From NCBI GenBank assembly GCA_010909165.1, contig VJWM01000235.1:186001-250000 (forward strand): a stretch of DNA of 64,000 nucleotides, in the 5' to 3' direction. The translations under genes and the position numbers were made by a program. This stretch comes from Anthoceros angustus. Taxonomy: Eukaryota; Plantae; Anthocerotophyta. Under the pieces are notes generated by a model. The model did not search any database. It saw only the letters and a list, made by a program, of their open reading frames with translations, and was not told where the DNA came from. Numbering within the stretch: position 1 is the first letter of the stretch; each line of letters opens with the position of its first letter. Of this stretch, positions 1-64,000 are shown piece after piece.

Positions 1-497
1 ACTGTTGGGGGCTTCACCGAAGCCCAGTTGCAGGAGCTGGTGAAGCAGTCACCTAATGAGGCCACACCGCCTCGCAATGCCTGGGCCTCTCTTCTGCGTT
101 GTAAGAGGCAGGTTACGCGTACTGTAGATGCAACAGTGGACGACCTTCGCAACGCGAAAAGGTTCCCCTTCTCCCTTCTGGTGGTCCTGACTGCCAACTC
201 ACTCTGTTGCGCGGCATTGCAATGGGTTGCGTTCCTGTACACTGGTACAACAAACTTCGATTTCTGTGTGTTACATGCTGATCCACCTCCTGGTTCCGGA
301 GGCGGAAAAGGCTTGTCATTGACCTTCACACCCGACATGTGAGATTCGTGCGGCTTCCATGAATTGGAAGAAACGTATCAAGTACGTCCCCTGACGTGCC
401 TTTCCTGACACATATCTGCTCCAGATATGAAGATCTCGTTGCGCAAGGACTGAATTTCGAGCTTCACAAGCATCTACTAGGGGAAACAACAAGTGGT

Positions 498-1281
498 CTA
501 CCTGATACAAGTGGAAAACCACAAAACTTCGTTCAGATTCTCCAGCTTTGCCTTCTCTCTGTCCTTGGGATAAGTGAAGTACAAAAGGTTAACCATGAGA
601 ATCACAAGGAGGAAGGGGAATGTGATCATGGAAAATAGCCCCTTTGCCAGAGCCCGAGCATTGCCCAGGTCGGGAGTGAGCGAGGACTCGTCAAAAACAT
701 GTCCAAAAAAGCCGCTATGCACGAAGACCTACCAGTGGCGTCCCAGCTGCTGCTATGGACTTCTCTAGGGTCAAGTCAATAGCATACACAGTGGTGTGCC
801 GATCAGTGGGCACTATTTCCGCAAATATGGGCCAGTTAGTGGCTGGTGAGTTCCAGGACATGAAAAAACCCAGGGGAAAAAGAATGCTCGAGCCCGTAGA
901 GCCATCCGTAAATGACTCTCTGCGGCACAACAAGCAGCAAAAGGCGGACAAGGGGATGCCAGACCCGGCATTGTACTCACGTGAGCATAAGATACGACCC
1001 GCGTTTGGGGCTATGCGTGAATATAAATCTACCAGCCAGCCTCCTAAGACGGAACCGAACATATTGCCTATGGACAAAAGAGCAACCAGAAGAGCGGCCG
1101 AACCATGACCAAATCCCAGCCGTTCCAGCCAAAGAGTGAAGAATGCCATGGCATTCCAAGGAACCGGCCCAACTCCTTGGCCTACAATAACTTGGAACGT
1201 AGGGACTTTCAGGACTTTTCTTGTGCCCTTCCATAACTCCTTCAACTGTAACTTGTAATGAGCTGTCAAGGAGGCATACAT
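498..1281 (-). CDS. Major facilitator superfamily transporter (plant spinster-like), 3' part, frameshifted
   Basis: ORF 715..1281 (KVLKVPTFQVIVGQG..PWNAMAFFTLWLERLGF..WNSPATNWPIFAEIVP..VYAIDLTLEKSIAAAGTPLVG) and ORF 498..722 (NARALAKGLFSMITFP..LYFTYPKDRE) match the C-terminal half of plant MFS_1 proteins. The N-terminal half is not recognisable upstream. Confidence 0.75.
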
Positions 1282-2414
1282 TGGTCCTGCCAGTCCCTTA
1301 CAGCGGAGGAGTTTTGGGACGTGGATATATGCATCTAGATTCCTGTGTTCGCAGAAGTACAGAAGCTTCCGGGCTACCTCGATTGGTTGCTACCTCCTGC
1401 ACAACTGCTGCAACCTCCCTCCCGAAAAATCCCAGGAAAAATCGCCTGTACAAGTCCTTCCCAAACCTGACACTTTCCACATAGGTTGATGGGTTGCGGC
1501 AGCTCTGGGCCATGCGAACTAAGGAAGCTGTATGGCACGTCTCGCTGCTCGATAGAGCATATCCTCCACGGGACTGAGAGATGAGTCGCAACACCTCTGC
1601 CGACAGGCGCAAGCTGCTGGACCAAGAACATGAGAGAGCTCCAACTCAGAAATGTTAATCGTGACTGTGGGCGCCGTTCTCGCCCAGTACCTGAAGTCGT
1701 TTTCATCTGGCTTATAGAAGAACTTTCGACCAGAGCTGTCAGTGCCCTTGGTGACATCAAAAACATATTCTAGCATGCCCCTACAATGTAGGAATTCGCT
1801 GATTTCAGCAGTGCCAGTCAGTCTCCAGTCTTTTTGTTGTAAACTTGCAAACTTTTGTTCTACCCTTGCCAAAGTAATCTGGAGTTGTTAAACCTTGTCG
1901 TTCAGGTCCTCTTCCATGGAGTTAGCTCAACAAAATCAGCAAACCACACATCCACACATGTTAGTACAAACCCTAAGCCTGGACCAACCACTTACAGTCC
2001 CTAGAAAAAAGAGTAGCACAGAAACAAATTAAGATCACCAAGATCACCCTCCCCTGTGAACCTTATCTTGCGCCCTGCATCCCGCAAGCCTGACGACGAC
2101 GAAGCTTTAGCGTTATTGAACCTTCCTATGGGAGAAACAAAATTGTAGGGCCTCTTCAGGGGCAGCTAGGGCGACTTTGTGGCATATTTTGAAGGATTGT
2201 CCGGAATGAGCAGATGGTCCTCCCTGACCATGAAGGGCGGATTATACAAGTTAAGTCCGTGCCCGTGCCGATCAAACACTCGTAAGCAATTCTGCTAGCT
2301 TTTCATCTGCATCCTGCATCCAAAGTATTAAGGACAAGTCATGAAGCTGCAACACGCAAGCGGTCGCGGTGCGGCGATCCTGGCGCATGACCGACATGCC
2401 TGCATGGGATCTCG

Positions 2415-2716
2415 CAGTGCTGTTGCCGCGCTCCAACAGCTGATCTCACAGCTGCTGTTGCCGCGCTCCAGCAAGTTATCTTGAAAGTGATGTTGCTGCG
2501 CTCCAAAAATGTGATCTCACAGCTGCTGTTGCCGCGCTCCAACAGCTGATCTCACAGCTCATGACGCCCCACTCCAACAGCTGATCTCACAGCTGCTGTT
2601 GCCGCGCTCCAGCAAGTGATCTCGAAAGTGATGTTCCCGCGCAGCGCTCCAACAGCTGATCTCACAGCTGTTGCCGCGCTCCAACAGCTGATCTCACAGC
2701 TGCTGTTGCCGCGCTT
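2415..2716. repeat. 35-bp minisatellite (GCTGCTGTTGCCGCGCTCCAACAGCTGATCTCACA); second copy at 4485-4786
   Basis: Several imperfect head-to-tail units with no unique spacers. Confidence 0.9.
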
Positions 2717-3189
2717 GTAAGCATGTCAAAGCATGGTTTGGTGCCCCACTTTTATATATGGCAAAGTACATTTGGCCACTGACGGGTGTGGAATCAGAAT
2801 TTTGAATGATTTATTTTATTTATTTATCTTACAATTTATATCATTTAATTTAACTTTTATTTTTATTTTTACTATAAAATTAACTTTAGATAAGTCTAAA
2901 TCAACTCACTTTTACCCTGCTGACAATTGTGCAAGACTTTGACATTGGCGCGTCCCCGCCTCTCTCCTTCCTCAGGCGTGCCGCCGCGACTCGTGCACGT
3001 GGATGCACTAAATCATACAGACGTGAAACCGGGTGCGCGTGATTTGGCGCCAAGACACCGTGGTGGCGCTATGCGCTGCGGACCCACGCAGTGGAGTCGC
3101 ATCATTCAGCACGACCGCGGCGCTGCACTTCAGTAAGTCTTGCGTCAGATGGCCGCCCTCGCGTACTCGCGCGCAAAATTCACCTGTGA

Positions 3190-3990
3190 TCCATTTTTAT
3201 CGTGATGTAGGTCCATGAGCAAAGACCTCCGTGAACATCGGTCGCGATCAAGCAGAGCGACTAAAACTTGCAAAACACCGCTTGAAGTGTAAAGGCCAAC
3301 CTAGCAAATACATTGGAATGGCGATAGACGGGATGGACCAAAGCAAGACGGAGCTCCCACATTTTCCTGCCCCTCCAAAGGATTTTGCAGATGGGCTTAT
3401 TCGGGTCCATGTTGTGGGTTGTTTGGTATACAACAACATTATGAAGACCAGGGTGTTTGTGAACTTCCCGAATATTCGGAACGACGCCAACTTAACTATT
3501 CATATCATCCAGGATGTTATTCTCACATATGAGACGGTTTTGCCAAAGACGTTTTACTTGCAGCTGGACAACACGGCCAGAGAAAACAAGAATATGTTGT
3601 TGTTTGCATACTTAAGTATGCTTGTCGAGAAGCGGGTCTTCGATAAGGTGAAGGTGGGCTTTCTTCTTGTCGCACACACATGCAATTGATCAAATGTTCT
3701 CATGCTTTTCTAAAAGTCTCGCACAAAAAGCAATGTCACTCGAAACCCTTATGAGTTTGATTCATCGTGCTTATACACCCAATCCAAGTGAAAATGGTTT
3801 CGAGGTGGCCGATTTCGAGCTTTGTCCGCCCAATGGGATGGGTAAAAGAGGACACGAGATGCGTAAGGAATTTGCACAATCATAGTTATCGATCAATTCA
3901 AAATTTCAAGGGAAGAAAGAGTCATGGAGCCATCAGAATAGCTTCTTCGTGGCAAGGCACTTTCTACTTGTCACATTGGGAACCGTTGGA
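3190..3990 (+). mobile_element. DUF7869 / Sola-like DDE transposase catalytic region, copy 1 (cut off by the duplication junction)
   Basis: ORF 3231..3689: KYIGMAIDGMDQSKTELPHF..NDANLTIHII..FYLQLDNTARENKNMLLFAYLSMLV..VKVGFLLVAHT, continuing as AIDQMFSCFSK. The DGMD / LDNxxRENKN / HT..ID pattern supplies three acidic residues. Confidence 0.7.
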
Positions 3991-5229
3991 GGGACAAAAT
4001 CAGCAAACCACACATCCACACATGTTAGTACAAACCCTAAGCCTGGACCAACCACTTACAGTCCCTAGAAAAAAGAGTAGCACAGAAACAAATTAAGATC
4101 ACCAAGATCACCCTCCCCTGTGAACCTTATCTTGCGCCCTGCATCCCGCAAGCCTGACGACGACGACGTGCTTTAGCGTTATTGAACCTTCCTATGGGAG
4201 AAACAAAATTGTAGGGCCTCTTCAGGGGCAGCTAGGGCGACTTTGTGGCATATTTTGAAGGATTGTCCGGAATGAGCAGATGGTCCTCCCTGACCATGAA
4301 GGGCGGATTATACAAGTTAAGTCCGTGCCCGTGCCGATCAAACACTCGTAAGCAATTCTGCTAGCTTTTCATCTGCATCCTGCATCCAAAGTATTAAGGA
4401 CAAGTCATGAAGCTGCAACACGCAAGCGGTCGCGGTGCGGCGATCCCCTGGCGCATGACCGACATGCTCATGGGATCTCGCAAGTGCTGTTGCCGCGCTC
4501 CAACAGCTGATCTCGCAGTTGCTGTTGCCGCGCTCCAGCAAGTTATCTTGAAAGTGATGTTGCTGCGCTCCAAAAATGTGATCTCACAGCTGCTGTTGCC
4601 GCACTCCAACAGCTGATCTCACAGCTCATGACGCCCCACTCCAACAGCTGAATTCACAGTTGCTGTTGACGCGCTCCAGCAAGTGATCTCGAAAGTGATG
4701 TTCCCGCGCAGCGCTCCAACACCTCATCTCACAGCTGCTGTTGCCGCACTCCAACAGCTGATCTCACAGCTGCCGTTGCCGCGCTTGTAAGCATGTCAAA
4801 GCATGGTTTGGTGCCCCACTTTTATATATGGCAAAGTACATTTGGCCACTGACGGGTGTGAATCAGAATTTTGAATGATTTATTTTTATTTATTTATCTT
4901 ACAATTTATATCATTTAATTTAACTTTTTATTTTTATTTTTACTATAAAAATTAACTTTAGATAAGTCTAAATCAACTCACTTTACCCGTTGACAATTGT
5001 GCCGCACTTTGGACATTGGCCCCGCCTCTCCTTCCCCGCGCCAAGACAAGCGCTGCGACTCGTGACGGTGGATGCACTAAAGCTGTGCGAAACGGGCGTG
5101 AGGCCAAGACATTGTGCGCGACTTATGCGCGGGACCCACGCAGTGAGCTGATTAGCAGACCGGGCGCGCGCATCTTCAGTAAGTCTTGCGCAGTGCCGGC
5201 CGCCTCGCGCAGCCTGCGACCAAGGTCAA

Positions 5230-6780
5230 AATTCTGACCATGTGATCCATTTTTATCGCGTGACAGAGGTCCATGAGCAAGACTCTCCGTGAACATCTCG
5301 GATCAGAGCGACTAAAACTTGCAAAACACCGCTTGAAGTGTAAAGGCCAACCGAGCAAATACATTGGAATGGCGATAGACGGATGGACCAAAGCAAGACG
5401 GAGCTCCCACATTTTCCCCGCCTCCAAAGGATTTTGCATGGGCTTATTCGGTCCATGTTGTGGGTTGTTTGGTATACAACAACATTATGAAGAGGTGTTT
5501 GTGAACTTCCGAATATTCGAACGACGCCAACTTAACTATTCATATCATCCGTGATGTTATTCTCACCTATGAGAGGTTCTCGTCAAGACGCTTTTACTTG
5601 CAACTAGACAACACGGCCAGAGAAAACAAGAATATGTTGTTGTTTGCATACTTGAGTATGCTTGTCGAGAAGCGGTCTTCGATAAGGTGAAGGTTTTCTT
5701 CTTGCACACGATGATGCAATTGATCAAATGTTCTCATGCTTTTCTAAAAGTCTCGTGCACAAAAAGCAATGTCACCAAACCCTTATGAGTTTGATTCATC
5801 GCTTATACACCCAATCCGAAGTGAAAATGGTTTCCGAGGTGGCCGATTTCAGAGCTTTGTCTCGCCCAATGGGATGGGTAAAAGAGGGACACGAGATGCG
5901 CGTAAGGAATTTGCACAATCATAGTTATCAAGATCAATTCAAAATTTCAAGGGAAGAAAGAGTCATGGAGCCATGAATAGCTTCTTCGTGGCAAGGCACT
6001 TTCTACTTGTTCACATTGGGAACCGCTGAGGGTTTGGAGTTCCTTGAGAATACCAAACAGATATAAGGGGAGCGCCTTTATGTCCACTTCAATCGCATGG
6101 CAAACCCGTGGAAGACGCATAAATCATTGAGAGCCATTAGGAAAGCCCTCAAGAACCGATGCAAAAATATCTATCTCGAAGACAAAGTATGGTGGAACTC
6201 GCTCATATCATCCGATATTTATGCGATAAAATGAGGAGGAGTCCATCGAGATCTTCAAAAGCATGGGAGTGGTACAACAGTGGACGAGGCCGAGCGGAAC
6301 TTAAATCCCATCGACGCTCCAGATGTCTTTGTCATTCGCCCAGCTCACAACCCCGCAACTGCCACATGTATCTCGGAATTTTAGGCCAGGGAGCAGCCAT
6401 CGAATCGAGTTGGCGAGATTCGATGGGGATGTGTCCGAGATCGACGAGGCTATATGATTGCGTCCATGTGAGATGACGATCGTAACAGCCTTCGATTGCG
6501 TAAGTCGAAGACTTGGATTTCTTATGTGACGAACCTTACCTAGTTGTCCAGGGTGGGTGACAGAGAATAGCAATGCGCTTTGAGGGAAGGTACCTACCGA
6601 GGAGATATTGGCTCCACACAGTTGATAGAGAGGGTTTATAACGAGGAAGCGACCAAGCACCGGATCGATCGCTGATATCGGAGACATTTATTTTGGCATA
6701 CGGTTCTCCTTGCAAGGGATAGCACTCTACAAGTCCGCATACGTGAGCTTATCAAGACAAAGTTTCGAACTTCAACATCT
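5230..6780 (+). mobile_element. DUF7869 / Sola-like DDE transposase, copy 2 with C-terminal continuation (many indels)
   Basis: Same sequence as copy 1 (ERLKLAKHRLKCKGQPSKYIGMAIDG; CAACTAGACAACACGGCCAGAGAAAACAAG at about 5600). It continues past 6030 in fragmented frames; the 3' boundary is approximate. Confidence 0.65.
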
Positions 6781-7197
6781 ACGCCGTGGAAGAAGGTAAT
6801 AGGTTGAAGATAACAGTGCACTCACCAAGTTCCTGGAGAGAGTTGCATTGAGGAAAATGATGATTCGGATGAAAATCCCAAAATAAGGGTGGTTTGACAA
6901 GCGCTGATGAAAGAGACATCCGACTTCAAAGACCAATCGCAACAAGAACCCGCGGCAGAGGCAACGGAACCGGACTATTGGTGCTTTTGAAGGCATGTTT
7001 GATGATGATCCGACAAGGTCACTGTCAAGGAGACTAAACACAGAGAGGATAGAAAGGTGATAGGGTATTCTTCGTAGCTTTAGGGCATAGGGTAGATAGA
7101 TGAGGTGTCTATGTGGACGCCGACCGATTTGTGCAACTTATGTCGTCTGGCTTCCGCCACATCCATGCACCTCCAAGAAGACATATTTCCTCACGAT

Positions 7198-10100
7198 GAT
7201 ATATTTCGTGACTGCTTTTGCCTTGTGCTCGCACAAGTTTGCATACCCTTGTTTAGGCGCGCACTTACGCCGCCTAGCCCCCACTTGGTATACAAAACAT
7301 ATAGAACCACACAAATTGCGTAAACCAATCGACATGCCGAAATTATGGAAGAATTCTACGCCTTCATCACACCGACAAATTATCCATGAACACGAGTGCG
7401 CCACCTGTGTAAATGACCGGACAGAAGTGGTGCCGAGCCGAGAATGCCGAATCCGATGGATGAACACCTACAAAACTCAACAAAACCAACCCAACTGGCT
7501 GCGAATAGGGTTGGGATTTTTTCCAAAACCCCTTTTGACAGGAGAAACCCCTTTCAGAACAGACGCTGTTAATGAGAACGAGGATGGTAGTGAGTTTGGC
7601 CCGGAGGATGAGGACGACGGGCCCATACCTGATGTGCTCGGACACCTGATGAAGAGCATTCAGATGCGCAGCAGGAGGACAGGGATGCAGGGGTTTTCAT
7701 GCCTTATGGAATCCCACTGGGGGTGCCTACTGGTAGGTATGACCCAGAAGGTGGAGAGGGGCGCCGCCACCGCACCCCCGCCATCGCCGGTGGTCGAGCC
7801 CGCACACTTGATCCGCGAAGGTTTATGGAAGGGAGAGACTGGCGACCGCCGGGCTAATCAGAGGAGCAACAGCATGCTGCTGTGCAGGAGGAGGAGGAGA
7901 GGGGCCGGCCGGCGCCTCTTGATACCTTCTTGAGGATGCTGTGGAGGCGTAGGGTGGCAAAGGGTGGGAAGGAAGCTGCTTTTGAGGAGGCGGTGAGGAG
8001 GTATGAAAGCGAGGACCAGCCTATAGCAAAAGCTAAGAGAAAAGCGAACAAACTGCAGAGGGTGGAAAATGTGGGTGAGATCCCCACTGTTCACGTTTCA
8101 ACAGATTAGGAAAGAATTGCCGAAGCTATCCGGGATGAAGACCCCCTGACATGGGTCAGAGAAGCAGCATATTCTAAGAAGGTGGTATTGGAAACAGTGC
8201 TGGTGAAATTAGAGAACCTTCGGCCGGCCTCCTACCTTACACCAGATGCACAGATACGCAAGGTTGATGAAGCCAATTATTTGGCGCGTGTTATTTCAAA
8301 AAGGAGGATTGAAGAAGGTGTTTTGCCTCTATTATGTATGATTGATCCTGCAGAGTGTGATTATACATGGAAAAGCTAGATGTAGATTCAAGGCCAAAAA
8401 ATATGTCATGGGAGTGCTTGGAGGAAACCACATTATGCGGCGAAGCATCTTGCGTGACATCTCCTGCAAGAAGCGGTTTCAATATGTGGAGGCTCATCAT
8501 ACCGTGGTCTCAACGCACAGAGATGCGAGTCTCGCCACGACCATAATACTATGTCCGATAAGCGCCGGAAGATGAATTTTATATAGAGTGAGGTATTTGA
8601 GGATGAATTGATTATTGAACGCGATGTCAGTGTATGACCATGACATGGAAATTCAACTGCATAAGGTGTTGGGTCTTATTGAAGATGATGAATGGAAGAT
8701 GATGTTTATAAATGTAACAAGGTTGACAACAGACCCATATATTATGCATCAAACAAGAGGGTAGGTATGGGAAAATGTAGACAAGATTTTACCAAGTGGG
8801 AAGGAGAGTTGCCGTAATGTATAGCATGTGTGACAAGCAAGAAGAGCAAGGAAGCTGAAAGTGGCCGAGGAGGCCAACAAAATAGACTCGCTTATGTGAA
8901 GCCCAAGGATATGTTCGCAAAGCCTTGGAAATCATTTCAAGGAATTCCAATGGGAGTGTGGGCATACTTATAACCGCTTAAAGAGAAAGTGTTGGGCCTC
9001 ATTGACCGAAAGGAATGGATGATATATCTCTCGAAGATATATTTCGTGACTGCTTTTGCCTTGTGCTCGCACAAGTTTGCATACCCTTGTTTAGGCGCGC
9101 ACTTACGCCGCCTAGCCCCACTTGGTATACAAAACATATAGAACCACACAAATTGCGTAAACCACGACATGCCGAAATTATGGAAGAATTCCACAGCCTT
9201 CATCACACCGACAAATTATCCATGAACACGAGTGCAAGGCACCACGCAAAATGACCGGACAGAAGTGGTGCCGAGCCGAGAATGCCCGAATCCGATGGAT
9301 GAACACCTACAAAAAACTCAACAAAACCAACTTTTGCCATGAATAGGGTTGGGATTTTTTCCAAAACCCCTTTGATGTGAGAAACCCTTCGCAGACCGCT
9401 ACGAGAACGAGGATGGTAGTGAGTTTGGCCCGAGGATGAGGACGACGGGCCCATACCGATGTGCCTTGGACACGATGAAGAGCATCTGATGCGCAGCGAG
9501 GAGGGATGCAGGGTTTTCATGCCTTATGGAATCCCACCGGGGTGTGGTATATGACCCAAGGTGGAGAGGCGCCGCCAACCTGCACCCTCTCACGCCATCG
9601 CGCTGGGAGCCTCGCACACTTGATCCGGTTTATGGAAGGGAGGAGCACTGGCCGGCCGGCGCCCCACAGAGAGCAACAGCAGATGCTCATGTGCAGGAGG
9701 AGGAGGGAGAGGGCGCCGCCGGCCGCGCCTTGATACTGGAGGATGCCAGGAGGCGAGGGTGACAAGGGAAAAGGCGGTGCTGCTTTTGAGGCAGAGGCGA
9801 GGGAGGTGGGAAAGCAGCAAAGCTAAGAGAAAAGCGAACAAACTGCAGAGGGTGGAAAATGTGGGTGAGATCCCACTGCTCACGTTCAGACAGGGAAAGA
9901 ATTGCCAAGCTATCCGGATGAAGACCATGGGTCGAGAAGGCATATTCTAAGAAGGTGGTATTGGAAACAGTGCTGGTGAAATTAGAGAACCTTCGGCGGG
10001 CCTCCTACCTTACACGGATGACACGCAAGGTTAAGGTTGAAAGCCAATTATTTGGCGCGTGTTATTTCAAAAAGGAGGATTGAAGAAGGTGTTTTGCCTC

Positions 10101-10865
10101 TATTATGTATGATTGATCCTGCAGAGTGTGATTATATGGAAAAGCTAGACTGGCAGAGATTCAAGGCCAAAAAATATGTCATGGGAGTGCTTGGAGGAAA
10201 CCACACATATGCGGCAATGAAGCATCTTGCAGACATCTCTCCGGGCAAGAAGCGGTTTCAATATGTGGAGGCTCATGTATACTGTGGTCTCAACGTACAG
10301 GAGATGCGAGTCCTGGCCACGGACCATAATACTATGTCCGATAAGCGCTGGAAGATGAATTTTATAGAGCAAGTGAGGTATTTGAGGGATGAATTGATTA
10401 TTGCTGAACGCGATGCTGTGCAGATGACCATGACATGGAAATTCAACCTGTACAAGGTGTTGGGTCTTATTGAAGATGATGAAGCACGTGAGGATGATGT
10501 TTATAAACAGAACAAGGTTGATAACAGGACCCATATATTATGCATCGCGAAACAAGAGGGCAGGGTATGGGAAAATGTAGACAAAATTTTTACCAAGTGG
10601 GAAGCAGGAGAGTTGCCAGAACAGAAGAAGCATGCGGTAGCTGGGACAAGCAAGAAGAGCAAGGGGAAGCGGAAAGTGGCCGAGGAGGCCAACAAAATAG
10701 ACTCTGTTTATGTGAAGCCCAAGGATATGCTCGCAAAGCCTTGGAAATCATTTCAAGGAATTCCAGCGGGGGAGTGTGGGCAGCAGATACTTATAACCGC
10801 TAAAGAGAAAGTGTTGGTAGGGCTCATTGACCTGAAAGGAATGGATGACGATATATCTCTTCGGA
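7198..10865 (+). repeat. Tandem duplication, unit about 1838 bp (7198-9035 / 9036-about 10865)
   Basis: GATATATTTCGTGACTGCTTTTGCC occurs at 7198 and 9036. The first copy of the ParB region (8180-9030) is indel-riddled, while the second (10037-10865) is open. Confidence 0.93.
8180..9030 (+). pseudogene. Degenerate duplicate of the ParB-like exon
   Basis: ORF 8182..8379 VLVKLENLRPASYLTPDAQIRKVDEANYLARVISKRRIEEGVLPLLCMIDP and KKYVMGVLGGNH in ORF 8342..8575; multiple frameshifts relative to 10037..10999. Confidence 0.8.
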
Positions 10866-10999
10866 AGAAATTTCATATTATTCAAGTGGCGATGGCAAAA
10901 CACCTTGGTTGCTCGTCCTTTGAGGAGGTTCGGCAGAAGTATCCACAGCACTCCACTGATCAAATGCTTGCTCGTTTCCAAACGGCATTTGCCGGAAAG
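9950..10999 (+). CDS. ParB/Srx-like domain exon of a ParB-DNA methyltransferase fusion gene
   Basis: ORF 10037..11068: RRIEEGVLPLLCMIDP..KYVMGVLGGNHTYAAMKHL..VEAHVYCGLNVQEMRVLATDHN resembles the ParB-N pattern (P-I-x-V..I-x-D-G-x-H-R-x-x-A..A..EN). It ends at a consensus donor AAG|GTATGC at 10999/11000. The true start is further upstream, possibly about 7.1 kb, and is unresolved. Confidence 0.7.
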
Positions 11000-11294
11000 G
11001 TATGCCATTTTCCCAGACGTTCTTTCGATGTTCAGACTGCCCGGCCTACCACTATATGCATATACTAATCACAATGGGGGCCGCCAGCACCGCCTCCCCG
11101 CTCCTCACCGCAGAGGACAAGTCCACTGGGAGGGCGCCGGCCGCCGCTTTTGTCCTCCACCGCTGTGGAGGAGGGCGCTACCGGCCGGGCGCCTGCAGGT
11201 AGCATAAGAGAGGGCACCGCCGGCCGCGCCCACCTCCATTTTTAGCGCTTTTATCCGCCACCGTATGCATTCTAACAGATTGTTATTTTGACAG
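11000..11294 (+). other. GT-AG spliceosomal intron (295 bp) joining the ParB exon to the methyltransferase exon
   Basis: Donor AAG|GTATGC, branch-like CTAAC at 11272-11276, acceptor TTATTTTGACAG|CAA at 11294. The phase-0 join AFAGK|QLKDVEVLTKLP is in frame with ORF 11307..11516. Confidence 0.75.
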
Positions 11295-12453
11295 CAACTG
11301 AAGGACGTGGAGGTCCTAACAAAGCTGCCCCACGACTTCCGCCATTTTATTTTCGAGATCAATAAGTGGAAGGGCCTAGAGAATGAACAGCGGGCTTTGG
11401 CGGACAAGGACTTGGAAGAAGGACTCCATGTTTTCAATGTTCCGCCAATCAGTGTGATTAGTGGAAGCACGCAACGCTCGACATGGGTTTTGAGGGAAGG
11501 AAATACACCCTTCTAGTCATGGATGTCCCCCGTGGATTTGACATCGGGCCAATGGATAAACGGATGGATTTATCAATGATGGGTGCTGTATTTCAAAGTT
11601 TCCAGGAGAAAACCGAAAATGACGAGTTCCGGATTATCGTCATGCATGGTGTTGAAGAAGCCCATACCGTGAGGGAGGCATTTATCTGGGACAAGACTAA
11701 CATGAACAACGACAGAGGCGGATTTGAGACTGTGGAATACGTTACAGTTGGATGGGGTGTGAAAGGGGGATGTGCGAAGGAAAGGGCTGCCATGATGCCA
11801 AATGTGATGCACGGGACCTTCAACAATGGAAGATCCGTTATTGGACACCCTAATGTCGTCAAGAAACAGGTTTACTTGTCTCATGACAAGTTGGTAGTGT
11901 GCCCATACCAGAGACCATTGGGGCTTATAATAAAACTCGTGAGGACATTCTCCAAGGAGGGAGACTGGGTTATTGATGCATGCTCATGCAGCGGGACTAC
12001 GACACTCGCTGCGTTGTTGTGTGGCCGGAACTGTATTGTAATAGAGGCGGATTTGAGATGCGCAGGTTACATCGCACAGTGCATACACGGTGTTGATGTC
12101 TTGCCAGATGCAGAGGAAGAGTTGACTTTTGAGCCGCATCGGAGGGGGCCATCTCAGTTCTGGGCGAAAGAGGTTTGTATTAGTGAGAAGAACTGCTTGA
12201 AAGCCCAAGTTGTGGCATTGAGTGTGAAGAGGTTAAAGACGACAACCGGCGAACTTATGGATGATGGATGCAGACATTGACGCTTGGCGCCGACCCCGAC
12301 AAAACGACACCCAATGATATCAATGAAGACCAGCAAAGTTAGTGAGAATGATGCTTTGACATTGTGAGATGGAGCGCTGAATTTGGTACATTGTAGATCT
12401 GGGCCGATGAAATGGTCGACTCACATATAAGCCCTCACGATGGAACACTGTAG
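11295..12453 (+). CDS. Beta-class amino (N6-adenine / N4-cytosine) DNA methyltransferase exon, N6_N4_Mtase-like
   Basis: ORF 11483..12280: LLVMDVPRGF at the motif IV (DPPY) position precedes YQRPLGLIIKLVRTFSKEGDWVIDACSCSGTTTLAALLCGRNCIVIEAD (compare QKPxxLxxxLI..S.xGDxVLDPFxGSGTT..A...GR..IGxE). Frameshifts occur near 11500 and after 12270. The stop at about 12453 is inferred from homology with the 43737 copy. Confidence 0.85.
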
Positions 12454-15400
12454 ACGGTGCTTAGCCAAATCTCCCTGTGCAGTTTGCACGAGTAGGTTTT
12501 TATCATTGCTTGTATTGCCAGTATGGCTACACCTGCATGTTCCGGATGTTTCCGAACCTTTTTAGTTTTCACGATTTAGCTTTTCTCAAATTTTGGTGTT
12601 ACAGTGTAGTTTATTTGCCATCCGCAATGGCGCCGGCCGGCCGGCACCATTATGGGGTTCGTGTGGAGGATTTCCTTTTCAGTTTGGTGTTCCGCTATAG
12701 ATTTGTACATAATGGAGTGTCAGATTCTCAAACCAATTCTCTAATTTGAGGATGGTGCCTTTTTCGTCAAAGGGGTTATTTTTCCCTTGAAGGGGGTTTG
12801 TATATTCCCCCCCTTCAAAATTTATGGTGTTTAAGGCCCTCATCAACAATAAGCAACAAGACAAATAATCTTCAATCAATGAACAATGTCAATGAAAATG
12901 CGTGAACGAAGGCTAAACACCACCAATTCATCCCCACGAAATAAAGAAAGCCACTTGACCAGAAAGACTAGCAGCACTTTGAGGGTGTAATCTTATCCTT
13001 CTTAGTCTTCAATTGTACTAGTGTAAGATCCTGATTGATATAGAACCTAGTTGTCCCAACATAGATCTAGCCTTCACAACTGGAGACATCATCATCCATC
13101 GTGATTAAGCATCTCAGAACGACCGTATTGTAAACTCCCCGTTGAAATGTGCGGAGTGATTTTTTTCGTTTTTGAGGTTAAGAGTGGTGATAAAATAAGT
13201 CGATGATGAGTGGGGTATTTATATTAAAATGTCTCTTGGCCTATGGTTTTTTGTTGTTGTTCTTAGGTTGGGATAATAAATGCAGTCCATGGACTCGAGT
13301 GTTCCTGGCCTCTGACTTGGAATATCCACCAAAAGCCTATATATGTGAGATAGGGGTTGGTATATTTAGGGGTTGTTGACTTATAAGCTTGGGGCTTCCA
13401 CTCCAACGGGGCGCAGAGTCGAATCCAGTGTGTGTGGTCGTGGAATCCGGAATGCTGGAGGAGCGTACCGGGTGAAAAGTGGAGGCGGTCGGAAGTCGAT
13501 CAGTAGGGGAAGCCATGCACTTAACCCTAAGAACCGGGAAAAGTGATGTAAGTTCAAACGCGGAGCGCGGAGCGAGAGCGAGTGGCGGCGCAGGGCCGGA
13601 GCGCGAGGACGCCGAGGAGCGGACAGAGGGCGCCAAGGGGTCCGCTGGAGGACAAGGAGGCGATCGCGAGGAAGGATGCCGAACCCTCACCGTGAGGTCG
13701 CGAGCCGCGAGCCAAGGAGCGGCCCCACCGGTGGCGGCGCAGCGGCCGAGAGGTAGGAACTGGGAGATCGACCCTCCAGAAATTGGAGGCGAGGGCGTAC
13801 CGGAGCCTTGGGGCGCGAGGCGAGGGAAGTGGTCAGAGGCATGGCGCCCAAGACCACAAATTGTGGCATTGAGTGTGAAGAGGTTAAAGACGACAACCGC
13901 GAACTTATGGATGATGGATGACATTGGATGTCGCTTTGAAACGACGTACACCAGAATGATATCAATGAAGACCAAGAAAGTTAGGTGAGAATGAGCTTTG
14001 ATTTACGTGAGATGGAGCGCATGCGTAATTTGGTACTTGTTGTAGATCTGGGCCTGGATGAAATGGTCGACCACATATAAGCCCTCACGATGGAACATCA
14101 GACGGTCTTAGCCAGCTTGCACGAGTAGGTTTTATCATTGCTTGTATTGCCGATGGCTACACATGTTCCGGATGTTTCAACCTTTTAGTTTTCACGATTT
14201 ACGATTTAGCTTTTCAAATTTTGTGTTAGTTTATTTGTTATCTAGAGCTACCGCCCAAGCCATTATGGGGTTCGTGTGGAGGATTTCCTTTTCAGTTTGG
14301 TGTTCCGCTATAGATTTGTACATACGGAGGGTGTCTGTATTCTCAAACCAGCCGTTTCACGCAATTTGAGGATGGTGCCTTTTTCGTCAAAGGGGTTATT
14401 TTTCCCTTGAAGGGGGTTTGTATATTCCCCCCCTTCAAAATTTATGGTGTTTAAGGCCCTCATCAACAATAAGCAACAAGACAAATAATCTTCAATCAAT
14501 GAACAATGTCAATGAAAATGCGTGAACGAAGGCTAAACACCACCAATTCATCCCCACGAAATAAAGAAAGCCACTTGACCTGCAGCACTAGCAGCCTTGA
14601 AGGCAGGTAACTTATCCTTCTTAGTCTTCAATTGTACTAGTGTAAGATCCTGATTGATATATAACTTAGTTGTCCGTAACATAGATCTAGCCTTCACAAC
14701 CTGGAGACGATCATCCATCGTGATTAAGCATCTGTAAACGATCTGGTATTGTAAACTCCCTGTTGAAATGTGTCATGGAGTGATTTTTTTTCTTGTTTTT
14801 GGTTAAGAGTGGTGATAAAATAAGTCAGGATGACAGTAGGAGGGGGTATTTATATTAAAAATGTCCTTGGCCTATGGTTTTTTTTGTTGTTTGTTTCTTA
14901 GGTTAGATAATAAATGGTCCATGGACTCGATGTTCCTTGGCCCTTGGACTTGGAATATCCACCAAAAGCCTATATATGTGAGATAGGGGGTTGGTATATT
15001 TAGGGGTTGTTGACTCTATAAGCTTGGGGTCGACCCAACCGGGCGGTAGCTGAACGAGTGTGAGGTCGTGGACTGGAATGCTTGGAGGAGCGGTCGTGAA
15101 AAGTGGAGGCGGTCGTGGAAGTCGATCAGCGGTAGGGGAAGCCCGCGGCACTTAACCCTAAGAAACTGGGAAAAGTGACAGAAGTAAGTTCAAACGGCGG
15201 AGCGCAACGGCGGCGGAGCGAGAGTAAGGAGCGGGGCGCAACGGCGGCCGGAGCGCGAGGACGTCGAGGAGCTGCGACAGGAGGGCGCCGCGGTCTGCTG
15301 GAGGACAAGGAGGCGTACTCGCGAGGAAGGATACGAACCCTCACGGTGAGTCGCGAGCCGAGTGGGCGAGGGCGCCTCATCGGTGGCGCGCGCAGCGGCC

Positions 15401-15510
15401 GAGAGGTAGGAACCTGGGAGACCAGCCCTCCGTGAAATTGGAGGCGAGGCGGCACCGATTCGGGGCGCGAGGCGAGGGAAGTGGCTGCAGAGGCATGGCG
15501 CCCAAGACCA
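12209..15510 (+). repeat. Tandem duplication, unit about 1650 bp (12209-13860 / 13861-about 15510)
   Basis: TTGTGGCATTGAGTGTGAAGAGGTTAAAGACGACAACC occurs at about 12210 and 13861; ATGGCGCCCAAGACCACA occurs at about 13841 and 15496. Confidence 0.93.
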
Positions 15511-16309
15511 CAGCTGAAATTGACCGCTCGGCCAAACATGGATCATTGAGGGTCCGAGTAATGGTGACCGAAGCCGGGGCTTGGCATGGAAGCGTTGGAA
15601 TTATGTCAACATGGGTAGAGGCGCACGCCATTTGAAGGACAGGCAACCAGGCGAAGGAATTAGAGCGAAGCCCCAGGATTGGCACCTGGATTTGGTCAGG
15701 AAAGTGTATGAGCGTAGCAAGGAGGAGGCAGGTGGTTTGGTAATCGAGTCTTTACGGAAGAAGAGCACAGCAGCGGCAGCAGCGGCCCTGGTCAAGACGG
15801 GCGTGATTCGGGAACCCAATGGCTAGTTGACCCGAGAATCGGTATCCGTGACAAATGATGGGTCCGCCGATGGCTCCTTTGTTTTCATGCGATAAAAAGC
15901 GTGACCGCTTTGTCTCGACTCATTTGTCTTTTTCTCCATGAAGTTGTCAAGGGCGAGGATCGATCGAATTCTCTTTGACAAGTTATGTGAAGAGAGGTTG
16001 AATTTGATCTCCTCTTCCCTCGTCCTTCTCGCCTTTTGGTTCATCAGATGCGCACGCTAATCACGGAGGTAGAAATTGTGGCCTCCCTTCACATGTGGGA
16101 AGCCGGTTAGGGAGATGAAGTGGAAAGTGAGGAGCCCAAGGAGGAAATAGAGGAGGAATCTGACAGCTGGGAGTCCGTGGCGACGGGCAGTTCAGAAGAA
16201 GAGAGAGAAATTCCCACCAGCAAGAAGAGAAAGATGTGGGGAGGCAGGGCCTCAAAAGGCAGAAGAGTGACGTGGGCCACCACGTAAAAGGCAAGGCGAG
16301 AAGGCGCGA

Positions 16310-16870
16310 AGAAAATGAAGGCCAAACGGCAGATTGAGGTGGCGGAGGAAGAGGCGCGGTCTGAGGAAGACAATTTTGCTGACCTGGATGCAGATGACGA
16401 ACCAACCCGGGAATTAGGGCCGACTCAAGCGGACCTCCTCGTGGATGGGAAGAGATTTTCAAGGGAACTCCACCGCGCAGAGGTGGACGCAGACTGATTA
16501 GGGTGCGCACCTGCCGGGAAGAAAGGTGCTCGAGGGATGGCGCCCGCACGGGCCGCCAATGTGGATTTGCGTGAGCCGACCACGCCAATGATCCGGGCCC
16601 AAGCGGATTTGTTGGACCAAGCGGCATTGGCGCTCACATGGCTCTGTGCAAGGGCATGGAGGAAGTGGTGAAGGCCGACGATTTAAAGAGGAGAGGCCAA
16701 GCGCAAGCGGAGGAAGAGGCGGTCCGAGGAAGACAATTTTGGCCGACTCGGATGCATGACGAACCAACTCCTGGGAATTAGGCTGACTCAAGCGACCCTC
16801 GGGATGGGAAGAGATTTTCAAGGAACCCACTGGCAACAGAGGTGGACGCTGGAGGACTGGTTAGTGACCT
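16310..16870 (+). repeat. Local direct repeat (about 190 bp copies, about 370 bp apart) in an unclassified acidic/basic repeat-derived region
   Basis: GAGGAAGACAATTTT..GGATGGGAAGAGATTTTCAAGG occurs at about 16365 and 16726. Confidence 0.7.
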
Positions 16871-19105
16871 TATCTGGGAAGAAAGGTGCCTCGGCTGTGG
16901 GGAATTGTTGCGAGCCCAGGAGCAAGAAGCAGCCTTGGTGGAGAAGGCCCACAAGTTGGCAGATCGGTACAAGAGGGAGCGGGATGAGGCACGTGGCCGA
17001 ACCAGGAAGGAAAAGGGGAAAGGGAAGCGAAGTAGTAGGGCCACGACTGGGGTAGTGGAGGGGACTACCGAAGGAAGGGAGGAGCAACCGAGGTAGTCAA
17101 ACACCTACCGAGTTGCCGAAATGACGGTGAGTCCACTCAGCAAAACGCTATCGACATTGGCGCGCCCAACCCTCGCCATGAGCGCCACAGAAAAGGGCAC
17201 TCCGAGGATACGGATCGACAGGGTAGCCTACGGAGGAGAGGGTAAGCACCTACCTCAAAGTTAGGGTCCTATTATGTTGCGACACATGGATGAGGAAACT
17301 TATGTTCCCGGTCTATATGTGAATGGGGAACGCGTGCTTAACTCTCAACGTGCGTGTGGAAATAGGAAGGACTGTGGCCTACCCATCGCAAGTGAGGACC
17401 CGAAGTGGATACTTCTTCCACGGCGCCCGAGTATGGGGGTTGGCCCCCTATTATGCGGAGGCGATTCTGAAGGAATTAAGTGAGGAAGAAGTCCAGGCTT
17501 GGGTGGACGAGGAGCCGGTAATAATCCTCAGCAATAGGCGGCCAGCGGAAGAGGGGGAAGCTCAAGGATGGGGTATGCCTCAAATTAGGACGTCCAGCAG
17601 TGACAGTGAGGTGGAAGTATTGTGGGAAGACTCTGATCGGGCGGGGGAGGGCTCATGGCGTGAGAGGGGAAAGGGCGGGCTGCCAAGTCGAAGGCGCACA
17701 GAAGCGAGGCAAATAGGTGATAGCATCCTAGGGATGGAATTTGGTTAGGATGTGACCGACCTCAAGACCGCTCCTCAATTGTGAAGCGGTCCTTCACGAA
17801 GAGGCAGCCATCTTTAGGACCTATAAAACTGGGGCAAAATGACGCCCACCCAATGTATAAGAGGGATGAATTATGCCTCTCATGCCAGATAATTCTAGTT
17901 GAGATCCCCACGTCACGGTGGCTGGTTGGAGACGTCCGATTGATGAGGCGGGTGCGCGAGACGCCCTAGGGGTGGTCGAGCTTGCTCCGCAGCTAGTGGA
18001 GAGGGGTGAGTGAGCGCCCTCGCCGGCTAAAGGAGTGAGGAAATCGAGGGATTACGCTGGGCGCAGTCCGGAGCTTGCCTTGCACGTCACCGTGACGCCC
18101 GAGAATTCCTCCTTCCTTACCCTTCTTCTTCCCGCCGGGCTAGTTCAAATTTCAAGAGTGTACGTGGTTGTGTGGGCTGGAAGCCCGAGGGCGACGAGAG
18201 AGAGAGAGAGAATTGGAAGAAGCGAATCGTGGAGGAGAAGGAAGAGTGGTCAGCAATTTACGCAATGCGAGGTGTGAGGCTGTGTGGAGAAGTTGGGAAG
18301 GGGAACTAACTGAGTGACTAACAAGCATTGCGGTGCGGATCAGAGAGAATCCAAACCGTGCCGTTTGCGGGAAGTGAGCACAAGAGGTGAAATATCATTC
18401 CTTCCCGGAATGTGTGTGAGGTGGCCCCTTTGTGTGTGTGTGAAGTGGCTTGAGAGGATCGCGGAACTATGGTCCTTAGGAATCGCGTGTGTAAAAGTAC
18501 CAAATGTGGAGCGCGTAATCAAAAGTCTCGACTCCGGCAGCAATGGTCACCGCCTGCGGCAGATCCGCGGCAATCAGGCGCCGAAATAAGTCGCTAGGGT
18601 TTGCTGGGACCCACCTGTAGTCAAGCTAACCACCGTAGTGGTAAGGGTCACCTGTAGAGTAGATCGGGAACGTTGGGGAATAAGATCCTCATGTCGGGGA
18701 GTAAGTGTCCGGGGTAGCTGGAGGAAGAGAGACGAATAGATGTAGGTAAGAGGAGTAATAGCAGGAAAGTCCCGACTTAGGTGAAGGCCGTCGAGCGATA
18801 GAAGTGCCTTCGCACAAACCATTCCCTCGGGAGCGAATCCAGACTACAAATAACATTGAGGGTGAATGTGAACCTCAGTGTCCTGGGACACAAAGGTTAC
18901 ACCCACAAGATCTCCGTCTGGCCAGATTGGTACTTAGGGGATGGGGTGCCTTGAAGGTGAGTGGATGCCCTTGGGGCAAGTAGCTTAGGCACACCATGGT
19001 ACAAGTTGTGCTAGTACTGTCCCATGACGGAAATCCGTCCTTAGTGGACTTATATAAAATTCTTCTTCTTCTTCTTCATAAGGCTCGAGGAACGAGCACA
19101 TCGAC

Positions 19106-19741
19106 CTATAGCCTATTGAGAAACTCTTTTGCAGCCACAAGTGGTGCAACAATGTCATTACCAAGACCAGAAATTCTCAAGTTTAAAGCACGGCGAGCAC
19201 AGTCTGCTGTCTGAGAAACAATTTCCGTAACTCTGTGGCCAGCAGGACAAGGAGAAGTAGAGGGATCATTAACCCCCATGAGGTTTTTACCAGTAAGCTT
19301 CTCCAAATATGTAGGTAAAACTTGTTTTGTTGAAGTGAAATGATTTTCCAAATTTATGGCTTTCTCCTCTATGGTCCGTGAAAAAACTTCATTTTGTAAC
19401 CCTTGCTCCACCAACCTTTCCGAGAGTCTTCCATCCTGATCGTCCAAACCCTGCAACTTTTTGGCCATATAATTGTGCATTTCTTCCCTCTGTGCATGAA
19501 TAAGCTCAAGAATAACCTTCTTGTAGCATTCCAAACTATGTTCCACGTCTGCCTTCGACAAGCAACCTACACAAGGAACAGGAATTTGCAAAGCATTGAC
19601 TTGCAAAAGAAATAAATCAAACTTGACCTGGAAAGACGCCTCAAACTCTTTAGCCCATGAGCTTGCCAAGTCAAGATCCTGTTGTAATTTTCTTATGATA
19701 ACATCCTGACTATCAAATCTCTTATTTATAAGATCATCCAA
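19106..19741 (-). mobile_element. LINE (L1-like) ORF1p fragment
   Basis: 211-aa coiled-coil ORF ending RRALNLRISGL, which resembles the RRxNLRIxGL start of the L1 ORF1p RRM. Confidence 0.5.
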
Positions 19742-20065
19742 TACGGAATTGACCTCATCCTCCTCGTCCTTTTAGCCCTCCTTATCCCCCTCGTTCTCGA
19801 GTCCCATGCAAAAGATTGGTGCTTAGCCAAAAGAGACTCATATTTTTCCTTAAGGAAATATTCGTCGCCTCAATATTACGTACTTTAGTCTCCAATACAG
19901 ATACCCTTTTGTCTTCATATTTATCCTCAATACTATGTAAACTAGTCTCCAATATTGATACCTTGTTGCTTGCTATTTGATTGATTAGAAGCTATGACCT
20001 CAAAAATTGAACAAAATAAAACAAATCACACTGGCCCACAATCAAGTAATATAATAAATAATAGT

Positions 20066-22811
20066 TGTTAGTACATTGCCTATACTCTTAGGGTTATGCC
20101 TTAGGTAGTTAGGTTGTTCATAGCAATTACAACTGCTTGTGCCAATGGCATATGTATAATGAACTTTGTTCTTTAATCAATCACTCTTTGTGTGCATGCT
20201 TGTGATTCTTTGTGTGCACGATAAAGTTTTCATGGTATCAGAGCAGTCGATTCCCGTGCCCTACTCACTCTGATGATCAAATGAATCATCTTTACATAAT
20301 TGACTAAATACATTTTCAGTTCTTGATTCTCAAAAATGTTTTCTTTAGGCAAGTGAGCAGAATGTGCGTGGTCTAATGTGGTTAAGGCAACATGCCCTTG
20401 GCGGCAGTGTGTGTGCAGTCACGCTAGAGCAAGTAGGGCTGTGCAACAACCTATATCTCGAATTGAGGCGCAGCTCGAACGATGAGATACTTGTCCGATG
20501 ATGTCGCCGCTTTTACAGTGAAAGAATTCTCCGCAAGATGCATTTAGAGGTATCCCACTATGACTTGTACAAAGTTAGAACTGAGGTGTTCTCCTCATCC
20601 CGTAAGTCATTCTTCGTCATTAATGTGAAGTCAACCCAGCTAGCATCTCCTCGCACGCACGGCCAGGACACGGTCATTAGGCATAAACTTATTGACATGT
20701 CACGCATAGGTTGCCATGCAGAACCCCACCGCTTGTTTTAGGATCTTCCCATCTGTGAGTCGTGCATCCTTGCCAAACAGAAGAGCTACCATTCCCCAAA
20801 CCGCATATAGAGCAAAGACTGCCCTGCACTTGTGCATGCTGATATCTCCGGAAAGATCCATGAGCCATCTCTAGGTGGAGCAATCGCATTATCTAACCCT
20901 CATGCATTTACTTTAGTCGGTACTTTGGACCTTTCCCATGCACCAAAAGCGACATTCCTATGCACTTTAAGCAAGGTTCTACTTGCACAAAGACAACTGG
21001 ATGCCTACTTAAAGTCCTACGCAGTTGATAATGGGACGTAACTTGTCAACAATGCCTTTGATGATTACCTTCAAGAACAGGCATTCAAAGACAACTTATT
21101 GTTCGACACCTCAAGAATGTAACGGAGTTGCTGGAACGAAAAATCGTGACGCCACTTGGAATGACCAGGAGTATGCCACCGCATGCCAACTTACCTCAAG
21201 AGTATTGGGTGGAGGCCGTGGTTACGCCCACGATATACTTACAGATACTTACCACCGCCACTGGATGCACTTTATGAGGTTTCTCGCATCAAAAGCCCAG
21301 TCTCGCTCCACCTCCGAGTATTTGGATCCAAGGCTCGCCTATATTCCCTCGCAGAAAACGCAAGAAGTTAGAGGACCGAGCTCAACGCCTACTTTTGTGG
21401 GGCAAGTGAACATGTGAAAGCCGCATAAACTCTATGACCCCGACACTCAATCATTAGTCCTTGCCCGCAGTGTCACCTTCGTAGAACCTTTGCACTGACT
21501 ACCAACCCCACACCCTCTAACCCCTTAGAGGGAGCAAATGAAAGCTTTGATACTGTCACCTTCCCTACAGATGACGAAGAAGAACCCTCTAACCTTCCAT
21601 CTGCAGATGTAGATGACTCAGAGGCTCCTGTTGCTGCCCCTCACCCTACAAAGAGACCCGGTGAACCAATGATGATCTCACCGCCAATGATAGTTCACCG
21701 GCCGATGAGGAGGATGTCACACCGACCCTGCTCAAGATTCGTAACCCCGACCGCCTCGAACCACCCCCTTACGACGCTCCACATGCCATAGGCCACCTCC
21801 GCACTGCTGGTTAGAACCCTATTATCAATCCGCCGATTTTCGAACGCTCGCGCTTTTTGGTATATGTATCCTCCTCGCCAAGGAACCCTTATCATGGAAG
21901 TGGTTAGAACCCTCCTATTATCAATCCGCGATTTTCAACGCCTTCGCGCTTTTGGTGTTATATGTAATATCCTCCCCGCCAAGGAACCCTTATCATGGAA
22001 GTGGTTAGAACCCTATTATCAATCCGTCGATTTTCAACGCCTCGCGCTTTTGGTGCTATATGTAATATCCTCCTCGCCGAGGAAGCCTCCGGGCCTGGGA
22101 TTGCTCCAAGTGGTGGTGCAGCAAAGGAGGATGAATACCAATCTCTGCTCAAGAACAAGACCTGGCAAATCGCTGACCTCCCACCTTGACGCAAAGCCAT
22201 CTCTTCCTTCCTCTATGGAGACCTGGATGAAGACCTGTACATGGCACAGCCTGAAGGATATGAAGATCATGAACATCCCACCAAAGTGCTTAAACTGCTC
22301 AAGTGTATATATGGACTAAAACAAAGTGGCCGAATATGCATAAGCTAAGTACCAAGTTCGAGATGAAAGACATCGGAGAACTTAAATACTGTTTGGGAGT
22401 TCAAATCTTAAGAGTACGAGAGGAAGGGCTACTGATAGTTCACCAGCATAAATACATCAATGATATTTTGCGCAAGTTCAAACTTGACGAAGCTAGACCC
22501 TCGACTACTCCTTTCGCTATGGGCGTGAAACTTACCAGTCTCCAGTGCCCACAATCCCAGGAAGAACTTAAGGACATGAAGGATGTCCCCTACAGACATG
22601 CAGTCGGCAGTCTAATCTTCTTAGCGAACTGGACAAGGCCAGATATCCAGTACTCTGTAAGCACAGTATCACAATTTCTGGAGAATCCAGGAAGAACACA
22701 TTGGGCTGCTGTCAAGCGGATTTTCCGCTATCTCAAAGGAACCCACAATTATGGACTCTTCTATCGGAGGACTGGACAGTAGAAACTCACCCTTGGGGGG
22801 TTCACTGATGC
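20066..22811 (+). mobile_element. Internally deleted Ty1/Copia retrotransposon (5' LTR about 20066-20232, PBS, integrase, partial RT)
   Basis: TG..CA segment followed by the tRNA-iMet PBS TGGTATCAGAGC at 20233-20244. Integrase fragments (CESCILAKQK; LVHADISGKIHEPSLGGA). RT fragments: YQSLLKNKTWQIADLPP, LYGDLDEDLYMAQPEG, and ORF 22303..22782 KFEMKDIGELKYCLG..PYRHAVGSLIFLANWTRPDI..HWAAVKRIFRYLKGT. Gag and protease are missing, and the element ends abruptly at GFTDA. Confidence 0.92.
21810..22080. repeat. Triplicated 110-130 bp segment inside the Copia element
   Basis: GTTAGAACCC..TATTATCAATCCG recurs at about 21810, 21903 and 22005. Confidence 0.85.
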
Positions 22812-24790
22812 CACAACATTGCGTTGACCCTTACATGATAATAGCGTGTTTTCTGCCTCATCTAGATAGCCTGCACGCCCAAGGAAATCAACCATGCACT
22901 TGTAGTGCTCACTAGCAGGTGGCATGTCATGCTGTTCAAACATGGAATGGAAGTGATTAAGTCATGAACATCATTCAACCGTCCGAATGACTGCAAGCTA
23001 CTACAAGGCAAGTAACAGTAGGATCAGCAGGCTGGACAGCAGCAACTAACATCTCCTCAAGCTAGTGCATGGTGACCTTCATCATAAGTACCATATTCAG
23101 CTATCAGGGCCATCCATGTCACCACAGCCTTTTGGCCACGCTATCAAAAACCCGCTGTGCATCTTCCACTTCGCCACATTTTGCATACATGTCTACCGGG
23201 AAGGTTCCCAGAAGTATTATATTCAGCTGTCCCTTCCACAATCTGTGAGTGCCGCCTGCCCTTCCGTAAGGCACCAGCACTTGCACAGGTCTTGACAAGG
23301 CAAGCAAAAGTAACATGGTGAACTACAATCAGGCCCTCCTGTTCCTTTTGTCCATAGAGAGCAAAATCGTCTTGTTGTCACCACATCCTTGGTGGCCAAA
23401 CTGTCAAAAACTCGGCGTGCATCTTTTAATCCACCACACAGTTGCCCAGCAGTATATTATTTAGCTATCCTGTTTCCACAATCTGAGAGTGCAACTGCCT
23501 GCCCTTCTCTAGGGACACCACACTTGCACAGGGCTTCAGAAGGCAACCAAAAGTAACGTGGTCAGCCACAACGAGGCCCTCTTGCTCCATTTGCCTAGAC
23601 AGAGCAATCAACTCTCGCCCAAGTCCTGCTGTGCATATCCAGCAATCAGAGCATTCCATGTAACCACCTCCTTTGTGGCCAAGCTGTCAAAAACTAGACA
23701 ACCGTCTCTTGTTTGCCACATTTTGCGAACATGTCCACCAGGCACGTGCCCAACAGTATGCTAACTGGCTGTCCTCTTTCCTCAATCAGAGAGTGCCACT
23801 GCCTGTCCTTCTGGAAGGCATCTGCGCTTGCACAGGCCTTCTTAAAGCAAAAGTAACCTCGTCAGCCTCGATCAGGCCCGCCTGCTCCACTTTTCCAGAC
23901 AGGACAAGCGCGGCTTGACTCAGCCCTTGCTGCGCATACCCAGCAATCAATCAGGGAATTCCATGTCACCACATCCTTTAGTGCCCAAGTTGTTGAAAAC
24001 CCGCCGTCCATCTGTCAGTTTGCCACATTTTGTATACATGTCCACTAGACAGTTGCCAGCAGTATAATGTAACTCCTGCCCTTCTGCAAGGCACCTGCGC
24101 TTGCAAAGGCCTTCAGAAGGCAAAAAAGTAACATGATCAGCGACAACGAGGCCCTCCGGCTCACTTTGTCCAAAGAAAACACGTACCTAATGACCAAACC
24201 CTTTCACAGCTTGGCCAGAATGACGTGGTGCCGGGCAGCCCTGATTGCTGGTATGCACAGCAAAGCCCAGCGTGCATCTTCCTATGCCCCACATTTTGCA
24301 TACATGTGCACCAGGCAGTTCCCAAGAAACAAGCCAGGAGGAGTGCCACTTTGCAGCATCACAGTGCACTTCTCTGCCAGATTCCAAGTCAGCAGGCAAA
24401 TGCACAAGCTAAAATAGCGGCCACAAAGACGTGGGCATCTGCCTTCACCCTGAACTATACATCTCATGGTACAGTTCCATGGCCTCATTCGGTTTCCCAT
24501 GGTTAGTACGCGGAGATTATGAAGACCACATGAAGGCATCTAGTTTGCTGTTGAGCATGGGCCTTGTAACCTACCTGCACACATACATGCGCAAGAAGGT
24601 TACAAGGCCGTGGATGCTCAAGTGCGTATTTGACTCGCACTCCACGTTTGTCTGTGAGATTATGAATTCGTCCCCCACAACCAGATCCTTTTAGCTGGAG
24701 ACAGTTGTAGCACAGTATAAAACAGAGACGGAGAGATAGGAGGCTTTGCCTGCCCAACACATTCCAGGGCTCCAACAGCCTCCATAAGCT
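22812..24790 (-). pseudogene. PLS-class PPR gene (paralog B), truncated before the deaminase domain by the Copia junction
   Basis: Repeated motifs such as VADHVTFGCLLKPCASVVSLEKGRQLHSQIVE, MYAKCGEVEDAQRVFD and HYKCMVDFLGRAGYLDEAENTLLSC. The N-terminus KLMEAVGALECVGQAKPPISPSLFYTVLQ is paralogous to gene A. Confidence 0.85.
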
Positions 24791-24836
24791 TCCTTTGCCC
24801 CCAGAACGCTGAGCACTGGTGAGATTCTCTTCATTC

Positions 24837-26733
24837 TCATGGTCGGCCCTTACAACTGCAACAACCAGCTTCAAATCGATGCACACGATACCCATCCTCA
24901 CGACAATCTCTCTTTTCAACCCTGGACAAGATCTCGTAGAACTGTGGCAGTCACTGCACATGCGTAGATTCTTTGTTACCAACAGAGGTGCCACTGGAGT
25001 GTTCAAGAGACCAAACGCCAGAGCTAGCTTCTCTGCATGACCGCAAAGCACATCTTCCTTTTCCTTCTCCGAAAGTGGCTTCAGCACCAACTTTGTCTGT
25101 GGTACGTGGCCCCTTCTTCCTTCAGACGTACATTCATGCTCTCCACCTTGAGTGAAGGATCATCTCTACTTTCACCCACCACAAATGTATGTACCTGCCT
25201 GTTCACCTCAATGTCCGCCACAGCAGGTTTCTTGCTAGCTCCTGCTACCATTCTCTGCGCTTCAATCCTCTACATCGGTCCACCTACCTGCATCTGCATA
25301 GACATTGGCCATGAGCACATATGGACGCCTGCTGAGGGTCCAATCTAACAAGACTTTGAAAACACAGTGTCGCCCTCTCTATATCCCCATGACTTTTGCA
25401 GGCATTCAGCAACGATATCAACCCCACAACATTGCTTTGGCTCTCACATGACAATAGCATGTTTTCTGCCTCATCTAGATGACCTGCACGTCCAAGAAGG
25501 TCAATCATGCAATTGTAATGCTCAATAGTAGGTTTGATGCCATGCTGTTCAACCATGGAATCAAGTGCTTACAGCCTTCATTCACCAGCCCATCATGACT
25601 GCATGCTACTAAAAGGTTCGTAAATGTAGCTCATTGGCTGAACACCAGCAACTAACATCTCCCAAAACAAGCTATAGCGTTGTGACCTTCATCACAAGTA
25701 CCACACCCAGCAATCAGGGCCGTCCATGTCACCACATCCTTTGTGGCCAAGCTGTCAAAACCCGGCGTGCATCTTCCAGTTCACCACATTTAGCATACAT
25801 GTCTATCAGGCAGGTACCCAACAATATGTTATCCAGCTGTCCTCTTTCCACAATCTGTGAGTGCAGCTGCCTGCCATTCTGTAAGGCACCAGCACTTGCG
25901 CAAGCCTTCAGAAGGCAAGCAAAAGTGACATGGTCAGCCACAATCAGGCCCTCCTGCTCCATTCGTCCATACAGGACAAGCGCCTCTTGACTGAACCCAT
26001 GATCTGCATACCCAGCAATCAAGGCATTCCATGTCACCACATCCTTTCTAGCCAAGCTGTCAAAACCCAACGTGCATCTTCCACTGCCCCACATTTTGCA
26101 TACATGTGCCACCAGGAGTTGCCAACAAACAAGTCAGGAGGAACACCACTGTGCATCACATCAGAGTGCACTTTTCTGCCAGATTCCATGTCGGAGGCAA
26201 ACGCACAAGCTTGAATGGCAGCTACAAAGACGTGAGCATCCGCCTTCACACCTGACCTACGCATCTCATGGTACAGTTGTATGGCCTCATTCGGTTTCCC
26301 ATGTTTAGAATATGCAGAGATTATGGAGGACCACATGAAGGCATCTGGTTTGTGCACACCCTGGTGAACACATCCATGGCCTCTTCCACCTACCTGCACA
26401 TGCATACATGCGCAAGATATGGTTCCCCAAGTATGTATTTGACTCAAACCCAAGTTTTACAACGAGATCATGAACTCGTCGCCCCACAGCCAGATCCTTC
26501 TTAGCTGAACACAGCTTTAGCACTGTGTAAAATAGAGACTGAGAAATAGGACAGTCTGTCTGCGCAAGATATTCCAGGAATGCAACGGCCTCAGTAAGCT
26601 TCCCCTGCCGACATAACGTGCTCACATTTAGAGCCGCTACCCCCATTTCCGATCCAGCACGCCTGCCAAGCTCAGGCTTATCCAAAACGCTCGACTTGCA
26701 AGGAGACGCACCGTGACCCATTTGCAAATCCAA
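24837..26733 (-). CDS. PLS-class PPR protein with DYW:KP (GRP-type) deaminase domain, candidate organellar U-to-C RNA editing factor (frameshifted in this consensus)
   Basis: PPR motifs (KPDAFMWSSIISAY, DVVTWNALIAGYADHG, HYNCMIDLLGRAGHLDEA). KKPAVADIEVN at 25201-25233, then CGHAEKLALAFGLLNTP..KNLRMCSDCH, and a terminal DGYRVHRFEAGCCSCKGRP* with the stop at 24837-24839. Confidence 0.9.
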
Positions 26734-27669
26734 AATACGAGCTGCTCATCCACCCAAGCTGGCCTGAAATGTTGTCAAGCCAGAGGACCTCGCCAGTCCT
26801 CTTACGCCTAAAGTCAGGCGAACGGGAGCTCTTCTTATCTCGTCTGTTATCCCACCACATGGAAGGGTCCAGAAAAAATTTCGCCACAACAACTCCTGCT
26901 CCTGGCGACGACCATCGCTGGAAAATCGTTCCCCAGTCACACGCTTTCCCGGAATTGCTGGGTCTCTTACGTTGCTGCACCTCAAGGTTTGGTTGTTTGT
27001 CGGCACATGACTCCCTAAAGTGACGTGAGGAGCTGCTGGTCGAACCACCCAAAACGTACCAATTTGTTGCGGCCACAACGGATCCGGTTGCAAGACTGTG
27101 CCCATCTATCTTACAGTGACCATTCTGCGGAACGGTAACTCCTTGGGCCCGGCGGGATGCTATGTGCTGACAACCAAACCCGCCAAGTGTTTTGGTTAAG
27201 TTGAATAAAGAACTACCTAGTCTAATTGCTTGAGTAACTACCTACCTAGTAGCACACTGCGATGCATGCCACTTTGCGCACTGACTGGCAAATCTTGTTT
27301 TCCTGTACCTAATATTCTTTTCATTCTTTTCTACGCTCGTTCGGGTCTTGGGTGCCACAGTATCCCGAGGGACCTAGCGACTGCGGAAAACGAAGTCCCT
27401 ACGGCACGGGCCCTCCTTTGCGAGGTCTGTTTGGCATTACTGGGGCCGTGGCCGATCCATCACTGGCCAAGCCTGTTGGTTTTCGGAATCTGTTCCACGA
27501 ACCGTAAATTTCCTTTTGTTATGGAAACTGAAATATGGATTTTCATGCTAAAAAATATTTATTTTATTTCGAAATAATCCGCTCTATTTTTGCTGCGCAA
27601 CACCGTTTCAATTTGGACCGGGACACCAAGACCGATAACATGCATTAAGCATAACATGCTCACAAGTCC

Positions 27670-28640
27670 AAAGCGCATTAGATATTCCTTTTTGAGGTAA
27701 AGGCACCTTATGATATGCTTTCCCACCAATGCCCGATGGCCATCAAGGCAGCAGGCAAGGCCTATATGGCCACATCATCATGAGGACAACCTCCTCGGTA
27801 CATCCATCCCTTGTCAACCGTGTGCGCCTAAGCATGTGCCGTTCCTAACCGTGGGATCCCCGTTCCCTATATGCTCGCCTCGAGAGCACGGTGGATGTCC
27901 CTACCCCACTGTTGCCAATGCGATTGATGTCCCCATTCTCTCGTTGTGGCCGATGCTCCCGTGGAGGCCGTTGCGCAAGGAGGTCAGGGCATCGGCTGTC
28001 AATAAGGTATATATAAGTAGAGATGCATGAGTTTCAAGGTGTTCTCTATCGATGGTAGATAGCCCAATCCACATCGAAACTCGCGGTGAAGCGCCGACAA
28101 ATGGTCACGCAGCCGTCGTGTGCGATGGCGTGCAACACGCCACCGCACAACACGACAAATGTGGACCATCGTAGCTCTAGACGCATGTGCGGAAGGTGAT
28201 TATGCAATTGTGGGGCACGCTGAGAGCAGACATGTTGAAGGATGCATCCGCAATTGCCGAGAAGATGGACCCGGTGGCTTACACCAAATTGTTTGTTGAG
28301 CGACTCGTAGACCCGCAACCATTGGCGTGGAGAAGGCTCTTGCGATAGTTCGACTCCGGATCAACAAGAGGTTTTGGAAGAACTGTGCAAATGCAACAAT
28401 TAACATCTTGGATGACAAATGTTTGATGTGGAGTCCAATGCAAGGCTAGAAAGTGCTCTTTCTCATTTGGAGGAGACAAGAGCACATTTGAAGTGAAGTT
28501 AATGTAATAGCCGACGGAGGCGTGTAATATTAGGCGTAGCATCTAGAGTTAAGACCAAAGAACGGATAGCCTAGCAATTGGAGTATTGACATTGTGAAGC
28601 ACAAAGGGAAGGATAAAGCAATTCTTAGAGGAAAAAGATA
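27670..28640 (+). repeat. Dispersed repeat, diverged copy of 49035-50080 (LTR-retroelement remnant)
   Basis: GCATTAGATATTCCTTTTTGAGGTAAAGGCACCTTA occurs at about 27675 and 49040, and the two regions stay colinear for about 1 kb. Confidence 0.85.
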
Positions 28641-29265
28641 TAATTATTATTTATTGAATAATTAATTAATAATATACTAACTAACAACACCGCCATGCAT
28701 GACACGTCCGGATGTGCACACCGAAATGTTTTGCCTCCTTTTCTACTTATGGAGATAGCTTTGAACTAGCGATGAAAGAACAATGCGAGATGAGAACCAT
28801 GTTCTTTCCTTCCTTTCTCTACTTATGGAGATAACTTCCAAATGGGGTGCAAAACACGGAACCATGCGACATATGAGAATCGTGATTGATTAGGGTTTGC
28901 AATACTAAGAACCATGCAAAGATGATGAGAACTGCACTTGATTAGGGTTTATAAAACTAGAACCATGCGGGAGATGAGAACCGTGATCTTGATTAGTTAG
29001 GTTTGTATTAGCGTGAACTGCGCATATGAGAACCGCGCAAGATCTGGAGAATTCTTCTTCTTCTTCTTATCGCCCAAAAGCCGCGTGGAGTTTTGTGCTT
29101 CTAGTTCTCCGTCTATCCTGTCCCTATGAATTATGATATGGCACTCCCGATCATACGAGCCAACATTAATGGCCATCGAGTATCGATTTGCAAGCCTATT
29201 ATACAAGTCGGTTTAATTCGCTTCAAAGCAAAATAATTTTCTCTAGTTCACGACTAGAAGAACGT

Positions 29266-30914
29266 GAGCTACTAGTTCTACGATTTGTGACGAGAATCGT
29301 AGACATAATGAATTAAAATATATTTATTAATTAATTAGAAAAAAATTCTCCCAACACAATGAGCATTTAGGGATATAGGTCCTCTTCGTGCCTTTGAGTG
29401 CATAAGAAGACTCCTAAATATAAACATTATGGATGTACGATAATATAATTTGGTAGGGTATAAAATCTATACCATTATATCGTAAACCATGGATGTTCCA
29501 AAACTTGTTGAGCATTTGGTCCCGGTGCTATTAGGGTGTAACATCCGAGTAATAAACGCTGCCCGGAAATCATGTGAGATATCATTTGTAAACTCCAAGT
29601 TTGTTTTCTTGCATAATATCACGCAAATATTGTTTTTATAATAAGGAGTTCGAACAATAACTCATAAAAGTGACCCGCACTCCATACATCAACTTTAGCT
29701 CCATAGTTTGACTTAGCTACTATTTCGAGCTATATGGTCGAGTACCCACATTCCTGCGACCCGTGTAAATTTTTTTCTTCCATTTTCAAACGAAATCGAT
29801 GCCAAAATCTATTAATTTTATTTGTCCATGCTTTAGAAGCATAATATTATGTGCTTTTATATCACGATGAATCATATTATTCTTGTGACAAAATGCAATA
29901 GCTTCCATAATGTTGCGCATCACACACTTTGCTTGTTTCTCATTGTAAGGTCCTCGTTCTTGCAAATAGTCATGTAGACTTCCACATTTAAAATATTCCA
30001 TCACAATAAATATTTGGGTGTCACCTTCATAGACACGCTTTGTTTCCGAATATTAGCGCATTTGGGAAGGGCTAATAGGTTGTCTACTTCACTACGTAGA
30101 GCTACTAGTTCTACGATTTGTGATCGAGAATCGTAGACATAATGAATTAAAATATATTTATTAATTAATTAGAAAAATTCTCCCAACACAATGAGCATTT
30201 AGGGATATAGGTCCTCTTCGTGCCTTTGAGTGCATAAGAAGACTCCTAAATATAAACATTATGGATGTCGATAATATAATTTGGTAGGGTATAAAATCTA
30301 TACCATTATATCAAAACCATGGATGTTCCAAAACTTGTTGAGCATTTGGTCTCGGTATTAGGGTGTAACATCCAGAGTAATAAACGCTGCTTGTAAATCT
30401 TGCGTGAGATATCATTTGTAAACTCCAAGTTTGTTTCGGTTGCATAATATCACGCAAATATTGTTTTTTATAATAAGGAGTTCAACAATAACTCATAAAA
30501 GTGATCGCACTCCATACATCAACTTTAGCTCCATAGTTTGACTTAGCTACTATTCGGAGCTATATGGTCGAGTACCCCACATTCCTGTCGACCGTTAAAT
30601 TTTTTTCTTCCATTTTCAAACGAAATCAGCGATGCCAAATCTATTAATTTTATTTGTCCATGCTTTAGAAGCATAATATTATGTGCTTTTATATCACGAT
30701 GAATCATATTATTCTTGTGACAAAATGCAATAGCTTCCATAATGTTGCATCACACACTTTGTTTGTTTTCTCTGTGGTCCTCGTCTTGCAAATAGTCATG
30801 TAGACTTCCACATTTAAAATATTCCATCACAATAAATATTTGGGTGTCACCTTCATGACACGCTTTGTTTCCGAATATTAGCGCATTTGGGAAGGGCTAA
30901 TAGGTTGTCTACTT
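29266..30914. repeat. Tandem duplication, unit about 833 bp (29266-30090 / 30099-30914)
   Basis: GAGCTACTAGTTCTACGATTTGTGA occurs at 29266 and 30099. Confidence 0.93.
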
Positions 30915-31095
30915 CTTGACATAGTAGATAATTTTTTCGACATCTTTTTATCACTTTACATGCATACTCGCCTTGTGCATTTATGAATGCATTTATAAAC
31001 CATGGCGCATGCACCCATGCCAATAATGTCAACCACTTCGTATTTTAACTTAAAAATACATTCATCCTTAACCATTTTATTGGAAACGAAAAGAC
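30320..31095 (-). CDS. Intronless Ser/Thr protein kinase domain (CAMK-like), frameshifted; partial duplicate at 29480-30085
   Basis: Minus strand reads YEVVDIIGMGACAMVYKC..YACKVIK..QEVDNLL..MEYFKCGSL..IAFCHKNNMIHRDIKAHNIML..IKLIDFG..VGTRPYIAP..VLEHPWF. Confidence 0.8.
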
Positions 31096-32095
31096 GTGTA
31101 TGTATGTTGGTAGTATTAGCTTCCATTTTTTACCATAAAATATTTAAGTAAAAAAATTGTAAATAGGATTATCAATTGAAGTACATACTACACGAGATGG
31201 TCTTACTTGATGTTGGTATTGCTTGAATAACGAGTAAATATAAGACAAGCAATATAGTAACACAATATGAGCTGAGCCCTTATATAGAGAATGGACTACC
31301 CTGTTTAAGGAAATTCTTCTTACACAAAGTAACACATAACAATACCATTCATTCTATATGGTATATTGATTCTACATCACTAAACCCTAAAATATTATAT
31401 ATTCTATCAATAGAAAATTTTTATGTACATAGATTATTATTATTATTATCTAACTTTAAAGGATAATTTAAGAACTATGATGTAATTACTGGAACCGTGG
31501 ATTGATCCAAAAGTCACAATTCCAATACTTAAGCATTGAGAAGTTCCCAGGACCAATGTGTCTAAAATTGAATGCTTTGTTCTTAGCAGACTTGAATATT
31601 CTTTGTTTTCTTCTTTTACGCAAGCGTGTAGACTTGCCTAATATGGTGCGAGGAGACTCTCTTGGACTGGGCATTTGCAATGGTAGCCCGTTCTCTAGAG
31701 ACACGCCATAATAGAATTATGAGTAATTGAAGTAAAGTTTAACCAAATCTAGATTGAAAATTCAGACACGGCCTCACATACATAGAGGACTTATGTGACC
31801 TAGGACCCAGTTTTAGTGGGCTTTGGTGGGGCCGGCATGTTTCGCCGGCCACGGGCTTTTAGGGTTTCTGTTCAGGATTTCGGGAGCGGAGGTTTATATG
31901 GTGGGTTGTCAGGTGTTTTAGCGGGTTGCAGCCCCTCTGAAGGGCGCCTTCGGCTAGCCTATTGGGGCTCGCCATTCAGAGCGTACACTCCATATGTATG
32001 TTAAATTTCGGGGACGCTGGGTCGAGTGGGCACCCGATGCCCCCTTGACCTTGACACCCTCAAGGAGTGTCCACAAGTTAATTGTTCCCTAGATC

Positions 32096-32810
32096 GTGCC
32101 ATTCTCGTTTGTTCTTACACTCTCCCCTATGGTGCAGTCCACTCCTTCAATGGCAGTCAAGGATACCCCCTGTCCAGTCTGCGCTCAACTGTGCTGTGGG
32201 GTTAAGGGGGTGAAATGTCACACTGGGCACAAACACAAGGACTTCGACCGAACCACTTGGGAGGCTCAGGTGAGGCTTGCTTCTTCCAGTGGGGCTATAC
32301 ATCCGGCTCCGAATTTGGATGCTCCTCGCCTCCCTCCCTCCTCCCATCCCGTAGTCTTAGCAATGATCATGAATGTAATTGGATCATCTGCTCACCTTGT
32401 TTAAATCGTGCTTTCCGGGACCCCACCTTTTTCAGCGTCTCCTAAGGCGCCTATATGACAACGTTCGCCTTGCCTACCGGCTTCCTGACCGCCTTATACC
32501 GAACCGGGACAGGCTACTTGACTGCCTTTTTCTCCCCCAGTGATGTCTTCGTCGCTCCAAGAGTGGTTCTTCCAGCCATAGGGAGGTGGCGTCTCGCCCG
32601 CCGGCCCGGGGACCAGGAAGCTCGCAGAGGGAGGGGGCGACAATCCAGGCTGGAGGTTGCCAAGGTGGATCCGGTCTGTCAGGACCCCGCCAAGGTGCAG
32701 CTCAAGAGGTGTCTCTTGTTAGGCCGTCTGGGAATACACTACCCAAGGCCGGGCCGGAGACCGGCGCTCCAAGAACACCATCTCTACGCTTCGTGCCCTT
32801 CATTTGGCCT
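32096..32810 (+). mobile_element. 5' part of a CRE-like non-LTR retrotransposon ORF (N-terminal C2H2-like zinc finger)
   Basis: KDTPCPVCAQLCCGVKGVKCHTGHKHKDFDRTTWEAQVR is homologous to the N-terminus of the minus-strand element at 44763..45449, which leads into an RT. Confidence 0.6.
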
Positions 32811-33529
32811 TAGATGACCTCATTCCATAGGATATCCTGGATTACATGCCAGAGGAGCCTTTTTGTCTCGATAGGGTGGTCTTCGGTAATTGTTATTACC
32901 GTCTAGTATTAATTAATCTAATTATTTATCTTTAATCAAGTAATTAATATTAATTACTCTAAATTACTTATGTTGATTAATTAGTGTTAATTGAACATGG
33001 TTAGCAATGGTTAAGTGGATAAGCACAAGTAATATGCTTTAGGATGTTCCTGGCATATTATAGTGTATTCTTAGGATATTTTCGGCATATGTTGATGCCA
33101 ATAGGATATCTTAAGATATCCTATATATATACCCTTTGACAAAGAAAAAGCTCTTATCATAGCTTGTTCTAGATATGCAATACAAGAATGTTGTGGGGAG
33201 ACCAAAGCTATGACTCTGAGAGCGATGTAAGAGGAATTGGTGTGTTATTCTCGTGGGGAGAGTGTGTTTGTGCCACGACATGCGAGCTACCATCTCTTAT
33301 TGTTATTGCTTTGCACCTATATTTGCATCTTGGATTTGTTTTTCTTGGTTGTCTGTTGCAGAAGTGTTTGTACGAATGCAAGTGCTTACCTCGTGTGACA
33401 AAAGCGGATGCACGGCCGAGCCAGAAGCCAGGAGCATGCTCCCTTCCCCAAGCAACAGCAGAGGCGAGCCCGAGCAAGCCGGGGAATAGTAGAATCTAGA
33501 AGAAGGGCCCTCTGCGGCTAGCCGAATTG

Positions 33530-33901
33530 CTACTCTTGGAGAGAGGCCTGAAGGCTGCGTAGCCTGTCCATAGAGAGTGTGGACAAAAGAGGCATGGCCG
33601 CCCTGGCCTCAGAGGATAAGAAATCCCTAGCCAACCTCAGGGAAACCAGCAAAGGGAAGGCCCCCCCCTTAACACCAGAGACGAAGGCCTCCAAGATGGG
33701 GGAATCCCGGATTACGAACCAAGAGGCCAAGACGAGGGTAGAGAGGGCCCAGTTCCCAAGGAAGGCCGCCGACGTCGAGGTCTTCATGGCCAGCAAAACC
33801 GTGCCCTCAAAGACAACAGGTAGGAACGCTTGCCGCCTCGCCAGACCCCCTTTGGCACACTCGAAGGTGCTTGGGCCATTGATGTCCCCAAGCGCCTGCA
33901 T
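33530..33901 (-). mobile_element. Post-RT fragment of a CRE-like non-LTR retrotransposon
   Basis: LLAMKTSTSAAFLGNWALSTLVLASWF..LEAFVSGVKGGAFPLLVSLRLARDFL resembles the GLG..S.AAFLGSWA region downstream of RT in such elements. Confidence 0.5.
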
Positions 33902-35706
33902 AACGTGTTTATCGAACTTCCTGAAGCTTGATTAAAAAACTAGGGAGGGAATAATTGTTCTTGTTTTCTTCCTAATTCGTACGTGAGCCAGGGTACCGGA
34001 AAACATCTCCGAAAAAAAGGGTGTCACCCACTAAAGTTCCTACTTTCCATCCAGCAATGTTTCTGTCGAATGGTGGTCGCAAACTCGAACCTATGGGATT
34101 AATGCAAAGTAGGAATGGTAAGGAAGGCCGTTCCTTCCGGGAAGGGACGACTGTAAATTCAGTTTTGGGAGGAAAATGTGGTTTGGTAAGGACACAACAA
34201 AAGCCACGGACAGGGTATTTCCAAAACACAGTAACATCTAGAAATAGACGTACAACATTCACTCTGGGACCCCGGAACAAACCGTGATTTCAGTTTCACT
34301 CATCACCAGAGTTCAACCCTTCGTCATCACTTGGTCCACCTTCTCTAGCATTGTCATCACTATCTTCAGCGGCACTTTGACTTGCAGGCTGTATGAAGTC
34401 GCGCAACTCGCAGAGCTTATCCCTTATCGCTGTTTTGTCCACCGCATACATATGTTTCCATGCGTTCAACATAAACCCATAATACAAGATGGCTATTTCA
34501 TTCACAAACACCTCCTGTATGTTTTTTGGGTAATGGACCTTATTCGTTTTTTTCCTCGGCATCAGACTAGATGGGTTAGCACTCTGACGGACTATGTATT
34601 CCTACACATATCTCCTTCAGACGATCCGTGCTCGGTCCGATACCGGATAAGAAAGTGAGGTCGTGGTGCATCTAGCTCACAATGACTCCCAATCCGTAAT
34701 GGCATGTTATGCGTGTCCATAGTGCACGACGCTGTAAACATCCCTTCCGGATTTCCATTATATCTTCATTCATCCGCGCCATTATCTTTTCCGGCATTTT
34801 GATATGCCCCTGGCACATATCACGTGGAGGTCCTCAATAATGCCTCATCCAAAGCAAAGCTTCATCCGCACTTGAAGTGGTCAGTCAGATGATCCACTTC
34901 GCACGTGAAAACCACTTCCAAGGACGTAGCACTAGCCCAATGTTATTCTCCACAATGATAGCAATCTCCTTCCCGTCCACCCAAAAGGCTTCCCACCACT
35001 TGTACTCTTCAATACCTATGGACGCAAAATCTTTTAACCCTTCTTGCAAATGGGCCACACCTTCCACGGTGATAGGATACCCCTGCTCCTTCTTGTCCCC
35101 CAGCTTCACCCGCAGATGCTATGGTGCAGGTGGCCGGCCGGCGCCCCTTAGCACCACCCGTCGATGTGGTGGATCTAGGGGAGGCGCTGGTCGGCGCCTC
35201 CTGCACCACCGTCGGTGCATGCGTTGTTGATCTAGGGGAGGCGCCGACCGCCGGCGCCTCCTAGCATGCTCTTGCTCATGGGCACCGGCCGCCTCCCCAG
35301 CACTGCCCATGGGCGCCGGCCGGCCGGCGCCCTCTCATAGGCTTTCTTTAAGAAAATGAATATTTGGCAGTTCAAAAGCCTTGTTATTTGGAAATGTTGG
35401 TCAAGTGGTTGGGAGAAAGGCATAGTGATGAGGAGATTCTGAGTTCAAAACTTGCATCTTCTAAATAACTCAACTTTGTTGGTTTTAAGGATGGGCGCAT
35501 AGGCAACCAACTTTGTTCATTTTAAGGAGACCTTACTGCATTGCCTAAAGCCTGTCGTGATGTTCTGTGATTTCGTGAGTCGCATGCATGTCAGTGAAGG
35601 TGCTCCGGTTCGATCTGACCTTCCCTTCCTTACCCGCACATTCGCTTGACTGCAAAAAAAACAGCAAGTATAAGGGCACACGGTATGTTAGATTATTGGC
35701 ATCCAT

Positions 35707-36397
35707 CTTCAAACAAAGCACGCACCTTCAATCGAGGGGAAGACTTGGGTCTCGCAACTGCGAGGCTTGGAGTTGAGAGTAGTCACGCCGTCAGTACCAC
35801 ATCGAGGCTCACATGTATGTATGAATACGCCAAGAAATCAGACAGACAAATGTATATGTCCGCCAAACAAAGAGTGCATAGTGTCTTCGCATACGCGTAA
35901 CTTCATCCATCGCTGCCTTCAGCGCCGCCTCCGCCTTTATCACCCGGCTTGTGCTTGGTTAGCCGCCACACCCTATGCTGGCCATCCGTCACCCTATGGC
36001 GCCGCCATCGCGCCATGATCGATCCGTTGGGCCACGCCGTGTGTGGGCACGGCCACCACGCTTACTCCGCTGTTGACTATTAGGTTCTTACCTACTCGGG
36101 CCACCGCATAGTGGTTGGGTTTATCCTAATCGACTACCAAATATATATGTAGACACATGCATGGGTTTTGGGCGTGATTGTAACTCTCACTATCGCCTTC
36201 TAAAGTATTCGTGCTATCACCCATATCCGATCTTCCTACCCGAGCGTGCCGCCGTGATGTCACCCAGGATTTGAGAGCCGCATGTGAAGGTGCTCCAATT
36301 CGATCTGACCTTCCCTTCCTTACCTGGCACATTCAGTTGGACTGCAAAAAAAACAGCAAGTATAAGGGCACACGGTATGTTAGATTATTGGCATCCA
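35707..36397 (-). repeat. 3' LTR of the Gypsy element (an extra partial copy of its right end lies at 35550-35706)
   Basis: Colinear with 43197-43735 (TTCAATCGAGGGGAAG..ATCCGATCTTCCTACCCGAGC). It begins TGGATGCC on the minus strand immediately after the PPT. Confidence 0.8.
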
Positions 36398-36410
36398 TCT
36401 CCCCCCCCCC
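36398..36410 (-). promoter_or_regulatory. Polypurine tract (GGGGGGGGGGAGA) before the 3' LTR
   Basis: Plus strand TCTCCCCCCCCCC directly adjacent to the LTR boundary TCCA. Confidence 0.8.
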
Positions 36411-36504
36411 AGTTTGGGCAGAGGTTGGCAAGCCCAAGCTGGTAGCAACGATGTAGCAGCTGTTGTTGTGGGTGGAGAACTGCGGTTAGCAACCGTACGC
36501 CTCT

Positions 36505-36645
36505 CGCAGGAATTACGGGCGAACGGGGCACCATAGTTGATCTGGCACTTCGGTGAGAGGTGGTGTGAGATGAACAAGTGATAACCCCTGCTGTAAACCG
36601 ACAGAGCATGAGCATGCGTCCACCCTCCCCGCAGATTTGAGTAGT
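36505..36645 (-). CDS. PHD finger at the end of the Gypsy pol
   Basis: Across small frameshifts the minus strand reads QICGEGGRMLMLC..RGYHLF.LTPPLTEVPDQLWCPV, matching the PHD pattern CxxC..LLCDxC..YHxxCLxPPL..VP...W.CPxC. Confidence 0.75.
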
Positions 36646-37129
36646 CCGTGGGATCCAATCTCACGATGATGTTAGATCCAAGTTGGGCAATTCTTCATGT
36701 GATCGGTCATGGTCCTCCCATCTCGACCTGCACAAGAAAACGCCATTCCCCGCATCTCCTTCACCCGGAGCACATGTCCGGCGGTGCTAGTATCCAAGGT
36801 ATCATCAAGATATACAAAAATCCCGGAGAACTTCTTGAGCCGAAGCTTCCTCGTGGGCATCGTAAGGTATCTTTGGTCCGGGCGATGGCAGACGCATATG
36901 GCCATGGCCATCGCTTTTTGAAGAGGGCTGCCTTTCGCCTACACGCCCATGTGGCTGGACCGCCCAAGTCCACAACACGGTGCATTTGTCGGGCAATGGC
37001 AGATGGGTTCTCTTCAAACAACAGGAAATATGGCGAGAAATGGGCCGCATGCTTGCTCGCGATATAGCCCATAGCAATATAAGGGAGGCCAAGTCCCAAT
37101 CCGCCTTTGGGCATTTGGAGGCATAGCAT

Positions 37130-37620
37130 GGAGCCCTTTCTTAATTGTTTGCACCATCCGCCGCCATACCGCCCGAGGATGGTCCGGTTCGGCGTGATCT
37201 ATCGGCGCATCCAGAGATCTTGGAATTCCCAGCGGAACTCACCTTGACCTGCTGGGCACTCAAGCACCGCCAAATCTCCCAACACATTATGCAAGAATGC
37301 TTGTGCTACGGAACTCTTATCGGGAGAGCCACTACCTCCACCCACTTGGAGAAGTGTTCCATCATCACCATCACATACACGCTTGGCCTCGGCGTCCCTT
37401 CCCAATCAGTCACATGACCACCGAAAAATAGGCCCATAATGGGCAACGGTGCAAACCGGGATGCTTTGAATGGTGAATGATGTCTTACCCGATCGCATTG
37501 TTCATGCCACTTTGCTTCACTTGGGTACATCCGTGCGAGAAGTGGAGTGAGCAAACCGAAGTTCGCTTAACACCAAAATGGCCCAAGTACACAGATAAGG
37601 CGCCTGCGTGGTGGAGGCAC
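37130..37620 (-). CDS. Gypsy integrase (zinc-binding and core fragments)
   Basis: LGHFGVKRT, PLPIMGLF, YVMVMMEHFSKWVEVVALP, QAFLHNVLGDL..QGEFRWEFQDL. Confidence 0.85.
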
Positions 37621-37949
37621 AAGCCGGCCCACGCCATTGCCCAACCTCCGACAAGGTAGCCATCATGCCGGGCGGCGTCGGTTCATCTGCGATCCGCACA
37701 TCAAGATCAACCTCGCTCGTTTGCACATACCGAGGGTAAGGCCGGTCTTCCATGTCCTTGACGAGTTTGCCGCATCCACTGCAACCCGCCCTAGCATGTC
37801 ATGCGGGCCACCGGCAACTGTGAAAGCCTCATAGCTCCCGCTTTGCCTCCGTGCTATCCTCGTAGAGCTCTCATCCGGGTTCCCGGATAGGGTATCTGCG
37901 TTCTGATGCCTGACTCCGGGCCGATGCACCACCACGAACTCGTAGTCTT

Positions 37950-39100
37950 GCAAAATCGCCACGGCGGTTTCCCACTTAGCTTTGAGTTGGCCATTAACCA
38001 CTTCAAAGGCTGGTGATCCGTGACTAGGGTGACTGGTGAAAGGTGGTCAAAATGGCAAAATGGCAACCGCTCATACCGGGCTGCACACTCGCCTTCAGCC
38101 TGCTTGTTGCTTGTTGAAGCATAGCTATGACTCTCTCATGCCCATGCTCATCCAATTGGCCAAAGCTCCCAAGCACTCCAAATGGTATGGACAACAAAGG
38201 GTTTCCCAAAGTCCGGTCCGCCATGATCGTGCCTGCGGTGATGTGACTCATCACCGCTGAGCGACTTGTCCATGCCCATGTAGTGTCCTTATCATGTCAT
38301 TGAGTGGCTTGGCAGCTGAAGTTCGGATATACACCGATAATAGTTGCACAAGGGAACGCCTCACACCGAGACATTGGTGGGTTCCTTGACCCGCAAGATG
38401 GCTTGAATCTTGGCTGCATGTGGCATCATGCCATTCGGGACAATCCTATGACCCAAATATGCCACAGTGTTCATCCCAAATTCGCACTTTGCTGGGTGAC
38501 AAGTCAATTGGGCCTTGCGTAGGCGTTGGAACAGGTCCTCAAGGTGGACCAAGTGTGATTCGAAGTCTGCACTGTGCACAAGCACATCGTCTATGTAACA
38601 AAGTAGATTAGCAGACCCGGTCAACAATAGGTCCATCACCTGAATGCGTTCCTGAACCCAAAAGGCATCACTAGCCATTCCACCGTGAGAACCGTGGAAT
38701 CTTTTGATGTCCTCCTCTGCTACTGCACGTTGAAACCTTGTCTCAAGTCCAACGTAGAAAAGTAACGGGACTGCCCAATGCTGACAAAAATCTCCTCTGG
38801 AGTTGGCATGGGGTAACGGTCTTGAGCGGTGACGGCATTGATGGGGCGATAATCCCCGCACATCCTCTTCTCAGTCCACAGCCCCTGGTTGTCTTTCTTT
38901 GGTGGCATGATCGTGGCAGCGGCGAAATCCGAACTTGACGGTCGGATGAGTCCAGCATCCAAGAGCTCCTTGCACGCGTCGACCATTTCCCATTCCGATT
39001 TTTCGAGCGGTACTGCTTTGGTAGATGGGCTCCTCCTGGTCGCTTGATACGAAATGTGGTCACGCACCGCTTGAGCTCCTTCATTGAAAATGCAAAACAA
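37950..39100 (-). CDS. Gypsy reverse transcriptase and RNase H
   Basis: ELLDAGLIRPSSSDFAAATIMPPKKDNQGLWTEKRMCGDYRPINAVTAQDRYPMPTPEEIF..FSTLDLRQGF; LLCYIDDVLVHS..LTCHPAKCEFG..YLGH; LVTDHQPLKWLM. Confidence 0.95.
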
Positions 39101-39389
39101 TCCTTGTACCTAAGCAATAATGTCCGATCCGCCACGCTGGTCATCAAGGCTCAGTCCCATGGTCCAAAGGAACGTGTCCGCCAAAGGTGGCCGGTGCCCT
39201 CCATCCGTCCCGGCATCCTCAAGGGTTGATGTAAAGAAAAGTAGACCTCGACCGCCTGCCACCATACGGCTCGCCTCCTCCCTGGATCGAGCCGGAAGGA
39301 TGAGGTGGTAAATCCGGGAAAGGGAAAGTGTACCGCATCACAAGGCATGTGCCGTGAGCGAATCTTTGCTTGGACTGCTAAGATCTGGA

Positions 39390-40260
39390 ATGCCAAACAC
39401 AAGCTAACCAACCATGTGACGTTGAGGTCCATGGCTCGCCAAGTGCCGCATATTAGAAGCGGCCATGTGGAGTGAGTTTGGAAACCCATTAGCCTTTTTT
39501 CTTCCACGCAGGCTCCTCCCATTGTTGTGTGGTTGTATTTAGGAGCAATCCAAAGACCTTGTCCCCTGTAAGCATGTGAAGCGGGAAAAGTGACCATGTT
39601 GGGAGAGTGCTTCGGTGCCCAGGAATGTTGGGGTACCAGGCCTTCGGCAGCCCGGCTTGGTGGTGAGGTTCCACTGCAAGGCCAACGCCGGGGTGTTGCT
39701 AAGCACTATCTCCAGACCGCCTTGCACCCAATTTGTCCAATAGTTGCTGCAGCGGTGAGCGCCCACAGGCCGCATCCATGAGGAAGGGGGTCCTGTGATG
39801 TTGCACGAGCATCATGTCTTGTTTCACCCGGGCCCGTGAGTCAAATCGAGGTGTGTTTTCCACAGGTATGCACAATGAGGGCTATTGCTGCGCCACACCA
39901 AGATTCGTAAGTCTCGAAAAGCCCCGTGGTCTTGCAGCGTGCCCGGCCTGAGAAAACCTTGCACTCCCATCCAGAATGACCAAGTCAATGGGAGCCAATG
40001 CATGGATGTGACGCCTGGATGTATGTAGACATCCTGTGGCATGCGAAGGTACTTGCCATCAGAAATGGGCAAATGACTAGGAAAGCAGTAGCCCTTGGAT
40101 GCGAAAAGCAGCCAATGTTTGGGAGATCTCACAGTTGTCACAGTAAATGTACCGGTGGATAGTGAGCCCGGCCTTGAGAATCGCTTCTAGGCCTGTGCAT
40201 AACCCACCAAAGAGTTCAACCACCGTCATTCCTGCTACAGGCAGTGTCCACCTGATGGGT
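39390..40260 (-). CDS. DNMT3-like C5-cytosine DNA methyltransferase domain within the Gypsy pol (between protease and RT)
   Basis: Motif I VVELFGGLCTGLEAILKAGLTIHRYIYCD (about 40230); motif IV IDLVI-GWEC-QGF-QAG (about 39990-39945, needs three 1-nt insertions); motif VI AYL-ENTP (about 39860); motif VIII MDAA..AHRCSNYWTN (about 39780-39730; DNMT3A has IDAKEVSAAHRARYFWGN); motifs IX/X EEKRLMGFQTHST..RAMDLNV (about 39500-39420; DNMT3A has ERVFGFPVHYT..LGRSWSV). Confidence 0.88.
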
Positions 40261-40595
40261 TGATGATCAACAGTGCCTGGGTGAGCAGGGTCGGTGTAGG
40301 TGCTGTCCAGCAGAGTCAGAGCACGGGCCACTTGATCCTTGACCCCTTTCAACATGATAGTTGCATCTTTTCCCGCCGAAACAACCTGCACGGCATCTGT
40401 GATACATGCTATTGCCGCCCATGCTTCATTAGGCTCATCCTCGAGCTCGGTTGACAACCATCTGTCCACGTGAGTGGTGTCCCTTGCCATCGCCGGTGTC
40501 GCAGCAGCTTTGTTGTCGGATGTGGCGATAGCCAATTTCGCTCCTCATCATTCCTTCCATGGGGAAAAGTGGGCCACCTCTCGCCCTCCACGCTG

Positions 40596-40961
40596 CTAAC
40601 TGGCGGTAGGCCTGCTGGCCCAATTGTCGACATCGACCGGGCGGAAGAGAAATTCTTGCCCCAACAGAACATCATAATTGGTAGCAGTGGTCACTAAACA
40701 ATGGACAGCTAATGTCATGGCCGCGGGCGTCCCTGGTTTCAATGTGATGCGCACCGGTTTGACAGTTTCCCCACATACTGGCTCTATGGCCCCTGATGCA
40801 GTCCGGATGTTCCATGGGGAGCTCTTAAGAGCATCTCCCGCCAGACGAAGCCGTGCGGCCAGCACCTTGCCGATGATGACGGGCTGGGCCCCAGTGTCAA
40901 GGAGTACCATTTTGGGGGCATACCCGTTGACGGTGACGTGCCCTGCAGTATTGTCAACCAT
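40596..40961 (-). CDS. Retroviral-type aspartic protease
   Basis: VTVNGYAPKMVLLDTGAQPVIIG..YDVLLGQEFL. Confidence 0.9.
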   Translation of the reverse strand: MVDNTAGHVTVNGYAPKMVLLDTGAQPVIIGKVLAARLRLAGDALKSSPWNIRTASGAIEPVCGETVKPVRITLKPGTPAAMTLAVHCLVTTATNYDVLLGQEFLFRPVDVDNWASRPTAS

Positions 40962-41049
40962 GGCATTGCTAACCCGAACTGTCGCCCGGTTTGCCAGGGT
41001 GCTATCCGGGCTGCTCTCGTGATCCGGCTCGTTGAGTGGCAGCCTTGCC

Positions 41050-42521
41050 GAGCCCCCAGCAGAACCTCATGAGGTACTTGGTGGGTAACACCGCATGGGT
41101 GGGTAAAGGTTGGTCACCCCAATCACGCCATTGCGCCCGACCGCGCTCCAGATTCGATGCAAACGCCCAGCCCCTATGCATCGAGGGAAAGCGTGGCATG
41201 TCTACCCTTGGCTCGGGTGACGGTGCGGTAGCAAATATATCGCCGAATCCCTCCGCTTTGCGTCATGGCGCACGCATTCGTGTCCGGGTCACCTAGATGA
41301 TCTTGTCTCTTGTGCACCCAGTGGCAATGTGGCAAAAGACTGGGAATGGCCGCCCCTCGTCTTATGGACCGATTAGCCATCACCACCCTCCAACCGCCTT
41401 TTTCAGCTCATGCCCCAACCACGGCGGTAGTCCGAGTCTCACTTGTCAACAACTTGTGTCTGCAAGCTTGGTGTGTGGCAATCCATAATCTTCCTCCCCA
41501 GACACGAACATAGACTGGTGCCACCGGCTCGTTGGATAATCGGAGCGTAGGTAGGCATACCATTGCCCATGTTGGCCACCAATGCCCCTACTGGTGGTGA
41601 GGGCAAGCGGCTTCTAAGGAGACCTTGTCAAGATACCGCGCCTTTGCCTTGGCTTTATCCTGCACTGCCTCGGAAGTGCCACAGGCTTGTGGTGCCGGTC
41701 ATACTCCCAAAGATCAGTGGTTCGCCCGTGGCTCCCTGGTATCTCGGGTGCCGAAGCACCGTAACATGCCCCGACTGGCGGCGTGCAGAGCCCCTCGTGT
41801 GGGCACTTACATGGTGAGGTGCTCCGCCACAATGATTGCACAGTGGGGCCACCGTGGCTGATTGCTGGCCGAGCCGGTTTGGCTGCGACTCTTGGGGCTA
41901 CTCACTCGATGTTCCCTTACTTGAGAACATGCTCGATAGTGTGAAGGCCGAGTGCTGGATGCATAATCGAGAATGCTATCTCCTTCCGCCTCGCCTCCTC
42001 GTGAACTGCTCCGGTACGAGTCCCCATACTTATCCACCAATGAGGTGATGAGTTGAAAATGGAACAAAGGGTCACCCTCTAAAGTGAGAAACTTCTCACC
42101 GCCTCTTGATCCGTTAGCATCCTCGCTCCCTCCCCGCATCGCAATGCGGAAAGTCATTTGCACCGCTTTCCCTTCTGCGCAAAGGCTGCCACCCCGCAAT
42201 CTTCTCCGCTTTTGAGAGGAAGGCCTCCAATATCCCCATGAATGCCTCCACTGGGTTGGCGTGATTTGGGGTATAGATGAACTCACTCACACTGGTGGTC
42301 GCCACCCGCCCACCGCTGCTCACAACCGTCTGCACGGTGGAAGCAATTGTCCCAGCTGCTATTCCAGCTTGATGCGTGTTGATCGCAGTCGCCAACTTGG
42401 CGTTAGGCCTGCGGGCACTCGGAAAAGTGGGTTTTGGAGTCCGGATCGCTGGTGAGGTCGCAAAGTGAGCCTCATACAAGTCGAGCTTCATCCGCCATGG
42501 AACCGCCAACCGCTCAAACAT
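41050..42521 (-). CDS. Gypsy gag region (fragmented)
   Basis: Fragmented ORFs 42114..42521 and 41807..42286 lie between the 5' LTR and the protease, with a possible Cys/His knuckle remnant near 41.3 kb. Assigned mainly by position. Confidence 0.55.
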
Positions 42522-43196
42522 ATATAGGAGGTATAAGATGATCCGTGTTTGAATTTCACACGATCATCATGCCATTCACGAACAACCTAAAGTCCCTCAA
42601 TGTCGAGTTCCGTGTCGCCCAGAACTTCTCCCGCCAGGGTGGCCCTCCCTCCATGATATCGACTCTCGACGGCCGATCTGTGTCTCGACCTAATTGCAAG
42701 CTCCTAGGTCCATGCACCCATGCGATTGTATGAACCGCCACTTGTTGGGTCACGGGTCTTGATTAGACCAGGCGGTTGTGAGGTGACCAACTATCCTCAC
42801 CGTAGGTGTGTCACGCAAACCCTCCTGCTCCTCCTCGCCACTTCCTCACTCAGAAACCGCCGTCACCGCCCACCTCCTCCGTGAGCACGCTCGACGAGCC
42901 CTAACGGGGATGTCTCTTGTCCTCAGCCGGTATCGAAGCTCCGGCTCATCAGATTGCATCACCCATGGAATCAAGCGTGGAAAGAGGTCAGTTTCTCAAA
43001 TAGCGCTGTGAGTAAAACAACTAGCAAGTACCCGCTTGCAACCACCCGAGCTGGCGAGGCTATGTATGCCTCCAAATGCCGAACTTGATGCAACACTGAT
43101 CACTTCAATCGTGATGATACGGCTAGCTGCAGCTGAGAAGCCCTTCCGGCCGCCACCACCTCCACTCACATGTGGAGAAGATCAAGACAGCTTGAT

Positions 43197-43735
43197 GAAG
43201 TAACAAATTCGCCGCACCCTTCAATCGAGGGGAAGCACTTGGGTCTCGAACTTGCGAGGCTTGGAGTTGAGAGTAGTCACGCCCGCCCCGCAGTACCACA
43301 TCGAGGCTCACACATGTATGTATGAATACGCAAGAAATCGACACGTATATGCACAAACAAAGAGTGCATAGTGTCTTCCGTGCATACGCGTAACTCAATC
43401 AACGTCTTCAGCGCCGCCCGCCTTATCACCGGGTTTGTGCGCTTGGTTAGTCCCCTGCCGGCCATCCGTCACCCTATGGCCGCCATCGCGCCATGATCGA
43501 TCCGGGCCACGCGCCGTGTGGCACGGCCCGCCACCACGTTCGTTACTGGGCCGTTGACTATTAGGGTTCTTACGCATCATAGGGCCAGGCATAGTGGTTG
43601 GGTTTATCCTAATCCACCGCTAAATATATATATGTAGACACATGCATGGGTTTTGGGCGTGATTGTAACTCTCACTATCGCCTTCTAAAGTATTCATGCT
43701 ATCACCCATATCCGATCTTCCTACCCGAGCCGCAT
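43197..43735 (-). repeat. 5' LTR of the Gypsy element (right end truncated)
   Basis: Matches about 35710-36245 and lacks the last about 150 bp present in the other LTR. Confidence 0.75.
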
Positions 43736-43736
43736 G

Positions 43737-43971
43737 TCAAGTGGTTGCATTGAGTTCCACAAGGTTGAAGACCACGATTGGCGAGCTTTTAGATGAGGGT
43801 CAGCAAACCCTAAATGTTGTGTGGCAGTCGACACCGTCCGAAGCTCAGCTTAAGAATTATACTTATGAATACGAGCAAGCATTGGAGGAGAATGACAGCT
43901 TTGACGTAGAGAGTATGGACCGCCTTCGGAATTTGGTGGTGGTCCTTGACTCGATCGGCAAGAAGGCATAG
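43737..43971 (+). pseudogene. Diverged paralog of the C-terminus of the ParB-methyltransferase gene
   Basis: QVVALSSTRLKTTIGELLDEGQQTL..ENDSFDVESMDRLRNLVVVLD versus QVVALSVKRLKTTTGELMDDG(M)QTL..EN..FD..EMERMRNLVLVVD at 12206-12410 and 13860-14050. Confidence 0.75.
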
Positions 43972-43974
43972 GCA

Positions 43975-45340
43975 AAGTCGCTCCGCACTCTTGAATGACT
44001 ATTGTCGATGCTGATGACCACTTCCTCCTTTAGCAGTTGTTCATAGAAAGAGCGGACAAATGGAATAAGACTTGCCAGCTGCCCGCCCGCATCCTTGAGT
44101 TCTGTGAAAATAGCCGTCCTAGATAATGTTGCAAGCGTTCGAAATGTCCACCTATAGGGCGACCCAATCCGAATGAGACTCCCCAACCGCCTCGACTTCA
44201 AAGGACGTCAACTCACAGCCCCCCGAAGTGGCAATCCCAAATTGATGGGGGCAAAGGTGCACCTGGAATTGCTCCTGGACTTGAATGGCAATGCTGTGGC
44301 TTATGAAGCACAAGAACGCCTCCCTAACGGCGATAGGGCACACCCTAGGCGTTGGCTTCTCCATAGCCAGTAAGCTCTTGGTACCCAACACTTGGGAGAT
44401 CTGGTGGGGGGTCTCTCCCCTGGCCACAGCTGCCAATAGAATGGAAAGCTCCAAAAACCACTAGAAAGATCCTCGGGAGCAAAATAATCCCGAAGGTGGT
44501 CGTAGACTATTCTGAGATCCAAGAAAGCCGAGGCGGGTGGCCCTCAAAGACCGCCATACTGCCAGACAAAAAGGCTCCTTCACGAATATGTGATATCCTG
44601 TTGAATGAAATTCTTGCGAGGAGGCGTGGTCTCCGGAGGTTGGCGCCATCGGTTCTGGGCGAAGAGCCCGGGCAGCCCTGGCGTATTCCCTAGCACGGCC
44701 CAACATGCGGCACTTCTTAAGACGCGCCTTGGCGGGGTCCGGACGGACCCGACCCACTTTAGTCAAATCCAGCCTGAACCTCGCCGCACGCCCCCCTTCC
44801 TCATGCAAAGCCCCCCAGTCCTCAACCCGGAACTAACGGAGACGGAGGTGGCTGTCCGTCTTTCTAGGCACAAGGATATCCCTGTGCCCTGAATGACCAC
44901 CCCTAGAGCGGCGAAGACACCACTGAGAGAGAAAGAAGAACAAAGTCCAGGCCACCTCGTCCCCAGGGTCGAGCGCGAGGCGCTCCATGGGAAGCTAGTA
45001 GGCAAAGCGAACGTCGCCATGAAGGCGCCTCGGGAGACGCCGAAAAAGGTGGGGTCCTGAAAACACATTTCGTACAAGACGAGCAGGTGATCTGACTGCA
45101 AGTGCAACCATTGCCAGGACTCTTGAGGTGGCCCAAGGGGAGTAGCCAAACGCGAAGTTGGGTGGGCAACCGCGCTGGAAAAAGCAAGCCTCACATGAGC
45201 CTCCCATGTACTACGATCGAAGTCTTTGTAATTGTGCCCAATGTGACATTTCACCCCTTTAATCGCACAGCAAAGCTGAGGGCAGACTAGACAGGGAGTA
45301 TCCTTGATTGTCCCTGAAAAAGTGGATTGCACCATTGGGA
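43975..45340 (-). mobile_element. CRE-like non-LTR retrotransposon, 5' part (zinc finger and start of RT), 3'-truncated
   Basis: N-terminal CLVCPQLCCAIKGVKCHIGHNYK, then LLAMEKPTPRVCPIAVREAF..HLCPHQFGIATSGGCE..HSDWVAL-QVDISNA..SRTAIFTEL..LIPFVRSFY, i.e. RT subdomains of the RPIAVGE / QFGV..GGCE / D..NAFN type. Confidence 0.7.
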
Positions 45341-45629
45341 AGAGCCCAGAAACAATCAATAGTAGGCAGATGTAAAATTGCTTATGACAGGCAGTAGACA
45401 CTACTAGGGAGAGGGGTATTTTACAAAACCCCTTTTGCAAATCTCCCAATCTTTACAACGTCTAAAAACATCCGTTGTAAATTGATTTATAAAACTCGAT
45501 TTACAACATGGGTTTCTAGTTGGATGATGTGGCACTCTTTTGGGTGCTCATTTACAACAACGGATTGATGACGTGGCTCCCGCATTGTAGATTACGTTGT
45601 AGAAGCCTTTTTTTTTTTAAATTTGATCT

Positions 45630-46270
<641 letters not shown>

Positions 46271-46599
46271 ATGTGAGGCGGGAAGGGGTATTTTAAATTT
46301 GGTAGGGGTTATTCTATGGGGGCATGATGAACGCGTCCATTCAAGAGTACGGAGGCGTGCTAGTCGGCAGCTTGCACTCCATTAATCCCAGCCCTTACAC
46401 ACAGTCTGACATGGAAAGAGAAAAAGTCGGGAAGGGGGGGAAGGGGGGTGCTAGTGCTCTAATACTAGTCCGTCGCGGTCCTTAGCATTTTCTTAAGTGT
46501 TCTTATTGTTAGCAGGTACCACCTCTACGCCTAAGCAGCAAGCGCACCGCCGATGGTACAGTATAAGCCCACCTTTGCGTGCCATTGTATGTCAGACCA

Positions 46600-46990
46600 T
46601 TGTCGGCATTGGCGCCTTTGTCGCGTTAGGCGCCATTGTTAGTTAATTGGCGCCATTGTTAGGCGTTAATTGGGCGCCATTGTTAGGCGTTAATTGGCGC
46701 CATTGTTGGGCATAGGCGCCATTGTTGTATTGGGCGCCATTGTTACGTTAATGGCGCCATTGTTGGGCGTTAATGGGCGCCATTGTTGAACTGGGCGCCA
46801 TTGTTGAATCGGGCGCCATTGTTAGTATTAATCTGGCGCATTGTTAGGCATTAAGCGTTGTTAGGCGTTGATTGGGCGCCATTGTTAGGCGTTGATTGGG
46901 TGCCATTGTTAGGCGTTGATTGGGCGCCATTGTTGGGCGTTGGGCGCCATTGTTAGGCGTTAACTGGGCGCCATTGTTCGGCGTTAATTG
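46600..46990. repeat. About 22-24 bp tandem array (GGCGCCATTGTTAGGCGTTAATTG)
   Basis: More than a dozen imperfect head-to-tail units. Confidence 0.9.
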
Positions 46991-47589
46991 GGAGAATCAT
47001 CAAATCCAGGAGAATATCTAGTAGGAGGATCATCACAACCTTCAAGTGCAAGTGCATTCTATAATGCACCACCTTGTAAAGATCGTGCGAACTTTACAAG
47101 GCGTCGACGGATTATGTTACAATATATATTGCCTTCATTTATCCTAATTTTAAGATATTATGTGTGCATTATTTTATATAAATGTGGTCCCTAATTACGG
47201 GCCTAATTTAGTTAAAATAATATGTATATATACTGCCCAAAAATTAGGATTTAAATGGAATGGATATAATGTAATTATATTATTAAATTTATATATTTAT
47301 AATATTAATATATACTTATTTAGTTAATTCAATCATTATTTTTTTAATATGATCATATATTGAATAAATACTCATATATTGTATGATATATGTGTATAAT
47401 TTGATCTTCATATATTATACCATATAGTATACCTTATGTCAGTACCTGTATGTATGAAAAAGAGATGTATACTATTTTTGTAGAATACATATATATTTAA
47501 ATGTATAAACAACGTTGTAAATCATTGAGACGTGAATTTTCCAAGTTGTAATCTACCTTGTGGATTGTGTTGTAAAACTAGTGATTCAC

Positions 47590-47950
47590 GAATTGTTTTG
47601 TTGTAAATAAGGTTGTAAATGAGGTTGTAAACGACCTTGTAAACGATGTTGCAAACGACCTTGTAAACGACATTGTAAACGACATTGTAAACGACCTTGT
47701 AAACGACCTTGTAAACGACATTGTAAACGACCTTGTAAACGACATTGTAAACGACCTTGTAAACGACCTTGTAAACGACCTTGTAAATGACGTTGTAACG
47801 GATGTTGTAAACGACGTTGTAAATGACGTTATAACGGATGTTGTAAACGATGTTGTAAACGAGGTTGTAAATGACATCGTAAAGTAAGGGTATAAATGAG
47901 GTTGTAAATGAGGTTGTAACGTATATTGTAAAATACGTTGTAAATAGACC
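47590..47950. repeat. 12-bp tandem array ((C/G/A)TTGTAAACGAC)
   Basis: Directly visible; it produces the low-complexity ORFs 47522..47953 and 47578..47877. Confidence 0.92.
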
Positions 47951-49034
47951 CACTTTACAACCTAGTTAAGCTTTCAGACTACAACCTCCTATTAGCAACC
48001 TACTTTACAACCTAGATTACAAGGCAACCATGTTGTAAATGGCAATGTTATTTAGGTTGTAAACGAGTTCAACGTTGTAAATGGCATTGTAAACTGGCTA
48101 CTCGGACATCTTACCCGTCCGGGTAGCTGATGTGGCGGCCACATCAGCAACTTGATGACGTGGCAATCTTGCCTGCCACGTCAGCAATTTTACAACCTAG
48201 TTAAGCTGTCAATTTACAAACGTATAAATACCCATTTTTATAATGGGTTGTAAATTACGTTGTAAAATGTGGTGTAAAACATTTGCGATTCTTGTAGAAG
48301 GAAGAGAATGCAAGGAACAAGTTGCGGGCGACTTCCTGTGGTGTCAAGGTCAGGGAGGCACCAGGGGCCGGGGACAAAAACGTCCCCGATCTTTACCGGA
48401 CATACAGAGTGTGCGTTCCATGTTGTGAGCCCCAATAGGCTAGCCAAAGGCCCCCGCCCAGAGTGGTCGCAACCCACCAGAGCACCCAACAACCCACCGC
48501 ACAAACACCCGCCCCCGTTACTATGCCGGAACCTTAGAATCGCGGGGCCGCGGGGCCGCCAGAATAAGATGGCGTTGTTAATCCGACCACATCGACCCTG
48601 ATGGCCTGCGTGCCACGTGAAAGGCTAGCAAGCGCTGCAAACGGCAAAACGCGACATGCTCCGGGGACAGAGGCCAGAAACCCTAGACCCGGTAGGCTCG
48701 AAAACCCTAGATCCAGGCCCTGTCGCTGTGCCATGCAAAGCCCGGGCCCCGCCGCCGCAATAGTCCTCGCCTGCCTCGCCACAATCCGGCCCCGCCGTGC
48801 CACTCTCGGGCCCGTCCGCCATGGTGCACTGCAGGCGTGCCCACCGAGGCCGTGGGGCCCGAGCGCCTGTAGAAGAGCCCTCAGCAACACCCCATAGTCG
48901 GGGGGCCTACGGGGGTTGGCCACGGCAGGCCGGGCCAAGCCCTTGCAGCATGCAACGATGGCAATTGGCTCCTGGCACACCACACTCCCACACCGCTCCG
49001 TGCTCCTCACGGCCTTGCGAAGCTCGCGGGAGGC

Positions 49035-50080
49035 CAAAGTGCATTAGATATTCCTTTTTGAGGTAAAGGCACCTTACGATACACTTTCCCATCAATACCC
49101 GATGGCCATTAAGGTAGCAAGTATGACCTATATATAGCCACGTCATCATGGAGGACAACCTTCTCCTGCACATCCATCCCATGTCAATCGTGTGCGCCTA
49201 AGCACGTGCCATTCCTAATCATGCGATCCCCGTTCCCGACATGCTCGCCTCCAGAGCACGGTGGATGTCCCTTCCCCACCGTGGTCGATGCGATCGATGC
49301 CCCCCGTTCTTGCCATTGTAGCCAATGCCCCCTACCCCCCTGCGCACGGGGAGGGCAGGGGCATCGGCTGTCAAAGGTATATGTAAGTAGAGAGGCCATC
49401 GGCCGTATATGAAAGGCCATCGGCCATTCAAGGTGTTCTCTATTGATTAAAAATAGCCCAATCCACATCGAAACTTTGCGGTAGAGCGCCCTAATGAATG
49501 GTTCTGTCGTGTTGTATGATGATGTGTTGCATAAACACGTCACTGTACAGCATGACAAATGTGGACCATCGTAGCTCTCAAGACGCATATGCACGGAAGG
49601 TGATCTACAATTGTAGGGCACGCTAGGGCAGCAATACACGTTGAGGGATGCATATGCAATTACTGAGAAGATTGACCCAGCAGTGGCTTACAATAGAGCG
49701 TTTGCTAAGCAAGCTTGTAGACCCAGCAACCAGAGGCCTGGACAAGGCTCAATGCAATAGTTAAGTTCCACAACAGCAAGAGGTTAGGAAGAACCAGACA
49801 GGCCAATGCAGCAATTAATATGTTGGGTAATAGATGTTTCAAATGCGGGAGTCCGACTCACAAGGCTAGGGTGTGCTCTAACCCATTTGGAGAAGATAGA
49901 GCACATTTGAAGTGCAATGGCTGCGACAGAATAGGCCACACGGAGGCAATGTACTGTCAGCGGCATCCAGAGCTAAGACCACCAATAACGGGACAGCATA
50001 ACAGCAATGGAGTATCAACATTGTTGAAGCACAAAGTGAAGGCTAAGGCAATTCAAAGAGGAAAGAAGATCTAATTACTA
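49035..50080 (+). mobile_element. LTR-retroelement remnant with Gag CCHC zinc knuckles (ORF 49820..50074)
   Basis: RCFKCGSPTHKARVC and KCNGCDRIGHTEAMYC; homologous to 27670-28640. Confidence 0.7.
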
Positions 50081-51883
50081 TTGATTGAATGATTAATGGA
50101 TACAATAAAGAGTGCTATATACTTGAATGACGAGTTCAAATCTATGGCCAACATACACTTCTCTCTTTTCCAAGCTCTCCTTAACACGAGATATGATGGA
50201 GGCTCAAGAAATCCTAGGTGCTTAAATTGATTACTATCTTTCCATTAGCCTGCTCCTTCCTTTCGATCGAGAACTAAGCACTAAGCCAAGGATAGGTCAC
50301 CCAAAACTAGGTTGAAAAAATCTTTTTTATTTGAACCATCAATCGAATAGTTAACACTGAGTTGATCCATCCTCCCCTCCTTTTTTCTCATTACCGTCCT
50401 TCATCAATGTGGTACTATTTGTTTAGCATGTACAGCAGATCCTTGCAACAGCGGTTCGATTTTTGTCGGTCATGGTGATCTACATATGTGACTTTATAGT
50501 ACAAGTGTAGTTTGAAGATAAATTATTCTTTTTATTCTATTTATACATGGGTTGTTGTACCATCTCACCTAAGTAGAGATTTCAATGAGTGACTCGTGAT
50601 TTTCTCTTCGCTTACTATGACATCCAGCATTTTGGCAATTTCAGCAAACATTTGCTTACTCTCACAAGTATATATCCCCGCGTCTATCCTAGAATGAATA
50701 ATGAAATAAACTCCTAAAGCACTTGTTTTTAGCATATATTTTTGGGAGAACAAAATCTTTGATCTCATTTGAAAAATTAGTTTTTTGAAAGACTCATTAA
50801 AAATAATAATATATTAATTCTTAGTACGGCTTTCCGATCACCTTGAAGGTCTTTTTTGCACTATGAATTAGATAAAACTATCCCAATTACGTAGGTTTAA
50901 GATTAATTATCATAATAAAAATAAAAGACTGAAAAGAGTAAAATCAAAAAAATAACTTTTACTCAAAAAATAAATATGGATACAACCTATAGGAATAAGA
51001 TGTACCTAGGCTCCAAAAAGAATTGTAGAAAGTATTTTCTTTCATTTTTAGTATTTTAGCACACCATAACTTCACTACCATCCTCCACTACCTCCTTTTT
51101 GGTAGATAGGGTTTTTCCTATGCATTTTGTGTATTTTTTAGTTTCTTATTTTGAAAATAATTCAAAACAAACCCGGGGGAGAAATCTTCAGCAAGGTTTT
51201 GATTACCCTATGTTACACATCTACTATAGCATTAGAAAGAGATAGTGCTCTTCCCAAGGTCATATAAGTATTGTAAATTTTGTGTATTGAATAAAAGAGC
51301 CTCACCTTTAATTCAATATTCCATATAATATAAATTTTCTAGCAATTTAATTATATGATGCGTGCATAGTGTAGTTGTGATTCATCAAACTAATGTTCTT
51401 AGTAAGAATGATAGGCCAAGGAGCTTTATATGTTATACAAAATTCTTTATGTTCTGCATTTCCAAATCATAGGATATGGTCATGACATGTTGATATGAAA
51501 TTAAACCTGGTTTCTCATTCTCTCCATGATTTTATGTTGAATGTTTTCAGCTTTAAAAAAATTTAGTTACCACTAAAAACTATAATGAAATTATTCTCCA
51601 CTAAATAAAATTTCTTATGTACCATATACAATTCTTCGAACAAGTTAGAATGTATTTATGTTTTTCTCTAGCAAGTAGAGAAGATTATGATTATAAACTT
51701 ATAATCTCAGCTCAAGTTTGAATGGAAACAAGAAAACTAATACTATTTGGCAAGTACTTGCACAAGTGTGAAAGTTAATGGTAATGGTAATGACCTACTG
51801 TTTTGAATAATAAAGATAAAGGAACGCAATCGAAACATGGACATTATCATGTGTCAAACTCCCATTTTGCTTACTTTGATATA

Positions 51884-52408
51884 TTAGGATGTATCTCTTT
51901 TTGGATCACCCTCCGAACTATTGGGCGATTCATCTTGTCTTTTAGCCTTTTTCTCTTGATAGTTCTTAACTGCAGCTTTAATGGCATCCTCAGCAAGCAT
52001 ACTACAATGAAGTTTAACAGGGGGTAATGAAAGATGTTTGGCAATATCACTGTTTTTTATAGTCAACGCCTCTTCCATAGGCTTTCCCTTAATCCATTCT
52101 GTGGCTACGGAAGATGAGGCGATTGCAGACCCACATCCAAAAGTTTTAAAGCATGAGTCAACAACCTTGCCAGTTTTTTCATCCACTTTTATTTGTAATT
52201 TCATAACATCACCACAAGCAGGAGCTCCCACTAACCCGGTTCCAACATTTGGATCTTCCTTATCAAATGAACCAACATTACGTGGATTATTGTAATGCTC
52301 TACAACTTTCTCATGATAGGATTGGACAAGAATTTTCCAAGATTGGATCCTATTGTGGGGAGCAGAACATGCTAATGCAATTGTCTTAGAAGCAAAAGAT
52401 GTCAACAT
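51884..52408 (-). CDS. ISU1: Mitochondrial iron-sulfur cluster scaffold protein (IscU/ISU)
   Basis: Intact 174-aa ORF: YHEKVVEHYNNPRNVGSFDK..GAPACGDVMKLQIKVD..FKTFGCGSAIASSS..LSLPPVKLHCSMLAEDAIKAA. All three Cys, the LPPVK motif and a presequence-like N-terminus are present. Confidence 0.96.
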   Translation of the reverse strand: MLTSFASKTIALACSAPHNRIQSWKILVQSYHEKVVEHYNNPRNVGSFDKEDPNVGTGLVGAPACGDVMKLQIKVDEKTGKVVDSCFKTFGCGSAIASSSVATEWIKGKPMEEALTIKNSDIAKHLSLPPVKLHCSMLAEDAIKAAVKNYQEKKAKRQDESPNSSEGDPKRDTS

Positions 52409-53423
52409 CCTAAAATTTGTAAAACTTTTGTGGGGATAATATGTTATTCTAATAATAACTAAAAAATAATATGATTATCCAATATTGAGGTGATAGTTTT
52501 ATTTTCTAAAATTATATAAAATATAAATAATTCTGATTAAAAATAGAGTTGGTTTTTGTATTTTTGTATTTTTTTTGCATCTTTTACGTCAATTTATCTC
52601 ATTAGATTAATTTTATGATATAAAATTAAGCACAAACACAGACTAGCTTCTCAATCTATTTCTGTATCTTCAAAAAACCCTTTGGTTGTTTCAAGGTAGA
52701 GGCTTTACCTCCAATATAATGGAATTGTGGCAAGCATACTTCAATTATAGCAAATCTTTTTAGTTTATGCTGATATATGAACCAAAAATAATTTATTTAC
52801 TAAAATACAAATGTAAATAATCAATATCTTATACTTTCATGGAGGCTTCATTATCGGCATTGTTCCTAATGTTGTGTCTATTGAAAAAAATCCTAGGTAT
52901 AATATTATACCGATTTCAACTGGGAAAATGTTAGAGCGTGTTTCACTTTCACCGGAAGACATCTAGCACCGAATTTGTTTTTTTCTTAATTTGATATTTA
53001 AAAAAATCAAAACAAACATGGAGAAATCTTAGCACCAGATAACTGGGCGTGGTATTCGTACGCACCTTGCGGGATAGGGGGGATAGGGAAGAACGTGTAG
53101 ATACCACCGACCCGCTCAGTGCCAATGAACGTGCGGGACAAGGGGTGGGGACGTGCGAAACGGGTAATTTTAGGGCTCCCTTTGCTCCAGTTGGTGGAGC
53201 TCCGACTACGGCGTTCCAGGAAGGAAACGGATTGCGGTGAAAACGTGACAGGGCTGAGGTTGGAAGTGATGCCCTGGACAATGTGAAGACTTGAATTCCG
53301 CGTTTCACCTGCTACGTAAAGGCAAGGAGCTGGAGGACTCCAGGCTGTCGGACCGCAACACTGAAAGTGATTAACAAAACGGGCGTCTAGGGCGCGGACA
53401 CAGTGCAAAGCTTGAAGTCCAAG

Positions 53424-54285
53424 ATGCAGGCGAAGCAGGGAATTCTTCTGGGCCGCCAGCGACTTTTTGACGCGGGCAAGCAGCTCAGTGTGGCTGGGGC
53501 TTTCAGTGATGATTGTCCTGCCTGGTGGGCGTCTTCGTGGGGGTTGCCCCGTGGAATGTGCCAGCTGATGGAAGGGTTTGCAACTTTTGCTGGCTCTCGG
53601 GAGAAATTATCTGATACCAATGATTCGGTGAGTGGCCCGTGCCTGTCGCTGCAGCTCATCTGATGGTCGTCTGGTCGAACGAGTTTTGGCCAAACCAATT
53701 TGGTTTCTTGATTTTTTGCAGGCGGGGGGACTGGGGCGTGGAAATTCTGGGGGTGGTGTGCCTCAGGGTGCTATGATTCCGGAGGCCCCACCGCCAAAGA
53801 GGAAAGCTAAGCAATCGGAGTTTGCCAAGCAACTGGACACGACAAGGAAGCTTTCTGATTTCTACGGGGATGCACCTATCAGGAAGCTCCACAGGAATAA
53901 AACGGAAACCATTTTGGATAAGAAGACTGCGCTACTGTATAACCTGGAGAAGCGACTGGACGGAAGTTTGGTGCGTATTGGGTTTTGCTCCACTATGCCA
54001 CAGGCAAGGCAGTTGATCAGTCACAAGAAGATTTGTGTCAACAACCAGATTGTTAATGTTGCTAGCTATCAAGTATCGTGTGGGGATTTGATATCTATAC
54101 AAGAGGATGCTCTCCCTGTGGTCAGGAGTATGATACGGAAGAGCTTGGATAGGAAGATGGTGTCTCAGTACAAGCCCACCCACTTTGAGGTTAATTACAA
54201 GACCCTTCAGGCTGTGATGACATCCGAACCTCAACAGATCAGGTTCCCGTGCACTATAGATTTGGACCTTCTTGACAAATTGTGA
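53424..54285 (+). CDS. rps4: Nuclear-encoded mitochondrial-type ribosomal protein S4 with a putative targeting extension (frameshift near 53640-53660)
   Basis: QLDTTRKLSDFYGDAPI..LLYNLEKRLDGSLVRIGFCSTMPQARQLISHKKICVN..SCGDLISIQE (S4 domain) and the C-terminal KPTHFEVNYKTLQAVMTSEPQQIRFPCTIDLDLLD resemble plant mitochondrial Rps4. An upstream ORF from ATG 53424 (MQAKQGILLGRQRLF..) is a candidate presequence. Confidence 0.88.
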
Positions 54286-57200
54286 GCGCATGAACTGACC
54301 TCGGCATTATGGAAAGTTGTCCCCGGTCGGTCATGGGACTCAACAGGGATATGTGCTTCCACGGGATGTGTGATGATGAGGAATTCGAGCACCCAGTTCT
54401 TGTTGACCCACGACCCCTGACAATATCTGCTGGTGCTTGCACCACTCAGGAGCAGCTGTCCCAAGTGCAGGTATTGAGCTCGAGGCACACGCAAGTTTGG
54501 GTTTTCGGCAAGGTCGATGTACGGATAGCAAATGTCCGGATGGTGTCAGATGCTCGCCTTGGACAAGTGTTGCGGCTAGGAAAGCGGTTTGCTATTCCTT
54601 TTGGGGCTGAATCTTGCCGCCTGCCCATTACAAACAGAGCTGCGATGCTGTCGACAAATAACTGTCATTCCTTGATACATACGTGCGGTAATAAAAGCAA
54701 ATTCTTCCCTTTAAGGTATGCGGCTGAAGCCTGTGCTGCTCTTTTGCAACTCTCTAAACTGTCTCGTCATTGTAGACAAACGGTTAGCATGAACAAAAAT
54801 ATACATAATGAATGCGAATGTTATCGTACAGCCATCAGGCCGTGGCCGCAACAGTCGAGATTGTCGATGCGTCCGACTAGACAGGAAATGTTCCGGTGTT
54901 CCTCTACTTGTTCTTTGGTCCACTAGTGGTGAGCGTTTCTATAATGGCCTTCAATACTTTTATTTCAGCTGACTTCTGGAGAACCTCTTCAGACTTGGCA
55001 CGGAGCTCCTCCAAGTGTAGCTTGAAGACCTCTGGGGTATTGCCAAGGGAAACGCATGAGCTCCCGATACATCACCTTGTGCAAGAAACAAATATGTTGG
55101 AGGACTTACGACTTGTATTCTCGAGCTCTTCAACAACTTGCCGGGTGCGGCTTTCAGCTGCACGTTGAGCAATTTCAGCTTGTTTTTTCTCTGCCCGAGC
55201 ATGCCCTGCAGCTATCACAGCAGCATCTAGCTCTCTTTCAAGCGCCTGTATCCGTCTCTCCTGGGCCTGATCACAGGATAGCGTTTAGAAGGGGAAGACC
55301 ACAATATAATGCTCGTTGAGAGACAATAACTCACCCTCATTGTTCTTGTGATCTGTGCATTCTCGGAGGCGTTCGTGAACGGATCCTCATCCAAATACAC
55401 AGCTTTGCCGACCAGAAGTCGCTGCACAGAATCTAACGAGCTTCCTAGCTCTCTGACATTCGACAATGCTGCACTCCAGCGATCTGAGGTGATTGCCCCT
55501 CCATTTTCAGCTACACCTCCTGTTGCTTGGGAAGGGGGCCGAGGAGGATGACCAATCCCTCTGGAACTAGAGGCGTCGGTTTCATTATCAGCAGCTGTAG
55601 TTCCTGTGGTTGAAAAGCTGTCTCTAGCAATTGGATGCTCCTCTTTGTAAAGAAACTAAAATCCACAAGAGTAAGCAACCAGACGACCCATGCTCCATCA
55701 GCATGCCAGAGTGAATACAGTCCAGCTTTCGCAATCCACAGCAGAGCGACCTCTTAAGCAGCAGCAAAAGTATAATTTCAACAGCAAATTTGGTTGCACA
55801 GGGGATGAACCGAAGCCAGAGAAAGAAGCAAACGCAGACAACCTTACGAGCAGGATCTACATGAGCCGCAGAAAACGACATCCTTCTGAGCCAAACTCCT
55901 TGAGCACCAGCAGATCAAGATGAATATCAAAGACCTTTATAGTGGTGAAGATAATGCAAGACCTTGCATCCAAGGAAATTCATCACTTTGTGCAAGAACG
56001 GGTCTCAGCGTCGAGTCTAGTTCTTATACTGGGCTTTAGGGCTTCTGGATTTCGGGCGGAATCACCTATTTTGAAGAAGAACGAGGAGAATTCTATTAGT
56101 CCGAATAAACAGCAAACTTTCAATCAGCGCTTCCAATTTAGGAGGACCTACTGTGTAGAGCAAACTAGAGCAAACAGCTTTCAAATTAGGGCACGGTAAA
56201 GGGAGGAAACGTGCCATGGGGATGGCTCCCGAAGCATAGCCGAGTACTCAGTGTAGATCGAGTGATGAATTCCCGGGAAGCAAGGGCTTGGCTTCCCCGG
56301 GTGCCAGGAGGAAAGGTGAAAAAGAAGAAAGGTGTTGAGGGTATGGCTTCATAACATAACCCGAGTATGCAGTGTAGATCAAGCGATGAATTTCCGAGAA
56401 GTAAGGTGTTTGCTTCCTGGAAATTATCACTTGGAAGACCTTGGAAACCTTGCTTCCCGAGAATTATCCCTGACTCTACACTGCGTACTTGGCTACGCGT
56501 CGGGAGCCTCCTTCTGGAGCCTACTTGGCTATTCACATTTCCTCCTTTTACCGTGCCCTAATTTGAAACCTGTCTGCCTGCCCTAAGTAGGCAGGCCACA
56601 TTGAAAACTGTTTGCTTGATCTTTTTTTGGACTAAAGTAAATTCTTATTGTTGTTCTTCTCAATAGGTAGCTCTGCCCTAACTCGGAAGCCCTAAAGCCC
56701 ACGAGTTTCTGTATAAGAACTAGGACGTCGCCCTCCAATCTTATTTCCTACACCAGAACTTGTGGACGTCGACAGTATGCCGTTGTTGCTGCTGTTGGTC
56801 GAGTCGGGTTGTGACGCTGCTGGTCCTACTGATGCCCGTCGTCGTCCGTTGTTGTTGTTGACCGCGTCGAGTTGTGGCGGTGCTGGTGCCACTGATAGCA
56901 GTGTCGGGGATAGGAGCTGGTCTGGTTGGATGATGAAGTTTACTCAAATTGCTTAAACTCAGTGGAGGTCTATGCCTTTGGGCAAGTGGGCCAGATGTAT
57001 GACTCCTGACACGACAATTTCTGTCTCCCGACACTTGAAACAGTTTGTTGAAAACGTTGTCTTCCATCAGCCCTGTTTCAAGGTTGTTCAAAACGTTGTC
57101 TTCCATCTGTCCTACTTTGTGGAGTACTTCTTGTTTGTAGTGACGCCTCAATCTTTGGCAGAGCATCTGGGCGGTCGGGCTTGAAACACCACGGCTGTGG

Positions 57201-57324
57201 CTTGGAATGTTTTGGATTGTGGCCACAATACTGTCAACCCCTCCGGGATGCTGTGAATCTTCCTGTGCATTTAGCCTCGAAAGGGTTGCAACAAGCAAGA
57301 GTTCTTGTTGAACTGAGTTTCGGT

Positions 57325-57425
57325 TCTAGGTTTAGGTCATCAGGAAAGGCCGCCGCCAGCGTTGCTTTCGGGTAGTTTCTAGGTTTAGGTCATCAGGAAA
57401 GGCCGCCGCCAGTGTTGCTTTTGGG
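57325..57425. repeat. Two-copy direct repeat of about 52 bp
   Basis: TTCTAGGTTTAGGTCATCAGGAAAGGCCGCCGCCAG(C/T)GTTGCTTT(C/T)GGGTAG occurs twice. Confidence 0.9.
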
Positions 57426-59342
57426 TAGGGAGGTTTTGAGCTGTGATGAGTTATCAAACCAGTAATAAGTCAGTTCTGCTGCTGATGAACAGTGAGTGAA
57501 AACTGGTATTAATCTGAGCTCCTAGTCTAGGGACTTTCGAGGTGTCTGTGTCCTTCGGCGATGATTAAAACTATCCGCGCTTCTGAGGAGAACCCTATGA
57601 AGTACAAAAAAACTCATGGTTGAATGTCTTCACATGAGCCGAAGGCTTAAGTTCTTGTGTCTCCTACCACTAGGTAGAATGTCTATCTGCGACTCCTACG
57701 CTTTGGAAAGATTGCTGTTTGACGCGTCGTTAGTTTTGCTGTCTGACGCTTCTGCAGTGTTGCCTTTTGCTTCCCACGTCGCCCTGTAACCAAGCTATGG
57801 GATTCCTCATTTACACATGCCACGATGATCCAATTTTGTTGTCGCTTGCTAGTTTCGACGAACTTCTATTCACACCGGGGAAGTCAGAACAAATTCAGGT
57901 CCGATACCGCACTGTAAACAAGTGAGTCTGGATATCCCACTGAAGATTCGCCGTTGGAACCCGCAGTGACTCCGCAATCACCTGATGTTACGCTTTGATG
58001 ATACATCAAGATAACTCACAGTCCTTCTACTTACACTAGGTCAGGGTACCGGAACCTGCAGCAAGAGTTCCTGTTCTGCTACAAAGCCCGGAAAAGGAAC
58101 CTGCAAAGTGCAAACCTTGGCTGCGGCCTTGGCAGTGTGCTAAGAAGGCATACCGCGGGAGAGCGCTGAGGGAGCAACGAGGTCGACTGGTGGAGGCAGA
58201 TGAGCAGCGCCTGAATTGAATTTGATACAGCATGTCCACTATACGCACAACGGAGACAAGGCTGATGAACCAGAGACTCATAACAATACAAGTGTGGGGT
58301 GATCTTCAATCCAGGAGAATCGTTGGTGTGAAAGTGCAGCGTGTTTTCGTCGCCAGCCCCGCTTCCAAAGCCCCTGCGCCTTCGCAAGCCCGATGCAGCA
58401 GGGCTCCTCCGGCAATGCTTGGCCGGGTTCTTGCTGCCGGGGTGGATGCTTCACTGGGGGACCCTTGCGCCATGACTGCAGTGGCTTCTCAAGGTGCACG
58501 AGCTAATTGGAAAAGTAAAGGGGACGGTTGCACGAGCAGCTCTGCGCAAATGATGTCTAGTCAGCCGGTATCCGTGCAGTACACACTGGGACCATGCACG
58601 ACGAACACCAACTCGCGATGCTCAAACCCACGGTTTTAGTTTGCGGTTAGCTATGACAGAGGTGTCCTCATGAAAAACGTCATACAGCAGTAACAAATAC
58701 TGTACATACATATATAGGTGACGCCTTTTATAAGTACGAACAACACCTTATGCGTTTCAGAACTTTCTAGGTGTACAAGTTTTTATCACTTCAAGCTTTA
58801 AAATACTAGGAAAACTAGCACTTTACTAGACATTTGTTCGACTTACAATGGGGGTTTTCAACCCATGTATTATTTTTACATAGAGTTTAATACTTTATAA
58901 TATGGATTTGATATTTTACAATATGAGGTATTTTTTACCATGTATTCTAATGACGTGACACTCTTTAGGAGTTTTTATAATGGGGTTTTGCAAGATTACA
59001 ATATACTATAGTTTTCAACAAGGATATTTTTACAACATGGACTGGTGTGATTCCAACACGGTGTCCGAACTTTCACAATGGGAGTTAGCAAGATTACAAC
59101 ATATTACAGTTTTCAACATGGGATTTTTAGAATGGTGGCGGCTGTAATTAGAACACCGTGTCTATTTACAGCTATAACCCTGTGTTTTACAACACCGTCT
59201 ACTCTACTTACAACACACTGTCTTTTTATATCCCTGGCTTGTGTTCAAGAACCCAATTTTTCCAAGAGGTAAGACGGCTTTTTACAACGAAAGTTACATG
59301 CCATATTTGTTTTTAGTCAATTCAATCAGGTATTGCCTAGAT

Positions 59343-62300
59343 AGATAGATTTCCTAGACTACATCGCATAATAAATGCAAGTTGCCTGACATAGCCAGGT
59401 CATTTCAAGCAAAGCTGATGTTTAGAGATACATTTTAAAGTCCAGAATCCCATGGAAGGATTTTCAGAAGTTCAGACTATAGGTCTCCTATTCCATAAGC
59501 AGCCCCCATGTGTGAGAGATCCAACATATGCCTAGCCCTCCTTGGGATCAGTATATCACATTTGTAGCATGCACATAGATGATTATGTAAAGGCATGCAG
59601 TGTGTCTGGCGATTTTCCCCGTCAGCCACTTGGTATGTAGTTAGACATCCTATATCGAATCAACCAGGAAGCAAACCAGTCTGTCTAAAAACACTCATCC
59701 ATCTTTCAGCGTGCTAGCAACCAGGACCTTTAGGTAAATAGGAACATTAGCTCTTCGTGAGAAAGAAAAATCATGCATGTCACCATTAATTTCGTCATGG
59801 CTTCCGAAGTAGCAAAACAGACCAATTCACCATCTGTGGCCCATGGATGATATGTCACCTTGGCAAGTTATTAAAGAGCTTACCAGCATGGATCCTTGTA
59901 GCAAGGAAGTAGCATGCACCCATTGCCTGCCTCGTTTTCTCTCCAAACCGCTCACCAATCTCAACACCACAAACCCACATGCATCCTTGCAGCAAGCAAA
60001 CAATGTGCATCACTGCTTGCATTGTTTTCTCTCCAAGCCGTTCATCAGTCTCAATCACCATACACCCACACACATCCTTGCAGTAATAAGCACACAGCGT
60101 GCATCCACAGCCTACATCGCTTTCTCTCCAGGCCGCTCATCAGTCTCAACCATCATACACCTACATGCATTCTTGCAGCAAGCAAACAACGTGCATCCAC
60201 TTGACAAGCATCGTTTTTTCTCCAAGTCGCTTACTAGTCTCAGCCGCCACAAACTCACATACGGATATCCTTGCAACAAACAAACAGCGTGCGTCCACTG
60301 CTTGCATCGCAGTCTCTACCATCACACACCCACATGCATCCTTGCAACCAATAAACAGCGTGCACCCACTGCCTGCATCGTTTTCTCTCCAAGTCGCTCA
60401 CCAATCTCAGCCACCACAAACTTCCTTGCAGCAAACAGCGTGCATCCACTACCTGTTTTATTTCGTCTTCAAATTGCTCACTAGTCTCAACCACTACAAA
60501 CCCACATGCATTCTTGCAGTAAGCAAACAACGTTGCGTCTACTACCTGCATCGTTTTCTCTCCAAGCCGCATGCCCCTAGTCTCTTTATTTTTCACATGG
60601 TGGTTGCCCAAAGTCGATCCTCAGTCTGGAGGCGTCAAACCTCCCACACATCAGGTTCGCGATTGCAGCCAGAGTGGTTCAAGCACACAATAGCCTTTCC
60701 ATTCTGCATCGACCCCAAGCTTCTGTTCCCATCGCAGCTACTACCAACAGCCTTTCCATCCCGCACCGACTCCCAGCATCTAGCCTCATCAAAGCTACCA
60801 GGCGAATTCAGTCATGATAGCCAGCAGACGCCACAAACACACAATCAAATGCGAGTCCCACCAAGTCGCGAACCAGTAGAAATCCAGCCCCATGCCAAGT
60901 ATCATTGATGTATCATACAGCCTGCAGCGATTCCAAGGCGATCGGTAGAAACCGTCTATAGTGCCACCAGCATTTCTATTAGGGGGCACTCCTCTGCATT
61001 TGTCCCAGTGAGATCAGCAGCCAGATCTCATACTGATCAGTACGGTAGTCTGTTAGCCAGGCACGTCATGGCCACAAACCACATGCTCCATGACCGAGAT
61101 TGCTCAGCAGTCGAGTTCTAGGTCTCCAGTCTCTAAAACACCTAGTAGCTCACAGTTTTGAGGCACAGAATCGGGGGCATACCATGCACATCCAACTTCA
61201 CTCTAGAGTGATACAAGAAACGCTGTAACCACGATGAGGCATCACACCAAATTCTTCAGCCCAATACGACACGCAGTTGTAAGTGTATCAATTGACATAT
61301 CCATCATTTGCAAGGTATCTGTTAAAAAGACAGCCACATAGAAGCCATTCTTCGAGAGAAAGGAAAAGAGTGCCAAGCAATGCGTTAATGACATTCAACA
61401 AGTAATGTTTCAAAGGGAGAGTCATAGATAAGGTACGGAATCAGCCGTTGAGTCAGCCTTTGTAGCTATGTATGTACTTCTAAAAACTCCACACCTAGGG
61501 TTTAGAAGACTAGACCATGGATGACTAGTTCTAGGTCTAGCTTCGTGGATGCACCAAGATGGTGTTGGTCAACAACCCCTCCCTCTTCCCTTCTTCAGCC
61601 ACCAAAAAAGGATCATCGGCCCCGTTTCTGGATCCTTGGTGAGAAGGGATCCATTGCACATCCACTAATCTAAGGCTGCATAGTGAAGTAGAAGAGAGGA
61701 GAAAAAGGTTCAACCTTAGTAACCATGGCCAGCTTGGGGAGGCAACGAGTCAAAGAGACCAAAGTTTGGAGGGAAGAAATTTCATTGGGTAGCAAACTCT
61801 ATCCAACCACTGGCTCACAAGTTATATAAAACTATTGGGTAGCCATTCCTACCAATGATAACCCACAAGGAACCAACCCATCCTTAAAAAACATGCACAT
61901 AGATCAGATCTTGAAGACAAAAAAACCTGCATAAATATTAAATAGCCTTGAATTAGTATTTATCTTAAAAAATCAAGAAAAATAACTATATTAGTAAGAA
62001 AAAATAAAATAAGTTACATTCACAAATTAGTATTACGTAAACATTGAAGGGATAGATTTACTTAGTTCTTCAATGGGATGTTTGGGATGGATAAACACCA
62101 TTCAGAAGCAACAATCTATGGGCACACAAGGGGCAAATCCATGGATCTCATAGGGAACATAACTCTCAGATAGATTTCCTAGACTACATCGCATAAATGC
62201 AAGCTGCCTGACCTAGCCAGGTCATTTCAAGCAAAGCTGTTGTTTAGAGATATATTTTAAAATCCAGAATCCCAGGGAAGGATTTTCCAAGTTCGACTAC

Positions 62301-62725
62301 CAGGTCTCCTAATCTGTAAGCAACCCCCATGTGTGAGAGATCCAAAGATCCTCACCCTCCTTGGTATGAGTATATCACATTTGTAGCGTACACGGATGAT
62401 TGTGTAAAGGCATGCAATGTGTCCGCACTTGTAATTGTAGTTAGACAACCTACATCGAATCAGCCAGGAAGTAAACCAAGATGTCTATAAGCACTCCCAT
62501 TTTTCAGCATGCTAGCAACCAGGATCAATGCAAATAGGAACATGCTCATGAGAGAGAAATCATGCATGTCACCATTAATTTCACGTGGTTATCAAAGTAG
62601 CGTAATGCAGCCACCATATGTGGCCCATGGTTGGTATGTCACCGTAAGTTATCAAAAACCTTTACCGCAAGCATCCTTGTATCAAGGAGTAGTGTGCATC
62701 TATAGCTGCCTGCTTTCTCCAAATG
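59343..62725 (+). repeat. Diverged direct repeats of about 570 bp (59343-59920 and 62171-62725) enclosing a 90-bp-scale tandem array (59914-60570)
   Basis: GATAGATTTCCTAGACTACATCGCATAA starts both copies. The array unit resembles GCATCCACTGCCTGCATCGTTTTCTCTCCAAG..CACATGCATCCTTGCAGCAAGCAAACAAC, about 7 units. Confidence 0.85.
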
Positions 62726-64000
62726 TGGAAGCATAAAAGTTTGGGCAATCGTTTATGAGTTGTTTTTGAACAGTCCGAATTCTTGATAGAAATGGTTTGG
62801 TGGAAACATGCGAGAAATGTTTTGTTCCGATTGAAGCCGGAGTCAGAGGATGTCTTGGAAGGCAGAGAGGATACTTAGGGAAAAGAAACGGATCAAATGA
62901 CCTTCTAGTGAGGAGGTAGGAGACATATGTGAACGGTAGGAGATGTCCTACTGCAGTAGGAGGTATCCTACCACCGAGGAGAAACTCCTACCACGGTAGG
63001 CTAAGTGGAGAGAACTCACCACCGTAGGTATGGGTAGGAGAATGTCCCACCACCGTAGGTAAGGCCCAGCTAGCTGATGACCCACCAGGAGTAGCTCCTA
63101 CCAGAGGAAAAGGGTGAAGGCAATTAAGCCAAGGAAGTAGTTGAGGTTGCTGACAAGCGTTGATAGGCTTGCAGGCAAAGGCCCGATTATTGGGGCCACC
63201 ACCAAGTTTGAGGGGAAGGCAAAGTAATTTGCCACATGTGGAAGAAGTGAGACATGGGCAGTGCTCACGTTGTTGAGATTTTGCAGAAGGAGGACTGCTA
63301 GGTAGAGATGTGGCAAGGGTTGCCAGGAAGATGGGCCAAGTGCCCGTAATGGTGGAATTGTGTGATCCGCTAGGCTCTAGGTTGGGAGCTCAAGATGCAG
63401 AGAGGAGCAATGCAAGGATGGGGAGCGAGGAGCTCATGTTGAGGGTGAGCAGCCACAAGGGTTGCAAGAGGAGGCCATGGCGGTGCCGAGGCACATGGAA
63501 GTGCTCTCAATGGAGTCACGATGTGAGGATGGTGTTGAACTAGGAAAAGGCCATGGTAGAGCACTCACGGCAGCTGAATTTGTAGATGGGCTGCAAGATG
63601 GAGGTGTGGCCAAACCATAGAAGGCGTGTTGCGTGGCCGCAACATGGTGAAGGGATCACAACGGGTGTGCATCATGACGGAATTTGCGCAATGCAAGTCA
63701 AAGTGAAGGGAGGCCGTTGTGGTGGCCGCGAGGAGAAATGGGTAGCAAGGAGGGTTGATACGAGATGTTGTTGAGGTGTGAGGAGTTCACCGGGAATAAG
63801 TCATTTATTCTTGAGAGCACAAGCCAATTGGGTGTGTTGGACAATGAAGTATAAGAACTCCAAAGTTAAGCGTCCTAGGGGTGGATCAAGAGATGGGGTG
63901 CCTTTGTGTGAGGTTTCAACTTATTATATTTGCATTATAGTCACATGAGAGCCCACGAGGGTAGGTGTAGATAGTTGGCCCTACAAGAATGGAGGGGCCC

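What the first reader, a model, noticed from the sequence alone, without database searches (positions are those of the whole stretch)
36500..42521. Ty3/Gypsy retrotransposon with a DNMT3-like cytosine methyltransferase embedded between protease and RT, in a land plant
Seen in sequence: C5-MTase motifs I, IV (with Cys), VI, VIII, IX and X occur in order on the pol strand at about 40260-39390, between LLDTGA (protease) and the RT. The AHR..YWTN and GF..H.T..RAMD segments align best with DNMT3 rather than MET1, CMT or DRM. Motif IV reads GWEC instead of GSPC and is restored by three single-base insertions, two of them in homopolymers, so the domain may be more intact than the consensus shows. Established knowledge (from memory): de Mendoza et al. 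2018 reported DNMT-carrying retrotransposons in Symbiodinium and the charophyte Klebsormidium and showed de novo CG methylation activity. I do not know of a description in embryophytes, but I cannot exclude one. Inference: the element may methylate its own cDNA or new insertions.
Basis: partly seen in the sequence, partly recalled or inferred. Interest (0 to 1): 0.92.

Follow-up and report, generated by a model that had tools for sequence, protein, structure and literature searches.

The report
Dead methyltransferase-carrying Gypsy retrotransposon, hornwort
This is a decayed copy of a jumping gene that carries its own DNA-methylating enzyme. The same family turns out to have intact, young copies in the model liverwort Marchantia, so a phenomenon described only in algae also occurs in land plants and can be tested there.

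Summary
On the minus strand, window 40235-39364 holds a complete DNMT3-type cytosine-C5 methyltransferase domain. Motifs I, IV, VI, VIII, IX and X are in order, between the protease (40961-40596) and the RT.

- **Significance.** A frameshift-aware profile alignment scores 302 half-bits. The part downstream of motif I alone scores 145, against a null of 31 +/- 4.
- **Not a chimera.** The whole pol is colinear with intact PR-DNMT-RT-RNaseH-INT-PHD polyproteins. That architecture recurs in Marchantia polymorpha, and the DNMT module also recurs in annotated proteins of Calypogeia and Sphagnum.
- **Repeats.** The element has split direct repeats (A-coding-B-A-B). Marchantia copies share this, and the published legend for KnitGypsy-Dnmt3 of Klebsormidium describes it.
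- **Motif IV.** "GWEC" is a native family variant, not damage.
- **This copy is dead.** It has about 11-12 frame breaks in the DNMT, about 38 plus 6 stops across pol, and 12 of 51 conserved DNMT positions lost.
- **Selection.** In Marchantia the DNMT is under purifying selection (dN/dS 0.16).
- **Novelty.** It is a new member of a known kind. I found no paper describing it in embryophytes, although such proteins are already in public databases.

First readers of this scan flagged the same thing many times elsewhere in this genome.

The parts
43213..43730 (-). Repeat A1, the 5' terminal direct repeat of the element
   Evidence: Matches 35721-36245 at 83% over 551 columns. The first 105 nt (43730-43626) are 99% identical to 36245-36141. 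Alignment.
41000..43200 (-). 5' region with a decayed gag-like coding stretch
   Evidence: tblastx matches to the gag region of the colinear relatives L001 and L002 at 42603-42014 and 41840-41814. Short ORFs at 42114-42521 and 41807-42286. No Pfam hit.
40596..40961 (-). Aspartyl protease (LLDTGA), the one unbroken ORF piece
   Evidence: PF13975 E 6.9e-10 and PF13650 E 1.2e-8. Aligns to P0283 residues 663-772, 42 of 106 identical.
40236..40544 (-). Conserved N-terminal extension of the methyltransferase module
   Evidence: Residues 21-105 of the 155-aa piece match the stretch upstream of motif I in P0001, P0004, P0032 and P0062.
39364..40235 (-). DNMT3-like cytosine-C5 methyltransferase domain, motifs I to X, decayed
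   Evidence: Frameshift-aware profile alignment scores 301.7 half-bits over profile 7-343 with about 11 frame breaks. PDB hits are DNMT3A/B only. It falls in the type-B clade, SH-aLRT 99. 39 of 51 conserved columns are kept.
38361..39147 (-). Reverse transcriptase
   Evidence: PF00078 E 4.2e-11 on 38361-38861. P0283 residues 1443-1596 map to 38878-38445, 75 of 142 identical.
37942..38278 (-). RNase H
   Evidence: P0283 residues 1660-1789 map to 38278-37942, 48 of 114 identical. tblastn of several polyproteins hits the same stretch.
37176..37639 (-). Integrase (H2C2 zinc finger and catalytic core)
   Evidence: P0283 residues 1925-2090 map to 37639-37176, 68 of 132 identical. P0025 and P0050 integrase tblastn hits at 37650-37315.
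36521..36639 (-). Decayed PHD finger at the C-terminus of the integrase
   Evidence: P0283 residues 2300-2344 (Pfam PHD E 6e-11) align here, 20 of 40 identical, with 5 frame breaks and several Cys lost.
36284..36400 (-). Repeat B1
   Evidence: 94% identical to 35594-35708 over 117 nt, with 61 nt identical.
35721..36245 (-). Repeat A2
   Evidence: Pairs with 43213-43730.
35594..35708 (-). Repeat B2, the 3' end of the element
   Evidence: Pairs with 36284-36400. The layout A1-coding-B1-A2-B2 is the same as in Marchantia loci L005 and L006.

Best explanation
Window 35594-43730 (minus strand) is one old, inactivated copy of a lineage of Ty3/Gypsy-type retrotransposons. Their pol polyprotein reads gag-PR-DNMT3-RT-RNaseH-INT-PHD, and they are bounded by split direct repeats (A-coding-B-A-B).

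Shown:
- The DNMT3-type domain is complete in motif order and statistically certain.
- It belongs to the same clade as the DNMT of intact elements with this architecture in Marchantia polymorpha and in environmental contigs. Annotated Calypogeia and Sphagnum proteins also match that DNMT strongly.
- In Marchantia the domain evolves under purifying selection as strong as that on RT and INT.
- This copy cannot make a protein.

Inferred, for live family members:
- The DNMT is made as part of pol, next to RT.
- It methylates cytosines de novo on the element's own newly made cDNA or on the fresh insertion. The new copy therefore arrives carrying host-like methylation.
- The C-terminal PHD finger steers integration by reading histone tails, as chromodomains do in chromoviruses.

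My confidence in the identity is about 0.9, and in the cDNA or self-methylation mechanism about 0.35. The single figure below weights identity.
For: - Protease and RT Pfam hits flank the domain.
- PDB hits are DNMT3A/B only, for motif I.
- 159 relatives were found, many of them Gypsy pol proteins with DNA_methylase, rve and PHD.
- Frameshift-aware score is 301.7. The motif-I-independent part scores 145.3 against a null of 30.7 +/- 3.9.
- Pol is colinear with the intact type-B polyprotein P0283 from PR to the PHD C-terminus: 1471 aligned residues, 591 identical.
- L002 and L004 show the same PR-DNMT-RT order.
- The DNMT tree has window + L001 + L002 + P0052 as one split, SH-aLRT 99.
- Marchantia, Calypogeia and Sphagnum proteins match.
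- Marchantia L005 has intact ORF1 (gag-PR-DNMT) and ORF2 (RT-RH-INT-PHD) with A and B repeats 99-100% identical.
- The same A-coding-B-A-B layout is in the window and in L006. It is described for KnitGypsy-Dnmt3 in PMC5890265.
- dN/dS is 0.16 for DNMT and 0.14 for RT-RH-INT-PHD between Marchantia subfamilies.
- The profile's best PDB match and the AF2 fold's top 50 matches are DNMT3A/B/C.
- The cDNA-methylation idea is the one de Mendoza et al. argue for DIRS-Dnmt3, which methylated CG de novo in yeast.
Against: - No enzymatic or methylome evidence exists for any member of this lineage.
- K. nitens sequences were not on hand, so kinship to KnitGypsy-Dnmt3 rests on the shared domain type and repeat layout only.
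- Most family members carry Glu in place of the near-universal Pro of the motif IV Pro-Cys. Whether that variant is active is untested.
- No PBS, TG..CA ends or target-site duplication could be defined.
- The A repeats are unevenly diverged (99% over 105 nt, about 80% elsewhere), which simple ageing does not explain.
- No sequencing run was listed, so real frame breaks could not be separated from assembly errors.
- I did not check the organism's identity myself.
Confidence: 0.85

Rival explanations
1. The copy is essentially intact. Most frame breaks are uncorrected long-read indel errors in a repeat that short reads could not polish, so the element may still be active in this genome.
For: - 10 of 11 DNMT frame breaks behave as missing bases, and no stop lies in the aligned DNMT path.
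- Earlier agents noted host genes in this assembly 'riddled with small frame-breaking gaps as assembled'.
- The B repeats and the first 105 nt of A are 94-100% identical.
Against: - 12 of 51 columns conserved at 90% or more are substituted or deleted, including the second Arg of motif VIII. Intact type-B relatives lose 1-7.
- There are 6 in-frame stops across pol.
- The A repeats differ by multi-base indels of 3-9 nt and many substitutions.
- Other ORFs of 0.8-1.0 kb in the same window are unbroken, so the local indel-error rate is not 1 per 80 nt everywhere.
Confidence: 0.08
2. The methyltransferase is a one-off. It would be a host DNMT3 fragment captured by this copy, or a nested or chimeric insertion joining two unrelated sequences.
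For: No Pfam PF00145 hit on any single ORF piece. The domain sits at an unusual place in pol.
Against: - The same order PR-DNMT-RT-RH-INT-PHD occurs in single intact ORFs (P0283, P0282) and in Marchantia, L002 and L004.
- The window is colinear with P0283 across all junctions.
- The DNMT groups with element-borne DNMTs.
- First readers flagged the same arrangement on many other pieces of this genome (unchecked).
Confidence: 0.02
3. The element-borne DNMT of live relatives does not methylate DNA. It could methylate RNA, or serve a structural or nucleic-acid-binding role in the particle, with the Pro-to-Glu change in motif IV marking an altered activity.
For: - Most family members have GWEC rather than the canonical Pro-Cys.
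- SymbioLINE-Dnmt failed to methylate DNA in yeast, and RNA methylation was proposed for it.
- DNMT2 shows that this fold can act on RNA (established knowledge).
Against: - The catalytic Cys, the ENV Glu, the motif VIII Arg pair and motifs IX and X are invariant or nearly so.
- The fold and the best sequence matches are DNMT3A/B/C, not DNMT2.
- Marchantia and several other type-B members keep the canonical GWPC.
- SymbioDIRS-Dnmt3 in pol was active on CG DNA.
Confidence: 0.15

Closest known systems
KnitGypsy-Dnmt3 of Klebsormidium nitens (de Mendoza et al. 2018, PMC5890265)
   Same: A non-rearranged DNMT3-type domain sits inside the pol ORF of a Gypsy-type element. The repeat layout is A-coding-B-A-B, as in DIRS elements. 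The DNMT is under purifying selection (Ka/Ks < 0.2 there; 0.16 in the Marchantia relatives here). The host is a streptophyte.
   Different: The host is an embryophyte (hornwort, with relatives in liverworts and a moss). This copy is dead.
Chlorophyte-type polyproteins (PR)-RT-RNaseH-DNMT-INT-PHD, database entries only (Haematococcus lacustris, Scenedesmus sp., Monoraphidium neglectum, Cymbomonas)
   Same: The DNMT module is homologous, including its N-terminal extension and family motifs (GWEC/GWPC, HRLRNYWTN, ERERAMGY, MD.N). The Gypsy backbone is the same, with a PHD finger after the integrase.
   Different: There the DNMT sits between RNase H and integrase; here it sits between protease and RT. 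The two DNMT sets are separated by a branch with SH-aLRT 99.
SymbioDIRS-Dnmt3 of Symbiodinium
   Same: A DNMT3-type domain in pol, with two alternative domain orders in one family. This is the only element-borne DNMT3 shown to methylate CG de novo.
   Different: It is a tyrosine-recombinase (DIRS) element with no DDE integrase, from a dinoflagellate host, and was judged an independent capture.
Cellular DNMT3A/3B/3C and plant DNMT3 / DRM
   Same: The catalytic fold and motif order match (TM 0.86 to DNMT3A; profile E 3e-17).
   Different: There are no PWWP or ADD companion domains. Motif IV often has Glu for Pro. The domain is not circularly permuted as in DRM. It is embedded in a retroelement polyprotein.
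Chromoviruses (Ty3/Gypsy with a chromodomain at the integrase C-terminus)
   Same: Gypsy pol with a chromatin-reader module after the integrase.

Membership tests
Cytosine-C5 DNA methyltransferase (PF00145 fold) | Motifs I, IV, VI, VIII, IX and X in the canonical order | tested here: met
   Profile positions 7-343 of 347 align colinearly to 40235-39364. Motif-by-motif alignment with type-B relatives.
Cytosine-C5 DNA methyltransferase (PF00145 fold) | Catalytic Cys in motif IV and Glu of motif VI (ENV) | tested here: met
   GWEC and VENT are present in the read-through. Both columns are invariant in the family.
Cytosine-C5 DNA methyltransferase (PF00145 fold) | Significant match to the curated Pfam model | tested here: not met
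   No PF00145 hit on any ORF piece of the window, as expected for fragments of 50 residues or fewer. Intact relatives pass the cut-off.
Cytosine-C5 DNA methyltransferase (PF00145 fold) | An open reading frame able to encode the enzyme | tested here: not met
   About 11-12 frame breaks in the domain, and 12 of 51 conserved columns lost, including the second motif VIII Arg.
DNMT3 class (as against DNMT1/MET1, CMT, DRM, DNMT2) | Closest sequence and fold matches are DNMT3; motif order is not permuted | tested here: met
   The window piece hits DNMT3A/B only. Family profile: DNMT3A 3e-17 > DNMT3C > DNMT3B > DRM 3e-11 > HhaI, with no DNMT1 or CMT. Foldseek top 50 are all DNMT3A/B/C.
DNMT3 class (as against DNMT1/MET1, CMT, DRM, DNMT2) | Placement inside the DNMT3 clade in a tree with host DNMT3 and DRM | not tested
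   No host DNMT3, DRM, CMT or MET1 sequences could be obtained. The tree holds element-borne domains only.
Ty3/Gypsy retrotransposon | Pol order PR-RT-RNaseH-INT with a DDE integrase | tested here: met
   Pfam PR and RT hits. Colinear alignment to P0283 PR, RT, RH, H2C2, rve and PHD.
Ty3/Gypsy retrotransposon | Two plain LTRs with TG..CA ends, PBS/PPT and a short target-site duplication | tested here: inconclusive
   The repeats are split (A1 ... B1-A2-B2), not two plain LTRs. No clear ends, PBS or TSD.
Gypsy-DNMT3 elements (KnitGypsy-Dnmt3 kind) | DNMT3-type domain inside the pol ORF of a Gypsy backbone | tested here: met
Gypsy-DNMT3 elements (KnitGypsy-Dnmt3 kind) | Repeat layout A-coding-B-A-B | tested here: met
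   A = 43213-43730 and 35721-36245. B = 36284-36400 and 35594-35708. The layout as published is in the Fig. 4c legend. Also present in Marchantia L005 and L006.
Gypsy-DNMT3 elements (KnitGypsy-Dnmt3 kind) | Sequence kinship of DNMT and RT to the K. nitens copies | not testable with these tools
   No K. nitens protein appeared with a name. Cluster look-ups gave no organism.
Gypsy-DNMT3 elements (KnitGypsy-Dnmt3 kind) | DNMT kept by purifying selection | tested here: met
   This was tested in the Marchantia relatives, not in this copy. dN/dS is 0.16 over 335 ungapped codons, against 0.14 for RT-RH-INT-PHD.

The most novel reading that the evidence does not exclude
A still-active, bryophyte-wide lineage of Gypsy elements (PR-DNMT3-RT-RH-INT-PHD, split direct repeats) writes cytosine methylation itself. 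Its DNMT, including the unusual Glu-Cys catalytic-loop variant, would be an active de novo DNA methyltransferase acting on the element's cDNA or new insertions. Part of the methylation seen on such elements in land plants would then be self-made rather than host-imposed. The lineage and its chlorophyte sister architecture would stem from one ancient capture in green plants, not from a Klebsormidium-specific event.
Probability: 0.3. Interest if true: 0.8.

Novelty: new member of a known kind. Interest (0 to 1): 0.55.

Why it matters
Retrotransposons that carry a cytosine methyltransferase have been described in only two groups, dinoflagellates and one charophyte alga. What the enzyme does for the element is still unknown.

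Following this decayed hornwort copy outward gave three results:

1. The same kind of element lives in land plants: a hornwort, the liverworts Marchantia and Calypogeia, and the moss Sphagnum.
2. Marchantia polymorpha, a genetic model with good methylomes, has copies with intact ORFs, 99-100% identical terminal repeats and an identical gag-PR-DNMT protein at two loci. The function could therefore be tested by ordinary genetics and by expressing natural domains.
3. A sister architecture is common in chlorophyte algae, which questions the view of a lineage-specific capture in Klebsormidium.

The window copy itself is an ordinary dead transposon with no consequence for the host beyond being repeat DNA.

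Tried and rejected
- **Pfam on single ORF pieces of 39151-40535.** No DNA_methylase hit. The pieces are too short, and the frameshift-aware profile alignment replaced this test.
- **PDB searches with four downstream pieces.** Only chance hits.
- **The look-up of sequencing runs on 38300-44299.** None was listed. Read laying could therefore not be used, and neither expression nor the reality of the frame breaks could be checked.
- **Cluster look-ups for organism names of unnamed relatives.** No names or accessions.
- **Organism of run SRR33208241, the source of L001-L003.** It could not be learned.
- **No K. nitens protein surfaced by name**.
- **Atlas feature search.** It only said 'C5 methylase, Streptophyta commonest'. 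One atlas call failed on a length limit.
- **CpG observed/expected.** 0.78 in the element against 0.81-0.83 in the flanks, with a TG/CA excess of 1.29. This is compatible with past methylation but does not say who wrote it.
- **Repeat layout of one chlorophyte-type locus (Haematococcus, L009).** It is complicated by a nested element and was left unresolved.
- **Chance, a one-off host-gene capture and a chimeric join** were considered and rejected (see rivals).

Full report
**1. What is in the window**

The stretch is coded on the minus strand.
- A 121-aa ORF at 40596-40961 carries LLDTGA and hits aspartyl-protease families (PF13975, E 7e-10).
- The ORF at 38361-38861 hits RVT_1 (E 4e-11).
- The 1.2 kb between them is broken into short ORF pieces in all three frames. 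None of them reaches PF00145.
- The first piece (40080-40544) matches only DNMT3A and DNMT3B among all PDB sequences. The match is exactly at the start of the catalytic domain (24 of 24 hits; best E 0.003).
- The other four pieces gave only noise.

**2. Is the methyltransferase real?**

A full HMMER scan of 1.84 billion representatives with the first piece gave 159 hits at E<0.001. Many are long Gypsy polyproteins with RVT_1, RNase H, rve, PHD and, in several, PF00145.

From 46 of them I built a local HMM of the roughly 350-aa domain.
- Against all 3550 stop-to-stop pieces of the window in six frames, the three best hits all lie in 39154-40544(-), in colinear order (E 9e-21, 0.12, 0.3).
- I then wrote a profile-to-DNA alignment that allows frame changes.
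- It aligns profile positions 7-343 of 347 to 40235-39364 and scores 301.7 half-bits.
- The part downstream of the first piece, tested on its own with profile 57-347, scores 145.3.
- The nulls are 30.7 +/- 3.9 (maximum 49.8) for 200 dinucleotide shuffles and a maximum of 40.1 for 120 other window segments on both strands.

The path holds motifs I (ELFGG), IV (GWEC), VI (VENT), VIII (AHR..YWTN), IX (MGF) and X (AMDLN) in that order. It has about 11 frame breaks and no stop.

**3. Which class of methyltransferase?**

- A profile of 30 family members (A2) hits DNMT3A best (3e-17), then DNMT3C and DNMT3B (about 1e-14), then plant DRM (3e-11), then M.HhaI (1e-8).
- No DNMT1, MET1 or CMT chain passes E 0.01.
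- An AlphaFold model of an intact relative's domain (P0052, pLDDT 91.9) has DNMT3A/B/C as its 50 best PDB folds, with TM up to 0.86 of the target.
- The motif order is the unpermuted one, unlike DRM.
- A tree with host DNMT3 and DRM could not be made, because no such sequences could be obtained.

**4. Family, not accident**

Two architectures exist among the relatives.

The common one is (PR)-RT-RNaseH-DNMT-INT-PHD. Its named members are chlorophyte algae: Haematococcus lacustris, Scenedesmus sp., Monoraphidium neglectum and Cymbomonas.

The other has the DNMT between PR and RT, as in the window. It is seen in:
- Logan contigs L001-L003, which are colinear with the window from gag to RT. The DNMT of L002 has a single frame break.
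- A JGI metagenome contig, L004, with ORF1 gag-PR-DNMT of 1775 aa and ORF2 RT-RH-INT.
- Single ORFs of about 2350 aa reading PR-DNMT-RT-RH-INT-PHD, P0282 and P0283.
- At least 17 annotated 'hypothetical proteins' of Marchantia polymorpha.
- One annotated protein of the liverwort Calypogeia fissa and one of the moss Sphagnum fallax match the DNMT; Pfam shows DNA_methylase in the first and an integrase core in the second, so the full order was not seen there.

In a maximum-likelihood tree of 106 DNMT domains, the window groups with L001, L002/L003 and P0052. A branch with SH-aLRT 99 separates them from all 101 others. This was a quick search with LG+G4, and the window row was read through with X at each break.

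The whole pol of the window is colinear with P0283 from PR to the last residue of the PHD finger. That is 1471 aligned positions, 591 of them identical. A chimeric join or a one-off capture is therefore excluded.

**5. GWEC is native**

- Most members of the family have AGWECQD(L)S at motif IV.
- Within the PR-DNMT-RT group, the intact P0282, P0283 and L002 have GWEC.
- Marchantia and several others have the canonical GWPC.

These are family traits. They are not damage, and they are not a sign that the copy is secretly intact.

**6. State of this copy**

- Across pol there are about 38 frame breaks and 6 in-frame stops. Only the protease piece is unbroken.
- Of 51 DNMT columns conserved at 90% or more in 178 relatives, the window keeps 39. 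Intact PR-DNMT-RT relatives keep 44-50.
- The losses include the second Arg of motif VIII and part of motifs IX and X.
- The PHD finger has lost several Cys.
- The two A repeats are 83% identical with many 1-9 nt indels.
- Other ORFs of 0.8-1.0 kb in the window are unbroken, so a uniform assembly error rate does not explain the breaks.
- Poorer polishing inside repeats cannot be excluded, because no sequencing run was listed.

I judge the copy dead (about 0.9).

**7. Terminal structure**

The element does not have two plain LTRs. In element orientation it reads:
- A1 (43730-43213)
- coding region
- B1 (36400-36284)
- A2 (36245-35721)
- B2 (35708-35594)

The Marchantia copy L005 has the same layout:
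- A at 6826-7122 and 17248-17545, 99% identical.
- B at 17134-17246 and 17545-17657, 100% identical.
- Two intact ORFs of 1346 and 1043 aa between them. The second reads RT-RH-INT-PHD by Pfam.

A second subfamily copy, L006, has the same layout. This is the 'A-coding-B-A-B' arrangement that de Mendoza et al. describe for KnitGypsy-Dnmt3 of Klebsormidium nitens (Fig. 4c legend). I could not define TG..CA ends, a PBS or a target-site duplication.

**8. Selection and likely function**

- Between two Marchantia subfamilies the DNMT has dN/dS 0.16 (dS 0.27, 335 ungapped codons). RT-RH-INT-PHD has 0.14 and gag-PR has 0.21.
- The enzyme is therefore as necessary to the element as its polymerase.
- L006 and L007, on different scaffolds, encode the identical protein, which points to recent transposition.

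How it works is inference. The domain is made within pol, next to RT. The only tested element-borne DNMT3 (SymbioDIRS-Dnmt3) methylated CG de novo in yeast. Its authors argue for methylation of the cDNA on reverse transcription. I adopt that reading for live members at about 0.35, and add that the PHD finger probably reads histone tails to guide integration. An RNA-directed or non-catalytic role is the main rival (0.15).

**9. Comparison with what is known**

- The kind is known: Gypsy-DNMT3 in a streptophyte alga (PMC5890265). It is cited as 'streptophytes (Gypsy-DNMT3)' in a 2026 preprint and in PMC12344493.
- The 2018 survey did not include Marchantia, Sphagnum or any hornwort.
- Seven full-text searches found no description of such elements in embryophytes, and none of the Marchantia gene identifiers.
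- Many subscription papers are not in that library.
- The proteins themselves are public.

I therefore class the finding as a new member of a known kind. The domain position may or may not differ from the Klebsormidium element.

**10. Earlier notes of this scan**

- First readers flagged the same arrangement ('between protease and RT') on many other pieces of this genome. 115 notes hold the words 'methyltransferase gypsy', and none shown has a follow-up.
- The same stretch was noted in another window (s1-321940).
- The hornwort identity (Anthoceros angustus in one note) comes from other agents. I did not test it.

**Verdict**

This copy is a fossil. The value lies in the family it points to.

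Noticed in passing
L005:6826-17657 (Marchantia polymorpha chr 4, AP019869.1); also L006 and L007: Marchantia polymorpha carries apparently intact, young elements of this family. They have two unbroken ORFs (gag-PR-DNMT of 1346 aa and RT-RH-INT-PHD of 1043 aa) and A and B repeats 99-100% identical. The identical gag-PR-DNMT protein is encoded at two different scaffolds. DNMT dN/dS is 0.16.
   Followed up: partly
P0189, P0212, P0226, P0290 and about 150 unnamed proteins: A sister architecture, (PR)-RT-RNaseH-DNMT-INT-PHD, is abundant in chlorophyte algae (Haematococcus, Scenedesmus, Monoraphidium, Cymbomonas) and in metagenomes. Element-borne DNMT3 in green plants therefore looks far more widespread than the single Klebsormidium case in the literature.
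   Followed up: partly
window 43626-43730 vs 36141-36245, compared with 43213-43625 vs 35721-36140: The two A repeats are 99% identical over their first 105 nt (element orientation) but only about 80% identical, with many indels, over the remaining 400 nt. Uniform ageing does not explain this. Partial gene conversion, recombination between family members or uneven assembly quality are possible.
   Followed up: no
L008:1-18357 (ENA ERZ25067493, contig name ending in _c): The intact PR-DNMT-RT-RH-INT-PHD element P0283 lies in a head-to-tail array with a period of 8262 nt at 99.8% identity, with a 123-aa ORF between the pol copies. This could be a true tandem array, a circular form, or an assembly effect.
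   Followed up: no
In this copy it is decayed, with 5 frame breaks and several Cys lost.
   Followed up: yes
window 49826-49978 (+): A short match (39% over 51 aa, E 5e-6) to the gag zinc-knuckle region of P0283 and P0270 lies outside the element, on the other strand. It is probably part of another retroelement.
   Followed up: no
It may be broken, or the assembly may be noisy there.
   Followed up: no
L009:959-1495, 6907-7130, 17228-17438 (Haematococcus lacustris): Around one chlorophyte-type element, two different repeats flank the coding region (X upstream, Y downstream), and an adjacent X-Y pair lies 5.4 kb further upstream beyond a nested Gypsy. This hints at a related split-repeat layout, but it was not resolved.
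   Followed up: partly
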